Origin: a virus
Lineage: Duplodnaviria; Heunggongvirae; Uroviricota; Caudoviricetes
Virus record (IMG/VR): IMGVR_UViG_3300037312_000757
DNA: 64,000 nucleotides
Direction: 5' to 3' (one strand)
A program made the position numbers and the translations under genes. Positions 1 to 64,000 of this stretch are shown piece after piece. Below the pieces are notes generated by a model, which worked only from the letters and a program-made list of their open reading frames with translations, did not search any database and had not been told where the DNA came from. Within the stretch, counting starts at the first letter, position 1, and each line of letters starts with the position of its first letter.

Positions 1-191
1 GCCCATGTTGGACTGCCAGAACCACTTGCGCGGACAAAACGCACCATGAACAGATAACGGGGGCGTGGTGCCCCCGCATAGTTCTGAGCATTTGCGTTGA
101 ACGCCTGTTGGTTTTGACCAAAGACTGTCGCCGCATCCCCGGACCCGGCGAAAATAACCGGGTTACCGAAATTGTCAGTTCTTGTTGCCAT
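1..191 (-). CDS. Second tail-tube-like protein, N-terminal part (runs off window)
   Basis: Hand translation from ATG 191: MATRTDNFGNPVIF...APRPRYLFMVRF, resembling PKAKYKFRVRV of the adjacent tube protein; starts 4 nt after its stop. Confidence 0.6.
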   Translation of the reverse strand, partial: MATRTDNFGNPVIFAGSGDAATVFGQNQQAFNANAQNYAGAPRPRYLFMVRFVRASGSGSPTW

Positions 192-195
192 TCAA

Positions 196-783
196 TTAAC
201 CAAGCATTGAGCCGGTCAGCAATTGAACTGTTGTTGGCATCAAGCCACCGCTCTGTGTTGCGTTGTCGTAACGGACAGTCATTGTGATTGTCATGAATTC
301 TGAGCTTGAGTACTCGAACTCGTCGTATTCGACGTCAGCCAAGAAGCAGCCTTCCAGGTACCATTGTTCCAGAACAGTGTCATCACCACCGTCCAGAGTT
401 TCAATGTACATGTTGAACTTGTAGTTGATACCAGCCAATGCACTTGTTTGATCGAAGTGGTTCAGCTGTTTCTGAACTTGGTAACCAACCAGTGTTGAAA
501 CTGAGTTAGTAACGTCGTCACGAACCTTCAGACTGAGCGTTTCGAACTGGCCCTTGCCAGGGTAGTACATTGTTGAGTTGTATGAGTGTACAGCTACTGG
601 TTCGTGTGAAATCTTTGGGCGCCCAACAGAAACGACCTGTTGTGACAGCTCTGTACCACCTTGCAGTGGACCAAAGTTAATTACACGGACACGGAACTTG
701 TACTTTGCCTTTGGTTGCAGAATACCACCACGGCCAGCACCGCTACCAAGTGGCACACCAAAGCGTGAAAGTGTAGAAGACAT
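196..783 (-). CDS. gp19: Tail tube protein
   Basis: gp19-like sequence (QPKAKYKFRV, WYLEGCF, ITMTVRYDNA); downstream of sheath; GGAGG SD before ATG 783. Confidence 0.9.
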   Translation of the reverse strand: MSSTLSRFGVPLGSGAGRGGILQPKAKYKFRVRVINFGPLQGGTELSQQVVSVGRPKISHEPVAVHSYNSTMYYPGKGQFETLSLKVRDDVTNSVSTLVGYQVQKQLNHFDQTSALAGINYKFNMYIETLDGGDDTVLEQWYLEGCFLADVEYDEFEYSSSEFMTITMTVRYDNATQSGGLMPTTVQLLTGSMLG

Positions 784-814
784 ATCGTCCCTCCAAAGTT
801 GGATATCCAACTCG

Positions 815-822
815 TATTTATA
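815..822 (-). promoter_or_regulatory. T4-type late promoter TATAAATA for tail tube
   Basis: Exact T4 late consensus upstream of tube ATG; gp55 is encoded in this window. Confidence 0.8.
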
Positions 823-849
823 GGAGAACGATATAGACGCAGATAATTC

Positions 850-1086
850 AGATGAAAGTGCTCATGGTTTCCTCCACTACGTATTGGAGGCGGTTTTCTT
901 GCCGACCGGACAGGCAAACCATGAACATGTCCTAGTGGCCTATGCGTGTAATCTCACGCGTGCTTTTCTACCCCTCAGAGCTACCCGAGACCTACCATTG
1001 CGCGGACGGCTTCCGCAGCCTAGTCACCAGTAGAAAGCTTTATAGGTTCAGGACATACGTCCTTTGACCACTAGCTTTACAGCTTC
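850..1086 (-). ncRNA. Candidate structured non-coding RNA, family unrecognised
   Basis: At least 9 nested helices, G-U pairs favour the minus strand, own sigma70-type promoter, no credible long ORF. Confidence 0.65.
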
Positions 1087-1090
1087 GTGT

Positions 1091-1119
1091 ATATTAGCGA
1101 TTAGCTAATTGCCAATCAA
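1091..1119 (-). promoter_or_regulatory. Sigma70-type promoter TTGATT-N17-TAATAT
   Basis: -35 at 1114-1119, -10 at 1091-1096, 17-nt spacer, directly upstream of the structured region. Confidence 0.6.
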
Positions 1120-1123
1120 TATT

Positions 1124-1453
1124 TTATTTCAATCTTGTGACTTCCATCGCCACTTCAATTCTGCGTCTAGTGGTAGTAGTCATACGATATGACTTCATAA
1201 CCTCAACTGGCAGGAAATAAAAGGTACGGACCTTTTTCTTGGTACCAATTGGGGGAAATGCATTACGGATTCCACCCTTCATCAGAGTGTGGTAACTGCG
1301 CCAGTATGCTCGAGATTCAGTGTATCCCTTGTTGCGAATGATTCCGCTGAAACGGCGGAAGACTTCAGCATGATCCTCAGCCTCCACCAAATATGTGGTG
1401 GTTGGCAGATCAATGTTGTGAAATCTAACCTTGAAATTTCTTGTAGTTTTCAT
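1124..1453 (-). CDS. Hypothetical basic protein
   Basis: ORF; start moved to ATG 1453, downstream of the sheath terminator. Confidence 0.55.
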   Translation of the reverse strand: MKTTRNFKVRFHNIDLPTTTYLVEAEDHAEVFRRFSGIIRNKGYTESRAYWRSYHTLMKGGIRNAFPPIGTKKKVRTFYFLPVEVMKSYRMTTTTRRRIEVAMEVTRLK

Positions 1454-1467
1454 ACCTGAAATGATAA

Positions 1468-1501
1468 AAGCTCCGCCAATTATATGCAATTGGCGGAGCT
1501 T
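1468..1501 (-). terminator. Intrinsic terminator after tail sheath
   Basis: 14-bp inverted repeat AAGCTCCGCCAATT/AATTGGCGGAGCTT followed by T residues on the minus strand. Confidence 0.75.
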
Positions 1502-1523
1502 CGTGTTGCTTAAAATTCAGCTA

Positions 1524-4403
1524 TTAGTGTGTCGCACCAGTATTCTGGATACGGACTGGCAAGTAGATGAATTCGATTGACTTGATTGGCTGGATGTAGA
1601 TATCGCACCACAATTCATTTGCGTCAATACGTGCTGGTGTGTTGTTTGTTGTATCGCAAACCACAGCATAGTCATTCAGCGCTTGCAGACCAACCAGGCC
1701 ACTCAGGAAGCGGTCAATTGCTGTCTTGAACGCATCACGTGTTTGCTGGTCATTCTGTTCGAACAGGAATGGCTTAGCAACCAGATCCAATTGATACTGC
1801 AGGTAAGCACAGAGACGTGAAACGTTCACACGATCTGTTGCTTCTGATGTTGGATCCAGTGTCTTCTGACCGTACACAACCAAACCGCGGTTTGGAATGT
1901 AAGCGATCGGGTTGATGCGGTTTTCGTACAGCGTATCACGTTGACCTGGGTTCAGGATAACTGTTGTGAACTCGTCATTGTTTGTTGAATCCAAGTAACC
2001 AACTGATGTTGCGTTTGAAACCAGACCACGCGTAAAGCCCGCTGGAGCAAACCATGGGTAAGCGATTTGGTCGTTGTACGCATATGTGTACAGTGCGATT
2101 GTTGATGGTGGAACCACAACGTTTGAACCGTCAATGTTTGTGCTGTAACCCCATGGGTAGTACAGAGCAACATGTGAGTTCTTTGTTACCAGACCATCAT
2201 CACCGTCTGTCGCCACATTGTTTGTATTTGATGCCCAACGTGAGACTGATGTGCTATCTGGCGCCAAACGTGCTGGTGTATCACCAACTACGAATGCCAC
2301 ATTCTTACAATCCGTGTTCAATGTGACCATGTCGCTCAGCAGTTCAACATAGCCTGGGCAAGCGATCAGGTTGAAATGCACAACTTCAGAACGGATGTCC
2401 TGGTTGCTTACAAACTGAGCTGCCAATGCCTTCACGATCATCTGGCGTTGTGCCTTACGGCCCATGTATGGGGAACCGTCAGTCTTGTTACCAGATGCTG
2501 TAACCCAACGACCAGCTGATGCAACCGCTGGGAATGTAGTGTCACCCACATCGTATGAGTTTTGTGTGAAGTCTGAAGCTGTTTCGAAACCACCCTTCTT
2601 GAACCAGTTTGGCTTCCATTCCTTCACGTTATATGTTGAGTAACGTGTGTTGAACAGCATCATGCCCAGTGGGTATGTACGTGCATCTGGAGCATCTGGA
2701 TCACAGTAAGCTGACAGTGTCAGGTCACCAGCTGCTGTTGAGTTGAATTGATAGTTTGAACCAGCACCTTGGTATGATGGACCGCTGTTTGCACGGGCAT
2801 CAGCAAATACCACACCGTATGGTGATGTCTGGTCGGCGTTGTCTACCAATGTCCACTCAGCGGTTGCTGCGGTGTAACGATAGATTGCTGGGTAGTTCTC
2901 TGTATCTGATGTGTCGATCCACAGGTCATTATCAACCAGGATTGTACCGTCACTTTGCAGTGATGGTTGTGAACCTGCCAGAATTACGCCCTTTGGATCT
3001 GTATTTGGATACAATGTGCGGTAACCAACCCAACGTTCACCATCTTGGTTAACCATCATGTCAACCTTGAAGTCTGTGTTGTACCAGAAAGTACCTTCAG
3101 CTGGTGTTGTTGTTGGTGCTGTTGCGCTTTGTTCAAATACCAGGTCGTTCCATGATGCGCCATCGTACATACGCAAATCGAAACTTGCTGTAGCGTAGCC
3201 ATTCAGTGGAGCGGCATTGTACTTTACGTACACTGAGTACGCTACCAGACCAGTAATTGAAGTTGAAGCTGTTGTGTCATCTGCGTACAGACCAACTGTC
3301 TTAGTTGTCCATGCACCTGATGATGTGCTGTACTGCTTAACAACGTAGTTCGCACCTTGGTTTGGTGTTGTTGTCTTGATCCAAACGTCACCCTGTGTGC
3401 TGCCTTGTGGAATCTTGTTGTTTGGCGCAAATGTGAGCTTGACGCTCTTAAATGTGCCAGCTGTCAGACCCATGAAAGCCAGTGGTGTGTTTGTGCTGTT
3501 AGCCAGAACCATATCAACAGCGTATGACAGGATGATTCGACCAGATGAGTCATATGATGCTGTGATCAGACCAGTTTGGTTTGAACCACCAATTGCTGTG
3601 TTGATTGCTGTAACGATACCAGCAGCAGATTGATCTGAACCAATAACGACTGCAACACCGTTAATTGTGAATGAGTCACCGTTTGCTACTGTTGCTGATG
3701 TTGAACCAGCTGGTGCTGATGCACGCAGAATGTTCTTCGCCAGTGTCCACGCCTTGGAACCAATTGGGTACCAAGAGCTAACGTTGTTTGTATTGATGCG
3801 CTCAAACATCACGAATGGTGCATTAGCTGTCACAATACCGAAGTCACCGTCCTGACCCAGTGTCGCGAGAGGGTAGCCGTTGCTATCGAGCTCTGATGCG
3901 TCACCATACACTGTGACTGCCTTAACGTTGAATGGGTTCAGGCTTGTGTCGCCTGAGCTTTGGAAAGCACCAAACAGAGTGTCAGCAGTGTCAAACCAGA
4001 AAGTACCATTAACTGGCGCGCCAGCTGGTGCTACTTCATTTGGTGACAGTTGAGCTAGGTCGATATCAGCGCGGAGTGCATAAATGCTGTTGCTGATGCC
4101 AAGATATTGATAAGCGGCGTGCAAGCCGAATTCGTTAAGTTCGGAACCGTAAACTGTTGTCCCGTTAACTGAGTCGAAATGTGGATTACCGAATGTCTGA
4201 ATTAGCTCACGTTGGCTAGTGATGTTGTACAACTGGCCAGCAGTACCCGGAACAGTACCAGGAGCTACGCCTGAACCTGTTGGGGAAGCTTTGTTTTCTT
4301 CTGTTGCGAAAACAATCAGAGGGACGGTACCAGTACCGGACGAAGTATAAAATGACTCGTCCGTAATCTCGACGTCTACGCCGGGACTGAGCAATGTTGC
4401 CAT
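1524..4403 (-). CDS. gp18: Contractile tail sheath protein with large inserted domains
   Basis: LLSPGVDVEITDES N-terminus; YPWFAPAGFTRG, RDTLYENRINPI, YGQKTL, DRVNVSRL, IQPIKSIEFIY; GGAGG SD. Confidence 0.95.
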   Translation of the reverse strand: MATLLSPGVDVEITDESFYTSSGTGTVPLIVFATEENKASPTGSGVAPGTVPGTAGQLYNITSQRELIQTFGNPHFDSVNGTTVYGSELNEFGLHAAYQYLGISNSIYALRADIDLAQLSPNEVAPAGAPVNGTFWFDTADTLFGAFQSSGDTSLNPFNVKAVTVYGDASELDSNGYPLATLGQDGDFGIVTANAPFVMFERINTNNVSSWYPIGSKAWTLAKNILRASAPAGSTSATVANGDSFTINGVAVVIGSDQSAAGIVTAINTAIGGSNQTGLITASYDSSGRIILSYAVDMVLANSTNTPLAFMGLTAGTFKSVKLTFAPNNKIPQGSTQGDVWIKTTTPNQGANYVVKQYSTSSGAWTTKTVGLYADDTTASTSITGLVAYSVYVKYNAAPLNGYATASFDLRMYDGASWNDLVFEQSATAPTTTPAEGTFWYNTDFKVDMMVNQDGERWVGYRTLYPNTDPKGVILAGSQPSLQSDGTILVDNDLWIDTSDTENYPAIYRYTAATAEWTLVDNADQTSPYGVVFADARANSGPSYQGAGSNYQFNSTAAGDLTLSAYCDPDAPDARTYPLGMMLFNTRYSTYNVKEWKPNWFKKGGFETASDFTQNSYDVGDTTFPAVASAGRWVTASGNKTDGSPYMGRKAQRQMIVKALAAQFVSNQDIRSEVVHFNLIACPGYVELLSDMVTLNTDCKNVAFVVGDTPARLAPDSTSVSRWASNTNNVATDGDDGLVTKNSHVALYYPWGYSTNIDGSNVVVPPSTIALYTYAYNDQIAYPWFAPAGFTRGLVSNATSVGYLDSTNNDEFTTVILNPGQRDTLYENRINPIAYIPNRGLVVYGQKTLDPTSEATDRVNVSRLCAYLQYQLDLVAKPFLFEQNDQQTRDAFKTAIDRFLSGLVGLQALNDYAVVCDTTNNTPARIDANELWCDIYIQPIKSIEFIYLPVRIQNTGATH

Positions 4404-4434
4404 GTGGGTATCCTCCAAAAATTACTTTGTAGAG

Positions 4435-4442
4435 TATTTATC
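4435..4442 (-). promoter_or_regulatory. Late promoter GATAAATA (sheath)
   Basis: NATAAATA upstream of sheath SD. Confidence 0.7.
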
Positions 4443-4478
4443 TGGAGTTACCCGAAACTGCGCACTTCTTACATTAAG

Positions 4479-5069
4479 TTAGCTGTTTATTTGTAATGGC
4501 GTGTAACCCATAAGCGCCCTAATCGCCTGTTTGCCAGCTTGGTTGAGATCGCGAGTACCCACACCCGCCCATATACCGGAAGGGGATGGTGGTGCCTCTA
4601 TTGCTGTCCAATCACTATGTTCGCGCTTGTACCAGACTTCCTCGTCTTGGTCGAACACGTAGCACTCAGGATTTTCGGGGTGGAGATCCAGATACATCTG
4701 CGTGGCCCATGCCGTGCCACCCTGAACCTTGCCTTTCTTGATCGTTGATACCGCATAGACTGAATTCGAATTACCAACTTGATAATAATTGCGACGCAGC
4801 AGGTTGATAACCCATGGTTTGTCGAATGGTAGCTTTCGCTCCAAACTTACATTGGCTACCTTCAAATGCTCGTCAGCCAAGATCAACAAATCATAAGGAA
4901 TACGAACTAACTCAGTTTCCGGAGCATCGCTTTTATGACCGTCGAAACTCCAGTGAATAACTTGGTGACCGGCCATACCAGCGCACATTCCCCACTGCAA
5001 ATCTGCGCCAATGGCTCCGCCTGACATACAGACATTCGCGTTATCAAAAACATTTACGGCAACTTGCAT
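4479..5069 (-). CDS. SLOG-superfamily (YpsA/MoCo-carrier-like) protein
   Basis: SGGAIGAD, RRNYYQV, GGTAWA and AGVGTR motifs. Confidence 0.65.
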   Translation of the reverse strand: MQVAVNVFDNANVCMSGGAIGADLQWGMCAGMAGHQVIHWSFDGHKSDAPETELVRIPYDLLILADEHLKVANVSLERKLPFDKPWVINLLRRNYYQVGNSNSVYAVSTIKKGKVQGGTAWATQMYLDLHPENPECYVFDQDEEVWYKREHSDWTAIEAPPSPSGIWAGVGTRDLNQAGKQAIRALMGYTPLQINS

Positions 5070-5695
5070 ATAGTTTTAACTCGTTGATGCAACTCTTCAG
5101 CAGGACAGTCATTTTCTACGACATAGTCGATCAATGGACTACCAATCCAAGCCCACTCACTTATGTGAACATCCTTGTAAGTGGTCATCATTTGATCGAA
5201 GTATTCATCATGACTATCTCGATCAGGAATATTTGCCCACTCGGCAATGTCATACCACACTGGTTCTGGGCCACGCTTTATTCGAATAATACCGCCACCC
5301 AAATCCTTGATCATTTTCATCTCATTGGGGAAGCGACAATCAGTAATCACCCAGTCACCACCAGTCTTTCTGATCTGATTCTCGACTGCGTAGATCCAGA
5401 TATTGTCGTTGAAATGGTTCCTGATTGTATCAGTACCGATTTGTTGGAATGCGCGCCGTGGACTGAAGCCGGGACGTCTCAGCTTTTCAGCCCACCACAA
5501 ATCTGTTTCTTCGCGCTTTAGACGACTCTCAATGTCAGTGCCCTCAAGCATTTGTCGATCCCAACCAAATATGGCTGCGCAACAATCCTTGAGAACACCA
5601 GCAAATGAGGTCCTTTGATATCCTTGTTCGACCAAGGGCTGTGATGCAGTATCTTTACCTGAGCCTTTGAAGCCCACGAAACCAATAATTTTCAT
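5054..5695 (-). CDS. Deoxynucleoside monophosphate kinase (T4 gp1-like)
   Basis: P-loop GFKGSGKDT; SFA, PRRAFQQIGTD, VITDCRFPNE, HISE. Confidence 0.92.
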   Translation of the reverse strand: MKIIGFVGFKGSGKDTASQPLVEQGYQRTSFAGVLKDCCAAIFGWDRQMLEGTDIESRLKREETDLWWAEKLRRPGFSPRRAFQQIGTDTIRNHFNDNIWIYAVENQIRKTGGDWVITDCRFPNEMKMIKDLGGGIIRIKRGPEPVWYDIAEWANIPDRDSHDEYFDQMMTTYKDVHISEWAWIGSPLIDYVVENDCPAEELHQRVKTICKLP

Positions 5696-5745
5696 ATGTC
5701 CCTTTGTTGTAATTTTTATGGGAAATTGGTTTCATGATACTGCTC

Positions 5746-6306
5746 TTACTTCAAGTCTTCAATAAACGTACCAAGATGGATAAATTGCTCGTAGCCATCA
5801 AGCAGTTTGATACGCATTGCCGCGTCATCATCAAATAGCACAATCCAGTCGCCTACTTTTTTGTAGGTTCTTGAGCTACAGCCCAGTTCAGTCAGACGTT
5901 CACGAAAAGCTTTGTAGTCCTCCTTGACCTGTACCAGATATTTGGCACCTTCAAACTTGGGGGTGCTTGTGACTTTTTGCCACAGACAAAAGAAGGGATA
6001 GCCATATTTTGTCATGATTGCGACTCGCAGTTTCATTGCTGCAATCGCGTCCTCTGTAGGGATTTCATTGAGGACTTCTGTCGTGTTATCGGGATTTACT
6101 TCCTCGATCACCACCAAACTTGCGAGTGTGGGAGTTCGACCGTTGATATTTCGAATTCTAATTCTTGAACGATCGATATCAAAAGCGGCGTCCAAAGCTG
6201 ATTTGAAAACCTTGCCACTCAGACTAAAGACGCCACCGTGTCCATTCCAGTATTCGCTTGTTTCCTTGTGTTTTACCTTAAATGCGCGTTTAGCCAATTT
6301 CTCCAA
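5746..6306 (-). CDS. Hypothetical protein
   Basis: ORF in operon; near-C-terminal VLFDDDAAMRIKL motif. Confidence 0.6.
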   Translation of the reverse strand: MEKLAKRAFKVKHKETSEYWNGHGGVFSLSGKVFKSALDAAFDIDRSRIRIRNINGRTPTLASLVVIEEVNPDNTTEVLNEIPTEDAIAAMKLRVAIMTKYGYPFFCLWQKVTSTPKFEGAKYLVQVKEDYKAFRERLTELGCSSRTYKKVGDWIVLFDDDAAMRIKLLDGYEQFIHLGTFIEDLK

Positions 6307-6574
6307 AATCCTTCTCGAATGGCTCTGATGCCAGCCACAGCTTGAAGGCTACCATATCGGTCTGCTCTTCGAAGATGAAGAGATGCTTGCCGCTGCCTTC
6401 GTCCATGTGGTACCAGTAGCCTTGCGTCGCATTATACAAATGCTTTTCCGCAATCTCAAAAAGGAACTTCGGCCACGTTTCCTGACGGACACGCATCCAC
6501 TGAAAAGGTGGCTTCAGATCGTGCCACTCTTCAGAAGTGAGTCGCTTACCCATTGTTGTCCCCCAGTAGTTCAC
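6290..6574 (-). CDS. Hypothetical protein
   Basis: ORF overlapping neighbours; FIFEEQTDMVAFKLW motif. Confidence 0.65.
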   Translation of the reverse strand: MNYWGTTMGKRLTSEEWHDLKPPFQWMRVRQETWPKFLFEIAEKHLYNATQGYWYHMDEGSGKHLFIFEEQTDMVAFKLWLASEPFEKDFGEIG

Positions 6575-6956
6575 GAATCTTGTTGTATTCGTCTAGCACA
6601 CGCTGGCCGTCTGCTCGTGTCATTACGCGACACGAGAAGAAGCACGGATAGCCGTTGATCGAACGCGGACCAGCTTCGCTGTAGTATTCGTAGAATACGT
6701 CGATTTCATCTGTCTGCCACTGCTTCAGGGTGATCGGGTCCGCGAAAATCAGAACCATGAACACCGACATCAGCATTTGCTGGCGATGATTTTGATGGAT
6801 TTGGAAGCTGAAGAAGACCTCGTTGCGGTAAAGCTCTTTTGCAAGCTTCTTCACTGCTTCGTCGGTCAGGGGAATGTAAGAGCTGCCCGTGATCGCACCT
6901 TCTTCGATTTCGGGAGGGGCGTCATTGTATTCAGGGCTTCGTTCTTCAGACATCAC
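6546..6956 (-). CDS. Hypothetical protein
   Basis: ORF with AAAGGA SD, first gene after a sigma70-type promoter. Confidence 0.7.
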   Translation of the reverse strand: MMSEERSPEYNDAPPEIEEGAITGSSYIPLTDEAVKKLAKELYRNEVFFSFQIHQNHRQQMLMSVFMVLIFADPITLKQWQTDEIDVFYEYYSEAGPRSINGYPCFFSCRVMTRADGQRVLDEYNKIRELLGDNNG

Positions 6957-6986
6957 GCATCCTTTCTTAAATGATTAGATGCGTGA

Positions 6987-7015
6987 AGTCTAGTACGCCA
7001 TGTGAGCGGCGTCAA
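6987..7015 (-). promoter_or_regulatory. Sigma70-type promoter TTGACG-N17-TAGACT
   Basis: -35 at 7010-7015, -10 at 6987-6992; heads the 6956-4479 operon. Confidence 0.7.
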
Positions 7016-7021
7016 GTGAAT

Positions 7022-8458
7022 TTACAACTGAAGGCGCCAGTAGCCTGGGAAATAGACACCGTCGATAGCCATTTGCCAACGTCCAGCCTGTGGGTCAAAC
7101 TTCAATTGCGCACCTGAGCTCAGGTTAGCCACGAACTGAACCGTGTCAGCCTGCGATGCGTCAAATGAGATCATCCATCCAAGCGGTGTGTTTTCGATGA
7201 TATCACCAGCTGAAGCATTGATGTGGTTGCCCCAGGCATTACCACCAGCCACATCCTCAGTAATCATGTATCGCTGACCAAGAGCGGCTGCTGGAAAAGC
7301 GGAACCGTTCGGTAGGATCTTCCCTGGATAGGTTGTCAACGGGTTGATAATCGCGTTGATCGCGCCAAGTGTGTTGCCTGGAAGTGTGTCTACTTCTACT
7401 TGCCAGATAAGTTCGTTAGGTTGTGAGCCATACTGAATTGAGCCGATCACGTCCAAGTTTGAGTAACCGTCTTCAATACTGTGCATCAATCGCAATGTGC
7501 TGTGCGCTGGCACCAGGGTACCATACTTTTGCAGCAATGTGGCCCAACTGTAGATATTACCATCTTTGTCGGTTTCCTCACCGTCAGCACCAAGCAGTGT
7601 GATAGTATCACCAACAATGCTGATTTGAAAGTCACCTGGTGTTGTGATAACGCGTTGCAGTTGTCCACCAACACCGCCGCCGGACTCGTAGCCAGCAGCG
7701 TCAGGCAATGCATCAGCATGATCCTGATCATGGTAGATCTGTGTTGAATCGTTGTGGATATTCGTAACCACTTGGTGGATCAAGCGTTGCTGCTTGACAA
7801 TAGCAGGTGGTGAGATCCACATCGGCAGCTTGAACGTAAACGTCAAGATGTCGATTTCACTGCTGGTACCAATTGGAATTGCTCGCGAACTCCATGTGAT
7901 ATCATTCAATGTCATTGTTGTCTTCGCTGACCAGTCAACAGCATTGTCTGAGTTCTGAATCTCAAAGCCAACATTGAACATCATGAAGATTTGTTCAAAT
8001 AGCTGATGCTTTTGCAGTTCGTTGCTAGTCCATACGTCAACTTGAAGTGTCACATCTAGTGGATGTGGCATCATGCGAGAAACTGAGTATTGGTGACCCA
8101 ACTCTGAGGTGTATGCGCCAGTGGCTGGATCTACTGCACGTTCATTAACATGCACCGTGCTGATATGAGACGGTGACTGTGTACGGTCTCGATTGAGTTC
8201 CACACCCTTAATGAACACGGTAATCATCGGACATGATGTCATTGTGTTCTCGGAGTTGTTTTGCAGAATATAACCAACTTGACGATTTTGAGTTGCCATG
8301 CGGCAAGGTACGACTCGCAGTTGTTGAGTACCATCTGCGAGTACGCCAGATTGATATTGGAACCCAGAAAACGCACGGATGACTTGAAGCAGATAGCGTT
8401 TAATCTGCTCGTCATAGAAGAAATCGACGGGCGTAAATGTTGGGGTCACTGATGGCAT
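7022..8458 (-). CDS. gp15: Tail terminator / sheath stabiliser with C-terminal extension
   Basis: FFYDEQIKRYLLQVIRAFS, MPHPLDVTLQVDVWT, QLFEQI, FKLPMWISPP. Confidence 0.8.
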   Translation of the reverse strand: MPSVTPTFTPVDFFYDEQIKRYLLQVIRAFSGFQYQSGVLADGTQQLRVVPCRMATQNRQVGYILQNNSENTMTSCPMITVFIKGVELNRDRTQSPSHISTVHVNERAVDPATGAYTSELGHQYSVSRMMPHPLDVTLQVDVWTSNELQKHQLFEQIFMMFNVGFEIQNSDNAVDWSAKTTMTLNDITWSSRAIPIGTSSEIDILTFTFKLPMWISPPAIVKQQRLIHQVVTNIHNDSTQIYHDQDHADALPDAAGYESGGGVGGQLQRVITTPGDFQISIVGDTITLLGADGEETDKDGNIYSWATLLQKYGTLVPAHSTLRLMHSIEDGYSNLDVIGSIQYGSQPNELIWQVEVDTLPGNTLGAINAIINPLTTYPGKILPNGSAFPAAALGQRYMITEDVAGGNAWGNHINASAGDIIENTPLGWMISFDASQADTVQFVANLSSGAQLKFDPQAGRWQMAIDGVYFPGYWRLQL

Positions 8459-8955
8459 TATTGATCGTCCGGTGAAAGGAACAAGTCACGTTCAGCATTA
8501 CGACGGCGAGTCAAGCCAGGCAATGCAACCAATTGGCCATTTTGACGAGCCTTGTTCCATTTTGGAAACTCATTTGCCGCCGCTTGGAAGTTACCAGCAT
8601 TGACATACTTCAACAGAGTTGAGCTCTTCAGATTTGCTGCACCTGCGTTGTAGCAGAAGTCAACCAGAGCGTCGAACTGATTCTGTGTGAGCGGTACTTG
8701 AACCATAGAGTTAACAGCATCAATGAATTGTTGCAGAACTAGCTCGAGCAGTTGTTCGGCTTGATCTACAGTCATTGGTGGTGTTTGCATTGTTACTGCA
8801 TTTGAGTTCAGGTCGATACGGCTACCATAACCAATTGTTGGCAAGCCGATTGGATCCTTGTATGGGTAAACCAGACCTGTTGAACGGTCGTAACGAGCTA
8901 GACCTTCAAATTGCTTGATCAGATCGATACAAGCGTCGCTAATTTCCATTGCCAT
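8458..8955 (-). CDS. Lysozyme (GH24 muramidase)
   Basis: IKQFEG..YKDPIGLPTIGYG (E-D-T), LTQNQFDALVDFCYNAG, LPGLTRRRNAERDLF. Confidence 0.93.
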   Translation of the reverse strand: MAMEISDACIDLIKQFEGLARYDRSTGLVYPYKDPIGLPTIGYGSRIDLNSNAVTMQTPPMTVDQAEQLLELVLQQFIDAVNSMVQVPLTQNQFDALVDFCYNAGAANLKSSTLLKYVNAGNFQAAANEFPKWNKARQNGQLVALPGLTRRRNAERDLFLSPDDQ

Positions 8956-8990
8956 GTTTGTTCTCCTGTAGGCGCAGTTGTGCGCCTACG

Positions 8991-8998
8991 TATTTATG
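8991..8998 (-). promoter_or_regulatory. Late promoter CATAAATA (lysozyme), followed by a 9-bp hairpin at 8968-8989
   Basis: NATAAATA; GTAGGCGCA/TGCGCCTAC stem abuts the AGGAG SD. Confidence 0.65.
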
Positions 8999-9009
8999 GC
9001 AAATGAGAA

Positions 9010-10095
9010 TTAGAAATCCGCTTTCGGAAGAATAGCCTTGCTCAATGGCTGCTTCTGCTGGATCACAGTACCATCGTCCAGTGTGGAGGTCTTCTGGTTC
9101 TGGATGAAGCTTTCGAGCAAACGACTTGCCATACTCCAGTCTTGCTGGCGATAATCAAGCTCTTGACGGATCCACGAGCCATTTTCGTCCTTGCGATACA
9201 ACACGTTTGGTTCATAGTCCAGTCGCAAGTAGTAATCACCAGTCGAAGCGTTGTCTGGGAATGCATTCCCAGATCCTACTAGCTGAGCGCCGTTTGGAGG
9301 TACACCGTCACCAGCAAATACCCATGGATATTGGTTTCCAAGTTCTTCACCAGGAACGATGTAGTATTGGCGAGTTTCGAAGTAACGAGCAGACACATGT
9401 GTCTTCGCTTCCTCAACCACAGAATTGTCAATGCCCATGGTTGCGGCCACGTTTGACATCAAATCACGCAACTTGGTATCTGTTTCGAGACCAAATGGAT
9501 CCAATGCGTTCTGGCTGAGGATTTGATCGTATTCCTGGGAGTCTGTCAGTGGCTTGCACTTGATACGCCAGATATGAGGATACCAAGTCTGAGAGTAACC
9601 ATCACTTGCTCGAGTTGCGTCCTCAATGGAGTAAAACTTGTTGATCGCCTTCGCCTCAGGATCAAGCAACGCATCATCACGAAGGTGAGGGAGTTCGATC
9701 ACATCACCAGACATGAGCTTGCGCCCAATGAGCTTTATCATGTCGTTGAGGTGCAATTCAATGAAGATAGTGTCGTTGTCCAGGAAGAGGCCAAACTGAC
9801 TCAGGTCGAATTCTGAGTCCTGAATGTTGTAGATGCCACGCAGTTCGTAGACGTCTGGTGCGTAGGCTCGATCTCTGTTCTCCAGGAACAGAACATCTTG
9901 GATCTTTGTCTCACCACCAGCTGCAACTCCTGTTGGATTCCCATCCTCATCTACTCCATTGGGATCTTGGACACCAATGTATTTGTGGACTAGGACAGCA
10001 GTTCCACTGATGGAGAAGTATTCGGCTATGGAGCGGTCCAGGAACTTGTAGTTGTTGGACTTCTGTCCAGAGTTCCAGATGGATAGTTTTGGCAT
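9010..10095 (-). CDS. gp14: Neck / head-completion protein
   Basis: IQDVLFLENRDR, FDLSQFGLFL, GRKLMSGDVIELPHL; next to gp15 and gp13. Confidence 0.75.
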   Translation of the reverse strand: MPKLSIWNSGQKSNNYKFLDRSIAEYFSISGTAVLVHKYIGVQDPNGVDEDGNPTGVAAGGETKIQDVLFLENRDRAYAPDVYELRGIYNIQDSEFDLSQFGLFLDNDTIFIELHLNDMIKLIGRKLMSGDVIELPHLRDDALLDPEAKAINKFYSIEDATRASDGYSQTWYPHIWRIKCKPLTDSQEYDQILSQNALDPFGLETDTKLRDLMSNVAATMGIDNSVVEEAKTHVSARYFETRQYYIVPGEELGNQYPWVFAGDGVPPNGAQLVGSGNAFPDNASTGDYYLRLDYEPNVLYRKDENGSWIRQELDYRQQDWSMASRLLESFIQNQKTSTLDDGTVIQQKQPLSKAILPKADF

Positions 10096-10117
10096 GTGTG
10101 TCTCCCTCTTGTTGAGA

Positions 10118-10125
10118 TATTTATC
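10118..10125 (-). promoter_or_regulatory. Late promoter GATAAATA (gp14)
   Basis: NATAAATA upstream of gp14 SD. Confidence 0.65.
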
Positions 10126-10167
10126 GGGAGCTTCATATGGCTGATTATCGTGTCGTGGAAAAATGAA

Positions 10168-10428
10168 GAGTTCTGCCTGGGTTTGACATCATCCGTGAAG
10201 GGTCCCAGACCCTGAAAATGATTGATTACCTCCATGAATATTCGTTGATATTTGGTTTATAAGTGGTGTTACCACTACCAATTATGAGGAGTTCTCTCTG
10301 GGTTTATTACTATCAATGATTAGTTTGGTAACCTCCATGATGTCTTTCTTGGTATTATTCCTCACGAATAATGGTGAGTTCTCTCTGGGTTTGGTAATAC
10401 TCGTGAGTGTATTTGGTTACCTCCATGA
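10168..10428 (+). repeat. Three units of a bipartite motif: A = GAGTTCT(C/G)(T/C)CTGGGTTT, B = T(T/A)ACCTCCATGA
   Basis: A at 10168, 10289, 10376; B at 10226, 10329, 10417; AT-rich non-coding gap. Confidence 0.9.
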
Positions 10429-10544
10429 GTTCTTCGTGAGGAATTCCATTGAAGTTCTTTCATGAGGAATTGGTATTGGGAAGTGATTATTAGGTGGAAC
10501 CACCATTGTATATTGGTATGAGTATTAAATTTTGTGTGTTTTGC

Positions 10545-10552
10545 GATAAATA
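10545..10552 (+). promoter_or_regulatory. Late promoter GATAAATA (gp13)
   Basis: NATAAATA upstream of GGAGG SD and ATG 10576. Confidence 0.65.
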
Positions 10553-10575
10553 TTATGGTTATGGAGGGGGTAGTG

Positions 10576-11352
10576 ATGAACACACCTAATCAGATTAGTG
10601 GTCGTATGCGCCTGATAAAGGAATTGCAGTTGCGTCTTGGTGGTGGGATGGTTGATTTGGAGTTGGATCCTGAGCATTATGACTTGGCGGTTCAATATGC
10701 GTTGGATCGTTATCGCCAGCGTTCGACCAATTCATTGGAGGAGTCGTATATCTTTTTGGATCTTCAGCCTGAGGTGACTCAATATACGATGCCGAATGAG
10801 GTTCAGGAGGTTACGAAGGTATTTCGTCGTGGTATTGGTGGTAATCAGGGTGGTCCTCAGATTGATCCATTCAGTCTTGCTTTTTCGAACAATTTGTATT
10901 TGATAAACAATCCTGGTGGTATGAGTGCTGGTGGTAGTGGTACTTTAGCCACATATGATTTGGCGATGCAATTTCAGAGCCAAGCTGGCCGCATGTTTGG
11001 TCGTGAGTTGTTGTTTCAGTGGGAGCCGGTAAGTCATCGTATCACATTTGACCGTGCTTTTGTGGCGGTTGAGACCATATTGCTTCAGGTATGGAATACT
11101 CGTCCTGAGGAGGTATTGTTTGCTGATACGTATGCACGTCCATGGTTGCGTGATTATGCGACTGCGGTGTGCAAGCAGATGATGGGTGAGGCACGTGGTA
11201 AGTTTTCGCAGATTGCTGGTCCACAGGGTGGTTTCACATTAAATGGTGAAGCTTTGAAGACTGAGGCGGCGGCTGAGATGGAGCGTCTTGAGAAGGAGCT
11301 CAAGGATCTTATCGATCAACGTGCCGGTGGATACGGTTTCAGTATCGGATAG
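10576..11352 (+). CDS. gp13: Neck protein
   Basis: LRLGGGMVDLELD, WLRDYATAVCKQMMGEARGKF, GPQGGFTLNGEAL..EA. Confidence 0.85.
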   Translation: MNTPNQISGRMRLIKELQLRLGGGMVDLELDPEHYDLAVQYALDRYRQRSTNSLEESYIFLDLQPEVTQYTMPNEVQEVTKVFRRGIGGNQGGPQIDPFSLAFSNNLYLINNPGGMSAGGSGTLATYDLAMQFQSQAGRMFGRELLFQWEPVSHRITFDRAFVAVETILLQVWNTRPEEVLFADTYARPWLRDYATAVCKQMMGEARGKFSQIAGPQGGFTLNGEALKTEAAAEMERLEKELKDLIDQRAGGYGFSIG

Positions 11353-11392
11353 AGCTAAGTTACGAGTTCTTTTTTGGTTAATAAATACCAAT

Positions 11393-12157
11393 ATGGAACT
11401 TAAACAAAAACTTCAAAATTACTTGGTGGCCAATACTGATCGCCACAATACTAAATGGCTTAACAGTAGAGACCCTGAACTTTGGGTCTCTATTCTTAAC
11501 GCAACTTCTTTTCTCCCCGAAACAGCGGCACCAAAGCAGCGTTGTTGGCATATCATCAACGACTCGTATGCTATACCAACTTGTCCAATAACAGGTAACA
11601 ATGTTAAATGGCAAGATAATCGTTATTTGACGTATTCATCTATTTCAGCCGCTTCATCAGACCCTGAACTATACCAAAAGAAAGTAGATACTTATATTTC
11701 AAAAACAGGGTTCAAAGGACATTGGAAGAATAATCCAGAAGTTAAAGAGCAGTGTCGGGAAACTTTTGCAAAAACAAAAGCTCAAGGAAAACATAAGAAA
11801 GTTGTGCGTTCGGAAACTTGGAGAACCAAAGTTCAAGCCACTTGGGACAAGAAATATGAAGAACAGAATTTAGCTGATTATGAGAAGTATAGAGTTGTTG
11901 TTAACAAAATAACACGCAGGAATTACACAAAATATAAAAATTTGATTGAAACTAATGGTTTGACCAAGTGCAAAGAAAATCATCTAGATCACATCTTTAG
12001 TGTATCTGAGGCCTGGAGGAATGGAGTAGACCCAGAAATTGTTGGTCATTGGACAAATCTACGCGTCATACCTGCTGTGGAGAATATGTCAAAGAATGCT
12101 AGAAGTGATAAAACGTTGGAACAATTGTATGACGATTACAAGAATGCCATTCAGTGA
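11393..12157 (+). mobile_element. Free-standing HNH homing endonuclease gene
   Basis: HLDHIFS...HWTNLRVIPAVENMSKN; AT-rich; own AATAAATA at 11380-11387; flanked by duplicated gp13 3' end. Confidence 0.85.
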
Positions 12158-12160
12158 AAT

Positions 12161-12208
12161 GGATTTTCGATAGGTGATGAGCTGAAATACGGTTTCAGTA
12201 TTGGTTAA
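12161..12208 (+). repeat. Relic copies of gp13 3' end (GFSIG-DELK-YGFSIG-stop)
   Basis: ATACGGTTTCAGTAT identical at 11331-11345 and 12187-12201; a recoded GFSIG at 12161-12175. Confidence 0.85.
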
Positions 12209-12226
12209 TTGAAACCAGATATGATG

Positions 12227-12250
12227 AAAGGCTACCATTTGGTAGCCTTT
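12227..12250. terminator. Bidirectional intrinsic terminator
   Basis: AAAGGCTACCA/TGGTAGCCTTT between convergent genes. Confidence 0.75.
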
Positions 12251-12251
12251 T

Positions 12252-12596
12252 CTATTTGAGCATTGCTATGATGATGTCATCTTCGTCGTTGATTTCGACG
12301 GTTGGGTTTTCTGCTTTCTTCATCATGAATGGGAAGCCGTGATTGGTTTTTATCCAGTCAACTGCTTCCTTCAGAGTATTGAAGTAGATTTGTCCGTAAT
12401 CTGCAGGTTCGAACTGTTTAGTGTCTGTATTGTAGTAACCGACTTTTCCAACTTCAATTGAGAAGTGAGGTTCACCGTCTTCGCCTATTCCCTTGAAAAA
12501 GAATTTGCGTTCTGCGTACACTACCCATGAACTACCTTCTGGGTCATACCAGCTTGCTGATATCAGGAATGGTCTTATGAATACTTCTTCTAGCAT
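12252..12596 (-). CDS. Small paralog-family protein
   Basis: C-terminus VEINDEDDIIIAMLK. Confidence 0.75.
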   Translation of the reverse strand: MLEEVFIRPFLISASWYDPEGSSWVVYAERKFFFKGIGEDGEPHFSIEVGKVGYYNTDTKQFEPADYGQIYFNTLKEAVDWIKTNHGFPFMMKKAENPTVEINDEDDIIIAMLK

Positions 12597-12898
12597 GAGT
12601 ATCTCAGGATTGCTTCTACTGCATCGGTTTCATTTTCGACTAGCATCCAGTCGGAATGACTGAATGAATCGACGTTGTGGTCAGGTACTACCAGTATTGG
12701 TACACCAGAACAGTATTGCAATTTTTGCGGTTGTATGAGTGCGTACTGCAATGCGGCTCGAAAGTTTCTTCCCAATGCCACGATGTCGCCACCACCGTAG
12801 TCATTGAATTCATGACTATCCATTCTCACCGTAGCACTGCGAAACATGTACCACGCTTTGGCGTGTCGGTCTAGGTATTGAAGAAGGATTACTCGCAT
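12590..12898 (-). CDS. Small paralog-family protein
   Basis: C-terminus LVENETDAVEAILRYSC. Confidence 0.75.
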   Translation of the reverse strand: MRVILLQYLDRHAKAWYMFRSATVRMDSHEFNDYGGGDIVALGRNFRAALQYALIQPQKLQYCSGVPILVVPDHNVDSFSHSDWMLVENETDAVEAILRYSC

Positions 12899-13170
12899 TT
12901 TGTCAAGACCGCAGCCACCGCTTCGTATTCGTCTTTAACTAGCACAACCTTGAAGTCGTCATTGAGACGTAATGCTACGGGTTTACCATTACTGATTGAT
13001 AATGCGTATCGGCAAGCCAACAGAAGCGTTGCAAAACTGTTACGAGCAACTCCCCAACGGTTCAGTTCGCACTTACCGTCATCGTATTCATATATTTCGC
13101 AATATTGGTGAATCACCCATGCTTCATTGGTGATTGAGGCACGAACTGTTATCAAGCTGTGGACTTTCAT
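12889..13170 (-). CDS. Small paralog-family protein
   Basis: C-terminus LVKDEYEAVAAVLTKCE. Confidence 0.75.
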   Translation of the reverse strand: MKVHSLITVRASITNEAWVIHQYCEIYEYDDGKCELNRWGVARNSFATLLLACRYALSISNGKPVALRLNDDFKVVLVKDEYEAVAAVLTKCE

Positions 13171-13448
13171 TCGTAACTCAACAAAGCTTCGACCTTAGTC
13201 GCGTCATCCGTTATAGTCATACGTTTGTCTGGATGCACAACCAGAATTGGCAAATCAACCAAAAGGGAACTCTGGAGTCGTTCCAATGCTGCTTTGAAAG
13301 GAAGCATCAGTCTGTACGCTCCTCCGTTCAATATGACATCTAGTGTCGCCGTGTCATACTGAACGTGGTAACAGAGCATCCATGCTCCCGTATCGTCACT
13401 CCATAAGAGTGCAGGACCGACGTGATCGGTGATTGGAAGGTCAGCCAT
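13167..13448 (-). CDS. Small paralog-family protein
   Basis: C-terminus TITDDATKVEALLSYE. Confidence 0.75.
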   Translation of the reverse strand: MADLPITDHVGPALLWSDDTGAWMLCYHVQYDTATLDVILNGGAYRLMLPFKAALERLQSSLLVDLPILVVHPDKRMTITDDATKVEALLSYE

Positions 13449-13626
13449 GGCCGATGCGAGTTACAACCTTGTTTTCATCCAAGTACACATTCACTCGTCC
13501 GTATACGAAATCGGCGGTGTAAATGAAGCCTGGTTGTTTCACGCGGACACCGTGCTGCTGAAGCTTTTGAATGTCGTCCTCGGTTAGTTTCGTGCCTACG
13601 AGGTCTTCGAGTGTTTTTGCCTGCAT
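13441..13626 (-). CDS. Peptidase inhibitor I78-like protein
   Basis: VRVKQPGFIYTADFVYGRVNVYLDENKVVTRIGHG fits the I78/potato-I pattern; start taken at ATG 13626. Confidence 0.7.
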   Translation of the reverse strand: MQAKTLEDLVGTKLTEDDIQKLQQHGVRVKQPGFIYTADFVYGRVNVYLDENKVVTRIGHG

Positions 13627-13772
13627 GGTTGCCAATTCATGTAAAAGCCGTAGTGTGTTACTGCGGGTGGCAACAGTCAAGCGCTTATAACCTTCTTACT
13701 GATTTTGTAAACATATTAGGTTTGCGCGGTGCTATTCTTACGGTCTCGCTTCCCTTCATACATGATTCCACT

Positions 13773-14036
13773 ATGTTCATCGGAGATGCAAGCTTCGATG
13801 CGGATGCGCTCGCTCATCATTTGGTGAATGAAATCTGCAGGCTGGAGACGCCATTTGGTGATATCATCATACGGCGCGGTCGATGGATAATGGATGAGAA
13901 GAAAGCACGTTATTGGGTGTTTGCGCCTAAGTTCAGGTTTGGTGGAGGTATGTATGATGAGGCCAATCTTGTCAAGGTGGTGAACAGCTTGCTAGAGCAG
14001 GCTATTATTGATGCCAGTTTGCGTGCAACGCGCTAG
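13773..14036 (+). CDS. Hypothetical protein
   Basis: ORF from first ATG after the divergent gap. Confidence 0.5.
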   Translation: MFIGDASFDADALAHHLVNEICRLETPFGDIIIRRGRWIMDEKKARYWVFAPKFRFGGGMYDEANLVKVVNSLLEQAIIDASLRATR

Positions 14037-14071
14037 ATTTGGTGTTACCATTCATTCCGTTCTAGGAGTGA

Positions 14072-14503
14072 ATGATGTCAAAACAAAAAGAAATGAAGTA
14101 CGAGTTTTTGTCCGAACCGTACCTGTATATCCTGATGCGCACCGATATGGCCAGCATGAACCCGGGCAAAGCTGTTGCTCAGGGTTCGCATGCGACAAAC
14201 CTGTTCGAGAACGCGATGAAGCACGGCACTCGTTCTGATCTGCAGAAGCAAATGTTCGAACATTGGAAGGGTGATCGTGGCTTCGGCACGGCAATCACTC
14301 TGAGTGTTGACGGTTCGCAGTTGCAACAAAAGCTTCTGGCTGCTGCACAGGAAGGCTATGTCACGGGTGTTTGTCATGACCCCACCTATCCCCTACGAGA
14401 TGGCTCTGTAACGCATTTGATCCCGTTGGACACGTGCGGATATGTATTTGGTCTGAAAGGGGAACTGGCGTCGATCCTAGGGGATCTATCGCTAATGTCG
14501 TGA
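14072..14503 (+). CDS. pth2: Peptidyl-tRNA hydrolase, Pth2 family
   Basis: YILMRTDMASMNPGKAVAQGSHA signature; C-terminal LGDLSLM; AGGAG SD. Confidence 0.8.
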   Translation: MMSKQKEMKYEFLSEPYLYILMRTDMASMNPGKAVAQGSHATNLFENAMKHGTRSDLQKQMFEHWKGDRGFGTAITLSVDGSQLQQKLLAAAQEGYVTGVCHDPTYPLRDGSVTHLIPLDTCGYVFGLKGELASILGDLSLMS

Positions 14504-14556
14504 TGCTATGTCCGACACTATAGGGGTAATGCATCACTAGCTAAAGTACGGTTGAT

Positions 14557-14814
14557 ATGATAAGGTCGATAACAATAACAAAAGACGGCACCACCAAACA
14601 TCCTTGGACAGTTCGTTACCCACACGAATACCTTGGCAAGGGTAACAACTACACACGTATGCCAGACTTCAAATCTGCTTTGCATTATGCAGCAGATCTG
14701 CGCGAGGCTATTCAATATTACAAGCATCTTGAAATTCTGGTTATGGATGAAGACGGCGTCTTTGTTATCGAAGACGATAACGCTGCTATGACCGCTCTTC
14801 TCATGTTCGAGTAA
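14557..14814 (+). CDS. Small paralog-family protein
   Basis: C-terminus VIEDDNAAMTALLMFE. Confidence 0.75.
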   Translation: MIRSITITKDGTTKHPWTVRYPHEYLGKGNNYTRMPDFKSALHYAADLREAIQYYKHLEILVMDEDGVFVIEDDNAAMTALLMFE

Positions 14815-14817
14815 ACA

Positions 14818-15123
14818 ATGAATAAAACACCGCTCGATTTCTATCATATTGGCATATACTGGGACGCTGAAGATTTCGTCTGGAACGTCCTTGCTCCTGA
14901 TGTTTACGAACATCATGGTCTGATCATCTATTACGATGATCAACAGCAATATCAAAAAGAACCTGATGTTGAACTGATCCACGCTATCAAGGACGCACAA
15001 AAACGCCAAAAGAAAGAACCTTTGCTTGAGGCGATTCCAATCATTGTCATGAAAGAAGGCGAGTGGATGCGTATTGAAAGTGATGCTGATGCAATTGAAG
15101 CAATCTTGAGGTTTGCATCGTGA
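14818..15123 (+). CDS. Small paralog-family protein
   Basis: C-terminus RIESDADAIEAILRFAS. Confidence 0.78.
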   Translation: MNKTPLDFYHIGIYWDAEDFVWNVLAPDVYEHHGLIIYYDDQQQYQKEPDVELIHAIKDAQKRQKKEPLLEAIPIIVMKEGEWMRIESDADAIEAILRFAS

Positions 15124-15395
15124 GATTCAACATGCATTACCAGATTACGCTGTATCAAGGTGATAGGGGATGGACGGTGTTATATCCACGCCTTGACAGG
15201 GATACTGGGAAGCTTGGTGAAAATCTCTCGTTCTTCTACCACGACCTATCGATGGCAATAAACGTTGTTCGATCTGTCAAGCGGCTTTATACTTACAAGG
15301 ATTTGCCAGTTGTAATTAAGCCAGATAACGGAGATGAACCATATGTTCTTCGCGATGATAATGACTTTGTGGCAGCGCTTCTTACCCACGGTTGA
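15120..15395 (+). CDS. Small paralog-family protein
   Basis: C-terminus VLRDDNDFVAALLTHG. Confidence 0.75.
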   Translation: MRFNMHYQITLYQGDRGWTVLYPRLDRDTGKLGENLSFFYHDLSMAINVVRSVKRLYTYKDLPVVIKPDNGDEPYVLRDDNDFVAALLTHG

Positions 15396-15688
15396 CAAAG
15401 ATGGTAAACGTAGCGATTTCGATCGAAAAGAATGACAATACTTGGCGAGTACTAGTACCACGGCTAATCAAGTTAAATGGTGAGTTCATTCTCACCAGCC
15501 ATACCACCGTGGGTGTAGGTTCACTGACTGAAATGGTAAAGGTTGCTGAAAACTACAAAAGCCGCCTGTGGCTCAACGATCCTGAAAAGGATGCTCCGAT
15601 CGTTCTGATAATTGATGAACAGGAAGTTGCGTGGGAAGGCCAGACTGACGCACAGAAAGTGGCCATCATTCTGCAATACGGACCATGA
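15392..15688 (+). CDS. Small paralog-family protein
   Basis: C-terminus EGQTDAQKVAIILQYGP. Confidence 0.75.
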   Translation: MTKMVNVAISIEKNDNTWRVLVPRLIKLNGEFILTSHTTVGVGSLTEMVKVAENYKSRLWLNDPEKDAPIVLIIDEQEVAWEGQTDAQKVAIILQYGP

Positions 15689-16044
15689 TTATAAACGTAC
15701 GAAAGCAAAATCCACCAATGATTCTTGTTCAAAGGAATCGGTGGTATTCAAGCCGCAATCGAAATTGGGAAGTGATGTTGCCATACCGTCAATATGGTGT
15801 CGCGCAACCGTTAACTGTCCAAAATCACTGGTCTTGTCACTATGAATCATTCCAAACGTTGGGCGCCGCGTGTAAGCGAGCATTTCGTGCAAAACAGATG
15901 GTGAAGGCATATAAAGACCTTCCAATCTATCTTGAAGCGGCACCATACCAACCTTCGTGGTCTCCTAATTCCCAGAAGGAATATGAACTGCTTGAGTGCG
16001 AGACTGACGCAATTGTCCACATCCTCACACAAGATGCCAAATGA
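15685..16044 (+). CDS. Small paralog-family protein
   Basis: C-terminus LLECETDAIVHILTQDAK. Confidence 0.75.
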   Translation: MIINVRKQNPPMILVQRNRWYSSRNRNWEVMLPYRQYGVAQPLTVQNHWSCHYESFQTLGAACKRAFRAKQMVKAYKDLPIYLEAAPYQPSWSPNSQKEYELLECETDAIVHILTQDAK

Positions 16045-16280
16045 CAATCATTCCATTGACATACCGAGTATCGCATATAAAGGTGTTTGATCAAGAACTC
16101 TGGCGTGTTCAATGGGGTGCCGAGATGCGTTTGCGCTCTATGCAGATGGCGGTTAAGTTCGCATTGAATCACAGAAACCAAAACAACCCAGACGCACAGA
16201 TCATTCTTCTGCATAATGGCAAAGCTGAAGTCATTGAGAGTGAGAACGACGCATTTTACGCTTATTTGAAGATGTCATGA
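16041..16280 (+). CDS. Small paralog-family protein
   Basis: C-terminus VIESENDAFYAYLKMS. Confidence 0.75.
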   Translation: MTIIPLTYRVSHIKVFDQELWRVQWGAEMRLRSMQMAVKFALNHRNQNNPDAQIILLHNGKAEVIESENDAFYAYLKMS

Positions 16281-16531
16281 TCAAGTGTCCAGTCATAGTT
16301 CGGGGTCCCGCCAATTGTGGGATGTTCCCACAGGCTGATGTAAATCTAGAAACCCGAGATGTCTATTGGTTCAACGGTAGAGCTATTTTCAAGAACAATT
16401 TACGAGATATCGTGAACTACACGAAAACAGAACATGGTTATCCATTTCTGGTTGAAAAGAGTATTAACGCTAGAACGTATATCGTAATCAATGATGATTA
16501 CGATATGGTTGAATTTTTGCTGAAGATTTAA
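16277..16531 (+). CDS. Small paralog-family protein
   Basis: C-terminus VINDDYDMVEFLLKI; HGYPF matches HGFPF of 12252..12596. Confidence 0.75.
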   Translation: MIKCPVIVRGPANCGMFPQADVNLETRDVYWFNGRAIFKNNLRDIVNYTKTEHGYPFLVEKSINARTYIVINDDYDMVEFLLKI

Positions 16532-16532
16532 A

Positions 16533-16829
16533 ATGATTGTGATTAAAGGCGAAGCGCCACCAAGAAGAACAATTAGAATCGAACGCCTTGATTTTGAATA
16601 TTGGCAGCGTAACTGGCGTGTCTACTTCCCCACACTTGATGGTGATGTGTATTCAGACGCAGTCACCATTCGTGAGATCCTTGAGCTCATCAAAACAAAG
16701 ATGAAAGCAAACCCATACATGATGGGTTACCTGCTCAACATCAAGGATTTGGATGAAGAGGAAACACTTCAAGTCAACCTGTTCAATGATGTTGACATGG
16801 TAGAAGTTATTCTGAGGTACACACTGTGA
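16533..16829 (+). CDS. Small paralog-family protein
   Basis: C-terminus NLFNDVDMVEVILRYTL. Confidence 0.75.
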   Translation: MIVIKGEAPPRRTIRIERLDFEYWQRNWRVYFPTLDGDVYSDAVTIREILELIKTKMKANPYMMGYLLNIKDLDEEETLQVNLFNDVDMVEVILRYTL

Positions 16830-17107
16830 CGCCAATTTATTCTATTGAACGACGGCGTATAGACAAGAAGTCAAAGTGGTGCGTGTACAAACTGGAATCA
16901 GCTGCAAAGGATGATGGCAGTTTCGACTCATATCGTATGCTTGACAAATATGATGACTTCCGTGTGGCGTATGGTGTCACGCGCGAAAAGCTTGACAAAG
17001 CAAACAAGCCGAATGCTCCGATTCGCGTCGTTTATAAAGATCACACCACCTACACTATTGAAACAGATGGTGATCTGATGTTGGTTATGTTGAAAGTTCT
17101 GTCATGA
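16826..17107 (+). CDS. Small paralog-family protein
   Basis: C-terminus TIETDGDLMLVMLKVLS. Confidence 0.75.
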   Translation: MTPIYSIERRRIDKKSKWCVYKLESAAKDDGSFDSYRMLDKYDDFRVAYGVTREKLDKANKPNAPIRVVYKDHTTYTIETDGDLMLVMLKVLS

Positions 17108-17346
17108 AAGATTTAATGTTGCAAGTGGTAGGTGCCGACATCTACGTTCATATTACTAGAAGTGAACGATCGACAGAATCCTACTCTGTTGAAAACGCCC
17201 AAGCAGCCATTGATGAAGCAAAGAAACATCATAGCGCACTTGGTTATCCGTCAACTGTTCGTGTTTATACTAACGAAGGCAAGTTCTATCTTGATTTGTT
17301 GGATGACGCAGATGTTTTGGCATTCATTCTCAAGTATTCAGCATGA
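17104..17346 (+). CDS. Small paralog-family protein
   Basis: C-terminus DLLDDADVLAFILKYSA. Confidence 0.75.
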   Translation: MKDLMLQVVGADIYVHITRSERSTESYSVENAQAAIDEAKKHHSALGYPSTVRVYTNEGKFYLDLLDDADVLAFILKYSA

Positions 17347-17591
17347 TTACAATCAAAGCATCAACTGAGCCTGGGTTTAAGTGGTGTATGTTTGCGCCAA
17401 TTAGGGCGGACCGGTCAATCGTTGGTGGCACCTACTACGAAGACCTGAAAATGTGTATGAAGGTGGCATTGCACTTGAAGGAAAAGTATGAATTGCCGTA
17501 CTTCAGGTTTGTTCATGAGGGTGAAGAAATACAGGTTGAGACAGACGGCGACATAATGCAGATTATGTTGATGTATGGTTTTGAATCGTAG
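17343..17591 (+). CDS. Small paralog-family protein
   Basis: C-terminus QVETDGDIMQIMLMYGFES. Confidence 0.75.
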   Translation: MITIKASTEPGFKWCMFAPIRADRSIVGGTYYEDLKMCMKVALHLKEKYELPYFRFVHEGEEIQVETDGDIMQIMLMYGFES

Positions 17592-17624
17592 AAATCGTAC
17601 AAGAGGAAGTTCTAAAGTACGAAA

Positions 17625-17801
17625 ATGGACCAACCTAATTATCCCGTTTGTCAAGTCTGTTCCAAGTCGTTCAAGATCATAACAGCAACACACCTTAAGT
17701 CTCATGGGCATTCCTTTGAGACTTATAATGTTGGCCAACATATACCAAAAGACTGGCTTGACATTTTAAAGCTTCAAGGCTTCAAACTTTTTGACCAATA
17801 A
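17625..17801 (+). CDS. 58-aa C2H2 zinc-finger protein, Ros/MucR-like finger (absent from ORF track)
   Basis: MDQPNYPVCQVCSKSFKIITATHLKSHGHSFETY... Confidence 0.6.
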   Translation: MDQPNYPVCQVCSKSFKIITATHLKSHGHSFETYNVGQHIPKDWLDILKLQGFKLFDQ

Positions 17802-17803
17802 AC

Positions 17804-17830
17804 AAAAACCCCGCCGAAGCGGGGTTTTTT
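17804..17830. terminator. Bidirectional terminator with C(UUCG)G loop on the capsid-gene strand
   Basis: AAAAACCCCGC-CGAA-GCGGGGTTTTTT. Confidence 0.9.
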
Positions 17831-17890
17831 GTGACTTCAAATTCTTTAATTTCAATAATTACACTAACAAGTAGTGTAATTTCTTGATTT

Positions 17891-19114
17891 TTAAAGGAAT
17901 TTAAGGTTGCTGGTATTAATCCCTACAAGACCCAAGTAGTCAGCTGCGTTACCCAAGCTGCTTGAGCTGTTTGTCAGTTCGAGGAAGCCGTAACGTGTCA
18001 TGAAGCTTACGACTGGTTCGAATGTGTTTGGATCGATCACAACACCTGATGATGTCAGTGGAACGTATGGGCAGTAGTAAGCTGCTGCATCGATCTCGCC
18101 TTGACCCTTGTAACCAACCAGCACTGGTGTGCTGTCTTGTGCGTACTGGTCAACGTAAACACGCATTGAGTTGTTCAGCATACCAACATACTTTGTGTTT
18201 GTTGGAGCTTCGAATGCGCCTTCTGTTGTACGTGCGAAAGCTGATGTTGTTGCTGACTGCAGAATTGTCAGTGCTGTTGGTGAAACAACAACCCAGTTAC
18301 CTGCACCGCGACGTGTACGTGCAGCGATCAGGTTAGCCTGACGGTTGATCAGGATAGCCAGAGCAGCGTGTACGTCACCGACGAAGTGTGGTGTGCCTGA
18401 AACTTGTGCTTGATCGAAGATCGCTGTTGGAGCACCTGGCAGAGCACGCAGAGATGTCAGGATTTCCTGGTCGATTTCTGCAGTGATTTCTTGTGCCAGC
18501 GCAGCCATGATTTCAGCTTCGATGTCAATACCTTGCTGTGCTTGTGCATCTTGCGCAGCTTCGAATGTCCAACGTGCTGACAGCTTACGTGTCTTGGCTT
18601 CAACAACTTCCTTAACGATCTGGATGCTCAGACGCTTACCAGCAACACCTTCCAGTGCTGTTGTTGCAGCAGCCTTAGGAGCTTGAACGTTGCTTGTGTC
18701 ACCTGAATACGCACGGGCGATATCGAATGGTGACAGTGCTTCGTTACCAGCTTGCACGTAACCAGGAACTGTGTCAGCGTAGCGGACGCGCAGTGTGTGG
18801 ATTTGTGCAACTGGACCAGTCATTGGCTGAACACCAATAATTTCGTTAGCGATAACTGTTGGCATCACACGACGGATAACTGGCAGGATAACCTTGTTCA
18901 GTGTTGCAACGTTTGCGCTGTTTGTGGCGCCCATTGTTGCGTTTTCCATCAGTGCTGCTGTTTGCTTGATTTCACGATATGTGTTCTCAAGCACTGTTTC
19001 CATGATGGCCTTCTTAGTTGGGTTAACTGAGCCATCTTGGTTGTGTGTCAGATCCTTACCTTCGCAGAGAGCTTTCTTAGTAACTGACCACTGGGATTCA
19101 AAGAGTTTAGTCAT
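17891..19114 (-). CDS. gp23: Major capsid protein
   Basis: IRRVMPTVIANEIIGVQPMTGPVAQI, AKTRKLSARWTFEAAQD, EITAEIDQEI, YYCPYVPL, FMTRYG. Confidence 0.97.
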   Translation of the reverse strand: MTKLFESQWSVTKKALCEGKDLTHNQDGSVNPTKKAIMETVLENTYREIKQTAALMENATMGATNSANVATLNKVILPVIRRVMPTVIANEIIGVQPMTGPVAQIHTLRVRYADTVPGYVQAGNEALSPFDIARAYSGDTSNVQAPKAAATTALEGVAGKRLSIQIVKEVVEAKTRKLSARWTFEAAQDAQAQQGIDIEAEIMAALAQEITAEIDQEILTSLRALPGAPTAIFDQAQVSGTPHFVGDVHAALAILINRQANLIAARTRRGAGNWVVVSPTALTILQSATTSAFARTTEGAFEAPTNTKYVGMLNNSMRVYVDQYAQDSTPVLVGYKGQGEIDAAAYYCPYVPLTSSGVVIDPNTFEPVVSFMTRYGFLELTNSSSSLGNAADYLGLVGINTSNLKFL

Positions 19115-19133
19115 GGTAAAATTTACTCCAAAT

Positions 19134-20567
19134 TTACTTTTTCAAACCGGCTAGTCGCAGAATTGTGGCTGTATCGTCTGATACGGCTGCTTGTTCTGTT
19201 CCTTCAGCCTGGACTGTTTCACGCAGTCGATTAGTGCGCTGATCGCCGGTAATAGCAACAGTGCTCAACTCCTTAACAGGTGCCTCGGTCAAAGTACGTT
19301 GGCGGCTCTGCGGAGCGTTCTTCTTGCTGTCCTTAGCTGTTGATTCATTAAGGACTGCTGGAAGATATTTATTAAAGGACTCACGGAGCTGTGCAGTTTT
19401 GACAGTTTCCAGGAGTTCTTCCATCACGGCCTTCTTCTCACGTGACAAATTGCCAGTAAGTTCAGCCATAATTTGTGTGCGGTTAGCTTTTTCTTCAGCC
19501 AACTTAGCCTTACGTGAAGCAACATCTGCTGCACGTTGTGACTCTTGAAGTTGTGCCTTCAGTGATTCCATCTCGTCCTTTTGGGATTCGAGGATGGCTT
19601 CCATCTTTGCAACTTCTGTGTTTTCGCCGAAATAGCTAGTCATGAACTCAGCAGCAACAGCTTCGAAAATACGGCGTCCGAACATGTTCTGACGATTCTT
19701 TTCGAGCTCTTCGTGGAGTTGTGTAAGTTCAGCCTTCAATGTTTCTGTGACTTGTTTGTCAACCATCTTAGCTGCCTTAGCCACAAACTCGCGTTGAGTT
19801 TCAGCCAGCTTTGTACGTGATTCAGAAACCAACTGAACACGCTTTTCTACCAGGGCACGCTTGTCTTCTTGGAATTCACGCAGTTCCTTGGAAACTTGAC
19901 GTACAACAAACTCATCAATTTGTTTGATGCGTTGTGCGTATGACTCTTCCAAAGCGGCTTTGTGTTCTGCTGTTTCAGCAACTAGTGCTTCACGTTCAGC
20001 TTCCAGAGCTGCTGCTGATTCCTTGACTTGCGCCAGTTCACCGGACAGCTTTTCTAGAACAAAGTTACGCATCAGAGCCATGTGCTCCTTCAGGCGTGCC
20101 TTGTACATGTCTTTGCCTTCTGCTACTTGGGTAGCAAGCTTGACACGCATTTCGGCTACTGCATTCTTGTCTTCGTTGAATTCAGACAGCTCAGTGTTGA
20201 GCTTCTGCATCACGAAGGATTCCAATACTTGGGCGTGTTCCTGGACGCGAGTCTTGTAAGCGCCACGTGCTTCCTTAACGGCTGCATCGTAACGATCACG
20301 AGCTTCACGCAGTTGAGCAATTTCGCTTGCGCGTTGTTCCTCAACCTTCTGAACTACATCAGTGAGCATACGATCCATTGCTTCGACGAGAGTTGACTTG
20401 TCGTGCTCGAAACGCTGTGCCATTTCTTCGCGAACTTGTGTTTCAATAGATTCGCGGAGACCAGCAGTAGCTTCTTGCACACGAGCGTCAAAGCTCTCTT
20501 GCAATGTCTGTGTGTCTTCCTCACTGAGCAATCCAGCTTCAAACAACTTTTTAACAATGTTATCCAT
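19134..20567 (-). CDS. gp22: Prohead core scaffold protein
   Basis: Coiled-coil protein between protease and capsid genes; GRRIFEAVAAEF; GGAG SD before ATG 20567. Confidence 0.8.
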   Translation of the reverse strand: MDNIVKKLFEAGLLSEEDTQTLQESFDARVQEATAGLRESIETQVREEMAQRFEHDKSTLVEAMDRMLTDVVQKVEEQRASEIAQLREARDRYDAAVKEARGAYKTRVQEHAQVLESFVMQKLNTELSEFNEDKNAVAEMRVKLATQVAEGKDMYKARLKEHMALMRNFVLEKLSGELAQVKESAAALEAEREALVAETAEHKAALEESYAQRIKQIDEFVVRQVSKELREFQEDKRALVEKRVQLVSESRTKLAETQREFVAKAAKMVDKQVTETLKAELTQLHEELEKNRQNMFGRRIFEAVAAEFMTSYFGENTEVAKMEAILESQKDEMESLKAQLQESQRAADVASRKAKLAEEKANRTQIMAELTGNLSREKKAVMEELLETVKTAQLRESFNKYLPAVLNESTAKDSKKNAPQSRQRTLTEAPVKELSTVAITGDQRTNRLRETVQAEGTEQAAVSDDTATILRLAGLKK

Positions 20568-20579
20568 GGACCACTCCAA

Positions 20580-21215
20580 TTAGGCTTTCAAATTTTTGAT
20601 CCAATCCAGAAGCTCCTTTTGCAAGTGCTTCTTAGCCTTTTCATCATGCGATACAGCATGAGCTAGATCTTCGATAATTGCACCGCGCTTGCCGTTCTTC
20701 GCTTCGTAAACCGCTCTTGGGTAAGCGTTTGGCGCGCTAGGACGAGCAACGATGTCAACTGTTACGATTTGGAAATCAGACACTTCACCTGCGTCGTTCA
20801 CGTTACCGCTACCACGACTAGAAACGCCCAACTTCACACCACTCTCAAGGAGAGTGGTTACGATGTTACCCATCGGTGTTGGCAAAATTTGCAGCTTACC
20901 AATACCATTAGGACCATCCATCCACATTTGAGTAATCATGTGGCTGACGCGATCCAAGTTAATGTTTAGTTCTTCTGGGTGATCTGCCTCACCCAGAACA
21001 CTTTCACCTTTAGCAAGGATCTCGTTGACACTTTCAACAGCACGGCGGATTTCTGAGACCGGATACACTCGTTCGTTCAAGTTACGAACACCACCTTGAA
21101 TAAAGATGCCGTTCATGTAAAGCTTCTTTGGAGCACCCTCAAAAGCTGGTGCAACCGCTTCAACTTGAATATTGGCTTGATCGAATGTCAAACGTTCGGT
21201 TAGAAATCTGTCCAT
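20580..21215 (-). CDS. gp21: Prohead protease
   Basis: GIFIQGGVRNLNERVYP, LGEADHP, TPMG, LGVSSRGSG, VDIVARPSAPNA. Confidence 0.95.
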   Translation of the reverse strand: MDRFLTERLTFDQANIQVEAVAPAFEGAPKKLYMNGIFIQGGVRNLNERVYPVSEIRRAVESVNEILAKGESVLGEADHPEELNINLDRVSHMITQMWMDGPNGIGKLQILPTPMGNIVTTLLESGVKLGVSSRGSGNVNDAGEVSDFQIVTVDIVARPSAPNAYPRAVYEAKNGKRGAIIEDLAHAVSHDEKAKKHLQKELLDWIKNLKA

Positions 21216-21217
21216 GT

Positions 21218-22207
21218 TTAGTTCTTACCCATTGGGACTTTTGTAGAACCGATCAAGCTCTTGTCGTTTTCTTTGCTCAGCAATGGATCATTCAGCTCAG
21301 CTGACTTGTCACCTTCCTTGCTAACCTTAGTACGACCATCTGCTGCCTTAGCCTTTGTGTTGCGTGCCTTAACGATCTTTTGATCAGCTACGCTTGGGGC
21401 TGTTTCTTTTTCGAAACCGGAATGTTCCTTAGCCTTGATCTCGACTGGCTCACCCTTGAGTGCGCGGTCGCCAAGCTTAGGTTGCAGAGCTGGGCTCTTC
21501 TTGTTTTGTGTGAATGACTTACCACCTTGTTCGACGCCGTCAGCCATTGTGACCTTAACCTTCTCGAGGTCGCTCAGTGCTGATTCGCCCAGTGGGTCAA
21601 AACCTTCTTCTTCAACTTCTGCGTCGCCGCCGAAATCGTCGCCGCCGAAGTCATCTTCACCAGCAAATGCATCGTCGCCATCTTCTGCGCCGAACTCACC
21701 GCCTTCCAGATCACCACGAACGCCATCAACAACTTCGTCTTCACCAGCAACCAGAGCGTCAAACTCAGCTGCCAGACGTGTCAACTCAGCTTCGAGGTCG
21801 TCTACGCGTGTTTCGATATCTTGATCTTCGCCTTCAACATCGCCTTCTGCGTCAATAGCTGAATCTTCAGCTGCATCGTCAGCGGCCATATCGTCTGCAT
21901 CGGCTTCAGCATCTGCTGAAACTTCTTCGCCGTCTTCGCCAGCAACTTCGTCGTCGCCTGCAAATTCGTTAACTTGTTCGTCTTCTGCTGTGTCGTCTTC
22001 TTCACCGATCAGGTCTGATTCGGTGAACATTTCGTCCATAGCAAGACCAGCTTCCCAGCTTTCATCGAGAACGAAGTCCTCACCCTGACGCAATGATTCA
22101 TGAATCTGGCGAGAACGTTCAAGAATGAAATCGTGGAAAAGCGCATCTGCCTTTTCGCGCTCTTCATTGAGCAGCGCGATCAGTGCTTTTTCCAAAATTG
22201 AACGCAT
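21218..22207 (-). CDS. Acidic prohead core protein (gp67/gp68-like position)
   Basis: Very D/E-rich, between portal and protease; GGAG SD; ACTAAATA at 22253-22260. Confidence 0.65.
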   Translation of the reverse strand: MRSILEKALIALLNEEREKADALFHDFILERSRQIHESLRQGEDFVLDESWEAGLAMDEMFTESDLIGEEDDTAEDEQVNEFAGDDEVAGEDGEEVSADAEADADDMAADDAAEDSAIDAEGDVEGEDQDIETRVDDLEAELTRLAAEFDALVAGEDEVVDGVRGDLEGGEFGAEDGDDAFAGEDDFGGDDFGGDAEVEEEGFDPLGESALSDLEKVKVTMADGVEQGGKSFTQNKKSPALQPKLGDRALKGEPVEIKAKEHSGFEKETAPSVADQKIVKARNTKAKAADGRTKVSKEGDKSAELNDPLLSKENDKSLIGSTKVPMGKN

Positions 22208-22364
22208 TTTAAGTCTCCCTAAATTAACGCACATATAATGTTCGTTCTTTGTTATTTAGTTCGTAGTTAATTCGAAGTCGCCATAAGGTCGAAAAAACGC
22301 GATTTTTGTCAAAACGTGGTAGATTACGGATTGGTTACCTTGATACATAGCAACCAGAAATGGA

Positions 22365-22390
22365 AATGGCGAGGAAAATTCCTCGCCATT
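22365..22390 (-). terminator. Hairpin/terminator after portal operon
   Basis: AATGGCGAGGAA/TTCCTCGCCATT. Confidence 0.65.
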
Positions 22391-22407
22391 ATTTGAACTA
22401 GGTTTGG

Positions 22408-22653
22408 TTAGAAACCACCACCTTCATCTTCTTCGCCACTACCCTGGCCATAAATCACCGCTAGAGTATCTTGGCGCTTCAGCATTTCAAGCTTACGGAA
22501 AGCGCGCAGCTTTTTTAGACGGTTAAGATCTCGCAGTGAGAGACGATCTTTACGAGTGTCCATGATATCTGCTGCACCCAACTCGTCTGAGTCCGGATCG
22601 TAGTTTGCTGGAACATCAGCATCAAAGTCTTTATTGAAATCATTCGTTTCCAT
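22408..22653 (-). CDS. Small head-module protein downstream of portal
   Basis: ORF overlapping portal end; RKDRLSLRDLNRLKKLR. Confidence 0.65.
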   Translation of the reverse strand: METNDFNKDFDADVPANYDPDSDELGAADIMDTRKDRLSLRDLNRLKKLRAFRKLEMLKRQDTLAVIYGQGSGEEDEGGGF

Positions 22654-24406
22654 CGTCTTCACCCTCGTCTGGAACTGCGTCTACGCCGCTATCACCACCT
22701 TCGTCACCACCACCTTCGTCATCACCGAGATCGAAGTCATCGCCGCCTTCTTCTCCACCCAAATCGAAGTCACCTGCACCCGAGCTAACACCGACAGAGC
22801 TCAATCCGTCTGGTGATGCACCATCGGCAGCGGTACTACCAACAGCACTCTTCATCTTGCCAGGATTTTCTTCCGCCCAGAGACGTTCGTTCTCCAGAAT
22901 TTCGTCTTCTGTCAGGTTCAAGAAGCGTTTGAACTTGAAACGTTCAGCCAGCTTCTTGTTGTCTGCAATCTGTGCATAGACGTTCATTTGTGCTTGGTCG
23001 AGTTCGATCTGGCGATACTTTGTGAAGTTCTGTGGTGGATTGAATGTCATCTCAAACAGACTGTCTTCAATCTGAATACCATTTTCCTTCATGTACAGCT
23101 TGAATTCCTTGTCAAACACTGGTGCAAGCATGTTCTGCAAACGCATACAGTATTTGTTGAAACGGAATTCCTGAATCATTGCTGCACCCATTTTGCCATC
23201 GTTGAAAGCAACTTGTTGGTTGTCTTCACCACCAGGCAAATACGATGATGGGATACGCAGACCAGCTCGCAGTTTCTTGTTGAAGAACTCCAAGTCTGAA
23301 ATCTCACCCAAGTTATCACCACCAGGCAATGTTTCAACCTTGGAACCACGGCCTTCTGGTGATTGCGCAAAGAAGTAGTCTTCCATCATAGTCAGCGGGT
23401 TGTATGCCGCGTCCATGATTGAGTTGCCACCACCTGTACGGTTTGGAATACGTCGCTGGTGAATGTCGTTCTTGATCTTTTCAACGTGTGCGTTAGCCAT
23501 CACAGGGTTCATACCACCAACGTCAATATAGAAAATACGACGTTCCGGAGCACGTTGAACACGGTAAATGATAACCGCGTCTTCCAATAGTTCCTTCTGC
23601 TTGAAGGTCTTGAATACTGGCTCAAGCACTGAAGAACCGAATGGCCAGTTTTCGTCCATACCAGTTGACAAGCTCAGGTGGACAACGTGCTTTGCATCCA
23701 CCACGTGACTTTGTGGAACTGATTGATTACCCATACGAGGATCAGCGCCTTGACCCGGCAATGTGAACATGTTGCCTGGTGATACAGATGCGCTTGATGT
23801 ACGAGTAAACGGTGATGTAGCCATGCCCATTGGAGTGTTGTACTCGTTTGGATCGGCCGGTTTGGTTGCAAACTTGTCCTGTTTGCCGTAATCGAGATTA
23901 CGGATAACATATTCCATTGGGACTTTACCAGCAGCTTCGTCAACACGAACGAGCTCAACGTCAAAGTGGCTAATCCAGAGCCATTCCTTTGTTTCTGGGT
24001 CACGCAAGAAGAACTGATCACCGTTCTTGATAACGTTACGGAATGCTTGATACAAACGACTACGGAAGTTGTTCATTCTCACCCACTTGTGTAGCATTTG
24101 GTGGATCAGAGTAACTTCAGTATTGGTTGCGTCTTCGTTGTAGTTGATGAAAAACGGTGTGTCGTTTTGCTCTTCTGTCTGGGTGCAGAAGTCAGCAATA
24201 GTGTCGAGCGCAGCGTTAATTTCGCTGTCTCGATCCATATCTTCATATTGAAAATATCGTTGAATGCGGTTTGGATGGCCTGCGTAAATTTCTGGCAAAT
24301 AACTAGAGAATTTACTACCAGAGCCACCAAGACTTCCACCTGACGATGAAGACTGGGTTTTCTGCCCTGGCACTTTAACCATACGCATGTGCTTACGCCA
24401 TGTCAT
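22640..24406 (-). CDS. gp20: Portal protein
   Basis: LLEDAVIIYRVQRAPERRIFYIDVG, MEDYFF, GRGSKVETLPGG; AATAAATA at 24439-24446. Confidence 0.96.
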   Translation of the reverse strand: MTWRKHMRMVKVPGQKTQSSSSGGSLGGSGSKFSSYLPEIYAGHPNRIQRYFQYEDMDRDSEINAALDTIADFCTQTEEQNDTPFFINYNEDATNTEVTLIHQMLHKWVRMNNFRSRLYQAFRNVIKNGDQFFLRDPETKEWLWISHFDVELVRVDEAAGKVPMEYVIRNLDYGKQDKFATKPADPNEYNTPMGMATSPFTRTSSASVSPGNMFTLPGQGADPRMGNQSVPQSHVVDAKHVVHLSLSTGMDENWPFGSSVLEPVFKTFKQKELLEDAVIIYRVQRAPERRIFYIDVGGMNPVMANAHVEKIKNDIHQRRIPNRTGGGNSIMDAAYNPLTMMEDYFFAQSPEGRGSKVETLPGGDNLGEISDLEFFNKKLRAGLRIPSSYLPGGEDNQQVAFNDGKMGAAMIQEFRFNKYCMRLQNMLAPVFDKEFKLYMKENGIQIEDSLFEMTFNPPQNFTKYRQIELDQAQMNVYAQIADNKKLAERFKFKRFLNLTEDEILENERLWAEENPGKMKSAVGSTAADGASPDGLSSVGVSSGAGDFDLGGEEGGDDFDLGDDEGGGDEGGDSGVDAVPDEGEDDGNE

Positions 24407-24480
24407 TTATTCTACTTCCTCTTTTTGGGAATTTTGAGTATTTATTCTAATGATGTTACTCATCACCGTCAAAAAGTCGG

Positions 24481-27258
24481 TTAGGCACGATTTGGATCTA
24501 AATTCGAGCCCATTTTCTTCATAGCGTCGTTGGCTTGCTGCGCTATTGCACGTTCCTGAGCATTACCGTGGTTCAGGGCTTCAAGCATCTTCATCATAAT
24601 CTGGTTGGTAGACGCCATCTGTCTCTGCATGTCGGCATTTTGCTTTTGCAGAGTGTTAACCAGATTTTGCAGATTTGCTACCTCAACATTCGGTGTTGCT
24701 GTTGTAGATGTTGATGGAGTTGATGGGCCGGAAGTATTACCAACTGCACTGTCAAATGCCTTGACCAACAGTGAACCGCCTGGTAGGGCCAAGATGGCCT
24801 TCTTCATAATACCAAACACATCGAAGTTCTTTAGCCAGGTAAACTTAGAAGACAACCAGTCACCGATACTGCTGAAGACGTTACCCAAACTGTCGAAGAA
24901 ACCGCCGATGTTGGTTTTTATTGCATCCCAAGTTGCAGTGAACCCGTTATCTCGGATTGAGTTGAACAATGTGATGGCCGCACCGAGTGGTGTGAACTTG
25001 AACGCAGTCTTGAACCATCCAAATACTTTACTCAAAGCACCACCGACCCAGTCGAGTGCCTTACCCAGAGCGGTCTTGATCGGGTCCCAGTTAGAGATAA
25101 TGATGCCTGCCAATGCACCTACACCTCCACCAATCAGTGTTCCTAGGGGACCAAACATCGAACCTATCTGCGCACCTAGGCCGCCCATTGACAGAGCGTT
25201 GGAGAGCGTTTCCTTCCCCTTAAAATCTGGTGCAAGATCCAATGCTGCACCGCCAGCAGCCGCAGCCAGACCACCAAAGCGGGAAGCACCTGCAACCAAA
25301 CGCCCTGGGTTACGCATCAAATTACGAGCACCAAGACGGGCGGCACCGACACCATATGAGACTGTGTTTCTGATGTTGCTTGGCAAGGCACGCAGGTTGT
25401 TCATGAAACCGCCAACACGTTGACCAGCACGACGGCCTGCTCTGCGCCAACGAGCACCACGTGGAACACGTGAGCCTGTACCATGCAACTCGTCTTCGGC
25501 GGCTTCGATAGCATTACCATAGCTTGCCCCACCAGGACCTGTTGTTCGCAGAGCTGAACCGTTACCGTAACGACCCAATGCTTGACTCATACCTTCAGCA
25601 ATGGCTACACGTTGACGTGATGCCTCCTTGGTTTCTTTGTATTTCTTTGCCAGATACTTCGTACCAAAATACAGAGCCAGAGCGCCAGCCACTGTACCAA
25701 GCACACCGAATTTCTCTACTAGCTTGTTGACAACACTGACAACCTTTGTCAATCCTTCAGCCGCAAGACTTACGCCACTGATGAGCTTTTCGCCGATCCA
25801 GAAGACCGCATTACCTAGCTTTGTGAGGTTCTCTGGTGTGAACACACGGCTGAACAGTTGCTCAGCCTGGGCACCAAGTGCCTTGAAATTAGTCACCAAT
25901 GTTGCAAACGCAGGTGTTTCTGACCAAGCAATGATGGTCTTTAGGAATGTTTCACGGATCGCCCCACTGACCTCCTTGAAGATTTCCTCCAAGTTGCTGA
26001 TTGCCTTAGTGGCCGCCGTTTGCATTTGGGCTTGTTCGCGCTGTTTGCGGATATTATCGGCCGAGAAGTTGCCAGCTTGGTTTTCCATATCCTTGATCAT
26101 TGCAATTGCCTTGATTGCGGATTGATTACCAGCCTGAGCTTGCAAGTTCAAGGTTGCCATATTGGCCTTGCCTTGAGCCAAGAAATCTTGATAGAATTTT
26201 GCTTCGTCTTCAGGAGACAGATCTTGGCCACTCTTAATCTTGTTGGCCATCTGATCCATCATATTAGCCACGCCATACAGACCAGCATTTGTGAAGTCTT
26301 TCACCGCTTGAGTCATGTAAGCGCCACCACTACCGATGGTATCAGCAAGCATACCTGACAACGCCTTACCGGCCTCACCCGGGAGTGACGACAAGAACAT
26401 CACTGCCTTAGTAGATGCCTGGATAACTGCTTGGCTGTTATTGCCTTCCTGGGTAATAGCAGCAGAACGCAATGTTGCTGATTGCAATGCAGTATTTGCA
26501 TCCTTCAGCAAATCCATACGATTCTTACCACTAACCGCAGCCAATGCGCTTGACTCAATAGCCAAGTCACGCATTGAGCTAACTGCTTGACTAGTTGAGG
26601 TATTTTGCAGACGACCAAAGAGAGACAAAGTCTGAGTGTAATTACCAACGACGTCATTCAAGTCGCTAGTTGACATCCCCAGTTCGCCGACATCCTTCAA
26701 ACTTTCACGAAGACCGCGACTCCATTGTCCAAGACCTTGGGCACCAAGAGTTGCAGCAGCTTGACTGTTCTTCTTGATCAGATCAGCAAATTCACCCAAT
26801 GGCAAACGTGCTTGAGCAGCAGCCAGAGACAATTGCATCAAGCTACCGTTGAAAGTCTGGCCTACAGAACGGAGCGCTTGATAGTTCTGGAATGTTTGCT
26901 TGATGCTTTGCTCAATCGCGACACCGATCATGGCACCGGCAGTTACGAATGTGGCAGCAGTCTTGGTGAAGATACCGCCAGTTGACTCTGTCGCAGCCTT
27001 CAATTGCTTGAAGGAACCGGACATGTTGGTGGTATTTTGTTCCAAGTGCAGCGCAAAGCGCTTTGCCCCGTTACCAAGAATTGTCAACGACTTACCAAAG
27101 TCAGTTGCGCCATCCTTTACACCCTTGAACAAATCATTGTTTTTCTTGCCGGTAGTATTATCGCCGTCACTGGCTTTCACCAATTTGTTCATAGAACCGC
27201 TGATGTTACTCAGATGAGTCAACATCGCATTGATGTCTTGTGGATTGATGTCAGCCAT
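24481..27258 (-). CDS. Tape measure protein
   Basis: 925 aa, Ala/Gly-rich helical with hydrophobic segments and W/F periodicity; divergent from gp26; AATAAATA at 27288-27295. Confidence 0.75.
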   Translation of the reverse strand: MADINPQDINAMLTHLSNISGSMNKLVKASDGDNTTGKKNNDLFKGVKDGATDFGKSLTILGNGAKRFALHLEQNTTNMSGSFKQLKAATESTGGIFTKTAATFVTAGAMIGVAIEQSIKQTFQNYQALRSVGQTFNGSLMQLSLAAAQARLPLGEFADLIKKNSQAAATLGAQGLGQWSRGLRESLKDVGELGMSTSDLNDVVGNYTQTLSLFGRLQNTSTSQAVSSMRDLAIESSALAAVSGKNRMDLLKDANTALQSATLRSAAITQEGNNSQAVIQASTKAVMFLSSLPGEAGKALSGMLADTIGSGGAYMTQAVKDFTNAGLYGVANMMDQMANKIKSGQDLSPEDEAKFYQDFLAQGKANMATLNLQAQAGNQSAIKAIAMIKDMENQAGNFSADNIRKQREQAQMQTAATKAISNLEEIFKEVSGAIRETFLKTIIAWSETPAFATLVTNFKALGAQAEQLFSRVFTPENLTKLGNAVFWIGEKLISGVSLAAEGLTKVVSVVNKLVEKFGVLGTVAGALALYFGTKYLAKKYKETKEASRQRVAIAEGMSQALGRYGNGSALRTTGPGGASYGNAIEAAEDELHGTGSRVPRGARWRRAGRRAGQRVGGFMNNLRALPSNIRNTVSYGVGAARLGARNLMRNPGRLVAGASRFGGLAAAAGGAALDLAPDFKGKETLSNALSMGGLGAQIGSMFGPLGTLIGGGVGALAGIIISNWDPIKTALGKALDWVGGALSKVFGWFKTAFKFTPLGAAITLFNSIRDNGFTATWDAIKTNIGGFFDSLGNVFSSIGDWLSSKFTWLKNFDVFGIMKKAILALPGGSLLVKAFDSAVGNTSGPSTPSTSTTATPNVEVANLQNLVNTLQKQNADMQRQMASTNQIMMKMLEALNHGNAQERAIAQQANDAMKKMGSNLDPNRA

Positions 27259-27326
27259 GAAAAAGTCCTACTTATAGGTTATCTGAATATTTATTCAGGC
27301 ATTAAGTACGTAGATAATTAGTCACT

Positions 27327-27334
27327 CATAAATA
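27327..27334 (+). promoter_or_regulatory. Late promoter CATAAATA (gp26), back-to-back with tape-measure promoter
   Basis: NATAAATA motifs on both strands of the 27259-27364 gap. Confidence 0.65.
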
Positions 27335-27364
27335 GAGAAAACAGCGTACTTTATAGAGGAAGCT

Positions 27365-28204
27365 ATGACAACTATGACTCCAAATCCTTTGGCAAAATAC
27401 TACCGTGCGCCTGGCATCAATGTCCGTTTGCCAAGCGGGGGTCGTTTCCAACCAGAAGGTAACGTCACCTTCGCCCCAAACGGCGAACTGCCAGTGCTAC
27501 CAATGCGTAGTGCTGATGAGATGCTCATGAAGAGCCCTGATGCTCTGATGAGTGGTCACGCCATCGAATCGTGTATCAAGAGCTGCGTTCCGTCAATTCA
27601 GGATCCACAAGCTCTACCATCTCCTGATGTGGATGCAATTTTGCTGGCTATCCGTGCTGCAACATTTGGTGACCAGATGGATATCGAATGCGAATGCCCA
27701 AAGTGCAAGGCTGAGAACTCATTTGCGTTCAGTATTACAGCAATTTTGGACACAGCCATCCCTCTTGCCGAGGAATATCCAGTCCGTCTGTCTGACGAAG
27801 TGATTGTCTACGTGCGCCCTTTTAATCTGGTTACCAGCACTGCGATCAGTACACTGGCATTCCAGGAAGCACGTAAGATGCAATTCCTTGAGCAGTCAGA
27901 GGCAACGGAAGAAGAAAAGCAGCGCGAGCTCAACAAGAGCTTCGATAACATCAACGCCATGAACAACCGTTCAGTCGTTGACAGTATTCAGATGGTTGTG
28001 GTACCAGAAGGACATGTGGTTGATCGTGCCCAGATTGCTGAGTTTATCAACAACATTCCATCAGACTGGTCAAAGAAGATCGAACTGCAATTGAAGGCAG
28101 TGAATGAGGCTGGGGTTCAGAAGCAGCAGAAGGTACAGTGTGCTAAATGCGGCGAAGAATTCGAAACCAATGTTGAATTCGACCCATCGAATTTTTTCGA
28201 ATAA
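27365..28204 (+). CDS. gp26: Baseplate hub assembly / tail chaperone
   Basis: VRLPSGGRF, PMRSADEML, DVDAILLAIRAATFG, two CxxC, ends NFFE. Confidence 0.85.
   Translation: MTTMTPNPLAKYYRAPGINVRLPSGGRFQPEGNVTFAPNGELPVLPMRSADEMLMKSPDALMSGHAIESCIKSCVPSIQDPQALPSPDVDAILLAIRAATFGDQMDIECECPKCKAENSFAFSITAILDTAIPLAEEYPVRLSDEVIVYVRPFNLVTSTAISTLAFQEARKMQFLEQSEATEEEKQRELNKSFDNINAMNNRSVVDSIQMVVVPEGHVVDRAQIAEFINNIPSDWSKKIELQLKAVNEAGVQKQQKVQCAKCGEEFETNVEFDPSNFFE
28192..28198 (+). other. Putative -1 frameshift slippery site T TTT TTC
   Basis: X XXY YYZ heptamer in gp26 frame just before the stop; -1 frame open to 28428. Confidence 0.65.
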
Positions 28205-28251
28205 AGCTCCTCCATACCCCTCCTGAGAAGGTACCAGGTCTCCTGGAATAC

Positions 28252-28428
28252 ATGAAAAAGGAACGGGATGAGCTAACAGATCAAATTCACGAACTTATGT
28301 GGCATTACCGGGGTAGTTTGTCACGTGATGAGGCCTGGACCGTTTGCGTTGAAGAACGCAAGAGGATGATCAAGGCGATCGAGAAACGCATTAAGACGGT
28401 TGAACAATCTGGTTTGCCGTTGCTCTAA
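28252..28428 (+). CDS. gp51-like hub assembly protein (absent from ORF track; probably made as frameshift extension of gp26)
   Basis: MKKERDELTDQIHELMWHYRGSLSRDEAWTVCVEERKRMIKAIEKRIKTVEQSGLPLL. Confidence 0.7.
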   Translation: MKKERDELTDQIHELMWHYRGSLSRDEAWTVCVEERKRMIKAIEKRIKTVEQSGLPLL

Positions 28429-28435
28429 AAGGAAA

Positions 28436-28465
28436 GGCCCTAGATTCATTTTCTAGGGCCCTTTT
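28436..28465 (+). terminator. Intrinsic terminator
   Basis: GGCCCTAGA/TCTAGGGCC followed by CTTTT. Confidence 0.75.
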
Positions 28466-28731
28466 ACTACCAGTTTGCGATCTGTGTATTCTAATTTGTC
28501 TTAGATCGCGCTTTTCTACCAACTCTATATTATACTAATCATTATATATTATATCAGTGCCGTCACTGCTCGGCGAATGATTAGACTTGCCATCATACCT
28601 GCAGTTACAATGGCCCAATCATTCAGTTAGTTACACCCTCTAACAAGTTAGTAAATAAAAGAGGGCGTGTCTACCATGCCATAACTATAACAAAGGAAGG
28701 CAACTGCTTCAATAGTTGCCAAACCATTAAG

Positions 28732-29244
28732 ATGCCAAGTAAAGCAAAAGCAAAAGGCAACAGCGGCGAACGCGAGCTGTGCAAAATCCTAGCAGGAATT
28801 TTCGAAGGTTCATTCATCCGCGTCCCAGGTTCAGGTGCCTACATCGGCGGCACCAACGCAATCCGTCGTGAGTACATGAGCGAAGGTCAAGTTCGTCATG
28901 CCAAGGGTGACATTCAACCACCTGACTTCATGCCAAAACTCGTGCTCGAATGTAAGTTCTACGCCGATTTCCCATTCCATTCACTTATGACACCAGGTGC
29001 CATTCCTCAATTGGACACATGGATTGAGCAAACACTCGACTGTGTAGAAGAAGGTGATGTATGGTACGTGGCATTCAAAATCAACCGTAGAGGTTTCTTT
29101 GCTACTGTACCTTTTGAAGGATCAGAAAAATATACATTTGGCAACCATTCAGTATATACTGGAAAGCACGGTAAGTTTGTTGTTACCGAGTTGTCTGAGT
29201 TCTTTACACTAAACAAAGACATCATTTTGCAAATCACAGCATAA
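28732..29244 (+). CDS. Holliday-junction-resolvase-like PD-(D/E)xK nuclease
   Basis: KAKGNSGEREL, RVPGSGA, GDI, LECKFY. Confidence 0.75.
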   Translation: MPSKAKAKGNSGERELCKILAGIFEGSFIRVPGSGAYIGGTNAIRREYMSEGQVRHAKGDIQPPDFMPKLVLECKFYADFPFHSLMTPGAIPQLDTWIEQTLDCVEEGDVWYVAFKINRRGFFATVPFEGSEKYTFGNHSVYTGKHGKFVVTELSEFFTLNKDIILQITA

Positions 29245-29248
29245 ACTA

Positions 29249-29731
29249 ATGGCAAAGAAAAGACACCCATCTAGATCCGCACCACCAGGTGCGGTGCGGG
29301 GTAGAAGAGGTCGGCGCCGCGGCAACATGTCATCATGGCGTCGTTCGTATTCTTCGCCGTCGAAGGTCGAATGGACGACGAAGAAGTCTGGTAAACGTCG
29401 TCGTATAGCTACGCTTCAGAATCTGAATATTCGTGAAGTTCAGAAACCAGAAGGTGAGATTCATGAGTATCGGGTTTACATCAAAACTGAAGCGAGCTGG
29501 GCGACACTTACCAAGATCGACGAAGAGCTGACACAATGGGTCAAATCCTGCCTGTCAGGGCAATTTAAAATGTATCGTACACGGTGCCGTCAATGGTCTT
29601 GCCTCACAAGCATTAAGCTTGAGAGCGAATCAGACCTCATGATGTTCATGCTATGCCATCGCGAGCATGTACGAAAAATCTTCCGAATGGTAGACGAGCC
29701 CACTAAGGGCTCGTCTGCTGTCAACGTCTAA
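29249..29731 (+). CDS. Hypothetical protein with Arg-rich N-terminal arm
   Basis: RGRRGRRRG...KKSGKRRR; IKLESESDLMMFML motif. Confidence 0.65.
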   Translation: MAKKRHPSRSAPPGAVRGRRGRRRGNMSSWRRSYSSPSKVEWTTKKSGKRRRIATLQNLNIREVQKPEGEIHEYRVYIKTEASWATLTKIDEELTQWVKSCLSGQFKMYRTRCRQWSCLTSIKLESESDLMMFMLCHREHVRKIFRMVDEPTKGSSAVNV

Positions 29732-30091
29732 TCAGCGAATTCGCTTTTCAATCCGCAAAATCTTCGGCAAAGCTTCGTGATCGGGATTCACAAGCTTTGT
29801 CAGGATCATCCAGCCAGTGTTCTGGCAGTACAGTTCAATTCCGTATTCGGCATCCTTGTTGAACTCGTAACGGATGAACCAATCCTTGCCTTCCTCACCA
29901 CACTGTGAGTTCATCAAGTCTTCGAGCTCGTTAGCCAGATAGTTGTTGTAGAATTCATTCTTGTTTTCAAACAGCAGGCGATATTGAATGTCCTTGAACA
30001 GGGAGCGGGGATCCCAGTACTCGTCAAAAGCATTGACTTCGACGTTTTCAATCTTGCGTTCTTCTTTTTGTTCTTTGTCTTGATCCGTCAT
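29732..30091 (-). CDS. Hypothetical protein
   Basis: ORF coupled (ATGA overlap) to upstream gene. Confidence 0.65.
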   Translation of the reverse strand: MTDQDKEQKEERKIENVEVNAFDEYWDPRSLFKDIQYRLLFENKNEFYNNYLANELEDLMNSQCGEEGKDWFIRYEFNKDAEYGIELYCQNTGWMILTKLVNPDHEALPKILRIEKRIR

Positions 30092-30381
30092 TTGTTATCC
30101 GTATAGGTAATGGTTGCGTATTTTAACAGAAATTGCTCGGCTGTTGATGGATCCAGTTTCATTGTAACCAGCCAGTTCGAATCTGGTGATACGATCTTGT
30201 AGACATCAACTGCTATTCCCTGTTCGTCATATTCTGACGCTATCTGCGTCACCAAGCAGCCATCGGTCGAGCCGTAATAAGACTCCAGCCGTTCAAGTAT
30301 GGCGTCAGATAGGCGAGCATACTGCAATGCAAATGCAATCACTCGCAGACGATTGATCTTCAAGATTACTGTTGATGGCAT
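30088..30381 (-). CDS. Hypothetical protein
   Basis: ORF downstream of gp46. Confidence 0.6.
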   Translation of the reverse strand: MPSTVILKINRLRVIAFALQYARLSDAILERLESYYGSTDGCLVTQIASEYDEQGIAVDVYKIVSPDSNWLVTMKLDPSTAEQFLLKYATITYTDNK

Positions 30382-30396
30382 AGTTGTTCAAATGAA

Positions 30397-30421
30397 TATG
30401 GCACCCATCGTGGGTGCCATA
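30397..30421 (-). terminator. Hairpin after gp46
   Basis: TATGGCACCCA/TGGGTGCCATA. Confidence 0.55.
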
Positions 30422-30441
30422 GTTTACTGCAAAGTTGTCAA

Positions 30442-32226
30442 TTACTCAATGTCGTCGGCTTCGTTGTCGAAACGCGTGAACGAGTTCTCTTTCTTCACCA
30501 GCAAGAGTTTGTTCACTCGACCAACCAAATCATCCTTGTGAGAGATCAGGAAGATGTTCTTGTTTCGATCACGCGCCATACGCTTCATGAGATCAAGGGC
30601 ATTTTCACTGCCCTGCTGATCCAAACCATTGTCGATCATTTCGTCAACGAAAAGCAGATTGACCGTCTGGTTCAAGCTTTCCCACACATCACGGAATGCC
30701 CAGCTAGTAGCCAGAATAACGCGTGTTGATTCACCACGGCTCAACTGCTCAAAGTCGAAGTCACGACCCAGCAAGTTGATCTCAACGCTCAAGTCAGAAC
30801 CAAACTTTACTTCGTGCGGAAGTGCCAGCTTTTCCAAGTAGAAGTTCAGTCGGTGGTTCAAGTGATTGATATTCTGGTCGATAATCTTCTTACGGATGAA
30901 TGAATCTTTGCTTGTCAACAATTTGATCAGGAAATCCTGGTGCTTCAACAGCGTTTGCAACTCGTTCAGTGTCTCGTAAGTGACTTCCTGAATACCGCCT
31001 GTTTCCAGTGAAACAATCTGGTCTTGGTATGGATTCATGACCGTAGTTTCACGTTCAATTGTCTCAAGCAAATTGTTGATTGTGTTGCGGTGTTCGTACG
31101 CTTGCTCCAAGCTTGAATAAGTTGTGATTGGCTCGTCACCAATCAACGCCAAACCCTCTTCCAGTTGTTTTACAAGTGTGGAGTTCTCTTCCATCTCGGT
31201 CGCAATGGTGACGATATCTGGTTCAATCTTGGCGATCTTTGCTTTCAAGTCGGCAATAATGCGCTCGTTACTACCATCGTGTGTTTCCTGACCACATGTT
31301 GGACACTGATGGTTTTCCGCAGCGGTCAAGTCTGTCAAATAGCGTTCCAAGCTGGCATTCTTAGTAAGCAGGTCATTTTCTAGACGACGCATATCGCGGC
31401 GCGCCCTAGTCAACTCTGATGACAGGACTTTGAAGTCGCCAAGTTTCTTATGCTTGTCGATTTCGTCTTCAATGTCCAAGTTACGCAAATTGTTGAGTTG
31501 GCTCTCAGCCAACAATACTTTACGGTCACGTTCCTTGTCCCACGCTTTGCTCTTCAACTGCAAATCACTGATCGAAGCTTGCATCTTCTTGTTGGCTTCA
31601 AGCACTGCCTTGATACGTGATTCCTCGTCCTTGATTGAATCCTTGGTGTTTTTGATCAGTTCCTTCAGCACTTCAGCACGAGTACTGATCTGGGTGATAC
31701 CAAGAAGTTCTTCGATGATCTGGCGTTGGTCACCAGGTCGCATCTTCAAGAACGGCTCTGTGTATGTATTCAGAGCGATAATGTGGCGGAACATGTCATG
31801 ACTAAATCCAAGCACGCGCTCGATTTCAACCTGGGTGAACTTGTTTTCGCCTTGAGCTTCATCATTCGTTGGATCTACTTGCAAATTGTCGCCAACGTAA
31901 TATCGCATGAACGTGGGCTTACGACCACGTTCGATACGATATGACTTGCCATCCTTCTCGAATTCAATACTAACGACCATGTTCTTGACGTTAATGTTGT
32001 TGATCAGGTTGTCCTTCTTGATGTTAGTCAACGGTTGACCAAACAGACCAAAACTAACCGCTTGTAACAGTGTTGACTTACCAACACCGTTACGACTGTT
32101 GACGCCACCGTTATCCAAATTCTCGCCCAGAACGAGCGTCAAACCTTCTTTGTTGAGCACAACCGCCTGAGTTGCATTACCAACACTCAGGAAGTTGCGC
32201 ATTGAAACGTTCTTAATCTTGAGCAT
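30442..32226 (-). CDS. gp46: Recombination ATPase (Rad50/SbcC-like)
   Basis: NFLSVGN, NGVGKST Walker A, CPTCG hook, LSRGE, LLFVDE, ISH. Confidence 0.95.
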   Translation of the reverse strand: MLKIKNVSMRNFLSVGNATQAVVLNKEGLTLVLGENLDNGGVNSRNGVGKSTLLQAVSFGLFGQPLTNIKKDNLINNINVKNMVVSIEFEKDGKSYRIERGRKPTFMRYYVGDNLQVDPTNDEAQGENKFTQVEIERVLGFSHDMFRHIIALNTYTEPFLKMRPGDQRQIIEELLGITQISTRAEVLKELIKNTKDSIKDEESRIKAVLEANKKMQASISDLQLKSKAWDKERDRKVLLAESQLNNLRNLDIEDEIDKHKKLGDFKVLSSELTRARRDMRRLENDLLTKNASLERYLTDLTAAENHQCPTCGQETHDGSNERIIADLKAKIAKIEPDIVTIATEMEENSTLVKQLEEGLALIGDEPITTYSSLEQAYEHRNTINNLLETIERETTVMNPYQDQIVSLETGGIQEVTYETLNELQTLLKHQDFLIKLLTSKDSFIRKKIIDQNINHLNHRLNFYLEKLALPHEVKFGSDLSVEINLLGRDFDFEQLSRGESTRVILATSWAFRDVWESLNQTVNLLFVDEMIDNGLDQQGSENALDLMKRMARDRNKNIFLISHKDDLVGRVNKLLLVKKENSFTRFDNEADDIE

Positions 32227-32230
32227 CTGA

Positions 32231-33244
32231 TTATTGTAGGCCCTTATAAATTTCAACCAACGTCTTTGAGTTGATACCAGTTGATTGCACTGCATTCAGA
32301 CCTTCAATAACGATCTGATCGATACTCTGGAAAATTACGTTGTCGTCAAATTCCTGATCGGCTTCTTCCTTGTTCATGGGAACTAGGTCGATTTTGCGAG
32401 CGCCAAACTGGGCCACAAATGTTTCCTTAACGAATTGTGCTTCTTCGTAGGAAATATCGCAGTCAATGCTGATACGGTTATAGCTCTTACCAACAATGAA
32501 ACGCTCAGGTGCTTCAAGCACCTCGCTAAGTTTCATTGTGCGATATGTGGGAGCATCAGGCCATTCCTTGAAGAACGGCTCTTTGTCCCATTCCAAGAAC
32601 ATCATACCACGGTCATCATCCCATGCATCAGCAAAGCTGAACGGGAATGCATTACCAATGTAAACCACCTTACCACGTGCTTGACGCTTGTGAAAGTGGC
32701 CACTGAATACGAAGTCTTGATTTGCGAAATGATCTTGGTTAAGACCACCGTGGTCTGGCATTTCCACCATCGCGTTCATAAAGAAGTTGGGCAACTCGAA
32801 GTGGCCAAACATATAACGCGACTTCATCTTTGGAATTTGCTTCCATTCTTCACCGACCAACCATGGCATAAACGCGACACCATCAATCTCGGTGATCTCG
32901 TTGATGATCTCAATGTTGTCGATGTTTCGCGCAAATTCAACACTGCTGATTTCACGCTTTTCACGATAGAACAGATCGTGGTTACCTGGAATAAACCAGA
33001 CCTTGTCAAACGCTTTGCTAAGACGTTCCAGATTGGAAAGAGAAGAACTCATAGTACCGACATGAAGATTGTGACGATTGTCGTGCCAATCTCCAAGGAA
33101 AACGCACTGCTTGGCACCCCAAGCGTGCGCTTCATCAATGAACCAGTTAATGAAATTTTCATTATCCTGATTCGCTTGTCGGTCGTTGCCTTTTCTGCCG
33201 AAATGGATATCCGTAAACGCTACGATTTTATCGAATAGTGCCAT
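32231..33244 (-). CDS. gp47: Recombination nuclease (Mre11/SbcD-like)
   Basis: TDIHFG, LGDWHD, PGNHD, GHFE, SGHFH. Confidence 0.95.
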   Translation of the reverse strand: MALFDKIVAFTDIHFGRKGNDRQANQDNENFINWFIDEAHAWGAKQCVFLGDWHDNRHNLHVGTMSSSLSNLERLSKAFDKVWFIPGNHDLFYREKREISSVEFARNIDNIEIINEITEIDGVAFMPWLVGEEWKQIPKMKSRYMFGHFELPNFFMNAMVEMPDHGGLNQDHFANQDFVFSGHFHKRQARGKVVYIGNAFPFSFADAWDDDRGMMFLEWDKEPFFKEWPDAPTYRTMKLSEVLEAPERFIVGKSYNRISIDCDISYEEAQFVKETFVAQFGARKIDLVPMNKEEADQEFDDNVIFQSIDQIVIEGLNAVQSTGINSKTLVEIYKGLQ

Positions 33245-33302
33245 ACCTTATCCTGTTAATGTAGCGCAAGTATATGCGCTACCACAACCAACACCAAAAT
33301 TG

Positions 33303-34187
33303 TTATTTGTGTTCAGCTGTACGATCAATGACTTCGCTAGGACCTTCAGCATTGGCATATTCATGGTCATTCTGGCGTGTATATGATGGATTGACGCCGT
33401 GCATGATCAGGATATCGTCGCGAATGTTTTGATTCTTCTTTTCCAGATTTAGGATACGGGTAAAGCAGTTCTTGATAGTGGTTGTGTAGAACGCAAATGG
33501 ATTGTCCGATTTTGACTCGTCAAATTGAAGACCAATTTGAGACAATTGCAGAAGTGCATGGCTCTTCATTTCATCCAGATATGTGTAACCACGCCAATTT
33601 GAACGTCGTGAGTAACGGTCAACCAGCATCATGAACATAACGGCTAGACGATGGCTGATCTGACCACGAGTCATATCGAATTCACCATCTTCAATGGTTC
33701 CTGTCCAGTGGCTACGGCCAACCTCAACTGGGCTACCATCAATCATAATGAAGTGCTTGAATGGGAGGAATGGTGTCTTGACGTAGTTACCTTCTTCCCC
33801 CTTACCGCGACGCTTGCGGTCTGGGTCCAGTGGAAGGTGATGCGGGGTCATTACACGGAAAACAATAGTTTCAGTTGGCAAGTCTTCAGGCTTGACTTCA
33901 TCTACCTTAATTTCATATGGCTTCTTGCCAGCTTCGCGTTGCTTTGCTTTGGCTTGCTGTACAATAAGGCGGGCTTTTTCAACCTTAGTTGCTTCGATCA
34001 GTTCATCTGTGATCTCGGCAAGTGAGTGAACAATAGCATCATAATCTGCGTACTTGGCATCAGCGTAGACGCAGTAAGAGTTCTTGCTCTTGTGGATTTC
34101 GGCGAGCAACTCTTTGTTGGTGATGTACTTTACCTTGCCACCAGCGGTTGTTGCTGGGGTTGTAGTTGTTTCAACTTTTTCAGTCAT
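33303..34187 (-). CDS. gp55: Late-transcription sigma factor
   Basis: YITNKELLAEI, NWRGYTYLDEM, FDESKSDNPFAFYT; T4-like 55-47-46 order. Confidence 0.9.
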   Translation of the reverse strand: MTEKVETTTTPATTAGGKVKYITNKELLAEIHKSKNSYCVYADAKYADYDAIVHSLAEITDELIEATKVEKARLIVQQAKAKQREAGKKPYEIKVDEVKPEDLPTETIVFRVMTPHHLPLDPDRKRRGKGEEGNYVKTPFLPFKHFIMIDGSPVEVGRSHWTGTIEDGEFDMTRGQISHRLAVMFMMLVDRYSRRSNWRGYTYLDEMKSHALLQLSQIGLQFDESKSDNPFAFYTTTIKNCFTRILNLEKKNQNIRDDILIMHGVNPSYTRQNDHEYANAEGPSEVIDRTAEHK

Positions 34188-34292
34188 TGTATTTCTTGTT
34201 ATTGGACAAAAGTCCGTTTATTGTTTCACCAAGAGTAACGAAATATATGGTTTGTATCAATAAACCAAGTTATAGTGGCACATAATTCCACG

Positions 34293-34300
34293 AATAAATA
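34293..34300 (+). promoter_or_regulatory. Late promoter AATAAATA heading the baseplate operon
   Basis: NATAAATA 14 nt before ATG 34315. Confidence 0.65.
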
Positions 34301-34314
34301 ATCAGGTAATAATC

Positions 34315-34860
34315 ATGGACCATGTCGTTTTTACGATTTGCCGTATGAATCCGCCAACTCGAGGCCACCAGAAATTGGTGAAACAAGTCTTAGACTTGGC
34401 AGATGAAAAAAAGTGCGATCACCGCGTGTTTCTTACACGTACCCACGATAAGAAAAACAATCCTCTGGTGGTCGACGACAAGTTGGAGTTTGCTAGGGCG
34501 TTCTTCCCTGATGCAAACATTGTGGATACTCAGAATATCTTCACTGCCGCAAAAGAACTGGCAGAGGCTGGATATCTACATGCAACTCTGGTTGTCGGGA
34601 AAGATCGAGAAGATTCTTTTGAAATGGCTCTGAATCGTTATATTAACCATCCAGATCCAGAAAAAGACATCGGTCTAAAATCGCTGGAAGTGATCGTAAT
34701 TCCACGCGAGGCTCATGATTACAGCGCGACTGCCGCCAGAAAATGGGCAACAGAAGGTAACTTCGATAATTTCAGGGATTCTGTTCCATCTCAAGACCTG
34801 GCTGTCGCACAGAAAATGTATAAATGTGTCCGTCAGGGATTGGGTGTTCAGAATGAGTGA
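34315..34860 (+). CDS. Cytidyltransferase-like (HIGH-class) nucleotidyltransferase
   Basis: RMNPPTRGHQKL, KNNPL, VVGKDR, SATAAR. Confidence 0.8.
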   Translation: MDHVVFTICRMNPPTRGHQKLVKQVLDLADEKKCDHRVFLTRTHDKKNNPLVVDDKLEFARAFFPDANIVDTQNIFTAAKELAEAGYLHATLVVGKDREDSFEMALNRYINHPDPEKDIGLKSLEVIVIPREAHDYSATAARKWATEGNFDNFRDSVPSQDLAVAQKMYKCVRQGLGVQNE

Positions 34861-35761
34861 TATTTTTTCATCAGCAGCAAATGCGATTGGTAGCGCTACT
34901 ACCAGCCTCAACGGTTTTCATATTACTGGTGGAACTTCGATTACAAACAGTACACTCGGTATCCCATCAGATTTCTCCAGTGTCTCCAGTGGTATGGCTG
35001 GCCTCACCTCAACATTAGGTGGGGTCGTTAGTCAAGCCACATCAGCGGTTTCAAGCGCCGTCTCCGATGTTACATCGGCACTGCATCTAGGTTCCCTTGG
35101 TTTCGGAGGCTCCACTGCGTCATCCTCTGGCTCAGTCGGTAACGCGGTAGACTTCCGTGTACGTCTCCGCGCCCAACCGTCCTCACAAAGCCAAGTGTAT
35201 GGCCCGCAAGGAAGCTCAAACATTCTTGGTATTCTGTACGAAACCAACGGTATGTTCTTCCCATACACACCAACGATTTCGTGGAATCAAGCAGTTGAGT
35301 ACGATGCTCTCCACTTTGTTCATAGTAATCAGGACTACTACGCATACAAGAATACTCCATCCACTCAGATTGATATTTCTGGGCAATGGTCATTGCAGAA
35401 CCAACGTGAGGGTGAATACATGCTTGCTTCTATTCACTTCCTTCGCACAGTCAGCAAGATGTACTTCGGCCAGTCAAACCCAACATTGGCTGGTATGCCA
35501 CCACCAGTATTGTTTCTGAGTGGGTACGGCGATTACATGTTCAATGACTTGCCAGTAATCGTGAAGTCACACTCATACACATTGGATGGAAACGTCGACT
35601 ATGTAACCGTAAGTGTTGCTGGTGGTAAAGTACGTCTGCCATCACTGTTCAATATCAGCTTGTCCTTGGTAGTTCAGCACACACCAACAGCCATGAGAAA
35701 GCAGTTTGATTTGGATAAATTCAGAACAGGCGAACTTATGCGCTCGAAAGGTTGGATCTAA
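34853..35761 (+). CDS. Baseplate/tail-tube initiator-like protein (gp48/gp54-type)
   Basis: GMFFPYTPTI, IHFLRTVSKMYFG, GMPPPVLFLSGYG; precedes gp53-like gene. Confidence 0.65.
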   Translation: MSDIFSSAANAIGSATTSLNGFHITGGTSITNSTLGIPSDFSSVSSGMAGLTSTLGGVVSQATSAVSSAVSDVTSALHLGSLGFGGSTASSSGSVGNAVDFRVRLRAQPSSQSQVYGPQGSSNILGILYETNGMFFPYTPTISWNQAVEYDALHFVHSNQDYYAYKNTPSTQIDISGQWSLQNQREGEYMLASIHFLRTVSKMYFGQSNPTLAGMPPPVLFLSGYGDYMFNDLPVIVKSHSYTLDGNVDYVTVSVAGGKVRLPSLFNISLSLVVQHTPTAMRKQFDLDKFRTGELMRSKGWI

Positions 35762-36066
35762 TGACAAAGATTGTTTACCCAGCATCATCACCATATTACT
35801 CAACACCACAAACATCTTGGTATACAGGACCAATTGATTATCGTGATATCCCTGCTGATAGCAGCGATCTCTTTATCGAAACTCTGGACCGTCGTTTTGA
35901 ACATCGTCCAGACTTGTTGAGTTATGAACTGTACCAAACACCTGCTTATTGGTGGGTGTTCATGGTACGAAACATCGACCTAATTCGTGATCCAATTTGG
36001 GACATGGTTGCCGGTATGTCAATGTATGCCCCATCAAAGGCACGCATTCAATCGCTTCTAGGGTAA
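35761..36066 (+). CDS. gp53: Baseplate wedge protein, LysM-like
   Basis: RPDLLSYELYQTPAYWWVF..RN...DPIWD. Confidence 0.8.
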   Translation: MTKIVYPASSPYYSTPQTSWYTGPIDYRDIPADSSDLFIETLDRRFEHRPDLLSYELYQTPAYWWVFMVRNIDLIRDPIWDMVAGMSMYAPSKARIQSLLG

Positions 36067-36068
36067 TT

Positions 36069-38576
36069 ATGGCTGACAAATCAACACCAGATTTTACCGA
36101 TTCGAGTGCTTCCGCTAACGTAGCACAGAACCAGAAAGTATCGAAGCTTGCCCCATCAACATTCAGTGTTTCTGGTGTTCTAGGTGATTCGGCAAGCTCT
36201 ACTGGCTTGGCTACACTCGGCAATACCACACTCTTTACTCAAGCTTCAAAAACAGCCGCTACCGGTGTAGCAGCCAGTTTGGGCCTTGCTGGTGGACAGA
36301 CGGTTACAACTACCCCATTGTCAGACACTACCACGGCTGTCGTTGGTGCTCAAATCCTTAGTAATGCAAGTGATGCATCATGGCAAGGAAACGTGTTGTC
36401 AGATGTGGATCAAGCCACCTACAATATTCGTTTCTTCATTACTGACGATACGCCGATTTCTTTCTCAACCGCCACGTCATGGGCTGATGCTCGTTCAAAG
36501 GTTGCGGCTAGAAAGTCCACCACGATCGCACAATCTGGTGTTACCGGTCTCGCAATCGAAAGCTTGACAATCAAGTCTATTCCTGCACCCAACCAAGTCA
36601 CACGTTCAGTAGCTGCTACAGAAATGACCTTGGTGGTTAAAGAACCGCTTGGTGTGAGCTTCTTCGACATGCTCGCTCAAGCAGCAGCTCAGCTTGGTAT
36701 TAGCAACTTTAGTAAGTTCTACTACTTTATCGAAGTCACGTTCAAGGGTTATGACACTACTGGCGGTTTTGACTTCAATCCATGTGTTGATTTTCCTAAC
36801 GGTGGATCATGGCTGTATCAAGTTGGTATCACAAACATTCAAGTCGAAGCCAATGCGTCTGGTAGCACGTACACGATCTCATGCATTCCAGCAGAAGAAG
36901 ATATATATGCTGAATTGGATCTGAAACTACCATTCCCATATTTGCCAAAGGGTACCACTATTGGTGAAATGCTGAATGACTTAGCAGCAGCATTGAACAG
37001 TAATAATCTGATCATGTACGGCGATCAGCTGACTGAATACGGCTTCAATTTGGCACCGTTTATCATGAACGGGAAAACCGTAGATCCATCAAAATGGAAA
37101 CTAACGCCAAACCAGATTGACTACAGTGATATCCGAAGTTCAGCTATGGGTACGACGGAAGGTGTGGACCAGAATACACCACACAAGGCGGCGTTCTCGA
37201 AGGGTATGAACATCACCGACGTGATCGAACAGCTTTTCGTTAGCTGCCCAGACGCACAGCTTTACGCAAAGGACGTCCAAACTGAAGGACAATTGGACAA
37301 AAACGACAACTCAACTCGTAACTGTATCGTGTTCCGTCACGAACCATCAATTGATTTCGGTGATTATCTGCCTTCAGTCAACCAATACGAAAAGAAGGTC
37401 ACGTTCAATATTCTGAGCTATTTCACAACCAAGCCAATTGTATCAGATGCTGATATTACGAATGCTAGTGTGACAACCAATCAGAAACAAAAGGTTACCA
37501 ACTTCACAGAAAGCGGTTATCTTGTAAAGCGTTACGACTATATGTTCACAGGCTTGAATACTGAGGTTCTGAACTTCGACTTCAAGTTTAATATGAATTG
37601 GTCCGCAACACTACCATATCTGTATGGTTTGCAAGGTACAAACGTATCGATGACTGATCAAGCAAAGGCACGTCCTGATGCGCAGGATTATCAACAATTG
37701 CAGAGCCAGATGCAGACCTTGGTTCAGAAGAATAACGAATTGAAGCAAAAGCTGCAAACGCTGCAAGAAGAAGATACTTCGCTGAAGACAAATAATGCCA
37801 GCTCAAGTGCTGACAAGTTGAAAGAAAATGCAGCCAAGGAATTCGAGATCACTGACTCGATTACTAGAACCAGCAACCAAATTGGTGCTCTTAAGGCAAA
37901 GTTGACAAACGCGGCACAACAGACAAAGCAAGATGCTTTACTGGCAAAGAAACAAGTATTGGATCAAGCATCAAGCTTGTCATACGCAGAAGACGCTTTG
38001 ACAAACACCGATGTACCACGTATGCCGGTTTCGATCAAGCAAGCTCCAAATCCAACAGCTTATGGCGCTGGTCCATTGCCTGCTACTTACACTCGTGACC
38101 GTTCAATCTATGGTGCAATTCTAGACCAGATTTACGGTCCGGTAACAGCAGACTTGCAAAGCATCGAAATCGCAGTACGTGGTGATCCATATTGGCTAGG
38201 AGCCAGTAATTTGGAACGTTGTGTGAATCGATGGGTACATATCGACGTACCACGTGATCATATGTCAAAGAATCTGATCAATGTAAAACAGGTTGATTAT
38301 ACCTATGGTGACATTATGTTCTTGTTGGCATTCAAGTACCCACTGGGTGTCAATGACGATGGTTCGCCAATCTTCAAGTACAACGAAAGCTTTACTGGTA
38401 TCTATCGTGTCACACAGGTAACACACACTTTTTCCGGTGGTGTGTTCAAGCAAGATATCAGTGCTGCTCGTATGGCATTGACTGACGCATTTAAGGCACT
38501 GGATTTTAACACCAGCGCGCAAACTCAAAACATTATTGCTTCTAACCAAACAGTTAGCGGGCAATCCACACAATAA
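36069..38576 (+). CDS. Baseplate hub protein (gp27-like)
   Basis: Between gp53 and gp5; VRGDPYWL and GIYRVTQVTHTFSGGVFKQ. Confidence 0.65.
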   Translation: MADKSTPDFTDSSASANVAQNQKVSKLAPSTFSVSGVLGDSASSTGLATLGNTTLFTQASKTAATGVAASLGLAGGQTVTTTPLSDTTTAVVGAQILSNASDASWQGNVLSDVDQATYNIRFFITDDTPISFSTATSWADARSKVAARKSTTIAQSGVTGLAIESLTIKSIPAPNQVTRSVAATEMTLVVKEPLGVSFFDMLAQAAAQLGISNFSKFYYFIEVTFKGYDTTGGFDFNPCVDFPNGGSWLYQVGITNIQVEANASGSTYTISCIPAEEDIYAELDLKLPFPYLPKGTTIGEMLNDLAAALNSNNLIMYGDQLTEYGFNLAPFIMNGKTVDPSKWKLTPNQIDYSDIRSSAMGTTEGVDQNTPHKAAFSKGMNITDVIEQLFVSCPDAQLYAKDVQTEGQLDKNDNSTRNCIVFRHEPSIDFGDYLPSVNQYEKKVTFNILSYFTTKPIVSDADITNASVTTNQKQKVTNFTESGYLVKRYDYMFTGLNTEVLNFDFKFNMNWSATLPYLYGLQGTNVSMTDQAKARPDAQDYQQLQSQMQTLVQKNNELKQKLQTLQEEDTSLKTNNASSSADKLKENAAKEFEITDSITRTSNQIGALKAKLTNAAQQTKQDALLAKKQVLDQASSLSYAEDALTNTDVPRMPVSIKQAPNPTAYGAGPLPATYTRDRSIYGAILDQIYGPVTADLQSIEIAVRGDPYWLGASNLERCVNRWVHIDVPRDHMSKNLINVKQVDYTYGDIMFLLAFKYPLGVNDDGSPIFKYNESFTGIYRVTQVTHTFSGGVFKQDISAARMALTDAFKALDFNTSAQTQNIIASNQTVSGQSTQ

Positions 38577-38584
38577 AAAGAACT

Positions 38585-40675
38585 ATGAGTTTCAGTTCAT
38601 TCAAGTCAACCCCATCTGGTTACAAAAACGAACCAGGTGCAGGTCGCATAGTAGAAGGAAAGATCTACATTGGTATCGTGAAGAACAATGTGGACATGCA
38701 ACGCATGGGCCGTCTGGAAGTGTATATCCCAGAAATGGGCGGCGATCCGAAAAATACAGCACACTGGTTTATCGTCAGTTACGCTTCTCCATTCGCCGGT
38801 GTTTCAGACCCATCAGCACGTGTTGCTAACTCACACCTCTACGGAGAAAGCCAACAATCATACGGATGGTGGGCAGTTCCGCCTGATGTTGAAAACCAAG
38901 TGCTAGTCACCTTCGTCAACGGTGAAGCATCAAAGGGATTCTGGTTCGCTTGCATATACTCGCAGAACATGAACCACATGGTTCCTGGTGTTGCGATTGA
39001 TAACAGTTTCGACATGAATGGTGACAAAAGCATGCCACCAGTTGTCGAATACAATAAGCTTGATCCATCAATCAACACTAACGCCCCTGTCCGTCCACGC
39101 TTTGATCCATTGGCAGCAGGCTTGGTTCAACAAGGTCTGACCTACGACTTCGAACGAGGTTCAGCGTCATCATCAGCACGACGCGAAGCACCATCACGAG
39201 TGTTCGGTTATCTGACCCCACGAGCAAACCAAGTCTACGTTGACGACAATCCAGACAACGAATTCATCCGTCTCCGTACTCGCTCAGGCACACAAGTCCT
39301 GGTACACGAAACTAATGGTTACGTCTACATCAACTCAGGTTTGGGCAACTCATGGATCGAAGTATCAGATGCTGGCGTCGATATCTACACAGCTGGTTCA
39401 ATTAGTTGCCACGCAGAACAAGACTTCAATGTCAGAGCAGATCGAAACATCAATCTCGATGCGGGTGCAAATGTCGTAGTCACCGCCGGTGGAAACATAC
39501 AGACTCAAAGTGGTATGAATACCTCCATGTCAGCTGGCGGTACTCTGAAGCTTCTATCAGTCGGCGACATGAGTGGATTGTCACAAGCACAATTGCTATT
39601 CACGGCCACAGGTAATCTGCAACTGTCAACGGCAGCAGCAATGACAGCTTCAGCTTCTGGCGATGTCAACCTGAAGGCTGACGGTAATATGGTAACCGGT
39701 GCCGGAGGTAACCACTCCACTAAGGCAGGCACGATCATCCGTCAAGCCGGCTCAATCAAGGACAACAGCGGTGCTGCACCTGATCCAACAACCGCAGCAC
39801 AAGCAACACAACCAGATGCAATCCAGGTTACACAACAAACCGATGGTGCTAATACGGTGAAGACTCCAGTCAGCCGTATGCCAACACACGAACCATGGAA
39901 AGGCCATCCAAAGTCAAAGAGCACAAAACCACCAGCTGGACAAGTGGCATCAGCTCCATTCTCACCAAATGGTCAAACAGATAGAACTTCACCATTCAAA
40001 CAAAAGCCTGGTGAAGGTACATCTAACCAACCAGATTCCACCCCTCTGACTACCGGTGACGGTAAAGCAGGTGTGATCCCAAATCCATCACTGAGCGGAA
40101 ATACATCTAATATCAACGGCTTCAAAATCCCCGTGGAAGTGATGAACGCAATCAGAAAAGCCTCCAGCATCACAGGAGTCGATATCGGCGTTCTGATGGC
40201 AATCTGCGCAACAGAGTCAGGCTTCAACCCAAATGCCTCGGCGCGACCAGCTTCAACAGCAGACGGCCTCTACCAATTCCTGGACGGCTCATGGAAAGAT
40301 ATCATCAAACGATACCCACAATACAATATCACCCAGTCCATGAAGAAAGACCCAGAAGCATCAGCTCTGATGGGCGCAGCCTATGCGGCCGAAAATACAA
40401 AAATCCTCCAGAAAGGACTAGGACGAACTCCACAACCAACTGACATCTACATGGCACACTTCATGGGTCCAGGAGGAGCTCTCAAATTCCTTAAGGCAGA
40501 TCCAACCGCCAATGCACGCTCAGTGGTACCAGCCTGGGTGGTGACCTCCAATCCAGATATCTTTAAGGTGTCATCAACAGTACAAGATGTCTACGACGGC
40601 TTCCAAAAGAAGATCGGCGGTCGCTGTGTAGCATTCGCCGCTAAAGCTAATTCTAGTGGTACCGCTACCGCTTAA
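38585..40675 (+). CDS. gp5: Central spike (gp5/VgrG-like) with C-terminal lytic transglycosylase domain
   Basis: OB fold (GIVKNNVD..RMGRLEVYIP, YGWWAVPPDV), beta-helix repeats, HEPWKGH, then ATESGFNPNA..ADGLYQF. Confidence 0.85.
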   Translation: MSFSSFKSTPSGYKNEPGAGRIVEGKIYIGIVKNNVDMQRMGRLEVYIPEMGGDPKNTAHWFIVSYASPFAGVSDPSARVANSHLYGESQQSYGWWAVPPDVENQVLVTFVNGEASKGFWFACIYSQNMNHMVPGVAIDNSFDMNGDKSMPPVVEYNKLDPSINTNAPVRPRFDPLAAGLVQQGLTYDFERGSASSSARREAPSRVFGYLTPRANQVYVDDNPDNEFIRLRTRSGTQVLVHETNGYVYINSGLGNSWIEVSDAGVDIYTAGSISCHAEQDFNVRADRNINLDAGANVVVTAGGNIQTQSGMNTSMSAGGTLKLLSVGDMSGLSQAQLLFTATGNLQLSTAAAMTASASGDVNLKADGNMVTGAGGNHSTKAGTIIRQAGSIKDNSGAAPDPTTAAQATQPDAIQVTQQTDGANTVKTPVSRMPTHEPWKGHPKSKSTKPPAGQVASAPFSPNGQTDRTSPFKQKPGEGTSNQPDSTPLTTGDGKAGVIPNPSLSGNTSNINGFKIPVEVMNAIRKASSITGVDIGVLMAICATESGFNPNASARPASTADGLYQFLDGSWKDIIKRYPQYNITQSMKKDPEASALMGAAYAAENTKILQKGLGRTPQPTDIYMAHFMGPGGALKFLKADPTANARSVVPAWVVTSNPDIFKVSSTVQDVYDGFQKKIGGRCVAFAAKANSSGTATA

Positions 40676-40706
40676 TCCTCTATGAGATCACTATTTCAGG
40701 AATAAT

Positions 40707-40831
40707 TCATGGAGGTTAATGATAGTCGGTAAACCCTATGGCTATGTCAAACCCAGAGAGAACTCCCTATTATTTCATGGAGGTTACCACTACTTCCTGA
40801 TAGTACGAAACCCAGGCAGAAGTCTGGGTTT
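40707..40831 (-). repeat. Two inverted units of the same bipartite A/B motif as 10168-10428
   Basis: Reverse-complement B at 40707-40718 and 40775-40786; reverse-complement A at 40749-40765 and 40808-40824. Confidence 0.9.
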
Positions 40832-40843
40832 TCCATTATCTGA

Positions 40844-40866
40844 GCATTTAATTCGATGAATAAATA
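40844..40866 (+). promoter_or_regulatory. Late promoter with upstream GCATTTAATTCG element
   Basis: GCATTTAATTCG-N4-ATAAATA, same as 55511-55533. Confidence 0.65.
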
Positions 40867-40889
40867 AGTACATAATCGGATGAAAGATA

Positions 40890-41291
40890 ATGAGCAAATT
40901 CACATTCACTGGGTTCAGCAGCATTACGGCTGACAAAGGTGGCAGCAAAACACTGCACGATCTGCAACTCATCGAACAGGATTTGTATGTTCGTTTCCAT
41001 GTACTTCCAGGTGAACAAGTTATGCGCCCTGAACGTGGCTGCACTATTTGGTACAAGCTGGAAGAGCCATTTACTCAAAACCTTGTAGACGGCATCAAAG
41101 CAGAAGCAACTCGTATCTGTGAGTTGGATCCTCGCTTGAGCGTCGTAAGTGTGAATGTAATCCAATATGAACATGGCATTCGTCTGGAAATCGTACTGAA
41201 CTACATTCCATACAACTCAATTGGTACTTTCATCGTTGACTTCAATAATCGCCAATCTGCGCTTTCAGCGACAGTGGGGGACAATAGCTAA
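40890..41291 (+). CDS. gp25: Baseplate wedge subunit
   Basis: DLQLIEQDL, GEQVMRPERGCTIW..LEEP, DPRL. Confidence 0.88.
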   Translation: MSKFTFTGFSSITADKGGSKTLHDLQLIEQDLYVRFHVLPGEQVMRPERGCTIWYKLEEPFTQNLVDGIKAEATRICELDPRLSVVSVNVIQYEHGIRLEIVLNYIPYNSIGTFIVDFNNRQSALSATVGDNS

Positions 41292-44200
41292 TGAGCAGCA
41301 ACCAACAAATTCGACAAAGTGAACTGTTTGCCGGTCAGGACTGGACGGTCCTCTACCGTGCGTTCACTCAGATCAACTTTAATGCAAGTGATCCAGCAAG
41401 CATCAATACTGCTCTGCAAAACTATATTCAGACGAACTACCCTGAGGACTTCAACGACTGGATTGAAGATCAGGAATTCGTCATGCTCATCGACTTGCTG
41501 TCATGGTTGGCTGGTACACTGGCTTTCCGTACTGACGTCAATGCTCGTGAAAACTTCCTGGAAACTGCCCAGTCCCGCGAATCAGTATTGCGTCTGGCAC
41601 GCTTCCTGAGCTACAATGCGCGTCGCGCACAGTCAGCTCGAGGCCTAGTAAAGATTACCAATGTGAAGACCAGCCAGAGCGTCTACGACAGTTTTGGAAC
41701 TAATCTCAACAACCAACAGGTTAACTGGAACGATCCAGACAATCCTGACTGGATGGAACAATTCACAGTCGTACTCAATGCTGCATTTCCAACAACCAAT
41801 CCGTTTGGTATTCCTCTGAAGACTGCAACCGTGTCTTCCGTACCAACTCAGCTCTATGCACTGAACAACGCCGCAAACACATCATGCGTGTATTCGTACA
41901 GTGCTAACGTGGAAGGCAATAGCGATTCATTCGAAATCGTGAACATGGATTTCGATACGTCTGGTTTCTCGGAACTTGATCCTAATCCATCACAAGCATT
42001 CCACATGGCTTACCGTAACGATGGTCTTGGTAATTCAAGCTCACGTACTGGTTTCTTCATGCTGTTCAAGCAGGGTACACTTCAGTCATCAACTTACTAT
42101 CTGGCTGATCCTATCGAAAATCGTGTGATCGATGTCAACACAAACAACATCAGCCAGACTGACGTGTGGGTTCAGACTATCGACAGTTCATCCAATGTCA
42201 CAACACAATGGACACAAGTTCCAACGGTTGTAACCGACAACATCACATTCAACAGTGTTGCACCATCAGTTCGCAGCATTTACAGCGTCGTTACTCGTGA
42301 CAGCGACCAGATCTCATTCCGTTTTGGTGATGGTACATTTGGTAACGTGCCAGTCGGAAACCTGCGTTTGTGGTATCGTACAGTCAACGGACTGCAATAT
42401 CAGTTGAGTCCAACTGACATGCAGAACTGTCAGATTGCCATCCCATACACAGACGTGACTGGTCGTAACCAAACACTGACATTAACATTTTCATTGCAGG
42501 AGACAATCTCCAATGCAGTGTCAAGCGAAGACATTGACGATATTCGTCGTCGCGCTCCACAAGCATTTGCATCACAAAACCGTATGGTGTCCGGTGAAGA
42601 CTACAACGTCTACCCACTGACATCTAACGAAATCGTGAAGATGCACGCAGTGAACCGTATCTACTCAGGCCACAGCCGTTATCTTGATATCAACGACCCA
42701 ACGTCAACATACCAAGATACCGTTGTGTACAGTGACGATGGTTGGATGTACACCTTGCCAACTACACAGTATCTGAATATCCCAACCACTGCTAACTTGA
42801 CACCAGAACAGTTGGCAGTGAACAAGCTGCAACCAATGCTCCAGCAGATTTCTCTGCGTGATTACTTCATCAATCTCTGGATGGATACGTACTCAGGTGC
42901 GATGTCAATTCCATTTGGTACAGCCACATGGACAACACAGTCAGGTAATGGATGGAGTGCAACTGGTGCAATCATTATCAGTACAAGTGCTGATAATGAT
43001 ACCATCTATCCGCTGTTCGACTTCTTGACAACAGGTGCGCAACTGAAGGTACAGTGGGACGACTACACATCTGGTTCTAAGGTTACGAAAACTCAATGGG
43101 TCCAAGTTAACCAGTGCAACGTTATCCGTAACGTCACACAGTTGACAGCTGGTGCAATCCCCGACTTCGTTAGCCAGCTATCAGCTGCTGGTGCTCTAGT
43201 TGCTGATGAAACAATTCAAACTGGTGCTTCGATTATTCAAATATGCCCGGCATTCCGCAGCGAGCTGAATAACCAAACACCAAGCGATCTGTCAGCAACC
43301 GAGTTGGCACAAGTGCAGAACTATTTCACAACTCGCCGTCCATTCTCACTGTGGTATCAATTCAGCTTGAACACCTTGCTGAACAGCGGTGAAATGATTC
43401 CTGGTACTTGGAATGTTCTGGACTTTAACTCGACTGGCCCGGCAACCATCAACTCGTTGCCAGCTGTTCATGTTGCTGATATCCAGTATATTGGTTCATC
43501 ATTCTGGACTATTGAAGTCAAGACTGGTACAAAGTTTGTGTTTCAAAGCCTGAACAACGTACAGTGGTTCAACGATGCTGATGCATCAATTGTTGACGCA
43601 AACACTGGTCTGGCTGTTCGTGATCATATCACATTCATGACACCAGATCTGAATGATGTAAGCTTCGACATTTCATCAGCAATGTATGAGAGTGATGGGT
43701 TTGTGGACCCAACACGTGTGATCGTTACACCAACGGATTCTGATAGTGATGGTAACCCTGACGACCCAGAAGTATTCGAGACGGTGGTAGCAAGCAATAC
43801 CGACAACTTTGGATGGGTATTCTTCTATGGCGACCCATCATCACAGGATTCTGGTCTGCAACCACTTGACATCAAGGCATACAAAGCGATGCCTGGTAAT
43901 GGTCAGTTTGTAGATGGTACGATTTTCTGTCTGATTAACGATACAGCTGGTACACAGACATTCTACAAATATATGAATGGCGTCCCAGCGGTTATCACAA
44001 ACACCGGTTATGTGGCTCTGCGTGGTGCTGGCAATCTGAAGTTCCAGTGGAAACACTTCTCGAATCTAGATACACGTATCGACCCAGCAATTACCAACGT
44101 AATTGATGCGTTCGTTCTGACATACGAATATGACTATTTGGTGCGTCAGTGGATTGCTGCTGGTTGTGACCCAGAGACAGAACCAACAGCACCAACAGAT

Positions 44201-44650
44201 GTGAGTTTGGAGTCACAGTTTAGTGATCTCGAACAGTACAAGATGTTCAGTGATCAGATCGTGTGGCGCCCGGTCAAGTACAAGTATTTGTTTGGATCTA
44301 CAGCTGAAACAGAACTGCAAGCACAGTTCAAGGTTGTTAAGATTCCGAACACAACAATGAGTGATGGTGAAATTCGATCAAATATTATCGCGGCAATCAA
44401 CTCTTACTTCGATGTAAATAAGTGGGAGTTCGGAGAAACATTCTACTTCTCTGAACTGGCTGCTTATATCCACATCCAGTTGGCAACAGCAATTAGTTCT
44501 GTTGTCATTGTCCCAACTGCACCAACGAGTGTATTTGGTAACTTGTTCGAAGTGCGTAGCAACAGCGATGAACTGTTTATCAGCACAGCACAAGTTAGCG
44601 ATATTGTGATCATTAGCTCCAATACTGCTTCCAATCTACGGATTTCATAA
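41291..44650 (+). CDS. gp6: Baseplate wedge subunit
   Basis: YPEDFNDWIE, ENFLETAQSRESVLRLA, FGDGTFGNVP, QNRMVSGEDY. Confidence 0.9.
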   Translation: MSSNQQIRQSELFAGQDWTVLYRAFTQINFNASDPASINTALQNYIQTNYPEDFNDWIEDQEFVMLIDLLSWLAGTLAFRTDVNARENFLETAQSRESVLRLARFLSYNARRAQSARGLVKITNVKTSQSVYDSFGTNLNNQQVNWNDPDNPDWMEQFTVVLNAAFPTTNPFGIPLKTATVSSVPTQLYALNNAANTSCVYSYSANVEGNSDSFEIVNMDFDTSGFSELDPNPSQAFHMAYRNDGLGNSSSRTGFFMLFKQGTLQSSTYYLADPIENRVIDVNTNNISQTDVWVQTIDSSSNVTTQWTQVPTVVTDNITFNSVAPSVRSIYSVVTRDSDQISFRFGDGTFGNVPVGNLRLWYRTVNGLQYQLSPTDMQNCQIAIPYTDVTGRNQTLTLTFSLQETISNAVSSEDIDDIRRRAPQAFASQNRMVSGEDYNVYPLTSNEIVKMHAVNRIYSGHSRYLDINDPTSTYQDTVVYSDDGWMYTLPTTQYLNIPTTANLTPEQLAVNKLQPMLQQISLRDYFINLWMDTYSGAMSIPFGTATWTTQSGNGWSATGAIIISTSADNDTIYPLFDFLTTGAQLKVQWDDYTSGSKVTKTQWVQVNQCNVIRNVTQLTAGAIPDFVSQLSAAGALVADETIQTGASIIQICPAFRSELNNQTPSDLSATELAQVQNYFTTRRPFSLWYQFSLNTLLNSGEMIPGTWNVLDFNSTGPATINSLPAVHVADIQYIGSSFWTIEVKTGTKFVFQSLNNVQWFNDADASIVDANTGLAVRDHITFMTPDLNDVSFDISSAMYESDGFVDPTRVIVTPTDSDSDGNPDDPEVFETVVASNTDNFGWVFFYGDPSSQDSGLQPLDIKAYKAMPGNGQFVDGTIFCLINDTAGTQTFYKYMNGVPAVITNTGYVALRGAGNLKFQWKHFSNLDTRIDPAITNVIDAFVLTYEYDYLVRQWIAAGCDPETEPTAPTDVSLESQFSDLEQYKMFSDQIVWRPVKYKYLFGSTAETELQAQFKVVKIPNTTMSDGEIRSNIIAAINSYFDVNKWEFGETFYFSELAAYIHIQLATAISSVVIVPTAPTSVFGNLFEVRSNSDELFISTAQVSDIVIISSNTASNLRIS

Positions 44651-47600
44651 TGGCGCAACGTCAGTTTATTAAACAACTACCTGTTGTCCAACAGACAACA
44701 ACGCTTCAAAAGTTCTTCAACGCAACGGTTGACCAGGTATTCCAGCCTGGTCAACTGCAGAACGTGAACGCGTTTATTGGTAGAAAGCCATCCTATTACA
44801 ACGCCAACACTGACTTCTACAAGCCAGAGTACGATGCCGAACGTGCATTCTATCAGCTTGAGCCAACAATGGTTAGTGCTGACACATCAGGTGTAACTCA
44901 GGATCTGTTGTTCTACATGGACGTAGTCAACAACCTGCGTTACCAAGGCGCACTTGTGAATAATCACGAACGCTTGTTCGAAACTGATTACTACACATGG
45001 TGCCCACCAATTAATCTCGACATGTTGGAGAACTATCGCAACTACTACTGGTTGCCAGATGGTCCTCCAATCATGACATTTGACATCCCAGTGAACACAT
45101 ACACTGGTGATGGCACCAAAACAGTTTTCACAGCACCGGACAGTCTTCCTGATTCAATCGTCAACGTAAAGGTCAAAGTGCAAGGTGACTATGTTACCGA
45201 CTTCACTTACGCTAATGGCGAAGTAACGTTCGATACTGCACCAACTGCTGGCCAGACAATCCAAATTTGGACAAACGGTGGCTTCGTAGCAAACATTAAC
45301 GGTCAAACTTCATACACATACCCAGGTACTGTAACTGCTTATGCAGTCGAGCAAAAGTCAGTATCAGAAACATTGCAACAAGATGTACCATGGGATTCAG
45401 AAGCTTGGTCAACTAACGACATGATTACATGGGAAGTTCAGAACTATCTGGATACCCAATCAATCAAGTACAGCTACCCAACAATCACATTGGACCCAGC
45501 TCCTGCCCTCGTTCGTGGCATGCTTGTCGAAATCAAGGATGACACATGGGAACATGCTTGGGACGTTGCCGCATGGGATGAAGATCTGTGGGAAACCAAC
45601 ACCGCACTGGAAGTTGACGTTCAGAAACAAAACGATGAAATGGTCATCGAGATGATCGATCAGGATCCAAATCTGGTTCGTCGCGAAGATCCACAATACT
45701 GGACCATTGAACGTCGTTCAGTATCAGAAAACCAGTGGAGTCTGAACAATCGTTGGTATCACCGAGATATTATCTTCTACAGCGGTAATGAGTATTCACC
45801 AGCAAAGGCAAAACGTCCGATCCTCGAGTTCTTCAACAGCATCAAGCTGTTCAACTATGGTGTGAACCACCTTGACGACGTAGATGCGATTTACGATGGT
45901 GTGACATTCGATGTGTCAACTCTGACTGCTGGGACACGTATTCTGGTTGTAAACTCAACCACCACGAACGTTTCAGATGGTACCTACTTCGTTGGTCTGA
46001 ATACTAGCAATGTCAAGACACTAATTGCTGACGCGTCAGCAATTCAATACGACATCGTGAAGGCAACTAACGGTGTTGAGTACTGGTTCAACGGTACGAA
46101 GTGGATCAAGGCACAAGCATACGGTAACCAACCACCACTGTTCGATCTATTCGACGGCAACAGCACAAGTGTGGTTGATCAATCGGTTTACCCAGCCAGC
46201 ACATTCGCTGGTTCAGCAATCTTTGCTTACTCACAAGACACGACAGGTACAACACCAACTGATAGTGTCTTGGGTATCGCACCGGTATTCAACACATACG
46301 GTTCGTTCGAGTTCGATAACAAGCTCGCAACTGACGCTTCAGATGTGCCTGGTCTGAAATACTATGCATTCACAACGTCAACAAGTGGTGTTGTGAATTT
46401 CGATTACGAAAGCTCATGGCACTATGCAGGTAAGACGAGCCAACCAATCGACAGCGCAACTGGGTTCTACGAGATTCCACAAAACCTGCAGGCTAACCCA
46501 AACAACGATGGAATCACAACGATTTCACGTAACGATTGGTTCCCTCAGTTCCAGCAAATCATGCCTGAAAACAACTGGCTATGGGACAGCAAGTATTACA
46601 ACTTGAACGCTGGTACAAATATCGTTCAGAACCGTGGTAACCTGCTGAAGACTATGCTGATGAGCTCAAACAAGAACATCGACGTAATGAAGTCAATGCT
46701 CTATGTTGAGCGTGAATACAGCCGTTACCGCGCAAAGCTGTCACAATACCTGACAACTATGTACAATAGTGGTCAGATTACAACCACGGCTGCTGCTCTT
46801 ACAACAGCATTGAACTACCTGAAGGTCACAAAGACATCAACCTTCTCGTTCTTCAACAACGGTATGGGCGGTGACAACTATTACATTCCAGCATCTGGTG
46901 CATACCTCGGTCTGACTCCACTGTGGAAACCAGAACTGATCATCCAGAACTCATCAGCTGGCGGCTGTGCAGTCATGTTGCGTGGCCACGATGGCAGCTT
47001 GCTACCAGGCTTCTCAAAGTACACAACTCAAAATGTTACTCTGACGGCTCAAGGTATCATGGTTGATGGGGTTGAGGAAGAACTCGACCTCCGCGATACC
47101 ATCTTGTTCGCTTACGAACAAATGCTGTACGCTGCTTGTGATTCATCACTGAAGGCACAACGTCGCCCAGTATTCGATATCAAAACCGTACAACCTGGTA
47201 AGTTCCGCACAACTGATTACTCACTGACAGAGTTCAACACTGTTGCAACTCCAATCTTTGAACGCTGGGTTGCTCGCGGTCAAAAAGACTATACCACAAA
47301 CAAGACATACGATCCAAACAATGTTTGGACATGGAACCTCAGCCAAGCTAAGGATGCCGATGGTCAAGCAATCCCAGGTTACTGGCGTGGTCTCTACGAT
47401 TACTACTTCGACACCGACCGCCCAGACACACATCCTTGGGAAATGCTGGGCTTTACAAGCAAACCAACATGGTGGGATATTCATTACTCATGGACAGATG
47501 CGACCAAGCGTGCCGCTCTGATTGCGGCAATCGTTGCTGGTAATGTGGCCGAACCACCAAGCACATCAATCGATCCTCTGTTTGCTCGTGCCGGTTTCGA

Positions 47601-50600
47601 ACGTTTCATTCCTGTTGACATTAACGGTAACCTTCTGGACCCATTCGCAGCTGGTATCGTGATCGATACAGGTGACGTTACATCATACGCAGGCGACTGG
47701 GTATTCGGTGACTGCGGTCCAGTTGAAAACTCATGGTGGAACAGCGAATACATCAGCTTTGCTTTGTCAGAATTGAGCTATCTCCTGAAGCCTGTTAGCT
47801 TCGTCGAATCAGGTTGGGAAACACTCGACAATGAGCTCACATATCCAGGCCAAGCTAACCAGTGGGTAAGCAAGACTCTTGGTCGCCGCAAGCACTTTAG
47901 CGACTATGTGGTTCATAACGAAGTAGTCAACAAGAAGACAGTTCAAGTAATCGGTCTGCAACAGTGGATTTCAGACTACGTCAAGTCAAACGGTCAAGAC
48001 ATCACCACAACATTTGGTGATCACGTTCGTGGTCTCAATGTCAAGCTGGCACACAAGGTGGGTGCATTCACTGACTCAAAGACCATGCAGGCTTCAACAG
48101 AAAGCCAAGGTGTTCTACCAAGCGAAAACGTTACTGTCGAACTGTACAACTCACCAAGCACTCGTGAAGAGTTCTATGGTGGTGTCATCGTTAAGTGGAC
48201 AGGCAACGGATGGGCAGTTATTGGTTATGACGTTCTGAACCCAGTGTTCAATATCATTACACCAAATACAAGCGGCCCAAAGGTCACAATCTCACTGGGT
48301 GAAATTGCAACACGTGCATACCCATGGGCACCAAACACCTTCTATCAAACAGGTGTTCAAGTTACATGGCAAAATGCAACATATGAATGCTTGAAGTCAC
48401 ACACTTCAGTGGCAACATTCGAGCAAGAATACTGGGAGCTGGTTTCCAGCTCAGCTGGTACTTCACCATACCTGCAATTCTACACCAAAGCAGTTCCAGC
48501 AAATACGGTCACAACCGTTCCATACGGCACAGTATTTCACACAATGCAGGAAGTTGCTAACTTCCTGGCTGGTTATGAACTATATCTGAAGAGTCGTGGT
48601 TGGGTGTTCGATGGTTTTGATAGCTCAATTAACGAAGCAAAGGACTTCCGTATTGCTGTCCGCCAATTCCTGAACTGGGCACAAGTTACATGGGCACCAG
48701 GCACATTCATCACACTCAGCCCAATTGCTGATGGTGTGAAGTTTGTCACCAACCATGGCGCAATCCAATCAGTTGAACAAATGGTCAACGGCGTTTACTC
48801 AATCCTAGATCGCGGCGGCGCATACGTTGATATCAAGAACACAGTCGTGAACCGCGTCAACGGTCAAATCGTCGTGTCAACAAAGGATGGCTCTGGTATC
48901 TACGGTCTGCGTATCAGCGTAACCGAGATTGAGCACTGCATTCTGTTCGATAACACAACGATCTTCAACGACGTTATCTACGAACCATTGTTCAACTTGC
49001 GTCAAAACCGCATTCGCATGAACTTCAACCTCAGTACAAACTGGAATGGTACATTGAATGCACCAGGCTTTGTGTTGACTGATAATCTGATGGTTCCAAG
49101 CTTCGACCGTTCAGTGGAAGACGTTCGCAACATGTTCGGTATTGAGCAACCTGTTTATTCAGTGATGCGCGATTACGCACGTCACCAAATTGGTTACCAG
49201 TCACGTAACTACTTGGCAGACATCTTCACAAACGAACTTAACCAGTTCGAATTCTATCAGGGTATGATTCAGCAAAAGGGTTCAGCAGGTGCGCTGGACA
49301 AATTGCTGCGTAATACAACACTGACGCAGACTACCAACCTGGAGTTCTTGGAAGAATGGGCGTTCCTGAACGGTAACTACGGGGGCGTGGGTCAAGAGAA
49401 AGTTGTTGAATTCGAGATCTCAAGTGAAAACGTTAAGCAAGAGCCACAACAGATCAATTTCAAGAATGCTGACGAAGGTCTAACTGCTGAACAATTGACT
49501 GCTCTGCAAGACGCGGATTCACTGACACTAGATCTGTACTCAAACAGCACAGCATATGATACACGCTGGATCTATCCACCAACATCAAATGCGGTATTCC
49601 CAGAACTGCTGGACTTCACTCGTCACAAGGGTGATCTCCCAACAGCTGGTTATGTTCGTACAGATGAAGTCACTGTCGCGACTGTTGATCTGTCAACACT
49701 GAATACAAAGGTGCAAGCCGGCACTGTTAACCTATCAATCGGCTCACGCGTTTGGATCTACGACAACGGCAAGTCAACATTTGACGTGCTGCGTGCTGAT
49801 ACAGCTATCACGGGTTCCGATTCAAATGGTAATTCACTGAACGGTCTGGTGACCGCTAACTATGTGGCGGAAATCAACGGTAACATCATTACCCTGATGT
49901 ACCCAACGACTATCATGGCTGGCGAGTTTATGTACATCAGCTCACCATCAAACACCAGCCCAGATATCGGTGGCGTGTACACAGTCGAGTCAGTATCTTC
50001 AGATCGTTTGACTGTTACTCTGGTAGAGACCATCACAGTAAACAACACCTTCGACAGCCCAGGCACATTTGCTAATTCAGTCGTGGCAGAGCCTAACGCT
50101 GACGCGCCATCAATCCTGCGTCTGTACTCTGTTCGCTTCAACGAGAGCAATGGCGGCTCTATGGCAAGCTCTATGGCACTGTCCACACTTGCCGCTAACT
50201 TTAGTTCAGCTGTAAAGGTACCAACTGGTGGTTTCACAACTGGTGAATGCATTTACCTGGACTGCGGTTACGAGTTTGCTAACCAAGACACCTATGCGAT
50301 GTACCAAAAGCGTTGGGCTGTATTCAAGTGGAACGGCACAGCGTTCGTACCATACCGTTCACAAGCTCCACGCATTGATCGCACTCTGATCAACTCAGTT
50401 AAGTTGTATGACACAACAACTGCGCTGTCATCAGATAGCAACCAAATGCAAGCAAACCCATTGCTGTACCCAGATGTACTTCCGTTCGATCCAGTTCAGG
50501 GTCTCATCCCTGGTGCTGCGAAGCGTGAAGTATTCTACATGCAAGAATTCGACCCAGCACGTTACAACCAGGGTTCAAACTTGTCACTGGGTCTTGAGTG

Positions 50601-53600
50601 GGACGCTGCACAAGTTGGTCGTATTTGGTGGAACCTGAATACATCACGTTTCTTGCTGGCTGAAACTAATGATCTTACAAGTCTGGGTGATGCTGACAAG
50701 GCAGCGGAAATCGCATACCGCGTAAAGAACTGGGGCGCCCTTGCGCCAGACAGCGAAGTCGATTTCTACGAGTGGACCGAGAGCGATGTCAATCCAACTG
50801 ACTGGATGACAAACTTCAATGCTGGCACAACACCAGCAACATACGATGGACCAGTGTTCAACTCATCCAATCCATCATGGGTTGAAAAGCAAGTGTACAA
50901 CACTTCAACTGGCGAGTACGACACAAAGTTCTATTTCTGGGTCAAGAACCGTCAAACAACACCTGACGTTGGCTTCCGCAACATCAGCGCATCAGCCGCT
51001 GCTGATCTAATTGCTGATCCAGCGAATAACGGTATTGCATGGATGGCCCCAGTGTCAAGCGATACTGTGATTGCTGCTGCAATCAGCCAGTACCTGACAC
51101 CAACCAGCTCAATGCAAATGCGTGTTCGCAAGAATGATGCTAAGGTTGGTAAGCATTCAGAATGGACATTGCTGCGTCCAGGTGATGCACTGAGCTTGCC
51201 ATCAACAGGCTTGTTCACTAACATGGTGTTCTCACTGGCTGGTATCAACGCACAAAACGATCCAATTCCAAATCCAAACCTGTACGTGACAACACGCACT
51301 GGTAACGATCTGCGTATTGGCCAAAGCTGGTTCGCTAACCTGCAAGGTGCTCGCAAGCACTTGGTAGAGTATTTGAACAACGTGTTCGCAAATCTGCTCC
51401 TGGCTGACGAACGTCCATACGCTTTGACAGCAATGCAGAAGGTGCAAAGCGATGCGCAATACCTACAGTGGACTCAAACTGAAGGTTCAGCATATCTCGA
51501 ACCAATTCCAAATGCTGCATTGTGGAAGAAGCAGTTCGCATCATTGCAAGAATTCACTAAGGCATACACAAATGATGCCACAGTGAGCCCAGGCTTGATC
51601 ATGAACTTCAGTGGCACAACACCATACTGGTCAGTTATGACGGCCGATCAGTCAGGTAATGTCAACTTCGCAACTCTATGGGACCAGCAGGTTTCATCAC
51701 TCACAGAACTGCAAGCACTGGCTGGTAAATTGGCTGATGGTACAAAGGTACTCGTTACAGCAAACTCAGCAACTGCAAACATGTGGACACTATGGTCCTG
51801 GAATGCCACAACTGCTAAGTTCGATCTGATAACAACTCAGCGTTACAACACGAGCGATATCTTCACGGTTGTTGACTGGTACGCTAAGGGATACGATGAA
51901 ACAATGGTACCAAGCGCAGTGTTTGCAACGCAAGCTGCCCGTCAGGTTGCACTTGGTGCTGAACCAACAATCCAGTACACCAAGATTCTTGATGACGGTC
52001 AAGGTCGCTGGATGTGGCAGACATGGTCAAATGGTGTCTGGACTACTGTTGCCAAGGAAAACGGTACAGTTCAGTTCAACGACAACGTATGGAAGAACAC
52101 AGGTAACAGTTTTGACGTGACCGGTTCACTCCCAAGCAACTTTGCAACTCTGGTTGCAAACCGTGACATGGGTTATGAACTGAACGCGATGTTGAACATT
52201 CTGCGTGACAACGTTTTGGTCGCATCAGAAGAAAATGATCTGTTCTTCAGCATGATCAAATATCTGCATACGGAACAGGACTTCGTTGACTGGTGCTTCA
52301 AGACATCGTTTATGTACATCCAGGGTTTCAATGCAAACCTGATTGCAAGCCCAATCGCAAGTATCGATTACACAAGCGACTTGTTGGCATATATCGACGA
52401 AGTTAAGCCTTACCACGTTAAGATCCGTAACTTCATCAGCAAGTACGGCGTGAACGATACAGCGAATGTCCATGCTACTGACTTCGACAAGCCAGTGTAT
52501 TATGATTCAGCTAAGGGCGTTTACCGTGTCTTGGATGCAACAAATACGGCAGACTTGGCTATTCTGTCAACAAACCCAACCTACAAGGATTGGTACAACA
52601 ACTGGAAGAATGGCAACAACCAAGTACGTAAAATCAAGGCAACACTAACATTTGATCGTGTGTCAATTGATAGCACTGATACAAATGGTGGTGCGATTAA
52701 CCGCCTGTCACAATACTGGAATGGTAACGCAACAACCCAGAACGGGTTGAAGGGCATCATGAAGGGTGTCGTGTTCAATGGTCCAGTAATTTCAGGTGGT
52801 AATCTTGCCGCTCCAACACTGGATCCAACAACACTGACATACAAGGATAGCAACGGTAAACTGTTGGCCACAAATGCTCCAAGTTATGTTTACTTCGCAC
52901 AGAAGTTCAACACAACTGACCATCTGCTTCCACGTCCTTGGGACGTTGCTGATGATCATCAGCAAAACTATGTTTGGGATGACATCACATTCGAAAACTG
53001 GGATGCAATGGATGAGCGTGTGTGGTCCAAGCTTGTTCAATCTGGCTTGACTGGTCAAATATACAATGCGTATGAATTCGAGTTCACACTCGAAGACATG
53101 GATGTGAACAACGGCCACCGTATCGAAGTTTACCGCAATGGCACACGTTTGTCTCTGATTAATGGTGATTACATTGTCCTGGCTGATGACACTCTGGCTA
53201 ATAGCTGGAAGATCTACTTCAAGATGTCAGATCTCACAGACTCAGACACCGTGATTATCATGGTTGTTCAAGGTGACACATATGACGAGATAATCAATGG
53301 TGGTACATTTGCAGCAACAACATATGATGAGATCATTAGTGGCAGCATCTTCCATGATCCAACACACCAAGCAAATCACCCAGAAGAGCTTGTGCAAGTG
53401 CTGGTAACGGCAGGCGTTCGCATCAAGATCTCACAGCGTTGGACAGAAGGCAGTGCCTCAATCACAGCATTCGAGTCACCACTTGATATGCACTTGCCAG
53501 TGGCTCCACAGTCCAAGCAAGCAATTGCGTTGTATGACAACGGGGTCCGTGTTGCACAAAGCGATTATGCTTACGATGCACGTAACACCGCAGTGACATA

Positions 53601-55410
53601 TTCGGGTAGCAACAATCCAACATTCCTGGACAGCGTTCTGTTCGGTTTTGGTGGTGTAAATCAAATCGTTGAAGCCGATTACTTCGACGGTGACGGTTCT
53701 ACAAAGGCGTTCACTCTGAAATCAGCTGTGACTTACGCAAGCGATCTGTTTGTGACAATCGACGGTGTGATGACATCAGCATTTACCGCGTCAGGCACTA
53801 CATTGACATTCACAACAGCACCAGCGGCTGGTACATTCGTGAAGGCAGTAGTTATGCCATCCATCTCATCCGGCGTGTCTGGTTTCAACGTTGTGAACGT
53901 CAAGGAAATCGACCTGGCAGCTCTGGGTGGTCCGTTGACCTTCACGGCGGCATTTGGTCTCACAAATCCACCAAGCGTTACTCAGTCAATCATTGAAGTA
54001 GATGGATTGCGTGTGTTGTCGGCTGGTGTGTACGAAGCATTCATCACACCAGACAACAACACACTGGAGATGGAGGACGTTGAGTACGCGAACTTGTCAG
54101 CGACATTCAACGGCTCACCAATCACAATTGGTACAGACGTTGTCAAGTCATTGACAATCCCAGCAGCTACACGCTCAGTTTCACTTGGTGCAAACTGGGC
54201 AGCCAGCGACATGGTTGTGAAGATCAATGGTGTTGAGCAAGTAATCGGTTCAATCACAGGCACAGCACCAGGCTACAAGCTGTCAAATCTGAATCCAGCA
54301 GCCCCAGAACTGAACACTCAGATCCTGGTTGACTGGGATGAGGATAACTGGGATAACGTTTCATTGTGGGATGATCCAACTCTGTACAACAAGTACACAA
54401 TCACACCAGCAAATGCGACATTCGTTGCATACCATGGCTACTTGATGAACTTGAACCCACAGGGTGCAGATATCACAGTCACAGTTTCCTTTGGTAATAC
54501 GTTACCAAATGATCTGACTGACTACACTTGGACTCCTGCGAATGCACAAGCAATCATGATGGGTAACGAAATCATGATGCTTGGTGATGTAAGTGGTGAT
54601 TTGGTAGTGTACGATGCAGCGCAAGCTGACTTCAACTTTACAGATCCAATTGCACAGCAGTTCCCAGGTGCAAAACGCTTGACACTTACAACGTTCACCA
54701 ACCCTGAAGTTATGGGAATCCACACAGTTAGCTATGATCACATCAGTGATAACTGGTTCCCAATTCCTGGTACATACCCAACCCCAGGTAGCATCTGGGT
54801 TACATTGAACGGCCGTAAGTTGCGTGAAGGTGCCGAATTCTACGTCACACCAGCTGACAATGGCTTCGATATCCCACAATGGGATTTCGACGCTCGTGAC
54901 GAGATGTCAGAGTTTGGTCCACACAGCTTTGCAGTTCGTATGAATGAGGAAAATGGCATTTATGCAAATCCTGGTGATCACGTGATCATCACAACGTTCA
55001 CAGGCACACAGGCTGAGGCTCCATACGACCAGATCATGTACTTGGATCCACTCCGCGAATACGGTATCAAGGACATCAACAAGGTCACAACTGGCTCAGA
55101 CTACTATGCCCTGGCTGATAATGTGGATATCACAACTACAGACATTGTGTTGAAGCGTGTTGCAACTGACGGTATGCCAAATATCGACTGGTTCAACGGC
55201 AATCGTGATACAGCTCATCCTGGGGTGATGATGATCGACAAGGAAATTGTTCGATTCGTTCAGGCCACGGTGGATGAAAACGCCAACACAATTACATTGG
55301 TTGGCGTAGAACGTGGTTACCGTGGTTCCTCAATTCTGCCACACAATGCAGGTGGCGAAGTGATCGACCTAACGGCAGATCCGTATGTCAAGCCATTAGC
55401 ACCGATCTAA
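44650..55410 (+). CDS. Giant baseplate wedge / virion structural protein (gp7-like position), 3586 aa
   Basis: Coupled to gp6; FYQGMIQQKG, EEWA, YIDEVKPYHVKIR; repeated GDG-x-T/K-x-x-F-T modules. Confidence 0.75.
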   Translation: MAQRQFIKQLPVVQQTTTLQKFFNATVDQVFQPGQLQNVNAFIGRKPSYYNANTDFYKPEYDAERAFYQLEPTMVSADTSGVTQDLLFYMDVVNNLRYQGALVNNHERLFETDYYTWCPPINLDMLENYRNYYWLPDGPPIMTFDIPVNTYTGDGTKTVFTAPDSLPDSIVNVKVKVQGDYVTDFTYANGEVTFDTAPTAGQTIQIWTNGGFVANINGQTSYTYPGTVTAYAVEQKSVSETLQQDVPWDSEAWSTNDMITWEVQNYLDTQSIKYSYPTITLDPAPALVRGMLVEIKDDTWEHAWDVAAWDEDLWETNTALEVDVQKQNDEMVIEMIDQDPNLVRREDPQYWTIERRSVSENQWSLNNRWYHRDIIFYSGNEYSPAKAKRPILEFFNSIKLFNYGVNHLDDVDAIYDGVTFDVSTLTAGTRILVVNSTTTNVSDGTYFVGLNTSNVKTLIADASAIQYDIVKATNGVEYWFNGTKWIKAQAYGNQPPLFDLFDGNSTSVVDQSVYPASTFAGSAIFAYSQDTTGTTPTDSVLGIAPVFNTYGSFEFDNKLATDASDVPGLKYYAFTTSTSGVVNFDYESSWHYAGKTSQPIDSATGFYEIPQNLQANPNNDGITTISRNDWFPQFQQIMPENNWLWDSKYYNLNAGTNIVQNRGNLLKTMLMSSNKNIDVMKSMLYVEREYSRYRAKLSQYLTTMYNSGQITTTAAALTTALNYLKVTKTSTFSFFNNGMGGDNYYIPASGAYLGLTPLWKPELIIQNSSAGGCAVMLRGHDGSLLPGFSKYTTQNVTLTAQGIMVDGVEEELDLRDTILFAYEQMLYAACDSSLKAQRRPVFDIKTVQPGKFRTTDYSLTEFNTVATPIFERWVARGQKDYTTNKTYDPNNVWTWNLSQAKDADGQAIPGYWRGLYDYYFDTDRPDTHPWEMLGFTSKPTWWDIHYSWTDATKRAALIAAIVAGNVAEPPSTSIDPLFARAGFERFIPVDINGNLLDPFAAGIVIDTGDVTSYAGDWVFGDCGPVENSWWNSEYISFALSELSYLLKPVSFVESGWETLDNELTYPGQANQWVSKTLGRRKHFSDYVVHNEVVNKKTVQVIGLQQWISDYVKSNGQDITTTFGDHVRGLNVKLAHKVGAFTDSKTMQASTESQGVLPSENVTVELYNSPSTREEFYGGVIVKWTGNGWAVIGYDVLNPVFNIITPNTSGPKVTISLGEIATRAYPWAPNTFYQTGVQVTWQNATYECLKSHTSVATFEQEYWELVSSSAGTSPYLQFYTKAVPANTVTTVPYGTVFHTMQEVANFLAGYELYLKSRGWVFDGFDSSINEAKDFRIAVRQFLNWAQVTWAPGTFITLSPIADGVKFVTNHGAIQSVEQMVNGVYSILDRGGAYVDIKNTVVNRVNGQIVVSTKDGSGIYGLRISVTEIEHCILFDNTTIFNDVIYEPLFNLRQNRIRMNFNLSTNWNGTLNAPGFVLTDNLMVPSFDRSVEDVRNMFGIEQPVYSVMRDYARHQIGYQSRNYLADIFTNELNQFEFYQGMIQQKGSAGALDKLLRNTTLTQTTNLEFLEEWAFLNGNYGGVGQEKVVEFEISSENVKQEPQQINFKNADEGLTAEQLTALQDADSLTLDLYSNSTAYDTRWIYPPTSNAVFPELLDFTRHKGDLPTAGYVRTDEVTVATVDLSTLNTKVQAGTVNLSIGSRVWIYDNGKSTFDVLRADTAITGSDSNGNSLNGLVTANYVAEINGNIITLMYPTTIMAGEFMYISSPSNTSPDIGGVYTVESVSSDRLTVTLVETITVNNTFDSPGTFANSVVAEPNADAPSILRLYSVRFNESNGGSMASSMALSTLAANFSSAVKVPTGGFTTGECIYLDCGYEFANQDTYAMYQKRWAVFKWNGTAFVPYRSQAPRIDRTLINSVKLYDTTTALSSDSNQMQANPLLYPDVLPFDPVQGLIPGAAKREVFYMQEFDPARYNQGSNLSLGLEWDAAQVGRIWWNLNTSRFLLAETNDLTSLGDADKAAEIAYRVKNWGALAPDSEVDFYEWTESDVNPTDWMTNFNAGTTPATYDGPVFNSSNPSWVEKQVYNTSTGEYDTKFYFWVKNRQTTPDVGFRNISASAAADLIADPANNGIAWMAPVSSDTVIAAAISQYLTPTSSMQMRVRKNDAKVGKHSEWTLLRPGDALSLPSTGLFTNMVFSLAGINAQNDPIPNPNLYVTTRTGNDLRIGQSWFANLQGARKHLVEYLNNVFANLLLADERPYALTAMQKVQSDAQYLQWTQTEGSAYLEPIPNAALWKKQFASLQEFTKAYTNDATVSPGLIMNFSGTTPYWSVMTADQSGNVNFATLWDQQVSSLTELQALAGKLADGTKVLVTANSATANMWTLWSWNATTAKFDLITTQRYNTSDIFTVVDWYAKGYDETMVPSAVFATQAARQVALGAEPTIQYTKILDDGQGRWMWQTWSNGVWTTVAKENGTVQFNDNVWKNTGNSFDVTGSLPSNFATLVANRDMGYELNAMLNILRDNVLVASEENDLFFSMIKYLHTEQDFVDWCFKTSFMYIQGFNANLIASPIASIDYTSDLLAYIDEVKPYHVKIRNFISKYGVNDTANVHATDFDKPVYYDSAKGVYRVLDATNTADLAILSTNPTYKDWYNNWKNGNNQVRKIKATLTFDRVSIDSTDTNGGAINRLSQYWNGNATTQNGLKGIMKGVVFNGPVISGGNLAAPTLDPTTLTYKDSNGKLLATNAPSYVYFAQKFNTTDHLLPRPWDVADDHQQNYVWDDITFENWDAMDERVWSKLVQSGLTGQIYNAYEFEFTLEDMDVNNGHRIEVYRNGTRLSLINGDYIVLADDTLANSWKIYFKMSDLTDSDTVIIMVVQGDTYDEIINGGTFAATTYDEIISGSIFHDPTHQANHPEELVQVLVTAGVRIKISQRWTEGSASITAFESPLDMHLPVAPQSKQAIALYDNGVRVAQSDYAYDARNTAVTYSGSNNPTFLDSVLFGFGGVNQIVEADYFDGDGSTKAFTLKSAVTYASDLFVTIDGVMTSAFTASGTTLTFTTAPAAGTFVKAVVMPSISSGVSGFNVVNVKEIDLAALGGPLTFTAAFGLTNPPSVTQSIIEVDGLRVLSAGVYEAFITPDNNTLEMEDVEYANLSATFNGSPITIGTDVVKSLTIPAATRSVSLGANWAASDMVVKINGVEQVIGSITGTAPGYKLSNLNPAAPELNTQILVDWDEDNWDNVSLWDDPTLYNKYTITPANATFVAYHGYLMNLNPQGADITVTVSFGNTLPNDLTDYTWTPANAQAIMMGNEIMMLGDVSGDLVVYDAAQADFNFTDPIAQQFPGAKRLTLTTFTNPEVMGIHTVSYDHISDNWFPIPGTYPTPGSIWVTLNGRKLREGAEFYVTPADNGFDIPQWDFDARDEMSEFGPHSFAVRMNEENGIYANPGDHVIITTFTGTQAEAPYDQIMYLDPLREYGIKDINKVTTGSDYYALADNVDITTTDIVLKRVATDGMPNIDWFNGNRDTAHPGVMMIDKEIVRFVQATVDENANTITLVGVERGYRGSSILPHNAGGEVIDLTADPYVKPLAPI

Positions 55411-55422
55411 TGATGTTCTAGA

Positions 55423-55458
55423 GGTAGAAAAGGGGAGCTTTAGCTCCCCTTTTCTACC
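55423..55458 (+). terminator. Intrinsic terminator
   Basis: GGTAGAAAAGGGGAGCT/AGCTCCCCTTTTCTACC perfect inverted repeat. Confidence 0.85.
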
Positions 55459-55532
55459 ATCCGAATATTGATAATCCTACCAAGTTTCGTTCTAATGGCT
55501 AATTATATTGGCATTTAATTCGTCTCATAAAT

Positions 55533-55703
55533 ATGGATACAGATAAAGATAAACAGACAATTGAGTCAGTAGATCCTGCTGGCGTACAAGCCACCGACCA
55601 TTTACTGATTCGAGACGTGGATTCTGGCAAGGTACTGGTTAACATCAGGAATACAGCCAAGAATCTTCCCCTAGAGGATTCCGATTCAGATGAGCAAGCT
55701 TGA
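55533..55703 (+). CDS. 56-aa virion-module protein (absent from ORF track)
   Basis: MDTDKDK...HLLIRDVDSGKVLVNIRN..., similar to the N-terminus of the next gene. Confidence 0.6.
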   Translation: MDTDKDKQTIESVDPAGVQATDHLLIRDVDSGKVLVNIRNTAKNLPLEDSDSDEQA

Positions 55704-56295
55704 TCAAGCAAATGTAGAAACTTTCGGTCACGTACTGATCCGTGACATTACAGATCCAATGGATCCAGAAGTCCTCGTGGACAAACACAATGCAATCCAC
55801 TACGAAAACTTCAGTAACGCTATCGCTCTAGCTATGGCAGACTTTTCTACTGGCGTAATCGAGGAAATGCATTTTGGTAATGGCGGTTCGGTTACTTCAG
55901 CTACTGGCACCATTAGCTATTACACCCCGAATACAACCGGTTTGGATGCCGACCTGTACAACGATACGTATTTCAAGGTGGTAAACAACCGCAGTGCTAG
56001 ATTTACTGACGATGCGTCCAAGACAAACGTTACCACAAATCACATTACTGGTAATACCTACACGGATATCATCGTAACTTGCACATTGAATTATGGCGAA
56101 CCATCAGGTCAAGATGCGTTCGACAACGCTACACAAACCAACGCAACTTACACATTCGATGAACTTGGTTTGAAAACATACGATCCAAATACTGGCGTAA
56201 AACGCCTGTTGACTCATGTGATTTTCAACCCATTCCAGAAATCCCTGAACCGTATCATCGAAGTCATTTACACCGTGCGAATCGCAATGGTCTAA
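55690..56295 (+). CDS. Baseplate/tail structural protein
   Basis: HNAIHYEN, FGNGG, FDELGLK, LLTHVIFNPFQKSLNR; position in tail module. Confidence 0.65.
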   Translation: MSKLDQANVETFGHVLIRDITDPMDPEVLVDKHNAIHYENFSNAIALAMADFSTGVIEEMHFGNGGSVTSATGTISYYTPNTTGLDADLYNDTYFKVVNNRSARFTDDASKTNVTTNHITGNTYTDIIVTCTLNYGEPSGQDAFDNATQTNATYTFDELGLKTYDPNTGVKRLLTHVIFNPFQKSLNRIIEVIYTVRIAMV

Positions 56296-56348
56296 GAGTT
56301 AAAGTAGCTGTTAATAAATAGAACAATAATACGGATCCCGGAGTAATA

Positions 56349-57416
56349 ATGACAAACTACGTAGTCACTAATGACGTCAACGGCTCGTTCAACATTCCTG
56401 ACGGCTCAATCAATACGTCACTGACCTCATTGAGCTTGCTCGGGCGTGGCGCGTCTGGTTATGGCCAGGCTGTGGCACAAAACACAATTTCGCAACTTTG
56501 CAACTTTGCAAGTGCTGTTCATCCAGCAAACCCATTGAAGGGTCAAATCTGGTATGATTCAGGTAACAGTGTTATCAAATTCTACACCGGCTCATCAAAT
56601 TGGGCGCAAGTAGCTCAAGTAACTGACCTGGCAAACTATGCACCACTAGCTGCATTCCAGCAAGCCCAAAGTGACATTTCTGCCCTTGAGACAAACTCTG
56701 CCACCAAGAGCGACCTGAGCAACTACTTGACTGTTCAGCAGTATTACAACCCACCAGCAAACTCCCCACCACTCCCAATCTCAGGCGGTGGTACTGGTCT
56801 TACTGCAATTGGTACACCAGGCTATGTGCTGACTGTTAATCCATCAGGTAACGGTTACATCTTCTCAGACCCAACAACGTTCGTTCCTTCATCCGCAAAC
56901 TTCATGAAGGTAAACCAAACGAACTTGCCATCTGCTGACAACACATACAACCTTGGTAGCTCATCATATCGCTACACCAGTGTTTACGCTGTGACATTTA
57001 CTGGTAACGCAACATCAGCGAACTACGCTGACTTGGCAGAACGTTACGAAGCAGATTGCGAACTGGAAGCGGGCGATGTGGTTATGCTTGGTGGCGCCAA
57101 GGAAATTACAAAAGCATCAGGTGCCTTCAGCACAGAAGTGTTTGGCGTAATTTCAACAGCTCCAGCCTATATGATGAATGCTGAAGCAGGTTCAGACGAG
57201 ACTCATCCTTTCGTTGCATTGGCTGGTCGTGTTCCGGTCAAGGTAATTGGTAAGGTCAAGAAGGGTCAACGTTTGGTTTCTTCAAGCTTTGCTGGTATTG
57301 CACAAGCTGCTGACATCAATGATATTCCAAACAGCTTTGTCGTGATTGGTCGCGCATTGGCTGACAAGGAAACTGATGCTATTGGCATGGTAGAAATCAC
57401 CGTAGGGGCAAAATAA
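56349..57416 (+). CDS. Short tail fibre with C-terminal intramolecular-chaperone-like domain
   Basis: PLKGQIWYD, LPISGGGTG, YADLAERYEAD, VALAGRVPVKV; AATAAATA at 56313-56320. Confidence 0.7.
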   Translation: MTNYVVTNDVNGSFNIPDGSINTSLTSLSLLGRGASGYGQAVAQNTISQLCNFASAVHPANPLKGQIWYDSGNSVIKFYTGSSNWAQVAQVTDLANYAPLAAFQQAQSDISALETNSATKSDLSNYLTVQQYYNPPANSPPLPISGGGTGLTAIGTPGYVLTVNPSGNGYIFSDPTTFVPSSANFMKVNQTNLPSADNTYNLGSSSYRYTSVYAVTFTGNATSANYADLAERYEADCELEAGDVVMLGGAKEITKASGAFSTEVFGVISTAPAYMMNAEAGSDETHPFVALAGRVPVKVIGKVKKGQRLVSSSFAGIAQAADINDIPNSFVVIGRALADKETDAIGMVEITVGAK

Positions 57417-58306
57417 TGGCAGTTTCAAAAGGCAATCCAATCACCGCTGCATACTTCAATTCGTTGCAGACGACGCTTGGTAACGTCATGGGTGCCGGTT
57501 CCGGAAACTCAGGTTGGGGCCAAACTGTCTCTAGCGCACAGCTTTCTGTTGGTACACAAATTAAGGCCTCTCATTGGAGCTCCCTTTACACTGATATCAA
57601 CAAAGCCTGGCAACAGATTTTCGGCGTTAGTGTACCAGCTGCTTCTTGCCCGGTCATCACTGCTGGTACCGTGATCAGGGCATCTGATATTTCGCTGTAT
57701 GAAAGCGCAATCACAAACGTCAATACAAACCGTTTGACAATCGCTGCCGGTAACTGGACAAGCTTTTCAGACCAATATCGTAACACACGTGCTTCAGCAT
57801 GGGGTGGTGGTGGCAATACTGGTATCACTTGCACATTCAACGTGACATGGTCATCAGAAGATGCGGCTCGCTATTTTTTCAACAGCGGTGGTTCTGTTGC
57901 ATTTGCGTTGGTTCACCCAAGCACAGCAACAACACAGGATTCAAACTGGAACACCATGTTGACTAACGTTGGTAGTTTGAGTCTAGGTGCTGCTGGTTCC
58001 TGGCGTACTGGTACTCTTGGAACACTGAATACCGCACTTGGCTATTACGGTTTGACAGGCACAGCAGCATCTTGGTTTACCGGTTCACATATTGGTACCG
58101 GTGCTTATGTGAACAACGACGCAACTATCACGATGGCGAAGATCACAAATGGTTTCCAAGTGCATATTACTCTGCAGGATGAACACACAAATAGCTTCTA
58201 TGATTCAGTTCAGGCTGGTACGTATGTTACCGTTGCTTATGGTAAAGCAACGGCTATTATGAGTGGTATTACATCGCCTGGTATTACGACGGTAACCAAC
58301 TTCTAA
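57416..58306 (+). CDS. Virion structural (fibre-associated) protein
   Basis: Coupled to fibre gene; G/S/T-rich; ARYFFNSGG. Confidence 0.6.
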   Translation: MAVSKGNPITAAYFNSLQTTLGNVMGAGSGNSGWGQTVSSAQLSVGTQIKASHWSSLYTDINKAWQQIFGVSVPAASCPVITAGTVIRASDISLYESAITNVNTNRLTIAAGNWTSFSDQYRNTRASAWGGGGNTGITCTFNVTWSSEDAARYFFNSGGSVAFALVHPSTATTQDSNWNTMLTNVGSLSLGAAGSWRTGTLGTLNTALGYYGLTGTAASWFTGSHIGTGAYVNNDATITMAKITNGFQVHITLQDEHTNSFYDSVQAGTYVTVAYGKATAIMSGITSPGITTVTNF

Positions 58307-58311
58307 TCAAT

Positions 58312-58366
58312 TTGCAATCCTGAAACTCCACTTGCTAGAATGGTGTTCATTTTAGAAGTGGAGTTT
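58312..58366 (+). promoter_or_regulatory. Sigma70-type promoter (TTGCAA, extended TGnTAGAAT) inside an SD-sequestering hairpin
   Basis: TTGCAA 58312-58317, TAGAAT 58336-58341; AAACTCCACTT 58323-58333 pairs with AAGTGGAGTTT 58356-58366. Confidence 0.5.
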
Positions 58367-58370
58367 TCTT

Positions 58371-58718
58371 ATGGATGATAGACTCGAAAAAGCACTTGAA
58401 CATGGCAACTACAAGGTTACTGTGTTCCAACAAAAACAGAATCTCAAGCTTCGCCTTGAGAATCTCCTCACATATGCCCATAACGGTGGCATCTTCAAGG
58501 TTTCTCAAGAACTGATTGGTTTCATTGATGCATTACTGCGCAAGGAAGTGTCAGAAGTCGTACTCCTCGACTCACGCGAAAACCCAGTTAAGATTGCAAG
58601 CCTCCAGGACTTTTATGACGAAGTCCTGAGTCTGTACTTCGAAGCTACAAATGAATATCATTTGGCATATGAAGAACTACGTAAAGCTCGTAATGTAAAG
58701 AAGGCAACCGGTCAATGA
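58371..58718 (+). CDS. Hypothetical protein, first gene of glycosyltransferase cluster
   Basis: ORF with GGAG SD. Confidence 0.75.
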   Translation: MDDRLEKALEHGNYKVTVFQQKQNLKLRLENLLTYAHNGGIFKVSQELIGFIDALLRKEVSEVVLLDSRENPVKIASLQDFYDEVLSLYFEATNEYHLAYEELRKARNVKKATGQ

Positions 58719-59608
58719 GCAAAGGTTTCCTAATCTTCGCCCACAACAACGAAGAAGTCGACTACGGTAAGATCGCTGTTTGTTGCAGCTTGATGCTCAA
58801 AGCTCACTGCAAGAACAATGACGTCTGCTTGGTGACCGATCAGGGGACTATTGACTGGTTGAAACAAAGCCTTGGAAGCGATATGGTCAACTATGCGTTC
58901 CAGCATGTTCGAGTACTCGACTATAAAGTAGTCAAAGCCATTCAAGCACAACGGCGCTTCCGTGACTCGATGAGTACTGAGAAGTCACTGACTTGGCTGA
59001 ACTCAACCAGAAGCTCGGCATACGAAATGTCTCCATTTGATGAGACAATCATGATCGACAGCGACTTGCTGGTGCAAGACAATTCCTTTGACCTGGTTTG
59101 GGGTAATGACGAAGACATTCTCATCAATCGTGATGTTTTGACTCTCGAATACAAACGACCAGCCATCAATGAGATTCGACTCGATAGCATGGGCATTCCA
59201 ATGTATTGGGCAACTCAGGTGTATTTCCGTAAGGGCGATCGAGCAAAGCAACTGTTCGATCTGGTTGATCATATTCGTGAGCGCTACGATTACTATCAAT
59301 ACGTGTACGAGTTTCCTGGCAAACTGTTCCGTAATGACTACGCATTCAGTATTGCCATTCACATCATGAATGGATTTCTCGAGAACAACGAGATCAAGAG
59401 CTTTCCATCAAGCAATATTCTGTCAAGCTTCGACTGCGATGAGCTTATCGATGTGAAAAAGGGCGCGTTGACATTCTTGGTGAATAGTGCAGAAGAACGC
59501 TGGCGTTACACACTGAATAATGTGAAAGGCATCACTGTTCACACGATGAACAAATATTCAATCCTCCGTAAGGCAGATGAAATCATTGAGATTTACGGAC
59601 CAAAGTAA
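58715..59608 (+). CDS. GT-A fold glycosyltransferase-like protein
   Basis: SPFDETIMIDSD (DxD), WATQVYF, FRNDYAFSIA. Confidence 0.65.
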   Translation: MSKGFLIFAHNNEEVDYGKIAVCCSLMLKAHCKNNDVCLVTDQGTIDWLKQSLGSDMVNYAFQHVRVLDYKVVKAIQAQRRFRDSMSTEKSLTWLNSTRSSAYEMSPFDETIMIDSDLLVQDNSFDLVWGNDEDILINRDVLTLEYKRPAINEIRLDSMGIPMYWATQVYFRKGDRAKQLFDLVDHIRERYDYYQYVYEFPGKLFRNDYAFSIAIHIMNGFLENNEIKSFPSSNILSSFDCDELIDVKKGALTFLVNSAEERWRYTLNNVKGITVHTMNKYSILRKADEIIEIYGPK

Positions 59609-60471
59609 TGACAAGAGAATTTAAACGAGAGCGTGGCTTCTTTACTTTTGCACAGAATGGTAAGCATGACTATGTCCGCATGGCATATGCTTTGGCTCTA
59701 AGCTTGAAAGCTACTCAACAGGAAGTTCCATATCTTGCACTTGGTATCACACCAGGTTACAAGGTTCCTCGTCATTACAAATGGGCATTCGATGAAATCA
59801 TCGAAATTCCTTGGGGTGATGGTGCTGCAGATTCCGAATGGAAGCTGCAAAACGAATGGAAGGCTTATCACATGACACCATATCGTGAGACAATCAAGCT
59901 TGACTGCGACATGCTGTTCCTCCAAAACATCGATAATTGGTGGGAGACACTGTCAACTCAAGAGGTATATGCTGCCACTACCTCATTGACGTTTCGTGGG
60001 GAAGTCGTGACTAGCGACTACTACCGAAAGACGTTCACCGCAAACAAGCTACCAAACGTCTATACGGCATTCATGTACTTCAAGTACAGTGACTTGGCTC
60101 AGGAACTGTTTGAGATGGCCGAGATCATCTATTACAACTGGGAGAAGTTCTTCTTCGAGTTTCTCGAAGAGCCACGTCCACACGAAGTATCAACCGACGT
60201 TGTGTTCGCTCTGGCTATGCGTCTCATCGGACGTGAAGAGGAATGTGTTGGTGTTGGCCAGTTTCCAAACTTTGTCCATATGAAGTCAAAGCTTCAGAAT
60301 TGGGACGACAATAAAGTATCAGAAGATTGGACCAAGCACATTGGTGTTTACTTCACCGATGAACTCGAATTGAAGATTGGTCGTTATCGCCAACTCGCAC
60401 CTGTGCATTATCATGACAAGGCGTTCCTCACTGACGAAATGATCGAGTTGTATGAGGCAAAGTTGAAATGA
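59608..60471 (+). CDS. GT-A fold glycosyltransferase-like protein (paralog)
   Basis: TPYRETIKLDCDML (DxD), LPNVYTAFMYF, TDVVFALA, FVHMK, VHYHDK. Confidence 0.65.
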   Translation: MTREFKRERGFFTFAQNGKHDYVRMAYALALSLKATQQEVPYLALGITPGYKVPRHYKWAFDEIIEIPWGDGAADSEWKLQNEWKAYHMTPYRETIKLDCDMLFLQNIDNWWETLSTQEVYAATTSLTFRGEVVTSDYYRKTFTANKLPNVYTAFMYFKYSDLAQELFEMAEIIYYNWEKFFFEFLEEPRPHEVSTDVVFALAMRLIGREEECVGVGQFPNFVHMKSKLQNWDDNKVSEDWTKHIGVYFTDELELKIGRYRQLAPVHYHDKAFLTDEMIELYEAKLK

Positions 60472-61385
60472 GAAAGTTTTACGCGCACTTCGATCACGAA
60501 ACTGGAAAGATTTTCTCTGTCGGTCCTGTAGCGGATAACGATGTTTATCCTGATGCAGAATATATGGAAATGGATGAGGAAACGGCAATGAAGTTTCTTC
60601 GCCATGAACGTAGCATGATGGACTGGTTCATAGACAAGAGCGGTGATAAGCATATCCTGGTCCAAAACTATCTGAATGTGCCACCAGAGAATCCAGGTGT
60701 ATTGTTCGAAGTCCCGAGGCTCGGCAAAGTAGTCCTTCAAGGCATTCAAATCAAGCTGTCAGTTCCAGATGACATCATAGAATTTTCAATCCCCGAACGT
60801 AGTAAGGGACAACAACTTGATGCTATCAAGGAAAAAACGATGACGTTTGTTCTAACCAAACGTAACGATCCCACCTATGTGGTTGGTGAATTTGTTGTGT
60901 CGATCTCTGAATTGATAGCGAAGGGTCGATTGATGTTTCCCACAACTTGTGACCTCAATGATTATTCGCTGTTCACCAAACGAGTGTTCTTGAACTACCA
61001 ATTCGAAGTATCACACAGCGGACGTGGCATGTCATTCCGCAGTGATACCATGAAGATCAACAAGATGGTGTCATACACTTCTAAGCCAGTAAAGAAAGGC
61101 ATTGTTGCTTCATATGATGAAGATACGCATACATTGAACTTTAATCTGGTTGGTAAGACAAAACTGTGGTGGCCAGACAATGCTATGTGTCCAGTATTCC
61201 TGACAAAGCCACGTGACCCCACAATCGTCTACCACAAACTAATGATCGACGTCGAATCATTTTGGGAAAACAAGAAGATTAGTTTACAATTACCGAAAGA
61301 CATACATAGTGAATTTGGCTTGGCTGGATATCCGCTTGCCGACACTATGGCATTCGTAAGAGTAAACAATGACACAAGTTCGTGA
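60468..61385 (+). CDS. Hypothetical protein with internally duplicated domain
   Basis: FVLTKRNDPT and VFLTKPRDPT. Confidence 0.65.
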   Translation: MRKFYAHFDHETGKIFSVGPVADNDVYPDAEYMEMDEETAMKFLRHERSMMDWFIDKSGDKHILVQNYLNVPPENPGVLFEVPRLGKVVLQGIQIKLSVPDDIIEFSIPERSKGQQLDAIKEKTMTFVLTKRNDPTYVVGEFVVSISELIAKGRLMFPTTCDLNDYSLFTKRVFLNYQFEVSHSGRGMSFRSDTMKINKMVSYTSKPVKKGIVASYDEDTHTLNFNLVGKTKLWWPDNAMCPVFLTKPRDPTIVYHKLMIDVESFWENKKISLQLPKDIHSEFGLAGYPLADTMAFVRVNNDTSS

Positions 61386-62289
61386 CATCACAGAATTTGA
61401 TATTTTCTTCCTCAGTTATGATGAGCCCAATGCCGAGAAGCATTGGGCCGACCTTTTGGAAAAATGCCCTTGGGCTAAACGAGTCCACGGGGTCAAAGGG
61501 TTTGACAGCGCTCACCGCGCGTGTGCCGAACAAAGCGAAACAGATTGGTTCGTCACAGTAGACGCGGACAATATAGTCCATACAGATTTCTTCGACCAGA
61601 AGGTCACACTCCATCCAGAACAGGACATCAACAAAAGCTTCAGCTGGAATGCACTCAATGGCATGAACGGCTTGATGTACGGCAACGGTGGCTTGAAGCT
61701 GTGGTCAAAACAGTTCGTGTTGAACATGAACACCCACGAAAATAGCGACGATCCGCGCAAAGCTGTCGACTTCTGTTGGGAAGAAGACTATCTACACCTA
61801 CATAAAACATTCAGCACCGTATGGAATAACGGTAGCCCATACCAAGCATGGCGTGTTGGCTTCCGAGAGGCAGTAAAGCTTTCACTGGATCAGGGTAAAC
61901 GTGTTCCTGCTGACAAGATGAAAACCACATTACATGACGTCAACCTGCGAAATCTCCGTATCTGGGCTTGCGTGGGTGCAGATGTTGAGTACGGCAAATG
62001 GGCCATGTATGGCACTCGCTTCGGTCTTATGCAGATGATCAAGCCACACTGGGATTATACCGATATTCGCGACTATGATTGGTTTGATAATATGTGGGAA
62101 ATCTCGATGAGAGAACAATTCGAGGTTAAGAAGACAACTACTGGCTGGTCATATGACGAAGTATTCCTTGATCGTAATATTCTTGAATGTGGTGAGTGGA
62201 TCGAAAGTCAAACCAAGATTCTGCTTCCTGTGCTAGACGCAAAAGCAAGCGATTTCTTCCGAGAAAGCTTCAAACTACGAAATGACTGA
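61369..62289 (+). CDS. Glycosyltransferase-like protein (GT-A)
   Basis: DIFFLSYDEPNA, RVHGVKG..SAH, VDADN, YGNGGLK, AWRVGFREAVKL. Confidence 0.65.
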   Translation: MTQVRDITEFDIFFLSYDEPNAEKHWADLLEKCPWAKRVHGVKGFDSAHRACAEQSETDWFVTVDADNIVHTDFFDQKVTLHPEQDINKSFSWNALNGMNGLMYGNGGLKLWSKQFVLNMNTHENSDDPRKAVDFCWEEDYLHLHKTFSTVWNNGSPYQAWRVGFREAVKLSLDQGKRVPADKMKTTLHDVNLRNLRIWACVGADVEYGKWAMYGTRFGLMQMIKPHWDYTDIRDYDWFDNMWEISMREQFEVKKTTTGWSYDEVFLDRNILECGEWIESQTKILLPVLDAKASDFFRESFKLRND

Positions 62290-63694
62290 CAAATCACCTA
62301 ATCAAATCAACATGGAGAATATGTTGAAGCGGATGGATGAGGTCGAATCATCATCTGGTTCAAAATCCATGTGTCTGGCGAAGTGGCTGCAGAGCACTGT
62401 TTATCTTATGAACGGCCATACACATTCATGCCACCACCCATCAGTTCATAAGATTCCTATTAGTGAGATTAAACGCAAACCTTCTGCTCTTCACAACACA
62501 GAACACAAGATGAAAGTTCGTGAAGAGATGCTTGCTGGCCAACGCCCGAAGGAATGCCAATATTGTTGGAATGTCGAGGATCTTCCAGGTAAACACATCA
62601 GCGATCGCACATACAAAAGTGCTGACGTTGAGTGGGCGCATCCACACCTAAACACCGTCATTGCAAGCGGTAATGGTTCGGACATTGCTCCTACCTATCT
62701 AGAGGTTGCATTTGAGAACACTTGCAACTTCAAATGCATGTATTGCACACCAGATATTTCCAGTAAATGGATGGAAGAGATTGAGCGCCATGGTGCCTAT
62801 CCAACAAGTTACAATCTTGGTTCTATCCAATGGCTGAAGCAGATTGATAAGATGCCAATCCCACGTAAGGAAGAGAATCCATACGTTGATGCTTTCTGGC
62901 AATGGTGGCCTGAGCTCTACAAGAGTCTCAACACATTCCGTATCACTGGTGGTGAGCCATTACTGTCAAAGAACACTTGGCTTGTACTTGAATATATCAA
63001 GGCAAACCCTCGCAAAGACTTCACGTTGGCTATCAACACAAACATGCAGGTCCCTGATGATCTGATTGATAAGTTGATCTCCTATTACAAGGGTATTGCT
63101 CCTCATATCAAGTCATTCGATGTCTATACGAGCTGCGAGGCTCATGGCAAACAAGCTGACTATATCAGATACGGTATGGACTATGACAAGTTCATGAGCA
63201 ACTGCCGTCGGTTCCTGTCCGAGACTGATGCTCGTCTGAATTTTATGGTAACATTCAATGCATTGAGCGTAACCACATTTACAGAATTCCTGAAAGACAT
63301 CTGGCAGATGCGTGTCGATTTTAACGAGAATGACGCGATGAATCGTATACCAATGATGATTTCTTATCTTCGTTGGCCGCAATTCCAAGACGTTAGAATC
63401 TTGCCAGAATCTGTCAAGCGACCGTTCGCAGAGAAAGTCAAAGCATTCGTTCAAGCGCATACTCGAAATACTAGCCCCGATCGTGCTGGTCGTTTTTACT
63501 TGGAAGAAATTGATCAAGTAGAACGTCTTTGTGAGTATATGTTCGAACCACTCGATGCTGACTATCTCAAACGCCAATACGATGATTTTGGTGCTTTCTT
63601 CGGCGAATATGACGAACGTCGCAATGTCAGTTTTGATGATCTGTTTCCAGAATTATCCGATTTCTACACCTTTTGCTTAGAACAAAATGGCTAA
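62282..63694 (+). CDS. Radical SAM enzyme with N-terminal Cys-rich (twitch/SPASM-like) domain
   Basis: CNFKCMYC, TGGEPLL, INTN; N-terminal C-x-A-K-W, SCHHP, ECQYCW. Confidence 0.9.
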   Translation: MTDKSPNQINMENMLKRMDEVESSSGSKSMCLAKWLQSTVYLMNGHTHSCHHPSVHKIPISEIKRKPSALHNTEHKMKVREEMLAGQRPKECQYCWNVEDLPGKHISDRTYKSADVEWAHPHLNTVIASGNGSDIAPTYLEVAFENTCNFKCMYCTPDISSKWMEEIERHGAYPTSYNLGSIQWLKQIDKMPIPRKEENPYVDAFWQWWPELYKSLNTFRITGGEPLLSKNTWLVLEYIKANPRKDFTLAINTNMQVPDDLIDKLISYYKGIAPHIKSFDVYTSCEAHGKQADYIRYGMDYDKFMSNCRRFLSETDARLNFMVTFNALSVTTFTEFLKDIWQMRVDFNENDAMNRIPMMISYLRWPQFQDVRILPESVKRPFAEKVKAFVQAHTRNTSPDRAGRFYLEEIDQVERLCEYMFEPLDADYLKRQYDDFGAFFGEYDERRNVSFDDLFPELSDFYTFCLEQNG

Positions 63695-64000
63695 AAAGAA
63701 CAACGAATCATATCAAGAATACCGAGATCGAGTTGTTAATCCCATCTCGCCAAGTTTTTGTGGTGCAAAGTGGTACAATGCAACTATCTGGCTGGGTAGT
63801 GGTACAACCGCATCATGTCATCACCCACCAGCACACAAGATTCCACTTGAAGAAGTGAAGCGTTCAATCAAGGCAATTCACAATACCGAATACAAGAAGG
63901 CAGTCCGTGAACAGATGCTGCGCGGTGAACAACCAGCAGAATGCGATTACTGCTGGAAGATTGAAGGGCTAGGTCAAGACAAAGTATCAGATCGTGTATT
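63687..64000 (+). CDS. Second radical SAM paralog, N-terminal part (runs off window)
   Basis: Hand translation: SPSFCGAKWYNATIWL..SCHHPPAHKIP..IHNT..ECDYCW, colinear with the preceding gene. Confidence 0.85.
   Translation, partial: MAKKNNESYQEYRDRVVNPISPSFCGAKWYNATIWLGSGTTASCHHPPAHKIPLEEVKRSIKAIHNTEYKKAVREQMLRGEQPAECDYCWKIEGLGQDKVSDRV

What the first reader, a model, noticed from the sequence alone, without database searches (positions are those of the whole stretch)
850..1119. Unrecognised ~235-nt two-domain structured RNA with its own promoter, inside the tail operon
Seen: the non-coding gap before the tail-tube promoter is almost fully paired. Domain 1 is closed by 932-938/1068-1074 and contains 939-943/1042-1046, 962-971/1030-1038 (one bulge) and hairpins 944-959, 974-989, 1002-1016 and 1050-1063. 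Domain 2 is closed by a 12-bp stem 859-870/916-927 and contains hairpins 871-890 and 891-908; UUGCC/GGCAA gives an alternative or pseudoknot pairing. Several plus-strand A-C mismatches are G-U pairs on the minus strand. An AGCU-GUAA-AGCU GNRA hairpin sits at the 5' end, just after TTGATT-N17-TAATAT. 927-933/1050-1056 is a mutually exclusive 7-bp pairing. I see no tRNA, tmRNA, RNase P, SRP, hammerhead or group I signature. Inference: a stand-alone phage ncRNA made by host polymerase (decoy, ribozyme or switch).
Basis: partly seen in the sequence, partly recalled or inferred. Interest (0 to 1): 0.85.

Follow-up and report, generated by a model that had tools for sequence, protein, structure and literature searches.

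The report
New structured RNA family in huge phages
The gap between the tail sheath and tail tube genes of this 524-kb phage encodes a roughly 240-nt, intricately folded non-coding RNA of a previously uncatalogued family, found in at least 45 phage contigs but in no cellular genome; its function is still unknown.

Summary
All 63 modelled pairs are canonical, 8 of them G-U.

It is not an isolated fold. A covariance model built from four close relatives, combined with a motif scan, found 53 confirmed copies in viral and metagenomic contigs, many from phages of 200-600 kb. In these, 92.5% of pair cells are paired (58% in shuffles, ~41% when partners are slid). 56 of 63 pairs show double compensatory changes. 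A pseudoknot pair covaries without exception (28 C-G, 25 U-A).

Nothing in Rfam 15 matches, ARAGORN finds nothing, and none of 185,579 prokaryote genomes carries it.

The conserved unit is a ~135-nt core: a four-way junction enclosing a three-way junction, plus the pseudoknot. The 3' domain differs between clades.

Sigma-70-like promoters usually precede it. Copies also lie inside tRNA arrays and replication modules. In at least 10 loci it lies 0.8-1.8 kb upstream of a phage Ro60 gene, where it carries a large extra 3' domain. This genome has no Ro60.

Best reading: a stand-alone, trans-acting stable RNA, probably a protein-binding scaffold or decoy in RNA metabolism. The mechanism is unproven.

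The scan also noted this same stretch in an overlapping window.

The parts
1091..1119 (-). Sigma-70-like promoter: -35 TTGATT (1114-1119), 17-nt spacer, -10 TAATAT (1091-1096). It begins 5 nt after the stop codon of the upstream small ORF.
   Evidence: Read from the sequence. The hexamers keep their position in L001-L003. It scores 8/12 and is below the threshold of the strict scan. Family-wide enrichment of promoter-like sites is shown.
1073..1084 (-). 5' hairpin AGCU-GUAA-AGCU with a GNRA tetraloop. Its last 2 bp compete with the first 2 bp of P1.
   Evidence: Relatives carry GUAA or GCAA loops. L043, L072 and L107 have CC-GUAA-GG.
932..1074 (-). Conserved core domain (143 nt). P1 is 1066-1074/932-940. 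H1 is 1050-1063. The junction is GAA-CCUA-UAAA (1039-1049). P2 is 1029-1038/962-973. GGUGAC-UAGG is 1019-1028. H2 is 1002-1017. The junction GCAAUGGUAG is 992-1001. H3 is 974-991. H4 is 944-959, with loop AGAUUA.
   Evidence: RNAalifold on 4 sequences. CM alignment of 53 sequences with pair counts. In the MI/APC scan, the top 31 column pairs are all model helices plus the pseudoknot pair.
1019..1046 (-). Pseudoknot PK1: CCUA (1043-1046) pairs with UAGG (1019-1022), linking the outer and inner junctions.
   Evidence: The Y-R pair is 28 C-G and 25 U-A with no exception in 53 members, although the search pattern left both positions free. Among 13 chance pattern hits, 4 were mismatched.
860..931 (-). 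Clade-specific 3' domain. The closing stem is 916-926/860-870. Hairpin a is ~897-915 (UUGCC/GGCAA). Hairpin b is 871-890. Pseudoknot PK2 pairs linker GACA (928-931) with loop UGUC (909-912).
   Evidence: There are only 4 distinct sequences, but 8 of the 11 closing-stem pairs, 4 of the 6 hairpin-b pairs and 2 of the 4 PK2 pairs change on both sides.
846..859 (-). U-rich 3' tail (ACUUUCAUCUGAAU), the probable 3' end or a weak terminator tract. Relative L001 has UUUUUU here.
   Evidence: No canonical terminator is called on the minus strand.
815..822 (-). T4-type late promoter motif TATAAATA for the tube gene, downstream of the RNA. It is not part of the RNA but bounds it.
   Evidence: ATAAATA occurs 14 times in the window against 5.6 expected, and also sits 17 nt upstream of the sheath start (4435-4441).
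1124..1453 (-). Small basic ORF (109 aa) directly upstream of the RNA. It belongs to a fast-evolving family that accompanies the RNA in 8 loci and is a possible protein partner.
   Evidence: There is no Pfam or PHROG match and no informative fold match.

Best explanation
Window ~846-1090 (minus strand) is a stand-alone gene for a stable, trans-acting structured RNA of about 240 nt. It belongs to an uncatalogued RNA family of large lytic phages.

Shown:
- The fold and its conservation.
- The strand.
- The modular build: a conserved ~135-nt core with a pseudoknot, plus a variable 3' module.
- The absence of any Rfam or tRNA-like match.
- Restriction of the family to phage contigs.
- Occurrence in unrelated gene neighbourhoods.

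Inferred:
- It is transcribed early from its own sigma-70-like promoter. In some other phages it is transcribed as part of tRNA operons and trimmed by tRNA-processing enzymes.
- It ends at the 3' stem-closed domain.
- It works as a folded particle, not through base pairing with the neighbouring tail genes.

Most likely mechanism, by inference only: the invariant junction and pseudoknot surface of the core binds a protein or enzyme of host or phage RNA metabolism, acting as scaffold, tether or decoy. The exchangeable 3' module then adds a second partner. In the window's clade that partner would possibly be the small basic ORF encoded just upstream. In Ro60-encoding relatives it would be a large Y-RNA-like domain. 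This is the same modular logic as in Y RNAs.
For: Fold and covariation:
- Minus-strand fold z = -2.79.
- With 4 close relatives, 29 of 63 pairs are compensatory.
- With 53 CM-confirmed members, 92.5% of cells are paired against 58.4% in shuffles and ~41% when slid. 56 of 63 pairs show double changes. 0 of 500 shuffles reach the observed values.
- The MI scan recovers only model helices plus the pseudoknot.
- The pseudoknot covaries perfectly.
- G-U to A-C cell counts of 274 to 32 fix the strand.

No known family:
- Rfam at E<=10 on the window and on relatives finds nothing.
- ARAGORN finds nothing.

Phage-only distribution:
- 33 of 48 viral pattern hits and 38 of 42 metagenome pattern hits pass the CM.
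- 0 and then 0 of 52 pass in prokaryote genomes.

Autonomy of the gene:
- Promoter-like sites lie 5-25 nt before P1 in about half of members, against 15% of shuffles. They often follow the sheath terminator.
- The tube gene has its own late promoter.
- Copies abut tRNA genes on the same strand in L041, L082, L088 and L102.
- Other copies lie near ParB/PolA, DNA ligase and NYN RNase genes.

Modularity and the RNA-metabolism link:
- Ro60 (TROVE + vWA) lies 0.8-1.8 kb downstream on the same strand in at least 10 loci.
- In those loci the RNA carries an extra ~170-nt covarying domain that is found only in cassette-bearing loci.
- The small basic ORF family accompanies the RNA in 8 loci.
Against: - There are no expression data, so the transcript ends and its stability are unknown.
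- The window promoter is only 8/12 and is missed by the strict scan. No canonical terminator follows domain 2, so read-through into the tube gene is possible.
- About 35 invariant junction nucleotides suit a ligand pocket or an active site at least as well as a protein-binding surface.
- The Ro60 link is loose. This genome has no TROVE gene. Atu_ph07 and the L009-L011 contigs have Ro60 but no copy of the RNA.
- Most members share sheath-tube synteny, so those co-occurrences are not independent.
- The small ORF has no recognisable RNA-binding fold.
Confidence: 0.55

Rival explanations
1. Cis-acting leader of the tail tube gene. It would be a riboswitch-like aptamer or a protein-binding operator. 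Its 3' domain would act as an attenuator that sets how much early transcription reads into the tube operon.
For: - It lies 50-150 nt upstream of the tube gene, on the same strand, in the window and in many relatives.
- It has aptamer-like size and invariant junction nucleotides.
- The 3' stem-closed domain is followed by a U-rich tract, UUUUUU in L001.
Against: - A separate late promoter lies between the RNA and the tube gene.
- In at least 10 loci, 1.5-4 kb of other genes with their own promoters intervene.
- Some members lie in tRNA arrays and replication modules with no tail gene nearby.
- The proposed alternative pairing is not supported by covariation.
Confidence: 0.12
2. A ribozyme. It would either cleave itself to process the transcript, or act on tRNA precursors in the phages where it sits in tRNA arrays.
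For: - Its complex fold, with interleaved P2 and PK1 helices and about 35 invariant junction nucleotides, is typical of catalytic cores.
- It abuts tRNA genes directly in four loci.
Against: - No Rfam ribozyme family matches, even at E<=10.
- The resemblance to RNase P motifs (CUGAACC, GGGUAG) is no better than with shuffled rnpB, P = 0.13-0.49.
- No cleavage site can be inferred.
Confidence: 0.1
3. A Y RNA in the strict sense: the dedicated RNA partner of a Ro60 protein. Since the phage has no Ro60, the partner here would be the host's Rsr.
For: - It lies on the same strand and within 4 kb upstream of phage Ro60 in at least 10 related loci. This is the criterion used for YrlA (PMC4201824).
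- No other Y RNA is detectable near those Ro60 genes.
Against: - This genome has no TROVE gene.
- The window RNA lacks the conserved GNCGAA motif and T/D-arm-like hairpins.
- Ro60-bearing Atu_ph07 and the L009-L011 contigs lack the RNA.
- In Ro60 loci, the CGAA-bearing element is the extra 3' domain, which the window RNA lacks.
- The host is unknown.
Confidence: 0.08
4. Not an RNA gene: a chance fold, a DNA-level element, or an unrecognised coding region.
For: The z-score of the single sequence is only moderate at -2.79. Short ORFs overlap the gap.
Against: - Compensatory changes occur in 56 of 63 pairs across 53 sequences.
- The strand-specific excess of G-U pairs argues for an RNA.
- Indels of 1-2 nt in relatives break every reading frame.
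- The SD-AUG mini-ORF is not conserved. The start position reads AUG, GUG, ACG or GUG, and it forms part of covarying stems.
Confidence: 0.01

Closest known systems
Bacterial and phage Y RNAs (YrlA/YrlB; Thermus phage phiLo Yrl1/Yrl2)
   Same: - Both are phage-encoded, modular structured RNAs.
- In at least 10 relatives the RNA lies on the same strand within 2 kb upstream of a Ro60 (TROVE + vWA) gene.
- In those relatives it carries a 3' domain with an unpaired RANCGAAU block, which recalls the GNCGAA / CGAA Ro-binding motif (PMC4201824, PMC12135203).
   Different: - The window genome has no Ro60 gene.
- The conserved core has no CGAA motif and no T- or D-arm mimic.
- The RNA and Ro60 each occur without the other.
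- The core is larger and more branched than the tRNA-like module of YrlA.
T4 species 1 and 2 RNAs (rnaC, rnaD)
   Same: These are small stable phage RNAs of unknown function, encoded in line with tRNA genes. Four members of this family are placed the same way.
   Different: There is no sequence or structure similarity: the CM run with filters off on the T4 tRNA region gives nothing. The window copy is not near tRNA genes.
GOLLD and ROOL large phage-associated RNAs
   Same: These are complex-fold RNAs of unknown function that are common in phages and often lie next to tRNA genes (from my own knowledge of Rfam RF01998 and RF03087).
   Different: They are much larger (about 600-800 nt). No Rfam match was found here.
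phi29 packaging RNA (pRNA)
   Same: It is a phage-encoded structured RNA with its own promoter and a three-way junction. It acts as a particle in virion assembly (from my own knowledge). The window RNA likewise sits among structural genes.
   Different: There is no homology. Family members outside structural modules argue against an assembly role tied to tail genes.

Membership tests
YrlA-type Y RNA | GNCGAAN0-1G motif near the 5' end, in or beside the 5'/3' stem (PMC4201824) | tested here: not met
   The window has CACGAAG at 1083-1089, with the wrong first base. Relatives have UAUGAAG, CUUGAAG and UUAUAG. There is no such motif in the 53-sequence core consensus.
YrlA-type Y RNA | tRNA-like domain with T-arm and D-arm mimics | tested here: not met
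   ARAGORN finds nothing and Rfam finds nothing at E<=10. The H4 loop is a 6-nt ARUUNA, not a 7-nt T-loop.
YrlA-type Y RNA | Encoded within about 4 kb of a Ro60/TROVE gene, on the same strand | tested here: not met
   There is no TROVE match in the whole 523,836-bp genome. The feature is met in at least 10 related loci.
YrlA-type Y RNA | Binds Ro60 | not testable with these tools
   This needs EMSA or RIP.
Any Rfam 15 family (4227 models, including RNase P, tmRNA, SRP, 6S, riboswitches, small ribozymes, GOLLD, ROOL) | A covariance-model score at or near the family's gathering threshold | tested here: not met
   There is no hit in the gap at E<=10. Relatives give only chance-level hits of 15-37 bits, far below their thresholds.
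Riboswitch | An aptamer whose 3' part overlaps an expression platform directly controlling a downstream ORF | tested here: inconclusive
   A stem-closed domain with a U-rich tail follows the core. However, an independent late promoter precedes the tube gene, and many members have no ORF downstream in the same transcription unit.
Type III toxin-antitoxin (ToxIN-like) | Tandem-repeat RNA antitoxin upstream of an endoribonuclease toxin gene | tested here: not met
   The RNA is single-copy and not repetitive. The ORF lies upstream of the RNA, not downstream, and has no family or fold match.

The most novel reading that the evidence does not exclude
The ~135-nt core is a new class of functional RNA with an active pocket. 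That pocket would be either a ligand-sensing aptamer working inside a trans-acting RNA or a new ribozyme linked to tRNA or RNA processing. Huge phages would carry it as a portable module and fuse it to different partner-binding domains, including a Ro60-binding, Y-RNA-like domain.
Probability: 0.15. Interest if true: 0.9.

Novelty: categorically new. Interest (0 to 1): 0.72.

Why it matters
Complex-fold RNAs with many invariant junction nucleotides and a pseudoknot are rare. In the past they have turned out to be ribozymes, riboswitches or cores of RNP machines.

This one is confined to very large phages and moves between gene neighbourhoods as a unit. In a subset it is fused to a second large domain next to phage Ro60, a protein whose phage biology is almost unexplored. 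It therefore offers two things:
- A defined new RNA class to test, with a cultured carrier (Sinorhizobium phage Phosso) available.
- A concrete candidate for the missing RNA partner of jumbo-phage Ro60.

Tried and rejected
- **Rfam.** Searched in permissive mode on the window gap, six relatives and two long relatives. Only chance-level hits turned up.
- **tRNA and tmRNA.** ARAGORN found none in the window.
- **DNA similarity.** A search of the gap against 50,697 phage records found no match.
- **T4 rnaC/rnaD.** The CM with filters off found no match.
- **RNase P likeness.** Recalled motif similarities to E. coli rnpB were checked against the real sequence. Shared 7-mers are not above shuffled controls, P = 0.13-0.49. 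Dropped.
- **Modelled 3-bp helix ACU/GGU in the inner junction.** It shows no covariation and has 13 C-A cells, so it is not claimed.
Both are replaced by PK1 and PK2.
- **Five-codon ORF with SD in domain 2.** The start codon is not conserved, and the SD-like run is the 3' strand of a covarying hairpin.
- **Small upstream ORF.**
  - No Pfam or PHROG match.
  - Only one homologue in the 5.8-billion-protein search.
  - The AlphaFold model has pLDDT 83.
  - Foldseek gives nothing below E 0.06, and VIA-align's best is Z 5.6, which is within noise.
- **Prokaryote genomes.** The strict pattern gave 0 hits. The relaxed pattern gave 52 hits, none of which passed the CM.
- **2023 catalogue.** The catalogue of 8,495 unnamed IMG/VR RNA candidates (PMC10690425) may contain a fragment of this motif. 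Its supplementary files are not held, so this could not be checked.

Full report
**Setting**

All genes at the left end of the window run on the minus strand.
- The tail sheath gene is 1524-4418 (PHROG 10581, E 4e-262).
- A strong terminator follows at 1467-1502.
- A 109-aa orphan ORF is at 1124-1453.
- A 340-nt gap comes next.
- The tail tube gene is 196-783 (PHROG 4542, E 1.5e-59).

The window belongs to a 523,836-bp virus record with direct terminal repeats. The nearest named relatives by tube protein are Sinorhizobium phage Phosso (64% identity, 469 kb) and Agrobacterium phage Atu_ph07 (56%, 490 kb).

**The observation**

The minus strand of 850-1119 folds to -92.6 kcal/mol, z = -2.79. The plus strand gives z = -1.57.

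Rfam finds nothing in the gap at E<=10, and ARAGORN finds no tRNA or tmRNA in the whole window.

**Conservation in close relatives**

Five IMG/VR contigs with 82-92% identical tube proteins keep the gap. The helices vary while the junctions do not. RNAalifold on the four distinct sequences gives 63 pairs, 29 of them with compensatory changes.

Indels of one or two bases rule out a coding role.

The TTGATT-N17-TAATAT element keeps its place in these relatives. Downstream of the RNA, a block containing (T/A)ATAAATA, a hairpin and the Shine-Dalgarno sequence of the tube gene is almost invariant. ATAAATA is enriched in the window (14 against 5.6 expected) and also precedes the sheath gene. It is therefore most likely a T4-type late promoter.

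The RNA thus lies between two late transcription units, with a different, sigma-70-like signal of its own.

**A family**

I built a covariance model (R1) and scanned viral contigs for the two most conserved strings. The two degenerate positions in the pattern were left free.
- 33 of 48 new pattern hits in viral contigs are strong CM matches, E 1e-7 to 1e-29.
- 38 of 42 hits in metagenomes pass the CM.
- No cellular genome passes. The strict pattern gave 0 hits in 185,579 species genomes. The relaxed pattern gave 52 hits, and none passes the CM.
- Phosso carries the core, E 1e-10.
- Many carriers are contigs of 200-608 kb.
- The window genome has one copy.

**Structure**

On the 53-sequence alignment:
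- 92.5% of pair cells are standard pairs, against 58.4% in column shuffles and about 41% with slid partners.
- 56 of 63 pairs have changes on both sides.
- No shuffle reaches any of the observed values.

An unbiased mutual-information scan puts only model helices in the top 31 column pairs, plus one extra pair. That pair is the Y of CCYA with the R of URGG. It is C-G in 28 sequences and U-A in 25, with no exception. This defines a pseudoknot between the outer and inner junctions.

G-U pairs outnumber A-C cells 274 to 32, so the functional strand is the window's minus strand.

The conserved unit has this order: P1, H1 (AGG..CCU), GAA-CCYA-UAA, P2, GGNGAC-URGG, H2, RUAARGGUA, H3, P2', H4 (loop ARUUNA), NAA, P1'.

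- A helix using CCUAU.
- A switch pairing with H1.

A 3-bp helix in my own model also fails.

Domain 2 of the window is a stem-closed three-way junction, with a second small pseudoknot between the linker and a hairpin loop. It covaries within the four close sequences but is not shared beyond them.

**Contexts**

Most members lie right after the sheath gene and before the tube gene. They are often preceded by the sheath terminator and a sigma-70-like promoter. At least 9/12 matches occur in 24 of 46 upstream regions, against 15% of shuffled sequences.

In at least 10 loci, including Phosso, a cassette of two small genes and a Ro60 homologue separates the RNA from the tube gene. The Ro60 homologue has TROVE and vWA domains. 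Ro60 lies 0.8-1.8 kb downstream on the same strand.

In exactly these loci the non-coding conserved sequence continues for about 270 nt beyond the core. It forms a second, covarying multi-branch domain: 96 pairs in total, 55 of them compensatory. This domain contains an unpaired RANCGAAU block that recalls the Ro-binding motif of Y RNAs (PMC4201824, PMC12135203). An nhmmer profile of the domain hits only cassette-bearing loci.

No Rfam Y RNA, or any other Rfam family, is detectable there.

The link between the RNA and Ro60 is not obligatory:
- The window genome has no TROVE gene.
- Atu_ph07 and three Ro60-bearing contigs lack the RNA.

In four loci the core abuts tRNA genes on the same strand:
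- L041: between tRNA-Ser and tRNA-Thr.
- L082: 20 nt before tRNA-Ala.
- L088 and L102: directly before a tRNA array, 4 nt before its first tRNA in L102.

In L041, L082 and L087, P1 and H1 are missing. This defines a minimal core made of P2, its inner junction and the pseudoknot strand.

Further copies lie beside ParB/DNA polymerase A, DNA ligase and NYN-domain RNase genes.

**The upstream ORF**

A fast-evolving family of small basic proteins lies immediately upstream of the RNA in eight loci, including the window. Its N-terminus reads RNFKVRIHN. The AlphaFold model is confident (pLDDT 83), but the protein has no informative fold or family match.

It is a candidate partner and nothing more.

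**Interpretation**

The RNA is real, strand-specific and under strong structural selection. It behaves as a portable gene and not as a leader of tail genes.

Three lines of context point loosely to RNA metabolism:
- Its own promoter, or its placement in tRNA operons.
- Its exchangeable 3' module.
- Its partial linkage to Ro60 and to tRNA arrays.

They also point to a particle that binds proteins, as Y RNAs do. That reading is an inference.

The many invariant junction nucleotides would fit a ligand pocket or a catalytic site equally well, and I could test neither. Motif resemblance to RNase P RNA was checked and is at chance level. T4 rnaC/rnaD are analogous in placement but unrelated.

**Novelty**

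No curated family and no paper in the searchable library describes this RNA.

A 2023 catalogue of 8,495 unnamed IMG/VR candidates of 29-151 nt could include a fragment. This could not be checked.

Noticed in passing
L046:9908-10277 (-), L062:1557-1926 (+), L049, L058, L063, L068, L045; Phosso L018:959-1335 (+): In Ro60-cassette loci the RNA is about 350-450 nt long. It consists of the core, a hairpin, and a second ~170-nt stem-closed multi-branch domain with conserved unpaired blocks (GUUAAGUAG, RANCGAAU, GAUCGR). There are 96 pairs, 55 of them compensatory. It is a candidate for the unknown RNA partner of jumbo-phage Ro60.
   Followed up: partly
L041:3376-3635; L082:108-289; L088:5443-5722; L102:428-777: Copies of the core sit inside or at the head of tRNA arrays on the same strand. 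In L041 the core fills the space between tRNA-Ser and tRNA-Thr and lacks P1 and H1.
   Followed up: partly
window 1124-1453 (-): A 109-aa basic orphan ORF belongs to a fast-evolving family (N-terminus RNFKVRIHN) found directly upstream of the RNA in 8 loci. The structure model is confident (pLDDT 83, pTM 0.75) but has no informative fold match.
   Followed up: partly
window 815-822 and 4435-4441 (-), and 12 further sites: ATAAATA, the core of the T4-type late promoter, occurs 14 times against 5.6 expected. It lies just upstream of both the sheath and the tube genes.
   Followed up: partly
window 797-812: A perfect palindrome, AGTTGGATATCCAACT, lies between the late promoter and the Shine-Dalgarno sequence of the tube gene. 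It is nearly invariant in relatives whose RNA helices have diverged. It may be a 5'-UTR hairpin or a protein-binding site.
   Followed up: no
window 1467-1502: A 16-bp GC-rich hairpin with T-runs on both strands (a bidirectional terminator) lies right after the sheath gene. Its loop contains TATAAT.
   Followed up: no
L018:2521-2844, L019:2385-2705 and homologues in L045, L046, L062: A small protein family with a conserved RWNNRxPGNGR(F/Y)EG motif lies immediately upstream of phage Ro60 genes, including in Atu_ph07. It has no Pfam match.
   Followed up: no

Follow-up and report, generated by a model that had tools for sequence, protein, structure and literature searches.

A dispersed box-hairpin-box element with a one-sided strand skew: candidate DNA-synthesis initiation sites in a 523,836-bp virus genome

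Which function can be assigned to a short array of two-box repeats that occupies the gap between two divergent virion genes? This question is raised by a window of 64,000 nt (the whole stretch of DNA analysed here), which represents the minus strand of bases 72518-136517 in a 523,836-bp IMG/VR virus record (G000). The record carries a 127-bp terminal repeat, indicating that its map is circular or permuted. In one rhizosphere sequencing run, this phage reaches a contig depth of ~11,000. By DNA comparison, the cultured relatives that can be recognised are limited to two jumbo phages, Agrobacterium Atu_ph07 and Sinorhizobium Phosso, and the hosts of the clade are accordingly probably rhizobia or agrobacteria. 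These two phages were used for comparison together with G001 (290 kb, ~75% nucleotide identity) and the contigs L003, L007, and L011.

A preliminary description of the window had noted a 480-nt AT-rich gap with three A-B units, and had proposed iteron-like sites for replication initiation, packaging, genome organisation or recombination. The gap was confirmed at 10096-10575, between the divergent genes of a virion protein and a head-tail adaptor. Its GC content is 0.37-0.43, compared with 0.47-0.49 in the flanks, and the boxes lie where they had been placed. A motif scan located box A (GAGTTCTCTCTGGGTTT) as an exact match at 10289 and 10376 and with 2 mismatches at 10168, and box B (TWACCTCCATGA) at 10226, 10329, and 10417, which reproduces the A-to-B start distances of 58, 40, and 41 nt. 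The A boxes of this array start at irregular intervals of 121 and 87 nt. Both boxes recur on the minus strand within 40707-40824 (box A at 40749 and 40808, box B at 40707 and 40775), in agreement with the earlier observation of inverted motifs 30 kb away; this second locus is situated between a gp5-like hub gene and a gp25-like gene. Over the whole window, box A shows 5 matches vs. 0.20 expected and 0 of 100 shuffles reach this number, while box B shows 6 matches vs. 0.53 expected and no shuffle gets to 6. The genes and units concerned are as follows:

9010-10095, minus strand: virion structural protein gene (phrog_11591, E 1.8e-95), on the A side of the array
10160-10184, plus strand: extended A box of unit 1 (AAAATGAA followed by the 17-mer with 2 mismatches), PWM score 40.0
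10185-10225, plus strand: long linker of unit 1, with the hairpin GGGTC-CCA-GACCC at 10200-10212, which is kept in relatives via compensatory changes
10226-10254, plus strand: B box (10226-10237) and tail hairpin (10235-10254) of unit 1, from the motif scan and stem analysis
10281-10340, plus strand: unit 2, with extended A box (17-mer at 10289-10305), 23-nt linker and B box (10329-10340)
10368-10446, plus strand: unit 3, with extended A box (17-mer at 10376-10392), 24-nt linker, B box (10417-10428) and tail hairpin (10427-10446)
10576-11352, plus strand: head-tail adaptor Ad2 gene (phrog_211, E 1.4e-33), located entirely within a zone of skewed base composition
40707-40824, minus strand: second locus with two A-to-B units (A boxes 40808-40824 and 40749-40765, B boxes 40775-40786 and 40707-40718)

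Architecture and distribution of the composite element

A census of the whole genome identified 23 units at 16 loci, which form 14 clusters. The order is invariably A followed by B on one strand, and the PWM scores of the units are cleanly separated from background. Each unit spans ~100 nt and consists of an extended A box, a linker containing a hairpin, a B box and a short tail hairpin. The conserved part of the A box, AAWWTGRW followed by the 17-mer, is longer than initially described, and the B box follows the consensus TAACCTCCATGA. Linkers of 21-46 nt fall into several classes, with a hairpin in each, and the hairpin of the long linker covaries among eight copies from six genomes. The tail hairpin (consensus ATTATTC-GTK-GAAGAAT) is formed by many different compensating sequences, with a mean best stem of 6.44 vs. 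5.11 +/- 0.18 in shuffles. In addition, the 3' end of the A box (GGGTT) is complementary to the 5' end of the B box (AACCT), and the pairing columns are invariant. Judged from these letters, pairing of the two box ends could close the linker and make the unit an imperfect palindrome. The predicted fold energies of the units are barely better than those of shuffles (mean z -0.55 on either strand). A box, hairpin linker, B box and tail hairpin represent one composite element with partly complementary boxes.

Several other identities of the units were considered. The previous statement that they are not CRISPR repeats stands. In CRISPR arrays, the direct repeats of 24-48 nt are identical and alternate with unique spacers of about the same length. 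Here, two different boxes alternate, the 21-46 nt linkers fall into recurring classes and most loci are singletons. Coding repeats were likewise rejected, as the frames from A to B are closed or differ between units and the same A-box letters occur in different frames; on the opposite strand, manual reading showed neither an ORF nor a ribosome-binding arrangement that is consistent. Units 2 and 3 are traversed by a hydrophobic ORF of 49 codons (10316-10465, plus strand); its frame is lost in other units and in relatives, and it is taken to be a by-product of the repeats. An arrangement of A and B as -35 and -10 boxes was rejected, since their spacing varies from 38 to 64 nt. No covariance model of Rfam 15 matched within 9900-10700 at E values up to 10.

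The iteron-like array of the preliminary description was not borne out. Instead, the array is one instance of a dispersed composite element that mostly occurs as single units, and its own spacing of 87-121 nt is irregular. Three direct repeats in a moderately AT-rich gap between divergent genes would suit a classical single iteron-type origin confined to this gap, and the units resemble the iterons of T4 oriE, plasmids or lambda in being direct repeats in a non-coding stretch for which initiator binding has been proposed. The iterons of T4 oriE are 12 nt long and kept at syntenic sites in relatives (PMC3016281). However, iterons are short, evenly phased and confined to one place, whereas the units described here are long, irregular and scattered over the genome. 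With the element at 15 other loci, the census already contradicts a single origin; the units of the array are not helically phased, and no initiator gene is adjacent, the neighbors encoding virion protein, adaptor, endolysin, and baseplate functions. An iteron-type origin as in T4 oriE, lambda or RK6 gamma was therefore rejected, as the units form no phased cluster and single units account for 11 of the 16 loci; the probability left to a single origin in the gap is close to negligible.

The element was also detected in six other IMG/VR contigs and in some nine additional contigs from metagenomes. In a set of 39 units, drawn from at least seven genomes whose genes share only 70-75% identity, the box positions retain 1.4-2.0 bits. 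The loci are syntenic. The same neck-gene gap, whose lack of the motifs in relatives would have spoken against the preliminary description, contains two to three units in L003, L007, and L011 (70-75% identity), and the nine loci of G001 match those of G000 in identity, order and orientation. Syntenic loci carry differing linker types. Atu_ph07 and Phosso have no element, and their equivalent gap comprises only 68-81 nt. In L003 (1700-2100) and L007 (minus strand, around 10200-10500 of the reverse complement), a further repeated word (CCATGGAG ... GTCACTAG) lies between units of the syntenic array; in the window, this word is not readily recognised. The sole pattern match in a bacterial genome, a Bacteroidota MAG, lacks the extended boxes and the skew and was regarded as a chance match, as were three matches in GC-rich metagenome sequences.

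Two units are located in frame inside ORFs, one in the UV-endonuclease gene uvdE and one at the 5' end of a viral Pol-beta-type nucleotidyltransferase-like gene. The uvdE unit (G000 27727-27815; L040:1228-1316) is complete and represents no insertion relative to the Pfam profile. It is conserved near letter-for-letter between G000 and G001 while the remaining uvdE is 78% identical; such conservation demonstrates that the nucleotide sequence itself is under selection. The nucleotidyltransferase-like ORF (G000 166266-167270; L039:1267-2268) is open through the whole 5' unit, also in G001, and alignment with its homologs in Phosso and Atu_ph07 starts no earlier than residue 73-76, past the B box. 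The B box and tail of this 166-kb unit are the closest to consensus among all copies, and the ORF overlapping it has no match in Pfam, PHROG or PDB. With no database match and with homologs that align only past the B box, there is no evidence for this gene product as the initiator.

These conservation data also bear on whether the element might be a selfish palindromic repeat of the MITE, REP or RPE-like kind, homogenised by gene conversion and unrelated to any skew. The palindromic body of MITE, REP or RPE repeats is present, as the partly complementary box ends (GGGTT with AACCT) form an imperfect inverted repeat around a hairpin. The units are found in both orientations relative to genes (A-to-B direction the same as that of the flanking genes at 166 kb and 342-469 kb, opposite at 67, 95, 197-308, and 522 kb), they occur twice in frame inside ORFs, and the differing linker types at syntenic loci suggest exchange between copies. 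Mobility is contradicted by G001, with its identical loci, order and orientation, and by the uvdE copy, which has no insertion footprint against the Pfam profile. Moreover, positions, orientation and copy layout are kept between genomes of 70-75% identity, the boxes are far better conserved than nearby synonymous sites, even inside uvdE, and neither an even spacing nor a strict tie to a one-sided skew would be expected of such a repeat. We consider this origin of the element highly improbable.

Indeed, the distribution around the genome is even. When two close pairs are merged and the uvdE-embedded unit at 27.7 kb is counted as the 14th cluster, the 14 clusters are separated by 28.5-54 kb around the circle with a CV of 0.215, and 0 of 200,000 random placements match their minimum gap or CV. 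With the 16 unmerged loci, the spacing yields P = 1.75e-4. The gaps between loci of G001 amount to 25.8-43.3 kb. The density of sites is similar to that of T4 origins, of which there is about one per 35-40 kb.

One-sided strand skew downstream of the element

The most prominent property of the loci lies outside the units. At 14 of the 16 loci, the A-to-B strand has a strong excess of G+T over the 0.6-1 kb that follows the last B box. In a profile of 15 loci, all of them G+T-rich on this side and examined before the uvdE unit was found, the first two 200-nt bins downstream show a mean GC skew of +0.28 and +0.31 and the AT skew reaches -0.24, compared with values of ~0 upstream. Of the 22 600-nt windows with the most extreme skew in the genome, 14 fall on these zones, with strand and side as expected. 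The uvdE unit (27.7 kb) has no skew though it is conserved, and that of the unit at 374 kb is weak. Relative to the genome, the base ratios of the zones are 0.72 for C, 1.20 for T, 0.91 for A and 1.16 for G; mean GC content drops slightly, to 0.43-0.44 in the first 200-400 nt downstream vs. 0.46-0.47 upstream. At several loci, the skew forms a plateau and then falls sharply after ~1 kb. Two zones are located in the window:

10430-11380, plus strand: G+T-rich zone (A-to-B strand) of the first array, the maximum-sum segment from after the last B box
39709-40522, minus strand: zone of the second locus, with G+T in excess on the minus strand (genome 95996-96809)

At the first array, a GC skew of +0.25 to +0.42 and an AT skew of about -0.22 extend over 10300-11350, values return to baseline at 11350-11650 and the skewed stretch ends at the next gene. 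At the second locus, the zone falls within the part of the plus-strand hub gene that codes for lysozyme (SLT), a domain comprising residues 522-610. The skew is greatest at third codon positions, whichever strand is coding: the third-position keto skew in the zones reaches +0.47 in genes on the same strand and +0.35 in those on the opposite strand, with a background of ~0. For the adaptor gene, third positions show a GC skew of +0.58, an AT skew of -0.61 and a keto skew of +0.60, compared with a keto skew of -0.01 for the A-side neighbor of the array, the virion structural protein gene. The keto skew of adaptor orthologs is +0.41 to +0.61 with the array and only +0.14 (Atu_ph07) and +0.09 (Phosso) without it. 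The same one-sided skew was observed in element-bearing relatives and metagenome contigs and is absent at the chance pattern matches, which serve as an internal control. The whole Atu_ph07 genome contains weak skew windows only (maximum z 4.2), few of which combine GC and AT skew. The zones themselves are mutually non-homologous by blastn. Since third positions are skewed on both strands, the zones are non-homologous and orthologs differ with the presence of the array, the skew acts on the nucleic acid and not on the protein. The direction of the base shifts is that predicted for deamination of DNA that is often single-stranded, which suggests this as their source.

GGAG and Chi-like words are commoner on the A-to-B strand of the zones, with GGTGG counts of 0-8 between loci. 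The excess of GGAG is attributed to the base skew together with the low genome frequency of this word. Three of the most extreme skew windows, within 514.2-517.4 kb of G000, have no A or B box; the windows at 514169 and 515729 are G+T-rich on the minus strand and that at 516786 on the plus strand, forming a divergent pair around 516.5 kb. This pair could represent a different, two-directional initiation zone.

Selection instead of mutation might produce the zones if the elements served genome organisation as binding sites of an architectural or insulator protein and the downstream sequence were selected, for example, as Rho-loading RNA that stops transcription into the element. Even spacing and highly conserved boxes are what such sites would show, and the opposite strand of the zones is C-rich and G-poor. 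A Rho-loading site requires on the order of 100 nt, however, and not 600-1000 nt of selected synonymous sites, and ribosomes would shield the RNA from Rho in genes translated toward the element. Selection for G-rich RNA or for C-rich Rho-loading RNA is further disfavored because it would leave the A/T asymmetry unexplained. This explanation is considered quite unlikely.

Relation to promoters and transcription

The units had been described as neither promoters nor terminators, and further analysis agrees with this. No sigma-70-type promoter and no convincing terminator were found in the gap or the units, the hairpins being devoid of a terminator T-run, and the early-promoter consensus of this genome is absent from the units. 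This consensus, TTGACT-N5-GTTCATATGAAC-KTATCAT, is found, for example, at G000 291805, 311243, 318781, 329625, and 365242. It includes an operator-like palindrome between its -35 and -10 boxes, which suggests that early transcription is controlled by a shared repressor or regulator. HTAAATA ranks first among the upstream motifs of the genome, and three late-promoter-like words of the window are located near the arrays:

10117-10125, minus strand: late-promoter-like GATAAATA, reading away from the array, ~50 nt before the first A box
10545-10552, plus strand: late-promoter-like GATAAATA that belongs to the adaptor gene, located 98 nt past the array and reading in its direction
40859-40866, plus strand: late-promoter-like AATAAATA, reading away from the second array and belonging to repeat family D2

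As both flanking genes of the first array thus have their own T4-type late promoter word, the boxes are not the late promoters. Repeat family D2 is a 32-nt repeat that ends in the late-promoter word (CATTTAATTCG..ATAAATA) and is found at 34269-34300, 40835-40866, and 55502-55533 of the window. It occurs in the upstream regions of three late genes and extends the late promoter upstream.

The strand asymmetry might be explained without any role in replication if the element were the start site, and hence an unrecognised promoter class, of abundant RNAs of ~0.6-1 kb, with the skew caused by transcription-associated damage of the non-template strand. The sign of the skew is that of a non-template strand, its onset lies directly past the B box, the abrupt ends of the zones at several loci are transcript-like and the zone in the window coincides almost exactly with the adaptor gene. 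Nevertheless, no sigma-70-type, early-type or, except at the window array, late-type promoter was found in the A-to-B direction, and transcription would gain nothing obvious from sites spaced evenly at 28-54 kb. Such RNAs would be sense at some loci and antisense at others, with half of the zones antisense to real genes, including the one in the SLT domain of the hub protein. Furthermore, the third-position skew of 0.4-0.6 lies far above the transcription-linked asymmetry known to us. Taken together, these points make a purely transcriptional explanation unlikely.

A closer connection to late transcription is seen at the arrays. At all four late-region arrays (67, 95, 126, and 522 kb), a late promoter is located 19-50 nt before the first A box and reads away from it, compared with ~0.1 such divergent cases expected by chance. 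Single units have no late promoter within 400 nt, and a late promoter in the A-to-B direction exists only at the three-unit array of the window. Arrays, unlike single units, may therefore be tied to late promoters. In Geiduschek's work, T4 late transcription reportedly needs clamps loaded at nicks or forks. The element might accordingly be a site-specific nick or clamp-loading site, at which a phage nickase would cut the A-to-B strand, limited displacement would expose the downstream strand and clamps loaded there would activate nearby T4-type late promoters. The four of four arrays with an adjacent late promoter (~0.1 expected) argue for this, and the polarity of the skew fits displacement from a nick, with the 5' end at the element. 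On the other hand, most loci have no late promoter within 400 nt and the adjacent late promoters point away from the array. The T4 rule requires the nick in the non-transcribed strand, and under this rule the strand is wrong at the 40.7-kb locus. A nickase candidate was not identified. A role restricted to nicking or clamp loading is, all in all, regarded as very unlikely.

Candidate initiation sites and comparison with known systems

We tentatively interpret the units as members of one family of sites, defined by their sequence, at which DNA synthesis starts in a single direction and which would serve as replication origins or origin-like priming sites; our confidence in this falls just short of even. 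Within the proposals of the preliminary description, replication initiation has become the favored reading on the basis of the even spacing and one-sided skew, in the form of dispersed sites and not of a local iteron origin. In this model, a phage or host factor would recognise the ~100-nt unit, and nucleic-acid synthesis would begin in the A-to-B direction. The A-to-B strand of the following 0.6-1 kb would be displaced and remain single-stranded for long periods, either as the non-template strand of a persistent R-loop, as a strand displaced from a nick or as the lagging-strand template before helicase-primase loading. C-to-T and A-to-G deamination changes would then gather on the exposed strand and result in an excess of G+T. 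From the sequence patterns, we infer that the skew is probably mutational and reflects single-strandedness, with DNA replication, and not transcription alone, starting at the element.

The skewed strand has its 5' end at the element and runs 5' to 3' away from it. Breakage followed by 5'-to-3' resection, which yields 3' tails, is excluded by this 5' end; the earlier suggestions of packaging and of recombination by break and resection do not fit the polarity. An R-loop, displacement from a nick or a fork leaving in the A-to-B direction would all be consistent with it, and skew polarity together with even spacing points to one-directional initiation of DNA synthesis.

Several observations count against the origin reading: there is no recognisable promoter for a primer RNA, the fold z is only -0.55, long-range skew is missing and two loci have no clear skew. 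In addition, strong transcription alone gives a skew of the same sign. Outside the zones, the third-position keto difference according to element orientation is 0.03 for plus-strand genes and nil for minus-strand genes. The missing long-range skew is not decisive, because T4-type phages replicate mostly via recombination-dependent forks (PMC3016281).

The closest comparison is provided by T4 itself. Its origins share no common sequence motif and several are poorly defined (Kreuzer and Brister, 2010; PMC3016281). Two of them, oriF and oriG, consist of a MotA-dependent middle promoter and an AT-rich unwinding element; synthesis from them is one-directional and the downstream non-template strand is single-stranded (PMC3016281). 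The element resembles oriF and oriG in its length of ~100 bp and in the presence of several copies per genome, but differs in the near-invariant boxes and hairpins shared by all copies, the even spacing and the skew island of 0.6-1 kb at each site. In searches for sigma-70-type promoters and the early consensus, no primer-RNA promoter of the oriF/oriG type was found in or beside the units. As far as can be judged, the element would work most like an R-loop or strand-displacement origin that lacks this promoter feature.

Other systems share single features with the element. The mitochondrial D-loop represents a standing displaced strand with a deamination skew. At human CpG-island promoters, R-loops and origin choice have been linked to a displaced non-template strand that contains more G than C (PMC4412123). 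These systems are eukaryotic or organellar, do not contain a box-hairpin-box element and are not evenly spaced. In T4-like phages, PeSL cassettes combine an early promoter with a terminator stem-loop (PMC2839356; PMC4122927); they are located in hyperplastic regions and mediate gene swapping (PMC4122927). Like PeSLs, the element is a dispersed, conserved, composite intergenic motif with a stem-loop in T4-like genomes. Unlike PeSLs, it is found in conserved late-gene gaps and inside genes, is syntenic and is accompanied by a one-sided skew. An assignment as PeSL cassette was rejected, as the units contain no early promoter and no terminator T-run and their loci are syntenic and not at indel or replacement borders.

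Compared with known multi-origin phages, it is unusual that the sites share an element, that they are evenly spaced and that synonymous positions bear a strong footprint. The complete, regularly spaced set of candidate initiation sites is marked by one conserved element. It is conceivable, though on present grounds doubtful, that this clade possesses a replicator system without phage precedent, in which ~14 even, one-directional sites would carry standing displaced strands and late arrays would couple replication to late transcription. By analogy, and with similar reservation, such shared box-hairpin-box sites might be comparable in logic to yeast ARS elements. The local skew distorts the codon usage of core genes, including those of the adaptor and the hub lysozyme domain, and can thereby mislead gene callers and codon-adaptation analyses. 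If the origin reading is true, origins in this clade would be predictable from sequence alone, and the A and B boxes would provide a handle for finding the initiator.
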